Shown here: in pieces, positions 1 through 20,000 of the stretch | How positions within the stretch are numbered: the first letter of the stretch is position 1 | Layout of the letters: every line of letters begins with the position of its first letter | Assembly (NCBI GenBank): GCA_035650735.1 | Contig: DASRGZ010000206.1 | Coordinates: 45,799 to 65,798, forward strand | DNA: 20,000 nucleotides | From: Chthonomonadaceae bacterium | GTDB taxonomy: Bacteria; Armatimonadota; Chthonomonadetes; Chthonomonadales; Chthonomonadaceae | Direction: 5' to 3' | Translations under genes and position numbers: made by a program | Notes under the pieces: model-generated | Seen by the model: only the letters and a program-made list of their open reading frames with translations | What the model was told of the DNA's origin: nothing | Databases searched by the model: none

Positions 1-1562
1 ATGGTACTGTGCCAGAAGATAAAAATCGGGAGGATTGCCTAATCGCTGTATTTGGCACGCCCGGTAAGGAATGACAGCCTCTGGCAACACCTCCGGACTG
101 GTGTCTGTTTCTGAAAGAGTCAAAAGCTCCTCCTGACTAGGTTCGTCTTCCTCTGGATCGGATCCGGGCACTTCCTCAGGAACTTCTTGCAATTCGATAG
201 GGGTTATCGGCGCCGCCGTATCTGCGTTGCGTGCGGCTGCCAGTGCCTCCACTACACGGAGTAGCTGGGCTTCCCGGTTACGTATCCAATCGGAAGACCA
301 AATACGCAGGATACGACCCCGCCAGCCCATGTCTTCCAGCACTTGCTGTCGGAGCCTGTCCCGATCACGGGCTGTTTTGGAGGAGTGATAGGTAGCGCCA
401 TCGCATTCAATACCCAATAGGTAGCGGCCCGGATGAGCGTCATCTACAACGGCTAAATCAATGCGGTAGCCAGCGCAACCAACTTGACGATGCACCCTCA
501 ATCCCCGCTCTTCCAATGCCCGGCAAACCTCTTCCTCAAACGGCGAGTCGAACTCCGCAGCGCCGGAAACCGTGCTCTCTTTAGCGAGAGCGGAAGGCCC
601 ACGCTGCGCGAACTCCATATAGTACTTCAGTAGGGCCGGGCCTCTCTTATCTGTCCGGCTCAGATCTATATCCTGCGGCAAGATCGAACTGACCAGCTTG
701 ACCTGATATTTGGCGCGCGTTATAGCCACGTTTAGCCGCCGTTCGCCGCCGTCCTTGTTGAGTGGGCCAAAATTCATGGACAATTTGCCATGTTGATCCC
801 GCCCGTAGCCGACGCTAAAAAGGATGGTATCCCGTTCATCACCCTGCACATTTTCCAGGTTCTTGATAAAGAACGGCTCCTCACCTTCCTCCGCAAAGAA
901 CTGCTCGTACTCCGGCTTTTGAGTGCGCAAATGCCGAATTTCGTCATCTATGGCAGTCTGCTGCCGTTCGCTGAAGGCGATCACTCCCAGTGAGCGTTCC
1001 GGGCGCGTATCGAAGTGCTGGAAGACCAGTTCGGCAACCTTGCGCGCCTCTTCCCGGTTGGTGCCAGCACTTTGTCCTTTGCCACGAATATACACGCCGT
1101 TCGGCACGTAGATAAATTCGACACACCGGTCAGCGCCTTGCGCATCGGCCACATACGGGCCGGGAAAGGTCACCAGTCTGTTCTCATAAAAGTGGTGGTT
1201 GGAGAAGGCGATCAGCGCCTCACAGCGGCTGCGGTAGTGCCAGCGCAGCATCCATTGTGGCAGACCTGCTATCGTGGAGCATTCATCCAGAATGCTCTCG
1301 TAGATTTCCGTTGCTGCCTCCTCCTCTTCTTCCTCCGTGTCATAATCATCGGTAGCGCCTGCGGTGAAGAACCGCGTCGGCGGCAACTGCTTGCTATCCC
1401 CTACCACGATGACCTGCTTGCCACGCATGATCGCCCCCACTGCATCCTCCGAGCAGATTTGCGAAGCTTCATCGAATATCACCGTATCGAACTGGATTGC
1501 CTCAGGATCGAGGAATGTCGCCACCGAGAGTGGACTCATCAGCAAGCATGGCTTGAGCGCTA
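1..1562 (-). pseudogene. 5'-truncated SF1 (DNA2/NAM7-like, AAA_11/AAA_12) helicase fused to a Vsr-like (MTES_1575-type) nuclease domain, DUF4011/DUF3320-type architecture; runs off the left edge
   Basis: Manual minus-strand translation (absent from the ORF track because it has no stop in the window): LALKPCLLMSPLSVATFLDP..FDTVIFDEASQ (Walker B)..VVGDSKQLPPTRFF..NFGPLNKDGGERRLNVAITRAK (motif VI)..FDSPFEEEV..QVGCAGYRIDLAV..LGIECDGATYHSSKTARDRDRLRQQVLE..GW..RIWSSDW. The N-terminal part with Walker A is cut off at the IS630 junction. Confidence 0.88.
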
Positions 1563-2772
1563 AGTAGACGCACCTAGTTCGTTCGTAGAAAGGCGTGGAG
1601 GATCTTCACGCCATGTATCGTGTCCAGTTTGATGACGAGGCGCGCCAAGAACTCAACCGACGCGCCCACCAACCAGGGATTGCGCCCAGCACCCGCGACC
1701 GACTGGAGATGCTGCGCCTCTCGGATGCGGGATGGAGCATCCCCAAGATCGCGTTGCATCTGAGCCTGCATGAACAAACCGTGCGCCGCTGGATCAAGGT
1801 CTTCCTTCTGGAAGGCTTTGACGCCCTGGTGGATCCACCCCGACCGGGCAAGCCTTCGGCCATCACCCAAGAGATCCTGGCGGCGGTGCGCGCATGGATC
1901 GAAGCAGGCGAGCGCATCTGGAGCGCAGGCCAGATCGCCGAAGAAGTCGACCGGGTCTAGGGCATCCGCCGGGGTGCCAAGCACTGGCGGCATCTTCTGC
2001 GGCGCGAAAAGATTGCCTACAAGCGCACCAGTCGTCACCTGACACACAAACAGAACCCGGAGCAGGTCGCCCGCAAGCAGGCAGAATGGGAAACCCTGCC
2101 AAAAAGGGGGAGGCAGGCGAGATAGACGTGTGTTCCCAGGACGAAGCGGGTTTTGCCATGACGCTTCCGACCTGTTATAGTTGGTTCCCCATCGGGAAGG
2201 TGTTGCGTATTCCCTACGAAGCGCCCCAGGGACGCCGGGTCAACGCCATCGGAGCCTACTTCTCGCACGGCCCCGAAACAGGACGCTTTGAGTTCGCCAC
2301 CTATGCCCGCCTGCCCAAAAACCGGGCCAAGAAACAGCGCAAGACACCAGAGCAGATTGCGGCAGCACAGGGCTTACTCCCAGAGGAGGTCGGCCCCATT
2401 GACAGCAGGCGGTTTCTGGCCTTTGTCTGGCGGATCGCTGGCCGTCCCACGGTCTATGCCCCAGACTGGAAGCGGGAGCGCCCCTTGTGGATGGTGTTGG
2501 ACAACTACTCGGTGCATACCAGCCAACCGGTTCAGGAAGCTATCCCGGAGTTGGAAGCAGCGAACGTGTTTTTCTTCTATCTGCCCTCCTACAGTCCCGA
2601 ATTGTCGGAGATTGAGCCAATCTGGAAGGCGCTCAAGCATCACGAGATCCCGGTTCGCAGTCATTCGCAGGTCAAGGACTTGAAGGCTGCGGTGGACGCG
2701 GCACTGACCAGGAAAGCCGAAGCATTGTTGGCAGCCCAACCAGAAACTAAGAACGAACTACGTGCGGCTGCT
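1563..2772 (+). mobile_element. IS630-family insertion sequence (about 1.2 kb) with TA target duplication in a CTAG context
   Basis: Left end CTAAGTAGACGCACCTAGTTCGTTC (1560-1584) matches the reverse complement of the right end, CTAAGCAGCCGCACGTAGTTCGTTC (2751-2775), at 22/25 positions including the flanks. TA lies at 1561-1562 and 2773-2774. Encodes HTH and DDE ORFs. Confidence 0.93.
1613..2125 (+). pseudogene. IS630 transposase ORF A (HTH DNA-binding part) with an internal in-frame TAG at 1958-1960
   Basis: GGAGG RBS at 1597-1601 and ATG at 1613. HTH signature: GWSIPKIALHLSLHEQTVRRWIKVF..GFDALVDPPRPGKP. The frame continues past the TAG as GIRRGAKHWRHLLRREKIAYKRTSRHL (winged HTH) to TAG at 2123-2125. 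Confidence 0.8.
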
Positions 2773-2775
2773 TAG
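2101..2775 (+). CDS. IS630 transposase ORF B (DDE catalytic domain), probably joined to ORF A by a -1 frameshift
   Basis: Motifs QDEAGF, VLDNYSVH and YLPSYSPELSEIEPIW. An AAAAAGGGGG run at 2101-2110 lies in the overlap, with ORF B in the -1 frame relative to ORF A. Confidence 0.88.
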   Translation, partial: KKGEAGEIDVCSQDEAGFAMTLPTCYSWFPIGKVLRIPYEAPQGRRVNAIGAYFSHGPETGRFEFATYARLPKNRAKKQRKTPEQIAAAQGLLPEEVGPIDSRRFLAFVWRIAGRPTVYAPDWKRERPLWMVLDNYSVHTSQPVQEAIPELEAANVFFFYLPSYSPELSEIEPIWKALKHHEIPVRSHSQVKDLKAAVDAALTRKAEALLAAQPETKNELRAAA

Positions 2776-2882
2776 GAACATATTGTTCGCCAGACTGCCC
2801 TCTATTCCTCCTATACGGCACCGGTAGCTATACCGGACTGAGAGTCTATGTTATAGAAATCTCAACTGCCGGTATCTAAGGC

Positions 2883-2910
2883 GAACCTTTCCCGCCTTGC
2901 CCGCGCCTAC
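2883..2910 (+). promoter_or_regulatory. Putative ECF-type autoregulatory promoter GAACC-N16-CGCCTA
   Basis: GAACC at 2883-2887 and CGCCTAC at 2904-2910, just upstream of the ECF gene. Resembles the common ECF consensus GAAC(C)-N16/17-CGTC. Confidence 0.45.
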
Positions 2911-2947
2911 TATTACGAATCCTGATAACTATGGAGGGAAATCGCCC

Positions 2948-4288
2948 GTGCTGGATCCCGGCGATGAGATTCTGTTGCGGCGTTCGGCGCAGGGGGATGA
3001 GAGGGCCTTCGTGCAGCTTGTCCGCCGGTATCGGCAGGCGCTCGTCCGCTATGTCCGTTCCCGGATCGGCCATCCCGACGATGCCGAGGATGTCTTGCAG
3101 GAGACGCTGCTCGCCGCCTGGGTCGGGCTGCACCAGCTCCGCGATCCGACCAGCGTGCGCGCCTGGCTGCTGCAGGTGGCCCATCATCGCTGCCAGGACT
3201 ATTTCCGCGCGAAGGGACGGCGCGACGTGCCGACCGAAGAGCGGCACCTGGAGCAATACGCCAACCGGTTTGGCCTGCGCCAGTACCGCCAGGCGCGCAC
3301 GCTCACCGAGGCCATGGAGGCTCTGGAAGCCATGCCGATGGCTGAGCGCGAAACTGCCAGGCGGTTCTACCTGGAAGGGCTGACCATCGCCGAGATAGCC
3401 GCCCAGACCCAATGCCCGCCCGGGACGGTCAAGCGGCGGCTCTTCCAGGCGCGCAATCTACTTCGCCAGACCCTGGGCGTTGCCCTCCAGGAAAGGAGTG
3501 CGGACATGGGTAAGCAGGCACGAGCCGCGCGCACGCCCGCGTTCCCGGCGCAGCGCCCGCAGATCACGATCACCCCGAGCGAGGAGGCGCCGTTCCCGGT
3601 GGATTGCCCGGAACTGCGCTGGTGGTCCATTATCCCCCGCGTAGGCGAGCGGGCCTCCTGGGCCGAATATGAGCCGCCCCATTGGAATCTGATGGAGGTG
3701 ACGGAGATGCAGGTGGTGCGCCCGGCTAAAGTTCACGACGTGGAGGGGGTCGAGATCGAGATCCGGCCCTGGAAGGCCGAGGCAGGCTGGCAGCCCCCCT
3801 GGACGATGGTTGGCCGGCTGACCGAGCAGAAAGCGCAGTATCTGGCGACGATCCGGCAGCACGAGGGAACCACCCTGGTGTTTACTTTCCTCGATGCGGA
3901 CTTCGATTGGGATTGGGGCGAGATGGATCGCGTGCTGGAGGATCGGGGGCGTTTCCTTCAGGAAGCCGATGGCTCGCTAAGGCTGGTGGGCAGCGCCGCC
4001 AATGGCGAGACCGGCGGCGCCGGCGTCTTCTCGGTAGCGGTTGACGACAAGCAGTTTACCTGTTTGCGCGTGCTGGAGGTGGGAAGCCCGGTGCAGGAGA
4101 AAACCGCCCGGTTGATCGAGAGCTACCTGACGCGCGAGGGCCGCACCGTGCTCACGCGCCACTACTGTCACCCCGACTTTGCCCAGGTGGCCCGGTTTCC
4201 GGTGGTGGTGGACCCGACGGAGCGGCGCGTAGTGGAGGGAGCGCCCTTCGCACACTGGTACGACACGCTGACAGATCAAATCCTGTGA
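2948..4288 (+). CDS. ECF sigma-70 factor with a roughly 250 aa C-terminal extension of unknown function
   Basis: Region 2: GDERAFVQLVRRY..DDAEDVLQET..RAWLLQVAHHRCQD. Region 4: FYLEGLTIAEIA..PGTVKRRLFQAR. GTG start at 2948 with GGAGG at 2933-2937 (the ORF track extends to 2897). Confidence 0.9.
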   Translation: MLDPGDEILLRRSAQGDERAFVQLVRRYRQALVRYVRSRIGHPDDAEDVLQETLLAAWVGLHQLRDPTSVRAWLLQVAHHRCQDYFRAKGRRDVPTEERHLEQYANRFGLRQYRQARTLTEAMEALEAMPMAERETARRFYLEGLTIAEIAAQTQCPPGTVKRRLFQARNLLRQTLGVALQERSADMGKQARAARTPAFPAQRPQITITPSEEAPFPVDCPELRWWSIIPRVGERASWAEYEPPHWNLMEVTEMQVVRPAKVHDVEGVEIEIRPWKAEAGWQPPWTMVGRLTEQKAQYLATIRQHEGTTLVFTFLDADFDWDWGEMDRVLEDRGRFLQEADGSLRLVGSAANGETGGAGVFSVAVDDKQFTCLRVLEVGSPVQEKTARLIESYLTREGRTVLTRHYCHPDFAQVARFPVVVDPTERRVVEGAPFAHWYDTLTDQIL

Positions 4289-4388
4289 GGCTCGCCCGCA
4301 GCCTCCAGCGTGGAGCCGGCCCTGTCAGAAAGTGCTGGCTCCGTCCTTTTGCCGCCGCGCCGATTGCGGCTCAGAAAGAAATGGCGCT

Positions 4389-5597
4389 TCAGCAGCGCCC
4401 CGGAGGAGTTTGCAGCAGGACGTAGGCTTCGCGGGCAATCTGCCACTCCTCCTCGGTGGGAATGGCCCAGATCTGTACCGGGCTGTTCTCTGCGCTGAGG
4501 CGCGCTGGCTGCCGGCTGTCGGCGAGGCGATTGCGGTCGCTATCAAGAAGCAGGCCCAGAAATTCCAATCCCCGGCAGATGCGCGCCCGCATGACGGCAG
4601 AATGCTCGCCGATTCCCCCGGTGAACGCGATGGCATCCAATCCTTCCAGCGCCGCCGCATACGCGCCGAGGTATTTCCGAACGCGATAGGCGAAAATCTC
4701 CAGCGCCAGTTCCGCCCGCCTGTCTCCCCCTGCCGCCGCTTGCTCCAGGTCTCGCGCATCTCCGGTGCGCCCGGAAAGCCCACGCAGCCCGCTCTGATGC
4801 TGAAGCAGGTCCTCGACTTCCTCAGGGGTCATCCCGCAGGCCCGGAGGAGATGCAGCACCAGGCCGGGGTCCAGATCGCCGCAGCGCGTTCCCATAACCA
4901 GCCCTTCCAGCGGCGTCAGGCCCATGCTGGTATCCACGCTGCGCCCGTCCCGTACCGCGCAGACGCTCGCGCCGTTGCCCAGGTGGCAGGTGATGAGCCG
5001 TGTTCCCGGAGCGTCCCGTCCCAGGCATTGCAGCAGCCGCTCGGAGATATAGCGGTGCGAGATGCCGTGAAAACCGTAGCGGCGCAGCCCATATCGCGCG
5101 CTGAACTCCAGGGGCAGCGCATAGGTGGCGGCGACTTCCGGCAGCGTGCGATGGAAGGCAGTATCGAAAACCGCGACGGCAGGCGTCTCCGGCAGCAGCC
5201 GCAGCCCCGCCTCGATGCCGGCCAGGCCAGCGGGATTATGCAGCGGGGCAAGCCTGCTCAGGGCGCGGACGTCCTCTATCACGGCGGGCGTGATGCGCGT
5301 CGGCTCAACAAACCGTTCCCCTCCATGCACGATCCGATGCCCGATAGCCTCCACTCCCTGGGGAAGACAGCCGCGTATTGCCTCTTCCGCCGCCTGCCCA
5401 TGAGTCTCTGCCGGAACCGGACGGACCACCTCCGGTCGGTCGGCAACCGACAGGCGCAGGCTGGCCTCCTGTGTCCCGATTCGATCCACGATGCCTTCTG
5501 CCAGTGCCGCCTCTCTATCGAGAGCAGGCTCGCCCGACATTCGGAAGAGGCGAAATTTCAGCGTGGAGCTTCCCGCATTCAGCACCAGGATATTCAA
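4389..5597 (-). CDS. ackA: Acetate/propionate kinase
   Basis: ILVLNAGSSTLK, GHRIVHGG, APLHNP, VFDTAFH, RRYGFHGISH, CHLGNGAS, TSMGLTPLEGLVMGTRCGDLD, FTGGIGE, IPTEEE. Confidence 0.96.
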   Translation of the reverse strand: MNILVLNAGSSTLKFRLFRMSGEPALDREAALAEGIVDRIGTQEASLRLSVADRPEVVRPVPAETHGQAAEEAIRGCLPQGVEAIGHRIVHGGERFVEPTRITPAVIEDVRALSRLAPLHNPAGLAGIEAGLRLLPETPAVAVFDTAFHRTLPEVAATYALPLEFSARYGLRRYGFHGISHRYISERLLQCLGRDAPGTRLITCHLGNGASVCAVRDGRSVDTSMGLTPLEGLVMGTRCGDLDPGLVLHLLRACGMTPEEVEDLLQHQSGLRGLSGRTGDARDLEQAAAGGDRRAELALEIFAYRVRKYLGAYAAALEGLDAIAFTGGIGEHSAVMRARICRGLEFLGLLLDSDRNRLADSRQPARLSAENSPVQIWAIPTEEEWQIAREAYVLLQTPPGRC

Positions 5598-5638
5598 GAG
5601 CCTTTCCTTATGCTCTCAGCAGGGTTCAGCCTGCCGCG

Positions 5639-6526
5639 TCAGGGTTGGGCCTCTTCCTCCGACAGGAAGAACGGCTGCGTCCAGGCGGTCCTGCCGCCGG
5701 CGCCATAGCACTCCACGCGCACATAGCCGCCCTCCTCCCCGGTGACCTCGTAGGTGGCGTGGTCGGCGTCCACATCGTACACACCACGGCTATAGGCGCC
5801 GATGAATCGGATACGCTGCGCATTAGGAGCGGCCACCGAGATCGTGCGCTCGCCTACCTCGATCTGGGCGATCTCCACGCCGGACGAGGCGTAGAAGCGT
5901 CCCTGGCGCAGTGCCTCACAAAGGGCCTCCACGCTGCGGTCGGCGGCCTGGACGACGTTCCAGCCGCGCCCGATGTCGGTGGGAGCGTGCGAGTCGTCGT
6001 GGGCGTAGCCCCAGACGCGCCGACCGCCCGACAGCAGGCGATCCCAGCGATCCGTGGCCAGCGCGCTGCCCTCCAGACGCTCGATGAGGGCGTTGTAGAT
6101 CTCGATGCCCGCGTAGCCCTCCAACTGCTCCATCAACTCCTGCGGGAAGTGATTATAATGGTGCAGCCAGTTGGGATGGTTGAGAACGGTAAAGCCGCTC
6201 TGCGCGGCGGTCTCCGCAAGGACCTGCTGGCGGTCGGCATCGGGCGTGATGACCGCGCGAATCTGCACGGCCAGGATATGCGGCCCGTTGCAGCTAACCT
6301 CATCCGCCGGGATCAAGGTCATGCGAGTCAGCGCCTGGAACTCCTCAGGCGGCACCAGCAAATCATGATCGGAGATCGCGAGAAAGTCATAGCCCAGTTG
6401 CTCGTACCGGGCGATGACCTCTTCGGGTGACGCGCTGCCGTCGCTGCGCGTCGTGTGCGCGTGCAGATTGCCTCGCAGCCATTGGAAGCCGCGCGGGAGA
6501 TAGGGAGAAAGCAGGCGAATAGACAT
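5639..6526 (-). CDS. PHP-domain metallo-phosphoesterase (CehA/McbA-like)
   Basis: GNLHAHTTRSDG, DFLAISDHD, NHP, IEIYN, DDSH, ALRQGRFYASSG, YVRVEC, AWTQP. Confidence 0.88.
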   Translation of the reverse strand: MSIRLLSPYLPRGFQWLRGNLHAHTTRSDGSASPEEVIARYEQLGYDFLAISDHDLLVPPEEFQALTRMTLIPADEVSCNGPHILAVQIRAVITPDADRQQVLAETAAQSGFTVLNHPNWLHHYNHFPQELMEQLEGYAGIEIYNALIERLEGSALATDRWDRLLSGGRRVWGYAHDDSHAPTDIGRGWNVVQAADRSVEALCEALRQGRFYASSGVEIAQIEVGERTISVAAPNAQRIRFIGAYSRGVYDVDADHATYEVTGEEGGYVRVECYGAGGRTAWTQPFFLSEEEAQP

Positions 6527-6906
6527 AAGTAAGCCCCTCTTGAAGTACCCCTTTCGGCCAGGGGTGATGGCTCTACTATTCGCGGCGCAGCCACCTTTAT
6601 CATTCCTAGAAATCCCAGGAATCTCTTAAAGGAACTTTCCAGGCTCAGCACGAATCCAATGTTGATACGCATCTTAGGCAGGCGCCTCTTGGTATCCGCC
6701 CGTTGCGTACCTGGAGCTCCGTCGAGCCATAGCGGTCGCCCGCAGAACAGGAAGGCCGATGCGCGCCCTTTCCTGGTATAGGGCGGGCCGCTGGCAGGAT
6801 GGCAGGAAGTCGCTGCCGCTCGTGCAAATGCATATCTCTGTCGGAACGCGCTATAAACTTGATTGGCAGGGAGCAGCAGGAATCGCGCGCTCAAAAGGAG
6901 CATACT

Positions 6907-7929
6907 ATGCCCGGACATGACATTATCGTCGTCGGGGCCTCAGCGGGCGGCGTGGAAGCGCTCACCCGATTGGTAGCGGAACTGCCTGCCGATCTGCCTG
7001 CGGCGCTCTTCGTCGTTCTGCATATTCCGCCCTATAACAACAGCGTCCTGCCCAATATCCTGAGCCGTTCTGGCCCCTTGCCTGCCTGTCATCCCCGTGA
7101 CAACGAGCCGATTCAGCACGGACATATCTATATCGCGCCTCCGGACCACCACCTGCTGGTACAGCGCGGACATATCCGCCTGACTCGCGACGCGACGGAA
7201 AACGGCCTTCGGCCCTCTGTAGACCCGATGTTCCGTTCGGCAGCGCATGCCTACGGGCCGCGCGTGGTCGGCGTGATCCTCTCCGGCGTGCTGGATGACG
7301 GCACGGCGGGGTTGATGGTAATCAAGCGGCATGGGGGTCTGGCGGTCGTGCAGCATCCGGAGGATGCCCTCTTTCCTGGCATGGCGCTGAGCGCCATCGA
7401 GAACGTGACGGTGGACGAGATCCTGCCGCTGGCGGATATCCCACCGCTGCTGGTGAATCTGGCCCATGAACCAGTATCCACAGAAGGAGAAAGCGTTGTG
7501 GCTGGGGAAATAGAGTATGAACAGCCAGACCCAAATCTGGACGTGGAAAGGAGCGACGAGGGGATCGGTATCCCCTCCGTCTATTCGTGCCCGGAATGCC
7601 ATGGCACGCTCTGGGAAGTCCGGGATGAGGAGTTGATCCGCTTTCGCTGCCGGGTAGGGCACGCCTATTCGGCGGATAGCCTGCTGGCCCAACAATGCGA
7701 GCAGTTGGAGGCGGCGCTGTGGAGCGCCTACCGTGCGCTAAAAGAGAGCGCGGCGCTGGCGCGGCGGCTGGCCGAGCGCGCGCTCCTGCGCAATCACTCT
7801 CTCTCTGCGGAGCGCTTTGGCGCCCAGGCGCGTGACGCCGAAGAGCGCGCCAACCTCATCCAGAATGTCCTCCTGCGGGGCGAACTCAGCGCCCCTTCCG
7901 AGCCGCCGCTGCCATCTGAAGTCGAGTAG
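6907..7929 (+). CDS. cheB: CheB-type methylesterase with a C-terminal CxxC...CxxxH (Zn-ribbon-like) and helical domain; no receiver domain
   Basis: AAGGAG RBS and ATG at 6907. Ser-His-Asp triad motifs GASAGG, VLHI, GVILSGVLDDG; also RPSVDPMFRSAA. C-terminal YSCPECHGTLWE..RFRCRVGHAYS. Confidence 0.92.
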   Translation: MPGHDIIVVGASAGGVEALTRLVAELPADLPAALFVVLHIPPYNNSVLPNILSRSGPLPACHPRDNEPIQHGHIYIAPPDHHLLVQRGHIRLTRDATENGLRPSVDPMFRSAAHAYGPRVVGVILSGVLDDGTAGLMVIKRHGGLAVVQHPEDALFPGMALSAIENVTVDEILPLADIPPLLVNLAHEPVSTEGESVVAGEIEYEQPDPNLDVERSDEGIGIPSVYSCPECHGTLWEVRDEELIRFRCRVGHAYSADSLLAQQCEQLEAALWSAYRALKESAALARRLAERALLRNHSLSAERFGAQARDAEERANLIQNVLLRGELSAPSEPPLPSEVE

Positions 7930-7987
7930 AAGCCTCCTACGGCCTCCGTCGGCCATGCGCACCTTGCCGGATGTGCTCACCTCACCT

Positions 7988-8060
7988 TCTCCCCCTCTCC
8001 TTGAGAAGGAGGGGGGAGAGCAGAAGTCGGGTCACCCCCTTCCCTCCGAGGGAAGGGGGT
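7988..8060. repeat. Pair of purine/pyrimidine-rich hairpins (REP-like) between the two cheB genes
   Basis: Imperfect inverted repeat TCTCCCCCTCTCCTT-GAG-AAGGAGGGGGGAGA (7988-8019). Perfect 13 bp inverted repeat ACCCCCTTCCCTC-C-GAGGGAAGGGGGT (8034-8060). Confidence 0.6.
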
Positions 8061-8098
8061 TCGGTCAAAAAGAGAAGGGCTGCCGAAAAGGAATCCTG

Positions 8099-8722
8099 AT
8101 GAACGCTGACCGGGAGCATGATGTTTCCCGCGACGGCTCCGAGGCCACCTTCGCTATTATCGCGCTGGCTGCGTCTGCCGGAGGGCTGCAGGCGGTCAGG
8201 CGCGTCCTTGCGGCCTTGCCGCTCGACTTTCCCGTGCCCATCGTCCTGGTACAGCACCTGGAGCGCCAGCGCCCCACTGTCCTGGCGACTGTTCTCAGCC
8301 GCGATACGCCGCTGCGCGTCAAGCTGGCGGAGGATGGGGAAACCTGCGTTCCAGGCCGGGTCTATATCGCGCCTCCGGATTACCATCTGCTGGTCAATTC
8401 CGACGGCACGCTGAGTCTCTCCCAGGCGGGACTGGTCCATTACGTGCGCCCCTCCGCCGATCGACTGTTCGGGTCGGTGGCGCAAAGCTACCGAGAGCGC
8501 GCCATCGCCGTGGTACTCTCCGGCATGGGACTGGATGGCGCAACAGGGGTGCAGGCAATAAAAAACGCAGGAGGAATCGTCATCGCCCAGAATGAAGCCA
8601 CCTCCCAGTTCTTCGGAATGCCCGAAGCCGCGATTAACACCGGAAGCGTGGATCAGATTCTCCCTCTGGATGCCATCGCGCCCACTCTCCTCAAGCTAGT
8701 CCATAGAGAGGGCTCCTCATGA
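8099..8722 (+). CDS. cheB: Stand-alone CheB methylesterase domain protein
   Basis: ATG at 8099 after AAGGA. Motifs AASAGG, VQHL, YIAPPDYHL, RPSADRLF, VLSGMGLDGA, FGMPEAAI. The stop overlaps the start of the next gene (ATGA). Confidence 0.92.
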   Translation: MNADREHDVSRDGSEATFAIIALAASAGGLQAVRRVLAALPLDFPVPIVLVQHLERQRPTVLATVLSRDTPLRVKLAEDGETCVPGRVYIAPPDYHLLVNSDGTLSLSQAGLVHYVRPSADRLFGSVAQSYRERAIAVVLSGMGLDGATGVQAIKNAGGIVIAQNEATSQFFGMPEAAINTGSVDQILPLDAIAPTLLKLVHREGSS

Positions 8723-10539
8723 GCGATACACAGACACACCCGGATTTCGAGCAGCTCCTGGAATATCTCCGGCGAACCCGGGGGTTTGATTTCACCGGCT
8801 ATAAACGCTCCAGCGTGATGCGCCGTATCGTTAAACGGATGCAGACGATTGAGCTATCCGAATTCGCCGACTATATTGATTACCTGGAGGTCCACCCCGA
8901 AGAGTTCACCTATCTGTTCAATACCATTCTGATCAACGTGACCTCCTTCTTCCGCGACCAGGAAGCCTGGGAGGTGATCTCCCGCGAGGTCCTCCCTAAG
9001 ATCCTGGGGAGTAAGCAGGACCATGAGCCTATCCGGATCTGGAGCGCCGGGTGCGCTTCCGGCCAGGAAGCCTATACGCTGGCAATGGTTTTAGCCGAAG
9101 TGTTGGGCACGGAAGCGTTCCGCCATCGGGTCAAAATCTATGCCACGGACGTGGACGAAGAGGCCCTGAACTACGGGCGGCAGGCCAGCTATACCCCCCG
9201 GGAAGTAGAGGACGTTCCCCAGCCCCTGCTGCAAAAGTATTTCGAACGCAACGGACACCTCTATGTTTTCTCCAAGGACCTGCGCTCCGCAGTCATCTTT
9301 GGCCGCCACGATCTGACCCAGGACGCGCCGATCTCGCGCATTGACCTGCTGGTCTGCCGCAATATCCTGATGTACTTCAATGCCGAAATCCAGGAACGCA
9401 TTTTGACCCGCTTCCACTTTGCGCTCCGTGATGGCGGCTTCCTGTTTCTGGGCCGGGCGGAGATGCTATTTGCCTACAGCAACCTCTATTCGCCGGTAGA
9501 CCTGCGGCGGCGCATTTTCACCAAGGTGCCCGGCCCGCCCCAGCGCGCGCGCCTGTTTGTCGCCCTGCAAAACAACCAGGGAGAGAGCGCGCCGCATATC
9601 CTCAATCATGTGCGCCTGCGGGATGCCGCCTTCAAGGCAGGCCCTGTGGCGCAGTTGGTCGTGGATGCCAACGGGTTTCTGGCATTCGCCAACGAGCAGG
9701 CCTGCCAGCGGTTCGGCTTGGCGCCCAGCGATCAGGGCCGGCCTCTACAGGATCTGCAGATCGCCTACCGTGCCGCGCAGCTGCGTCCCTGCATCGAGCA
9801 GGCATATGCGGAACGCCGCACGGTGCTGCTCCCGGATGTCGAGTGGACGGCGCACGACGGCGCGGCCCTCTTCCTGGATATCCAGATTACCCCGCTGCTG
9901 GATAACGGCAGCGACGTGCTGGGCGTCCTGATCAGCCTGCAGGATGTCTCCCGCTATAAACGCGCGGAAGCCGAGGTCCAGCGGATCAACCAGGAGTTGG
10001 AGGCCGCCTATGAGGAGCTGCAATCCACCGGCGAAGAGCTGGAGACCACCAACGAGGAGCTCCAGTCTACGGTGGAAGAACTGGAGACCACCAACGAGGA
10101 GCTCCAGTCCACCAATGAAGAGCTGGAGACCATGAACGAGGAACTGCGCGAGCGCAGCGACGAGCTCAACCATATCAATGGTTTCCTGGAATCGATCCTG
10201 ACCGGCTTGCGCAGAAGCGTGGTGGTGTTGAACCAGGACCTGTATGTCCAGGTATGGAACAACCGTTCCACAGACCTCTGGGGCCTGCGCGCGGATGAGG
10301 TGGAGGGCAAGCACTTTCTCAATCTGGATATCGGCCTGCCGGTCACGGAGTTGATGCCGCCCATTCGCGCCTGCCTGTCGGGCGAGCGCGACCATATGGA
10401 AGTTACCCTGAATGCGCGCAACCGGCGGGGCCGCGACTTCCAGTGCCGAGTGGACTGCACGCCGCTCATGAAACCCAATAGTGAGATTCGCGGTGTGATT
10501 CTACTTATGGAGGAATCTCAGGATCCAAAATCCGAATAG
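8719..10539 (+). CDS. cheR: CheR-type methyltransferase - PAS - methyl-accepting-like coiled coil - PAS protein
   Basis: GFDFTGYK, INVTSFFRD, RIWSAGCASGQEAYT, IYATDVD, DLLVCRNILMYF, GFLFLG, followed by a PAS region, EELQST/EELETT heptads and a C-terminal PAS domain. Confidence 0.93.
   Translation: MSDTQTHPDFEQLLEYLRRTRGFDFTGYKRSSVMRRIVKRMQTIELSEFADYIDYLEVHPEEFTYLFNTILINVTSFFRDQEAWEVISREVLPKILGSKQDHEPIRIWSAGCASGQEAYTLAMVLAEVLGTEAFRHRVKIYATDVDEEALNYGRQASYTPREVEDVPQPLLQKYFERNGHLYVFSKDLRSAVIFGRHDLTQDAPISRIDLLVCRNILMYFNAEIQERILTRFHFALRDGGFLFLGRAEMLFAYSNLYSPVDLRRRIFTKVPGPPQRARLFVALQNNQGESAPHILNHVRLRDAAFKAGPVAQLVVDANGFLAFANEQACQRFGLAPSDQGRPLQDLQIAYRAAQLRPCIEQAYAERRTVLLPDVEWTAHDGAALFLDIQITPLLDNGSDVLGVLISLQDVSRYKRAEAEVQRINQELEAAYEELQSTGEELETTNEELQSTVEELETTNEELQSTNEELETMNEELRERSDELNHINGFLESILTGLRRSVVVLNQDLYVQVWNNRSTDLWGLRADEVEGKHFLNLDIGLPVTELMPPIRACLSGERDHMEVTLNARNRRGRDFQCRVDCTPLMKPNSEIRGVILLMEESQDPKSE
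10012..10146 (+). repeat. Tandem 21-bp (heptad) coding repeats EEL(Q/E)(S/T)(T/M)x
   Basis: About 6.5 units: EELQSTG EELETTN EELQSTV EELETTN EELQSTN EELETMN EEL. Confidence 0.9.
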
Positions 10540-10591
10540 TAAGCCAGGCGTAAGCGCCAGCGCAGTGGAGAGGAGCAGGGAGATTTCCGAG

Positions 10592-11926
10592 ATGTACCAG
10601 GAATCGTTTGACCGGCAAGTTCAGGATGCGAGCAGGCGGATCGTGGCCCTGCAGCGGCGTGCCCGCCTGGAGTCTGCCCACGAGCCGGAAATCCTGGTCT
10701 CCGCCCTGGAAGAGCTACAGACCACGATGGAAGAGCTGCTGGTCGCTCAGGAGGAGCTGCGCCAGCAGAACGAGGCGCTGCAAGCGGCCCACCTGGAGGC
10801 GGAGGTGGAGCGCCAGCGCTATCAGGATCTGTTTGAGTTTGCGCCGGACGGCTACCTGGCCACCGATCCGGCAGGCATCATTCAAGAGGCCAACCGCGCG
10901 GCGGCGCAGATGCTGGAAGCCTCGCAAAAATATCTCTTCCATAGGCCCCTGGCGGTTCTGATAGCTGACGAGGACCGTCGCACCTTTCGTCGTGAGCTTG
11001 CTCGCCTGGTGCAGGGCGGCCCGGCCCGCCGGTGGGAGATACGGCTCAAACCCAAAAAGCGCCTACCCTTTCATGCAGCCCTGACCGTCGCCCCCATCCA
11101 GGATCCAAAGGGAGCCGTGATAGGACTGCGCTGGATGGTGCGCGACATCACCGAGCGCAAGCAGACCGAGGAAGCCGTGCTGGCCTGGAATCGCGATCTG
11201 GAGCAGCGCGTCCAGGCGCGCACGGCGGAACTAGAAGCGGCCAATGCGGCGGCCCACCGGGAGATCGAAGAGCGTAAGCGCATCGAGGAGGAACTAGCCG
11301 CAAACCAGCGGCAGCTCGCCGCGTTGAATGAGCGGCTCAAGCGCGCCATGGTCGAGACCCACCACCGTGTCAAGAACAACCTCCAGGCGCTCGCTTCGAT
11401 GGTGGACATGCTGGCGATGGACGAGGCGCCCACCATCCCGATGACCGAGCTGCACCGGCTCAATTCGTATATCCGCACGCTGGCCACCATCCACGATATC
11501 CTGACCCAGCAGGCCAAAGAGGATGAGAGGGCGACTCATATCCATGCCGAGGCTATGCTGGAGCGGCTGCTGCCGCTGATGCGCCAGAGCGCAGGCAAGC
11601 CCGGCCTGAAAGCGGAGCTAGAGGACGCCCTGCTTACCGTGCGCCAGGGAACCTCGCTGGCTATCATCGTCAACGAACTGGTCAGCAACGCCATCAAGCA
11701 TGGCGACGGCACAATCACCCTGAAGTTCCACCGCACCGACGGCGAAGCCGAGCTGGAAATCACCGATGAGGGGGCGGGCTTTCCCGAAGGGTTTGATGGA
11801 AAGCTGGCCGCGCGTACCGGGCTGGAACTGGTTGAGCATCTGACGCGCTATGACCTGGGAGGCCATATTCATTATGCGAACCGGCCTGAAGGCGGCGGGC
11901 GCGTCATTCTTACCTTTCCCCTTTAG
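10592..11926 (+). CDS. PAS-domain sensor histidine kinase, HisKA_2 (HWE/HisKA_2) family
   Basis: PAS domain (YQDLFEFAPDGY..RDITERK), H-box ETHHRVKNNLQ, N-box NELVSNAIKH, G1 box TDEGAGF. Start is ATG 10592 with AGGGAG RBS (alternative GTG at 10565). Confidence 0.92.
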   Translation: MYQESFDRQVQDASRRIVALQRRARLESAHEPEILVSALEELQTTMEELLVAQEELRQQNEALQAAHLEAEVERQRYQDLFEFAPDGYLATDPAGIIQEANRAAAQMLEASQKYLFHRPLAVLIADEDRRTFRRELARLVQGGPARRWEIRLKPKKRLPFHAALTVAPIQDPKGAVIGLRWMVRDITERKQTEEAVLAWNRDLEQRVQARTAELEAANAAAHREIEERKRIEEELAANQRQLAALNERLKRAMVETHHRVKNNLQALASMVDMLAMDEAPTIPMTELHRLNSYIRTLATIHDILTQQAKEDERATHIHAEAMLERLLPLMRQSAGKPGLKAELEDALLTVRQGTSLAIIVNELVSNAIKHGDGTITLKFHRTDGEAELEITDEGAGFPEGFDGKLAARTGLELVEHLTRYDLGGHIHYANRPEGGGRVILTFPL

Positions 11927-12118
11927 CACAAAACCTTCGACCCTGCTTTGCATCTCCTCGTTCCCCCGGCGCTCAAAAGACCTGGCAGCCCATCACATTA
12001 GCCAATTGGATATAATAGATAGCAGGTTGATTGCAACCTTTCGGCGCAGGGCAGGCTCAAAGGTTAAGGAGAGCGTGTGACTCCTCTGTGCCCTGGAGCG
12101 GGGCGAACGGAGAAGACG

Positions 12119-13498
12119 ATGCTGCGACTGGATGCGAACAAGCCGGCTCACCTCTGCGAGGGCCTGACGCGCCGCGACTTCCTGCACGCGGGCGCGCTCT
12201 CGATGCTGGGCCTGAGCCTGACGCTGCCAGAGTTTCTAGCGATCCAGGCGCAGGGCGCGGTACGCAAAGAGCAAGACATCAACTGCATTATGCTCTTCTT
12301 GCTGGGCGGACCGAGCCAGCTCGATACCTGGGACATGAAGCCCCACGCCCCCGCCGAGATACGCGGCCCCTTCAAACCCATTAAGACCAACGTGCCCGGC
12401 ATCGAGATTTCGGAGATTTTCCCGCGCATGGCGAAGCGGGCCGATCTGTACTCCATCGTCCGCTCCGTCTACCATACTGCCGCCGCCGTCCACGATACCG
12501 GCCACCAGATGATGCAGACGGGTCGGCTCTTCTCCGAGGGGTTAGAGCACCCGCATATCGGCTGCGTACTCAGCTACCTCAAGGGGCCGAAGGGCGATGT
12601 TCCTCCACACATGCTGCTGCCGTGCCCGATGGGGCCGACCGGCGGCAATCTGCCACACGGCCAGACGGCGGGCTATCTCGGCAAAGCCTACGACCCTTTT
12701 GCCCTCCACGCCGACCCGTCCGACAAGAACTTTACAGTCCCCGACCTGCTGCCGCCCGACTATATCACGACGATCCGCGAGGCGCGGCGGCGCAAGCTGC
12801 GGGATGCGGTAGAGGACGCGGTCAAGGCGTTCGAGACCGGCGCCGACGCCCGGCTGCTGGACAGCCGCTTCCACCAGGCGTACACGTTGATGTCTTCCGT
12901 GAAGGTGCGGGAAGCCTTCGACATCGGCAAGGAGAGCCAGGCGACGCGCGAGAAGTACGGCAGGAACCGGTTTGGCCAGTCCTGCCTGCTGGCCCGCCGC
13001 TTGATCGAGCGCGGAGTCCGCTTCGTCACCGTCAATATGTTTGAGACGGTCTTCAACGAGCTCACCTGGGACATTCATGGCTGCGCGCCCTTCACGCCGA
13101 TAGATGCCTACCGCACGCACTGCGGCCCCTGGTTCGATAACGGCTACACGTCGCTGATTGAGGAGCTCACGGAGCGCGGCCTCTACGATAACACCATCGT
13201 CGTAGCGATGGGCGAGTTCGGGCGCACGCCCAGGATCAACCCGGCGGGCGGACGCGACCACTGGCCGCAGTGCTGGAGCATCGTCCTCGGCGGAGGCGGC
13301 ATTAAGGGCGGGCAGGTCATCGGCGCTTCCGACGAGATCGGCGCCTATCCCACCGACCGTCCGACCACGCCCGCCGACGTCGCCGCCACGCTCTACAGCG
13401 CGCTCGGCATTAGCTTGACGACCGAGTTGCCCGGTCCCGGCAATCGTTCGCTGCCCGTCGTCGAGCACTCGGCTCGCCCCATTTGTCAACTGCTATAA
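12119..13498 (+). CDS. DUF1501-family protein (Planctomycete-type) with a twin-arginine-like N-terminus
   Basis: LTRRDFL, GGPSQLDTWDMKP, YGRNRFGQSCLLARRLIERGVRFV, WDIH, MGEFGRTPRIN..GGRDHW, GGGIKGGQVIGASD. Confidence 0.9.
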   Translation: MLRLDANKPAHLCEGLTRRDFLHAGALSMLGLSLTLPEFLAIQAQGAVRKEQDINCIMLFLLGGPSQLDTWDMKPHAPAEIRGPFKPIKTNVPGIEISEIFPRMAKRADLYSIVRSVYHTAAAVHDTGHQMMQTGRLFSEGLEHPHIGCVLSYLKGPKGDVPPHMLLPCPMGPTGGNLPHGQTAGYLGKAYDPFALHADPSDKNFTVPDLLPPDYITTIREARRRKLRDAVEDAVKAFETGADARLLDSRFHQAYTLMSSVKVREAFDIGKESQATREKYGRNRFGQSCLLARRLIERGVRFVTVNMFETVFNELTWDIHGCAPFTPIDAYRTHCGPWFDNGYTSLIEELTERGLYDNTIVVAMGEFGRTPRINPAGGRDHWPQCWSIVLGGGGIKGGQVIGASDEIGAYPTDRPTTPADVAATLYSALGISLTTELPGPGNRSLPVVEHSARPICQLL

Positions 13499-13509
13499 AG
13501 GAGGCTAGG

Positions 13510-14073
13510 ATGAGCACGGTTTCAAACCTCCCTTCCGGCTCTACACCGCAGAAGAATTGTTCAATCTGCCGAAGGATGGCTATTTATATGAGCTCGTTCG
13601 TGGAGAACTGTGCAGAATGGCCCCACCTAGCGCCAAACATGGAAGCACGACCGCCCGCCTGTTTTCGCGTGCCGGCATTTATATAGAGGATAATGATCTC
13701 GGCGAGGCTTTTACCTCAGAAACCGGCTTTCTGCTCGCGCAGGACCCGGATACCGTTCTGGCGCCCGACTTCGCTTTTATTGCCAAGGAGCGCCTCCCCG
13801 AACCGTTGCCGGACACGTATATTCCTGTTGTCCCCGACCTTGTTCTGGAGACCCGCTCGCACAGCGATACCAGGCGCAGAGTCAACGAGAAAGTAGCGCT
13901 CTGGCCGGAATTTGGAGCCAAAATAGTGTGGGAACTCGATCCACGCAAGCGTGTGCTCACGGTGTACCGTTCGGGTGTCGAGCCGCGCACTTGGCCTTGA
14001 CGACATACTATCCGGCGAGGACGTGCTGCCGGGGTTCTCGCTGCCAATCCGTCGCCTGTTCCGGCAACCCTGA
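13510..14073 (+). pseudogene. Uma2-family (DUF820) PD-(D/E)XK endonuclease-like gene with two frameshifts
   Basis: ATG 13510 with an AGGAGG RBS is out of frame with YTAEELFNLP..YELVRGEL..PDTVLAPDFAFI..PDLVLE..VWELDP. After about 13990 the typical C-terminus LSGEDVLPGFSLPIRRLF is in another frame and ends at TGA 14071-14073. Confidence 0.85.
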
Positions 14074-14153
14074 GAGGAAGGCATGCCCAACCTATCTGTG
14101 TGCAGTGCGAGGCGCTGTTTGCGGAGCCTTTGTTGCCAGGAGTGAGGATTCAA

Positions 14154-14622
14154 ATGACTGCCGAACTCAACAAACTCAAGCCCTCCCTCTGCGCAACGCG
14201 GCGTCCGGAAGTGACAGAAGCCCTCCTTGCGGACATAACGCAGCGTATTGTGGAGGCGTTTCACCCGCATAAGGTCATCCTGTTCGGCTCCTATATCTCT
14301 CAAAGAGAGCCTCCCGAACCTTTTACGCCCGTTTCACCCGCATAAGGTCATCCTGTTCGGCTCCTATGCCTACGGCACGCCGCATAAGGATAGTGACGTA
14401 GACCTGTTCGTTATCATGGACTCCGACGAGTCAACCCACGCTCGCATTGTGAAAGTGACAAAGGTGGCGAAAGTGCCGTTCCTATCGATGGATATTATCG
14501 TGCGGACATCCAAAGAGGTTCAGGAGCGCCTGGCAATAGGCGATTTTTTCGTGATTGAAATTCTGGAAAAGGGTAGGGTTCTGTACGACCGTGACGCTAC
14601 TATTCTGCTAGCTCGCCCTTAA
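14154..14622 (+). pseudogene. Minimal nucleotidyltransferase (MNT, antitoxin-like) disrupted by a 73-bp insertion/duplication
   Basis: Removing one repeat copy plus the insert (73 bp) restores a 131 aa ORF: ..ITQRIVEAFHPHKVILFGSYAYGTPHKDSDVDLFVI..MDIIVRT..EILEKGRVLY (GS..DxD motif). Confidence 0.88.
14257..14367 (+). repeat. Perfect direct repeat (38 bp; 37 bp from GTTTC) flanking a unique 35-36 bp insert, a CRISPR-like unit inside the MNT gene
   Basis: CGTTTCACCCGCATAAGGTCATCCTGTTCGGCTCCTAT at 14257-14294 and 14330-14367, separated by ATCTCTCAAAGAGAGCCTCCCGAACCTTTTACGCC. Confidence 0.92.
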
Positions 14623-14641
14623 TATTCCGCTCTGAGGGAGA

Positions 14642-15454
14642 ATGATGCCCAACTTTATTTGTGTGCAGTGTGGGGTGCAGTTTACGGAGACAGAGAGGCC
14701 GCCGGAGCATTGCCCTATCTGCGCGGACGAGCGGCAGTACATCAACCCGAACGGGCAGGCGTGGACGACTCTGGAAGACTTACGCACCGACCATCGCAGC
14801 GTCTTGCAGGAGCACGAGCCGGGCCTGATGGGGATCGGGACAGAACCGCACTTTGCCATTGGGCAGCGCGCCCTGTTGGTGCAGTCGCCCGGCGGCAACA
14901 TCCTCTGGGACTGCATTAGCCTGATGGACGACGCGGCGGTGGAAGCGGTGCGTGCGCGCGGCGGCCTCTCTGCCATTGCCATCTCGCACCCGCACTTCTA
15001 TGCGGCGATGGTGGAGTGGAGCCGTGCCTTCGGCGGCGTGCCCATCTATCTGCACGCCGCCGACCGGGAGTGGGTCATGCGTTCCGACCCGGCCATCGCC
15101 TATTGGGAGGGCGAGACGCAGGCGCTTGGCGAGGGGCTGACGCTGATCCACTGTGGGGGCCACTTTGCGGGCAGCACGGCGCTGCATTGGGCCGGGGGCG
15201 CGGAAGGACGCGGCGCGCTCCTGACCGGCGATACCCTCCAGGTCGTTGCTGATCGCCGGTACGTCAGCTTTATGTACAGCTATCCGAACCTGATCCCGCT
15301 GCCCGCGCCCGCCATCCGGCGAATCGTGGAGGCCGTCGAGCCGTTTGCCTATGATCGCATCTATGGCGGCTGGTTCCCCAGCGTCGTCTCGGAGGGAGCC
15401 AAAGCCGCCGTCGCGCGCTCGGCGGAGCGTTATCTTCACGCCGTCGGAGGTTAG
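14642..15454 (+). CDS. Metallo-beta-lactamase-fold hydrolase with an N-terminal Zn ribbon
   Basis: ICVQCG..CPICADERQY, FAIGQRALL, NILWDC, IAISHPHFY, YLHAADREW, GGHFAGS, LTGD, FMYSYPN. Confidence 0.88.
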   Translation: MMPNFICVQCGVQFTETERPPEHCPICADERQYINPNGQAWTTLEDLRTDHRSVLQEHEPGLMGIGTEPHFAIGQRALLVQSPGGNILWDCISLMDDAAVEAVRARGGLSAIAISHPHFYAAMVEWSRAFGGVPIYLHAADREWVMRSDPAIAYWEGETQALGEGLTLIHCGGHFAGSTALHWAGGAEGRGALLTGDTLQVVADRRYVSFMYSYPNLIPLPAPAIRRIVEAVEPFAYDRIYGGWFPSVVSEGAKAAVARSAERYLHAVGG

Positions 15455-15488
15455 CGCCCTGCGCCGTTAGGAAGGGAATTAGACGCTC

Positions 15489-16127
15489 TCAATCTCCGTC
15501 CCGGTATCTCGCGCTAAGGATGCCCGGCCAGATGGTCGTCTTCAATTTGCTCCGCCACTCCTGCTGGGTGACCTTTGTCCCCGGCGTGCTGCCCTCGCCA
15601 TAGGTGAGCGTATCCAGAAACGCCAGCACGTCGGTAAGCCGTCCCTCGATCAAGTTCACCCCGGTGGCACGAGAGGGAGCCTGATTGTAGTAGTGGAACT
15701 CGTGGATGACTCTATCAATCGCCAGCATCTTCTCACGCGGCGAACGCGCCCGCTCAAACCGCTGCACGAACGCCTGAAATATCTCCACCGCCCCGCCGGG
15801 GTTGAGCTGCCGGCGTTTGTAGCTCTTCTGGTACTCATGCCAGGTCAGACTCCACGCGCACTCCGGGCATTGCAGTACCTCGTCCCGTCCCCCTTTGCGC
15901 AGGATGATGCTGACCTTGCCATCATGGGCGCAGCGCGGGCATTTCACCCGGCCTTTCCGGGCTTCGGCGATGGTCAGGATGGCCTGACAGCGCAGGTAGA
16001 GCGCATACCCGACATCTTCCACAAGCTCCTCATCCAGCAGTCCCCTGGCATCGCTCTCGTAGAGACGGCGCAGCCTGTCCTTGCGTACTCGTGGCGGCCA
16101 GCGTATCTCGGCCCTTTCCTCTTCCAT
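15489..16127 (-). CDS. Hypothetical protein with two CxxC motifs (Zn ribbon)
   Basis: 212 aa ORF with an AAGGAGAG RBS; contains VKCPRC and LQCPEC, otherwise helical. Confidence 0.75.
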   Translation of the reverse strand: MEEERAEIRWPPRVRKDRLRRLYESDARGLLDEELVEDVGYALYLRCQAILTIAEARKGRVKCPRCAHDGKVSIILRKGGRDEVLQCPECAWSLTWHEYQKSYKRRQLNPGGAVEIFQAFVQRFERARSPREKMLAIDRVIHEFHYYNQAPSRATGVNLIEGRLTDVLAFLDTLTYGEGSTPGTKVTQQEWRSKLKTTIWPGILSARYRDGD

Positions 16128-16173
16128 AGCCTCTCTCCTTCCTGAAGAGGAAGACAGCTTTCACCGGGCACAA

Positions 16174-16268
16174 GTTGCATCGGACGGGAGCGCATTTGCG
16201 ACTCGCTGTATTCGAAGGCAAAGCTGTGGTAGATCGGCAGTTGCATAGGACGGGAGCGCATTTGCGAC
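16174..16268. CRISPR. CRISPR-like mini-array: two 29-bp repeats and one 37-bp spacer
   Basis: GTTGCATCGGACGGGAGCGCATTTGCGAC (16174-16202) and GTTGCATAGGACGGGAGCGCATTTGCGAC (16240-16268) differ at 1 position; the spacer is 16203-16239. No third copy at +/-66 bp. Confidence 0.55.
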
Positions 16269-16290
16269 CGCCCGCGATTTCTGCTACAAT
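16262..16290 (+). promoter_or_regulatory. Sigma70-type promoter TTGCGA-N17-TACAAT with extended -10 TG
   Basis: TTGCGA at 16262-16267 (inside repeat 2), TG at 16282-16283, TACAAT at 16285-16290; 30 bp upstream of ATG 16321. Confidence 0.6.
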
Positions 16291-16320
16291 GGAGACGACC
16301 CCATTTCCTGTAAAGAAGCC

Positions 16321-17052
16321 ATGTACAACGTTTACGATTCCTTCCGCAACGTGCGTCTGGTCAAGCCGGACGACCCGGACTATATCGCCTTTATGCGCCG
16401 CATGGCCGATAAGCGCCCATCGCGAGGCGGACCGCGCGCGGCGGGCGAGTATCTGGGCGGCATGGTGGAGCAGGCCGTCCGACACTGGCTGGGCGGCTAC
16501 GTCCCACTTCAGGAGGAACGCATTCTCTCCTGGGAGCAGCGGCTACGCAACGGGCGGCACGCCACCCTCTACCGAGAACTCGACGCCGTATGGACGATTG
16601 ACCACGAATCGCTCTGCCTCTACGAGATGAAGCTGACCACGCCGGAGAACATGGAGCGCGGCGTCGGCCTGCGCCAGCTCGATACGGCAGCGGAGACGCT
16701 ATTTACCTCGAAGCGTTACCGGTACGTTTTGGAGCGGCTGGTCTACGTTGCCGAAGAGCCGATCCCCGTGCTGGACGGTCTGCCTGCGCTGGCCCCCGAT
16801 GATGAGTACGAGGAGCTTGGCGTCGTCTGGGTCCCGCCGCAGGCGGTGGAGACAGCCGCGAAGGAGCTTGGCCTGGAATTGCCGGAGGACTGGCTGAAGC
16901 CGGAGGCGCGCGAAGGCTTTGTGGAGGACCCGGAGCGAGAAGAATGGCGGCAATATGCCGACACTATGGCCCGCGAGCAAACAGAGGAGGAACCCCCCTC
17001 CGGGCCGTTGGCCGACGCTCTGCGCCGCGCCCTGAAGCAAGAGGAGCCTTAA
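16321..17052 (+). CDS. Hypothetical protein with a putative PD-(D/E)XK restriction-endonuclease-like fold and an acidic C-terminal tail
   Basis: Motif order: helix with E (GGMVEQAVRHWL), then RELDAVW, then LYEMKLT, then GLRQL, which matches E..D..ExK..Q. Fold inferred from motifs only. Confidence 0.65.
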   Translation: MYNVYDSFRNVRLVKPDDPDYIAFMRRMADKRPSRGGPRAAGEYLGGMVEQAVRHWLGGYVPLQEERILSWEQRLRNGRHATLYRELDAVWTIDHESLCLYEMKLTTPENMERGVGLRQLDTAAETLFTSKRYRYVLERLVYVAEEPIPVLDGLPALAPDDEYEELGVVWVPPQAVETAAKELGLELPEDWLKPEAREGFVEDPEREEWRQYADTMAREQTEEEPPSGPLADALRRALKQEEP

Positions 17053-17054
17053 AC

Positions 17055-17106
17055 AAAAAAATGCCATCGGAGGTGCTCTGGCACGCAATAACCCGCCTCC
17101 GATGGC
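17055..17106 (-). terminator. Rho-independent terminator oriented on the minus strand (may also act on the plus strand)
   Basis: 11-bp perfect stem GCCATCGGAGG (17063-17073) / CCTCCGATGGC (17096-17106), with an A7 run at 17055-17061 that is a U-tract on the minus strand. Confidence 0.7.
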
Positions 17107-17243
17107 GCTCTTCCCGAGGTTGAAATACGCGCTGCGTATTCCCGGTCTACACAGAAGAGAAAATAACCTAATCGAGCTGCTGTATCCTATGACAACACGC
17201 TCCCGAGAAGGTTACAAATTTATTGGAGAATTCTGCAGGCAGA

Positions 17244-18470
17244 ATGCAAGAGCAGGGGATAGGCGGGGCGATGGGGAGTCCGGAAAGGCAAACCGGACGC
17301 GCCTGGGCGGAGATCGATCTAGGGGCGGTGCGCGCCAATGTCACCGCCCTGCGCGCCTTTTGCGGGCCGCAGACGCAGTTGATGGCGGTCGTCAAGGCCG
17401 ATGCCTATGGGCATGGCCTGGCGCCGGTAGCGCAGGCGGCGGTGGTGGCGGGTGCGGATTGGCTCGGCGTGGCGACGGTGGCAGAGGGCATGGCGCTGCG
17501 CGCCGTCGGCCTGGAAGCGCCCATTGCCCTGCTCTGCCCGCCGGCGCCCGACGAGGCCGAGGCCGTTATTGCGCACCGGCTGACGGCGATGGTCGGCGAT
17601 CTTACCACTCTAGAAGCACTGGCGGGCGCGGCCTGCCCTTTTATCCGGCACGGCAACGCGCCCGCGATCCATCTGGAGATAGATACCGGTATGGGACGCG
17701 CCGGGGTTCTGCCGGAAGCGGCGCTCTCCCTCTGGCGCGCGGCCCTACAGGCGGGACTGCGCGTTACCGGACTAGCTACCCACTTTGCCGACGCGGACGG
17801 CCCGGACAGCACCTTTACGCAAAGCCAGGTCCTCGCCTTCCAACGCACCCGCGCTGCCTTAGAAGAGGCCGGGGCGCGTTTTGAAGTTATTCACCTCAGC
17901 AACAGCGCGGCGACCCTGCGCTTCCCGGAAGCGCGCGGCAATCTTATCCGTCCTGGCCTGCTGCTCTACGGCATCCTCCCGCCCGTTCCTGCCCCTGCCT
18001 ATGACGTCGCCTCGGCGAACACGGCGGAGTGGCCTGCCGTGCAGCCCGTCTTGACGCTGAAGGCGCGTGTGGCGACGGTGCGCGCCTTGCCCGCCGGGCA
18101 CCCCATCAGCTATGGTGTCAGCCACCGTTTAAAACGTCCAAGTACGGTCGCCACCGTGCTCATCGGCTATGGCGATGGCTATCCGCGCCGCCTCTCCAAT
18201 CAGGGCCATATGCTGCTGCGCGGACGGCGCGCGCCCATTCTCGGGCGCGTCTGCATGGATCAGACGGTGGTGGACGTGACCGACATTCCCGGCGTCGTGC
18301 CCGGCGAGGAGGTGGCCTGTATTGGTGCGCAGGGCGCGGAACGTATTACGGTGGAGGAGATCGCCGCTCTCCTGGACACCACCGAGCACGAGATCACCAC
18401 CTGCCTGACCGCCCGCATCCCCCGCCTTTATCCTTCCGGTCCTGACGACGACTCGCGCTCGTTGGGATGA
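17244..18470 (+). CDS. alr: Alanine racemase
   Basis: AWAEIDLGA, MAVVKADAYGHG (PLP lysine), HLEIDTGMGRAG, THFADAD, HLSNSAA, IRPGLLLYG, ISYG, IGYGDGY, GRVCMDQ. Start at 17244 or 17271. Confidence 0.96.
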   Translation: MQEQGIGGAMGSPERQTGRAWAEIDLGAVRANVTALRAFCGPQTQLMAVVKADAYGHGLAPVAQAAVVAGADWLGVATVAEGMALRAVGLEAPIALLCPPAPDEAEAVIAHRLTAMVGDLTTLEALAGAACPFIRHGNAPAIHLEIDTGMGRAGVLPEAALSLWRAALQAGLRVTGLATHFADADGPDSTFTQSQVLAFQRTRAALEEAGARFEVIHLSNSAATLRFPEARGNLIRPGLLLYGILPPVPAPAYDVASANTAEWPAVQPVLTLKARVATVRALPAGHPISYGVSHRLKRPSTVATVLIGYGDGYPRRLSNQGHMLLRGRRAPILGRVCMDQTVVDVTDIPGVVPGEEVACIGAQGAERITVEEIAALLDTTEHEITTCLTARIPRLYPSGPDDDSRSLG

Positions 18471-18520
18471 AGGGTGAGCGCGGGCTAAGTGGCATCTCCG
18501 GTAAGTCCATCGTCCTGTTT

Positions 18521-18582
18521 GCGGCAGGCTAAACCCTGCCGCTAGGAGGCGCTTCGCGCCCTGCGCCCGCCTGCGCGGGCGC
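18521..18582. terminator. Two GC hairpins between the convergent alr and hpf genes
   Basis: GCGGCAGG-CTAAAC-CCTGCCGC (18521-18542) and GCGCCCGC-CTGC-GCGGGCGC (18563-18582); no strong U-tracts. Confidence 0.45.
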
Positions 18583-18620
18583 GCTCCAAACGGCCTCGGA
18601 GAAGCCGGAGGAAACGTAGG

Positions 18621-19163
18621 CTAGACCTCCGGCTCGATCAGGCCGTAGTCGCCCCCCTGGCGCTTATAGAGCACGCCGAGGCGGTTGGTCTCCTCATCCA
18701 GGAAAACAAAGAAGCTATGGCCCAAAAGCTCCATCTGGCGCGCGGCCTCCTCCGGGGCCATCGCCTTCATGGGGAACGACTTGCGGCGCACGATACGCGG
18801 GACAAACGCCTCCGCCACCCCCTCCGCCAGCGCGGCCTCCGCTTCCGTCTTGATGGCCGAGGATTTGCGATGGCTGTCCACGCGCTTCTCTTTGAAGCGC
18901 TTGACCTGGGTTTCCAGCTTCTCTACCACGCCATCAATGGCGGCGCGCAGGTCGCCGTTGCGCTCCTGGCTGCGCAGCAGGATACCGTCGCCGTTCAGCG
19001 TGACCTCTACGATATGCAGGCCGCGCTCGAAATCCTGGGTGCATAGCGCTTCCGGCTCCTGCCGAAAATGCTTGCCCAGCTTGCCGATCTTCTTTTCAAG
19101 GTACTGGCGCGTATCCTCGCTTATGCGCACGCTCTTGTTCCTGGGATGTAGATTGAGCCGCAT
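18621..19163 (-). CDS. hpf: Long ribosome hibernation promoting factor (RaiA/HPF with C-terminal S30AE domain)
   Basis: YLEKKIGKLGKHF, DLRAAIDGVVEKLETQVKRFKEK, IVRRKSFPMKAMAPEEAARQMELLGHSFFVF..VLYKRQGGDYGLIEP. Confidence 0.95.
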   Translation of the reverse strand: MRLNLHPRNKSVRISEDTRQYLEKKIGKLGKHFRQEPEALCTQDFERGLHIVEVTLNGDGILLRSQERNGDLRAAIDGVVEKLETQVKRFKEKRVDSHRKSSAIKTEAEAALAEGVAEAFVPRIVRRKSFPMKAMAPEEAARQMELLGHSFFVFLDEETNRLGVLYKRQGGDYGLIEPEV

Positions 19164-19260
19164 CGCTTGATGTCCCTTTCTGCAATGGCTTGAACTGCGG
19201 GCCAGGGCGGGGCCGTGAGCGTCTCCTTCTCCTACCTCAGCGCTCGTAAGGGCGTCGGGG

Positions 19261-19641
19261 CTACTCGCCGACGCGCTGCACGCGCTCCCCCGCCACGATC
19301 TGCCCCATCAATACATTGGCTAGACGCGGCAAACGGTAGAGATCGGATCGGCGCAAGAACGCTCCCACCGGCGTCTCGCACCAGGTATGCCAGCACTCGG
19401 TTCGAAACTCATACAGGTAGACGAGCTGCCCTGTCCCGCTGCCACGCCGATACGCTTTGCGGACAAATGCCGGGCCAGGCGAAGTCGCCAGTATCGCCAC
19501 TGCCAGTACGATGATGAGGGGCGCATAGATCACCAGCACCACCAGTGACAACAGCCGCCACAGCGGCATTAGCCCCTCTGCAAGACGCTTCCGTACGGTT
19601 TTCTGGGGAGCGCGATAGGCTTCTTCACCATACCAATTCAT
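19261..19641 (-). CDS. Short, degenerate bacterial sugar transferase (Bac_transf / monotopic phosphoglycosyl transferase)-like protein
   Basis: GAGGAGG RBS and ATG at 19641; 126 aa. Hydrophobic helix ..YAPLIIVLAVAILATSPGPAF, then YEFRT (cf. KFRTM), TPVGAFLRRSDLYRLPRLANVLMG (cf. TxxGxFLRxxSLDELPQLxNVLxG). Confidence 0.75.
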   Translation of the reverse strand: MNWYGEEAYRAPQKTVRKRLAEGLMPLWRLLSLVVLVIYAPLIIVLAVAILATSPGPAFVRKAYRRGSGTGQLVYLYEFRTECWHTWCETPVGAFLRRSDLYRLPRLANVLMGQIVAGERVQRVGE

Positions 19642-19866
19642 TCGTAATACCTCCTCATTAGTTCCTGAGATTTTGAAAGCGTTGCTAGAATCTGGGGTTG
19701 AGGAGCAAAGGGGAAGAAGGCATCCTGGCATTCGCCCTGCATCATTCCTCGGAGCGTCTCCGTCCGGAGAGACACTAAAAAGCCAAATGGGGCGGGTTAG
19801 CCCCCTTATGACCTTTTCTATTCTAAATCGGTCCTTGCCCGCGCAGGTGTCGCCAGGCGGAGGGCT

Positions 19867-20000
19867 GTGGCAAGGCGGAGGCAGGGGCCCTAACCCTGCC
19901 GACGGCCAGTATTCGCAACCCTTCCACCTTGATGTTGATGTCGCAAGGCGGAGGCAGAGGCCGTAACCCTGCCGACCCTGGCAGTCCGTTGCAGGCCCGA
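19867..20000. CRISPR. Edge of a probable CRISPR array (37-bp repeats, 36-bp spacer), probably continuing beyond the window
   Basis: GTGGCAAGGCGGAGGCAGGGGCCCTAACCCTGCCGAC (19867-19903) and GTCGCAAGGCGGAGGCAGAGGCCGTAACCCTGCCGAC (19940-19976) differ at 3 positions; both have an internal hairpin GGCAG(G/A)G..CCCTGCC. Unique spacer at 19904-19939; a second spacer starts at 19977. Confidence 0.72.

Follow-up and report, generated by a model that had tools for sequence, protein, structure and literature searches.

The window analysed here, a whole stretch of 20,000 nucleotides, forms the final 20 kb of contig C206 of a 6.52-Mb MAG in 224 contigs, whose nearest genomes place it in the Chthonomonadaceae (Armatimonadota). 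It contains a broken gene whose two parts lie on the + strand and out of frame with one another. The 5′ part (14154..14294) comprises 47 codons, from the ATG at 14154 to the end of the first copy of a duplicated stretch, and corresponds to residues 1-50 in alignments with two intact orthologues, L005:1389-1775 (= P0003) and P0002. The 3′ part (14368..14622) comprises 84 codons and the stop. Read from the ATG, the first frame runs through ...VEAFHPHKVILFGSY, enters an insert and meets a stop at 14345; the second frame, offset by 73 (3 x 24 + 1), reads FHPHKVILFGSYAYGTPHKDSDVD... up to the stop at 14620-14622. Against intact orthologues of 128-129 aa, in which FHPHKVILFGSY stands once, both parts overlap on this same sequence, and their 47 aa and 84 aa make 131 aa in all. 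The C-terminal part matches the Pfam families NTP_transf_2 (PF01909; E 3.4e-12, 47 bits with a cut-off of 21) and Polbeta (PF18765; 43.8 bits with a cut-off of 26.9), and by these family profiles the broken gene is an MNT-type nucleotidyltransferase (NTP_transf_2). No HEPN partner gene lies beside it.

The interruption itself has a sharply defined architecture. A direct repeat of 38 nt is present in exactly two copies, 100% identical and with a start-to-start distance of 73: copy 1 of the duplicated target, the first ‘pseudo-repeat’, at 14257..14294 on the + strand (37 nt without position 14257), and copy 2 at 14330..14367 on the + strand. Between them, at 14295..14329 on the + strand, lies a spacer-like insert of 35 nt, or of 36 nt counting position 14330, which is unrelated to the repeat or to its flanks. 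Because the outer bases differ on both sides (G at 14256 against C at 14329; A at 14295 against G at 14368), the boundaries of the copies are fixed, and the sole ambiguity is that between a 38 + 35 and a 37 + 36 division. Neither the repeat nor the insert has a further copy in the 6.52-Mb genome at up to six mismatches. The initial annotation had described a perfect duplication of 37-38 bp around an unrelated insert of 35-36 bp, and every measurable point of that description is correct; so too is the claim of a 73-bp gain with a frameshift, removal of which would leave a 131-aa ORF.

The allele is well represented in metagenomes. The stretch is present in eight public runs from five studies, and Logan contigs of four of these runs (X1, X2, X6 and X7; four studies, among them soil of 2017 and a mine of 2024) bridge copy 1, insert and copy 2 in pieces as deeply covered as the flanking sequence. 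The bridging piece of X1, 95 nt long (14265-14359), has a depth of 15.1 against 13.6 and 13.2 in the flanks, and the repeat node has a depth of 24.7, about twice that of the flanks; the contigs are built from 31-mers, a word that the 38-nt repeat exceeds, so that an empty allele is distinguishable by depth alone. Among the scars described below, this examination of run contigs covered the MNT locus alone. A protein collection likewise holds the broken 124-aa product at 100%, recorded from three contigs, and holds no intact allele of the same species, the next match standing at 80%. An artefact of assembly or binning, to which a MAG of 224 contigs might be thought prone, is therefore a negligible prospect against spanning contigs at flank depth in four runs of four studies and a broken product recorded from three contigs. 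The description of the event as recent in the initial annotation is not sustained, since the broken form is the sole allele seen in samples of both 2017 and 2024, and two identical copies of 38 nt make a weak clock.

Comparison with relatives, a course also proposed at the outset, disclosed the uninterrupted state. When a 2-kb query around the MNT site was searched in 40 relatives, it matched contig C460 of the same-genus genome G001 as two pieces overlapping by 37 nt. G001 therefore has the stretch once, and it does so within an intact MNT gene of 129 aa, which provides a precise empty site. Such a site has been found for one event, as one of the seven loci compared with G001 had an alignable orthologue; at the six further loci (9 events), the comparison with G001 gave neither an alignable orthologue at the site nor a match to the insert.

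The same relative contains the sequence of the insert. Bases 14296-14330 are identical at 35 of 35 positions to G001:C483:21617-21651 (E 4.7e-10), an intergenic match between a galU-like gene and a DCC-family gene, where no duplication flanks it. In the studied genome, the galU-like and DCC-family genes are on different contigs and the intergenic stretch is absent. The 35-mer of the insert also occurs in a G001-type context in run X6, but not in X1. As G001 and X6 have this context and the studied genome does not, the donor-type DNA would have come either from a close relative sharing the habitat or from a locus since lost by the lineage. The search for the source of the insert that had been suggested was hence productive in G001, whereas the insert found no second copy in its own genome at up to six mismatches and an exact search of the 35 nt in viral contigs returned 0 matches. 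The flank of this protospacer in G001 is GCC (CCC if shifted by one), not CCG. An Rfam scan of the G001 donor region gave microRNA families only, far under their gathering scores.

The initial annotation had further drawn attention to the agreement between the 73-bp period of the MNT site and that of a supposed CRISPR array at 19867-19976. The 37-nt unit of the latter occurs in 183 copies (up to six mismatches) on both strands of more than 100 contigs, mostly singly; the pair spaced by 73 nt recurs at 10 loci with an identical 36-nt middle, often at contig ends, and no cas genes lie near 19867-19976. Rather than a constant repeat alternating with different spacers, the feature is a dispersed REP composite. 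Because it is not CRISPR, the equality of the two periods is no evidence.

A genuine CRISPR-Cas system does reside in the genome. One cas1 and one cas2 gene are present, both on contig C93, with cas4 nearby. The Cas1 is typed as Cas1b (431 bits; cut-off 304), and NCBIfam types the locus as I-B, with Cas1b, Cas2, Cas4, Cas3, Cas5b and Cas7; type III-A csm genes sit between cas4 and cas1. Type I-E cas2 and cas7 profiles had no match here, in a search of uncertain sensitivity whose control matched in only one of 14 named genomes. Adjoining the cas genes on C93 is the only real array of the genome, in which a 29-nt repeat recurs in 80 identical copies at periods of 65-67; this repeat is 8 nt shorter than the MNT duplication. 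Its 79 spacers are mostly of 36 nt (34), 37 nt (24) and 38 nt (14), with two of 35 nt. The initial annotation had expected cas1 and cas2 genes together with 37-bp repeats: a cas1-cas2-cas4 set is indeed present, but its own repeats are of 29 nt, and 37-nt systems occur only in genomes of the same family. A comparison of the native array with 60 relatives for a PAM returned array-to-array matches driven by the repeat only. In G000, G040 and G012, the array comes after cas2 or cas1 and shares their strand, which would put the leader on the cas side. An IS21 element is found at the far end of the native array; we considered an IS21 insertion in the CRISPR leader as a cause of lost fidelity and rejected it, the leader being on the cas2 side and the element at the opposite end.

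The MNT event is one of many. Outside the native array, a genome-wide census of exact direct repeats (20 nt or longer, spaced 30-400 nt apart and separated by an insert) returned 257 pairs, 136 of which have periods of 60-79 nt. Over the remainder of the 30-400 range, bins of 5 nt contain mostly 0-4 pairs, with one spike of 13 at 275-279. When a perfect event was defined by a period of 58-82, a duplication of 24-42 and an insert of 28-46, there were 95 perfect two-copy duplications of 24-40 nt around unique inserts of 32-44 nt. A scan for similar duplications had been proposed in the initial annotation, and these 95 events stand over a near-zero background at other spacings. The most frequent duplication length is 30 nt (28 events), flanked by 29 nt (13) and 31 nt (12), a mode that fits the resident 29-nt repeat; a second group of 17 events, the MNT event included, has duplications of 35-40 nt. 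Insert lengths peak at 36-38 nt (51/95), and the MNT insert, at 35-36 nt, lies within the length range of native spacers. Eight perfect events have a period of 61 (28-29 + 32-33) and duplications with hairpins. Three scar geometries occur, with periods of about 61, 65-69 and 72-75. A relaxed census, which admitted up to four mismatches and dropped multi-copy sequences, gave 143 candidates, 60 of them perfect, the false-positive rate of the imperfect ones not being known. Its duplication lengths are again bimodal (28-31 and 36-38 nt), and all 143 inserts, multi-copy cases having been dropped, differ from one another. Upon in-silico removal of the insert, 41 of the 95 sites lie in long open frames, compared with 82.5% of 2000 random positions, which suggests a depletion of coding hits among the scars, by a test that is crude in a genome of 63% G+C.

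Two related genomes served as controls. G012, of the same family and 99% complete, carries a Cas1b beside a large related array and a second cas1; in 800 kb of its sequence there is one pair within the geometry, itself part of a tandem repeat, where the density of the studied genome would give 11.7 (Poisson P about 1e-4). G001 (89% complete), in which no cas1 was found, has two pairs in 363 kb, a density of 5.5 per Mb against 14.6 per Mb in the studied genome. With lower densities in both controls, the excess of scars is a trait of the studied lineage. We considered loss of an HU/IHF-type host factor as its cause. Among 25 genomes of the order, a DNABII (HU/IHF-type) factor was found in only one, and both G000 and G012 are without it; because G012 is a clean control, the missing factor fails to explain why the studied genome stands out, and this candidate was rejected.

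Some of the inserts have recognizable sources. Nine of the 95 match elsewhere in the genome at full or near-full length, a count that includes a 32-of-37 case (C174:14153) and leaves out copies of the same scar, compared with none of the 79 native spacers. Four of the nine self-matching inserts derive from contig C15; we considered whether this contig is a plasmid or phage, and its gene content is ordinary chromosomal. Among members of the period-65-69 class with clear boundaries, CCG lies directly 5′ of the match in four of six, the others having GCC and GGA. In the self-matching cases, GT tends to open the duplication on the strand that has CCG upstream. Given the native repeat orientation deduced from the order of cas2 and array in G000, G040 and G012, the CCG then falls on the side of the spacer where it would not be expected.

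The duplicated targets resemble repeats at their ends. Of the 95 duplications, 37 end in AC or start with GT when one base of slack is allowed, a feature of 17.4% of random windows. GAAC or AACC at a distance of 7-14 nt from an end is seen in 18 of them, where 8.5 would be expected (p = 0.0017), and three control words gave no excess in this end test. The target-motif tests of this paragraph, like the end matching reported below, were devised after the sequences had been viewed. Within 12 nt of their ends, the 67 duplications of the short class show an excess of TTTAA (4 against 0.21) and also of CTTTA, the start of the native repeat on the transcribed strand. The ends of the long class (n = 28) are instead enriched for GCAAC (6 against 0.47 expected; p = 6e-6, or about 0.006 corrected for 1024 words). 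The MNT site resembles the native repeat in that its minus strand carries CGAAC (positions 9-13) and terminates in GAAAC.

True 37-nt-repeat arrays were found among 60 relatives in three genomes of the same family (G042, G047 and G051) and in one of the same order (G059). In the three same-family genomes they adjoin cas1-cas2: the G042 array follows type I cas3, cas7, cas1, cas2 and cas4, and that of G047 follows cas2, a group-II-like reverse transcriptase and cas1. The periods of the G042 array are 72-74, and the MNT site, as 37 + 36, has 73, so that repeat length and period both agree with those of the same-family systems. Their repeat ends, GTTGCAAC... and ...TGAAAC, match the MNT site and the end motif of the long class. 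Taken on the minus strand in the 37-nt register, the MNT duplication agrees with the repeat termini of G042 and G047 at 12 of 18 positions, within the top 0.1% of 5000 random 37-mers, and with the G047 repeat overall at 20 of 37; against the native repeat ends it scores 9 of 18, in the top 9% of random. Long-class duplications as a whole score 9.0 against the 37-nt repeat ends, compared with 7.0-7.3 for random windows (z about 7), and they score high against the native repeat too, whose ends are similar. Unlike G042 and G047, the studied assembly yielded no 37-nt array and no matching cas genes: a search for a repeat of the GTTGCAA...GAAAC form was negative in the genome, and the Cas proteins of the 37-nt systems found there the type I-B locus only, at 26-34% identity.

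For the MNT event we favor the following mechanism. Cas1-Cas2, probably with Cas4, would have joined a prespacer some 36 nt long to a pseudo-repeat within the MNT gene and not where leader and repeat meet in a CRISPR array. Two staggered strand-transfer reactions 37 bp apart, followed by gap repair, would have duplicated those 37 bp on either side of the new spacer, and the 73 bp gained would have shifted the frame and inactivated the gene. That off-target integration by Cas1-Cas2 knocked out the MNT gene, as the initial annotation had put forward, is supported by the empty site, the 35/35 protospacer, the 95 events, the self-protospacers with CCG and the presence of cas1-cas2-cas4, and we consider it very probable that ectopic spacer integration is what inactivated this gene.

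Two explanations dispense with CRISPR adaptation altogether. Repair of a staggered double-strand break, or template switching during replication, might have captured a stray filler of 35 nt. The donor-type sequence is, after all, chromosomal DNA of a close relative in the same sample, and we infer the part of Cas1-Cas2 as catalyst of the MNT insertion from features of the DNA. Such accidents of repair or replication nonetheless give no account of some 95 events whose duplications fall into two narrow length classes and whose inserts are as long as spacers, nor of the CCG flank, the repeat-like ends and the second spacers at the same site, and the related genome G012 is without such an excess; we hold them to be very unlikely. 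Rather less credible still is a transposable element, surviving as a footprint or in miniature, whose target duplication would be unusually long. Duplicated targets do typify transposition, and dispersed repeats abound in the genome, but the insert is single-copy, lacks terminal inverted repeats (apart from an internal hairpin of 5 bp), and matches plain intergenic DNA of G001 without a flanking duplication, while the inserts of the other events all differ.

If spacer integration is accepted, it may be asked which integrase acted at the MNT site. We lean, with about even confidence, towards a 37-nt-repeat system like those of the same family, now lost or unbinned, because the 37 + 36 geometry and the ends of the site fit the same-family 37-nt repeats. 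The same mechanism could be performed by the resident type I-B Cas1-Cas2-Cas4 in a longer register, with its anchor motifs 8 bp further apart, and this we regard as possible but somewhat doubtful. In its favor, the resident cas1-cas2 is the sole pair found in the assembly, the minus strand of the MNT site carries CGAAC at 9-13 and the GAAAC end as the native repeat does, and long-class inserts (median about 36 nt) are near the native spacer length. Moreover, in the type I-B system of Haloarcula hispanica, duplication proceeds from a fixed junction and its length is set by a mid-repeat AACCC, about 10 bp in, together with a GTGGG anchor, that is, by the spacing of mid-repeat motifs (PMC4872114). 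These motifs have likenesses here: the native repeat, on the minus strand of C93, has AACCA and GTGGA in matching places, and the MNT site has GAAC about 10 nt in. Against the resident enzyme, the aberrant lengths given in PMC4872114 are 29-33 bp and not 37, whereas the studied genome shows a discrete second mode at 36-38 bp; duplication lengths are bimodal (28-31 and 36-38) with no smooth tail, the long class has its own end motif, GCAAC, and the MNT ends fit the native repeat at 9 of 18 positions compared with 12 of 18 for the 37-nt repeats.

With regard to the genome as a whole, we slightly favor the reading that it preserves, in nature, the traces of off-target adaptation on a large scale in which more than one integrase took part, comprising about 95-140 scars in three geometries (about 28 + 33, 30 + 37 and 37 + 36). 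On that same reading, two of the three geometries would have no matching cas module in the assembly.

The phenomenon is familiar from the bench. Nivala, Shipman and Church reportedly showed in 2018 that off-target spacer integration gives rise to neo-CRISPR loci in E. coli over-producing Cas1-Cas2. As in that E. coli, we see a repeat-length duplication around a spacer-length insert at a non-CRISPR site, to which further spacers can be added, and damage to genes. The E. coli events arose from laboratory over-expression of a type I-E module, whereas those described here are natural and number about a hundred; unlike them, they also include three geometries and one event with a verified empty site and donor match. 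The MNT event is a natural instance of what the bench had shown, in a genome that displays it at an unreported scale. Full-text literature searches, in which subscription journals are mostly uncovered, yielded no account of a natural genome bearing scars of this kind in number. A citing preprint calls the natural commonness of off-target integration unclear and mentions ‘circumstantial evidence’ in two other species (10.1101/148544). In vitro work describes off-target sites of Pyrococcus furiosus Cas1-Cas2 that resemble CRISPR repeats (PMC6698737), off-target integration by Thermotoga profunda Cas1-Cas2 without HU (PMC13769266), and promotion of integration fidelity elsewhere by HU/IHF-type proteins (PMC13769266). 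In these systems, the integrase alone has limited fidelity (PMC6698737; PMC13769266), and its off-target sites are repeat-like, as they are here; those events took place on plasmids in vitro, whereas the present ones are fixed chromosomal scars.

Given the split MNT gene and about a hundred more scars in the same genome, the machinery of bacterial immune memory appears to act here as a natural mutagen. The MNT locus offers a natural, fixed gene knock-out for which the empty site and a donor match are both at hand. Its hundred or so sister events constitute a data set on how integrases choose and orient their targets outside arrays, and a route to estimating the mutational cost of keeping an adaptation module. 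They may, in addition, permit the detection of CRISPR systems that a lineage has lost. Should more than one integrase indeed have been at work, the scars would be fossils of lost CRISPR systems, and would contribute measurably to insertion mutation and the loss of genes. They would also be raw material for new arrays, whose origin can be tested on them: several scars already hold two spacers, with sites such as C224:43547 and C109:6231 consisting of three repeat copies and two different inserts.

Scars in the genome under study, that is, two-copy duplications around a spacer-like insert that we read as ectopic Cas1-Cas2 integration, tend to occur in pairs 0.3-1.4 kb apart (C55:2060 and 2426; C135:1248 and 1594; C40:37687 and 38944; C10:5082 and 6485), a spacing that hints at local hot spots. 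Four of the nine self-derived inserts originate from contig C15 (2024-2055, 4215-4251, 17136-17172 and 32865-32903), an ordinary chromosomal contig of 43.5 kb that makes up 0.7% of the genome. Prespacers might arise especially often on this contig, as in a break-prone or terminus region, or the inserts might be a trace of primed acquisition. C15 also carries a BsoBI-type restriction-modification pair.

A distinct class of scars and mini-arrays has a period of 61, combining copies of 28-29 nt, which contain an inner hairpin of the CCCC..GGGG type, with inserts of 32-33 nt (C1:10060, C65:114, C65:6648, C67:9736, C109:6231, C126:9900 and C135:1248). This geometry is that of type I-E arrays; a genome search with a weak control found neither type I-E cas2 nor cas7.

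The geometry of the long-class scars, the group that includes the event in the MNT gene, recurs in a dispersed composite repeat at 19867-19976 of the window, in which two 37-nt hairpin units, differing at three positions, enclose a 36-nt middle. Composites sharing this same middle occupy ten loci genome-wide (C40:5613, C126:31228 and C131:39085 among them), and the hairpin unit itself is present in 183 copies, 33 of which lie within approximately 200 nt of a contig end. The composite might have originated by ectopic integration into a REP unit and spread afterwards.

The native type I-B array on contig C93 is bordered at its far end by an IS21-family element encoding istA and istB (approximately 236-2488, within C93:1-2501), which lies 13 nt from the first repeat. 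The array may have been truncated at this element, given that its 80 repeats do not differ from one another. Beyond the element is a short open frame that resembles a piece of an RNA polymerase beta-prime subunit and for which Pfam returned no match. Far from the array, the native 29-nt repeat also occurs as seven isolated single copies with 1-5 mismatches (C19:48197, C89:7863, C121:514, C152:3580, C3:8092, C162:11576 and C166:40669).

Among 25 genomes of the order searched, a DNABII family protein (HU/IHF, PF00216) was found in only one, while the control search was positive in 9 of 14 named genomes; the lineage may use a different nucleoid protein. In the same-family genome G047, a 37-nt-repeat array is directly preceded by cas2, a group-II-intron-like reverse transcriptase and a short cas1 (C49:681131-683449; L175 17132-19450). 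This locus is a reverse-transcriptase-linked adaptation module.

The metallo-beta-lactamase-fold gene that lies downstream of MNT has a second version of its ribosome-binding region and initial ~15 codons immediately upstream of MNT (14070-14126 and 14632-14689 of the window; ~80% alike, spaced by 562-563 nt). MNT looks as if it had been inserted, at some earlier time, within the beginning of this downstream gene. In the same-genus relative G001, the MNT gene occupies a different location, flanked by the DUF1501 gene on one side and a Uma2 gene on the other.

Follow-up and report, generated by a model that had tools for sequence, protein, structure and literature searches.

A repeat-flanked insert upstream of a predicted PD-(D/E)XK nuclease gene is probably a scar of off-target CRISPR spacer integration

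Introduction

What is a CRISPR-like unit of two repeats and one spacer doing directly upstream of a gene predicted to encode a PD-(D/E)XK nuclease? The question was raised by a 20,000-nt window from the genome of a soil bacterium of the Chthonomonadaceae, for which an earlier note had left three readings open: that the unit supplies a guide RNA for, or a regulator of, the neighbouring protein, that it is an orphan mini-array used in trans by the Cas machinery of the host, or that it is an ectopic integration scar. Here we examine the unit, the gene beside it, the genome-wide population of similar units and the resident CRISPR-Cas locus. The results suggest that the unit is very probably a fixed, neutral scar of off-target spacer integration, and that the conserved gene next to it, for which a PD-(D/E)XK nuclease is predicted, is unrelated.

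Results

The unit is a 30-bp duplication around a spacer-sized insert

The unit had been described as two 29-bp repeats with one mismatch and a 37-bp spacer. The repeats and the mismatch were borne out, as a single position distinguishes the copy at 16174-16202 from that at 16240-16268, and their starts are 66 bases apart. The base preceding each 29-mer is also identical, however, and the unit is therefore better read as a duplicated 30-bp target (16173..16202 and 16239..16268, forward strand) flanking a 36-nt insert without assigned strand (16203..16238; 37 nt if the repeat is counted as 29 bp). Copy 1, with its 29-bp core at 16174-16202, is host DNA and, read in crRNA orientation, agrees with the repeat of the resident type I-B array at 17/29; the -35 box predicted for the downstream gene lies in the terminal bases of copy 2. 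The self-complementarity reported for the repeat ends is present but modest (fold z -1.4 and -2.3). The unit does lie in the gap between two divergent genes, although it occupies 96 of the 193 intergenic bases rather than filling the gap. Rfam and ARAGORN gave no match within the window.

No third copy of the repeat was found within 6 mismatches in the 6.52-Mb genome, so the longer arrays of this repeat that the earlier note had suggested looking for did not appear. Units of the same geometry number 136 in this genome, compared to 2 when the gap is set to a control range of 50-62 nt, and together with the lack of a third copy this argues that the repeat pair did not arise by chance. An exact search of a metagenome collection with a 21-mer of the repeat returned one locus, identical to the window; with this single locus and no third genomic copy, we rejected a canonical array repeat family.

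Assembled contigs from six runs (X1, X5 and X6; X2, X3 and X4) span the unit with identical letters; five of these six carry a flag that marks them as a possible source of the same DNA. A metagenome locus (L042) is identical to the window over 3087 nt. Since all of these agree with the window, misassembly was dismissed. A single-copy (empty) allele was not found in seven runs, of which X7 does not reach the unit, or in relatives; every covering contig has the filled allele and no relative is close enough for an empty-site comparison. The joints listed for the run contigs include none that skips 66 bases. Because no empty allele of the site was found, we infer the direction of the event, an insertion, from the class of units to which this one belongs.

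A predicted sigma-70 promoter (16262..16290, forward strand) with its -35 box at 16262, a spacing of 17 nt and an extended -10 ending at 16290 is the only promoter-like site within 15900-17300, and none was found upstream of the unit. A similar extended -10 context is found upstream of four repeat-less orthologues of the downstream gene. Given the position of the -35 box at the end of copy 2 and of the -10 box beyond it, the unit would lie upstream of the predicted transcript: it overlaps the -35 box only, and the rest of it is upstream of the predicted transcription start. The gene-proximal copy leaves the predicted -35/-10 promoter whole, which suggests that the insertion is neutral.

The downstream gene encodes a conserved, predicted PD-(D/E)XK nuclease

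The downstream gene, P0001 (16321..17052, forward strand), encodes a stand-alone protein of 243 aa with a predicted PD-(D/E)XK fold. The motif order reported from the sequence alone (E50, E86-L-D88, E102-M-K104, Q119) is present, and 57 diverse P0001 sequences are invariant at E50, E86, D88, E102, K104 and Q119 and in no other column. The structure model (pLDDT 86) was matched best by Foldseek to the nuclease domains of Card1 and Can2, which are CRISPR ancillary proteins, at an E of 6e-3 that is below significance; none of the matches was at E <= 0.001. McrC and NucS topped the structural matches (VIA), both at Z 6.8 (rmsd 4.0/123 and 3.2/98). The PD-(D/E)XK fold runs through most of these matches, all of which count as moderate evidence only with Z under 8, and no single one is prominent enough to mark the nearest nuclease family. 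Foldseek, structure comparison and invariant residues thus agree with the PD-(D/E)XK assignment made earlier, supporting the prediction of a restriction-endonuclease-like core with conserved E...D...(D/E)xK residues.

Searches of Pfam and NCBIfam gave no family match for P0001, and none of 57 family members matched a PADLOC model. There were 141 homologues at E <= 0.001, the named ones being hypothetical proteins of Chthonomonadaceae, and a profile search reached 190 representatives; the look-alike clusters are mostly from Chloroflexota where the phylum is known. The gene is present in 35 of 36 other Chthonomonadaceae genomes, nearly always once, and in 0/24 other genomes of the order, and alr (alanine racemase) lies downstream of it in 13 of 30 loci. 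This distribution within the family and the recurrent alr neighbour together form a core-gene pattern. Along with the PADLOC result they also counter an anti-phage defence effector, a role that we rejected. P0001 would instead be a housekeeping DNA endonuclease of repair or recombination that acts independently of RNA.

If the unit served P0001, its homologues might be expected to carry upstream repeats, and this was the first means of refutation that the earlier note had named for a guide or regulator of the nuclease. No upstream repeat was present within 260 bases at the loci of 29 other genomes (0/29) or in a second set of P0001 loci (0/8) whose genomes are partly shared with the 29. The sole other repeat among the loci examined was a low-complexity stretch. 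The model and the neighbourhood clusters revealed no CARF, RNA-binding or cas partner of P0001. These results speak against the guide or regulator proposal.

The divergent gene on the other side of the unit, P0002 (15489..16127, reverse strand), encodes a Zn-ribbon-like protein of 212 aa with two CxxC pairs, for which every Pfam match was under the cut-off. It is patchily distributed (2/41 other family genomes), never adjoins P0001, and its other loci have no repeats (0/2). Since homologous P0001 and P0002 loci lack repeats and the two genes are not adjacent elsewhere, the pairing of the unit with P0001 is particular to this genome, and both genes are probably bystanders.

Units of the same geometry are numerous in this genome

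A genome-wide scan for short-range direct repeats with a period of 55-85 returned 259 pairs. Of these, 123 occupy one locus apiece and have a repeat of their own, and the remaining 136 belong to multi-copy families, including 79 from the true array. Strict units, defined by copies of 27-40 bp, a gap of 30-42 nt and <=2 mismatches with the array excluded, account for the 136 units given above; with a longer seed the count was 133, falling to 120 distinct inserts once one 14-copy family had been collapsed. For statistics we used 97 single-locus units, from which I-E-like repeats and coding tandem repeats had been removed. Three size classes hold 94 of the 97, with copy plus insert sizes of 28-29+32-33 (7 units), 30-31+36-38 (62 units, class B) and 36-38+34-38 (25 units, class C). 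Mostly coding DNA holds 12 of the 97 units, compared to 80% of random sites under a simple coding model made for the analysis. This deficit suggests either that gene-breaking events were purged or that intergenic DNA was preferred.

Such units are scarce in relatives. Samples from six other genomes of the family, totalling 1.45 Mb, contained 3 strict units, of which 2 are of low complexity, where ~30 were predicted at the density of this genome; a sample of a same-genus genome had 2 strict units in 0.29 Mb. Candidate single scars of the same geometry in relatives are located at L086:16694 (G012), L071:1291 (G020), and L109:8942 and L110:907 (both G001).

The window itself holds further repeat features. 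A class C scar at 14257..14367 (forward strand; 38-bp duplication, 35-nt insert, period 73) interrupts the reading frame of a nucleotidyltransferase-domain gene. Another period-73 unit, at 19866-19976, lies within a REP-like repeat, and its identical insert recurs in 14 copies, often at contig ends, which suggests that the scar was carried or amplified by the repeat or by a mobile element. At 1560-2775, 29-bp inverted repeats flank two ORFs, which by their appearance we take to be an IS630-type element.

Elsewhere in the genome, three copies of a host-derived 29-30 bp repeat enclose two different inserts (G000:C224:43547-43709), which would be a second acquisition at the same ectopic site. Orphan type I-E-like mini-arrays were also seen (G000:C109:6231-6382, C126:9900-10041, C127:3615 and C19:53152), and for one of their spacers there is a match in host DNA on C91, bordered on one side by AAG; no I-E cas1 was found in the genome that carries them.

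Class B targets resemble the repeat and leader of type I-B systems

The unit lies on contig C206, and the only cas1 and cas2 matches of the genome are on contig C93, in line with the earlier observation that the window has no cas gene. On contig C93, type I-B genes that include cas4, cas1b and cas2 are accompanied by a partial III-A module and an 80-repeat array (G000:C93:2502-7721). The array has a 29-bp repeat followed by a variable base and a period of mostly 65-67, to which the unit period of 66 (30 + 36) is comparable; the I-B repeats of relatives are 30 bp long. Arrays adjacent to cas1 in relatives within the family have periods of 61, 64-70 and 70-78, which are the same three geometries as the unit classes.

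Unsupervised alignment of the 62 class B targets gave the pattern A12 C13.. T16 G17 G18 T19 T20, which is the centre of the resident repeat in register, with a total information of 8.4 compared to 4.2-4.6 in six controls and with CC just beyond one end. The mean identity of these targets to the resident repeat was 11.9/29, compared to 10.3 +/- 0.23 for controls and 10.6 for flanking DNA. The unit at 16173-16268 was the highest of the 62 at 17/29, a value reached by 0 of 6200 control draws, and 625 sites in the genome score 17-20/29. CC at flank positions +2,+3 was found in 19 of the 26 units of exactly 30 bp against a background of 0.16, for a motif first spotted in the same data, and the present unit is among the seven lacking CC at the expected register. 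All five readable leaders of related I-B systems have CC, beginning GCC or CCC after the 30-bp repeat; the resident leader begins GACA, not GCC or CCC. An earlier system may have been the author of class B, because the resident repeat is 29 bp long and the mode of the class is 30, the length found in relatives.

Among 180 candidates, nine single-locus inserts matched host DNA elsewhere at 97-100% over 31-39 nt, and their sources are ordinary genes or intergenic DNA. Eight of the nine have CCG or CTG within one base of either end, compared to a background of 0.29 for this motif, which was defined post hoc. For two unit inserts there is an end-to-end overlap with an array spacer, of 17 and 13 nt respectively; the reversed control gave 0. 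Overlapping spacers yielded two readings only of the resident-array PAM. Polarity was inconsistent, in that the CC side agreed with the orientation of the central motif in 5/10 units and the PAM side with the aligned orientation in 3/7. Four of the nine host-derived inserts stem from a single 43.5-kb contig of ordinary genes (G000:C15), possibly an acquisition hotspot.

The target motif of class C was weak (10.5, compared to 8.3-9.3 in controls) and showed no likeness to the I-B repeat, and the genome, which is 97.6% complete, yielded no Cas1 that would go with the 61-period or the 72-75-period class. Taken together, the ~120 units of the same shape, the bias towards the I-B repeat and leader, the host-derived inserts and the repeat-less homologous loci favour the proposal of an ectopic integration scar.

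Away from the array, about nine near-perfect copies of the resident I-B repeat (22-28/29) occur singly or in pairs on contigs C3, C17, C19, C89, C121, C152, C162 and C166 of G000, and the copy on C166 is ~10 bases from a class C scar. At L041:1736-6559, between cas4 and cas1 of the I-B locus, lies the partial type III-A module, with a Cas10 that matches only profile positions 231-753, Csm2-4 and a ring-nuclease-like gene.

The insert has no detectable source or target

The earlier note had also proposed searching the spacer against host and viral databases, and this yielded neither a source nor a target. The best match in the genome itself was 25/37. A scan of 67 further genomes of the order that allowed <=3 mismatches gave no source, and neither did phage and plasmid records, where the best E was 0.1. 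In viral contigs three exact sub-patterns gave 0, 15 and 12 matches with a best extension of 27/37, and a peptide search was uninformative. The best seed match of the insert in the cas locus covered 8 positions, within the null of 7-10 from 30 other inserts, and promoters near the unit matched at most 5 positions. Genome-wide, there was no seed match flanked by CCG or CTG in the crRNA-sense orientation. The unit repeat retains 5 of the 8 handle bases of the resident repeat and its central hairpin differs. With a likeness of 17/29 and no upstream promoter, the unit thus offers no support for use in trans as an orphan array.

Features shared with relatives do not account for the abundance of units

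We looked for features that might set this genome apart. A type I-B Cas1 (L041:551-1729) has an acidic insertion of ~65 residues that shows up as a split match in about ten genomes of the family. The insertion was rejected as a sufficient cause, for it is shared by these genomes, which have few scars where sampled: four of them (G008, G012, G018 and G031; 1.13 Mb) contained 3 strict units, 2 of low complexity. A search for HU/IHF (PF00216) succeeded in only 1 of the 68 genomes of the order, and not in this one, compared to 9 of 14 control genomes; the order may use a different nucleoid protein. HU raises the integration fidelity of a type III-A system in vitro, according to the accessible part of PMC13769266. 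Because HU/IHF went undetected in 67 of 68 genomes and the sampled relatives with Cas1 but no HU have few scars, its absence is at most permissive. The resident array, with its shortened repeat and its altered leader, offers a lead on why this genome has so many units.

Discussion

Our results point to the following sequence of events. Taking a stretch of 30 bp near the promoter for its own repeat, a type I-B Cas1-Cas2 integrase would have inserted a 36-nt DNA fragment there and duplicated the target. The promoter-proximal copy would have stayed intact, and the insertion was probably neutral. We infer the enzyme, the direction (insertion here, not loss elsewhere) and the neutrality from the observations above.

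The unit may instead have been born as a scar, or from a decayed solitary repeat, and now work as a one-spacer array, which would be transcribed, cut by the resident Cas6 and used in trans by the I-B Cascade for defence or as a repressor. It has the highest likeness to the resident repeat in class B, the genome encodes an I-B effector set and holds the solitary near-perfect repeat copies described above, and degenerate mini-arrays repress cas promoters in type I-B systems, as the available text of 10.1101/2023.03.10.532045 reports. However, 625 sites in the genome score 17-20/29 in any case, the handle and hairpin depart from those of the resident repeat, the cas locus is on a separate contig, the sole promoter-like site starts transcription downstream of the unit, and the seed matches at the cas locus and nearby promoters are within the null or shorter. 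We therefore consider a working array quite unlikely. A guide or regulator RNA for P0001, which would make a new RNA-linked nuclease system, could draw on the predicted fold with its six invariant residues and on the sub-significant resemblance to Card1 and Can2, but the repeat-less loci in 29 other genomes largely refute it, and the core-gene pattern, the PADLOC result and the missing CARF, RNA-binding or cas partners leave it very improbable.

It is likewise hard to believe that the units come from a process unrelated to CRISPR, such as an unknown integrase, a repair-linked templated insertion or REP-associated micro-elements, and have CRISPR-like sizes by coincidence. REP-like repeats abound in the genome, a family of 14 copies has a period of 73, two of the size classes lack a corresponding Cas1 in the assembly and class C has no clear motif. 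Against this stand the target bias of class B, which fits the I-B repeat and leader, the PAM-like flanks of host-derived inserts and the two inserts that overlap array spacers. Off-target spacer integration remains our preferred reading. A more speculative extension of it, which we regard as improbable, is that one Cas1-Cas2 system after another has mutated the genome by insertion throughout its length in a lineage lacking HU/IHF, the best repeat mimics, with this unit at their head, being newborn arrays that already feed guides to the I-B Cascade.

These findings mean that the proposed RNA-guided nuclease can be set aside, and that single-spacer mini-arrays next to genes need a genome-wide control before they are called guides. 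Off-target integration is usually deemed rare or a matter of the laboratory, yet the ectopic spacer-like inserts of this genome (~120) outnumber the 79 spacers of its main array. The scars would record what the type I-B integrase reads, namely the repeat centre, the leader CC, a 30-bp ruler and a CCG/CTG PAM, and they point to adaptation systems no longer in the assembly. They also make testable the rate at which Cas1-Cas2 mutates its host and the birth of arrays by this route. Such integration has been described in laboratory E. coli and in vitro, and no natural record of comparable size was found in the literature searched, which covered few subscription papers.

P0001 is, separately, a modest find, an unnamed predicted nuclease conserved across a family. 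With the PD-(D/E)XK superfamily (McrC, NucS/EndoMS, the Cas4-like SSO0001 and Card1/Can2) it shares the predicted alpha/beta core and the E..D..ExK..Q residues, but it matches no Pfam, NCBIfam or PADLOC family, stands alone and is nearly single-copy in one bacterial family.

Regulatory mini-arrays of the CreR/CreA type lie within cas loci, are conserved and, in type I-B, target the cas6 promoter with a PAM, as described in the accessible parts of 10.1101/2023.03.03.530964 and 10.1101/2023.03.10.532045. The unit is like them in having two degenerate repeats, one spacer and a resemblance to a type I-B repeat. We rejected this identity, however, since the unit lies outside the cas locus, is unconserved at related loci and finds no target with both seed and PAM at a cas or neighbouring promoter. 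Three origins have been proposed for arrays distant from cas genes, and off-target acquisition is among them (Shmakov et al. 2020, as excerpted in PMC13142298). Unlike the isolated or orphan arrays of the text available there, the present units have unrelated, host-derived repeats and almost all have one spacer, and a search by repeat similarity would miss them.

The closest parallels are in studies of the integrase itself. Off-target integration by the type I-E system of E. coli gives neo-CRISPR loci (Nivala, Shipman and Church 2018, via 10.1101/148544 and PMC6698737), and as outlined in these sources the events resemble the present units in combining a spacer-sized insert with a repeat-length duplication of chromosomal DNA away from the array. 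For Pyrococcus furiosus Cas1-Cas2, the accessible text of PMC6698737 describes non-CRISPR integration sites of 30 bp that are repeat-like at the borders and centre, with C enriched on the leader side. That work, as presented there, was done in vitro on plasmids with an archaeal integrase, whereas the present record is chromosomal and comes from a bacterium.
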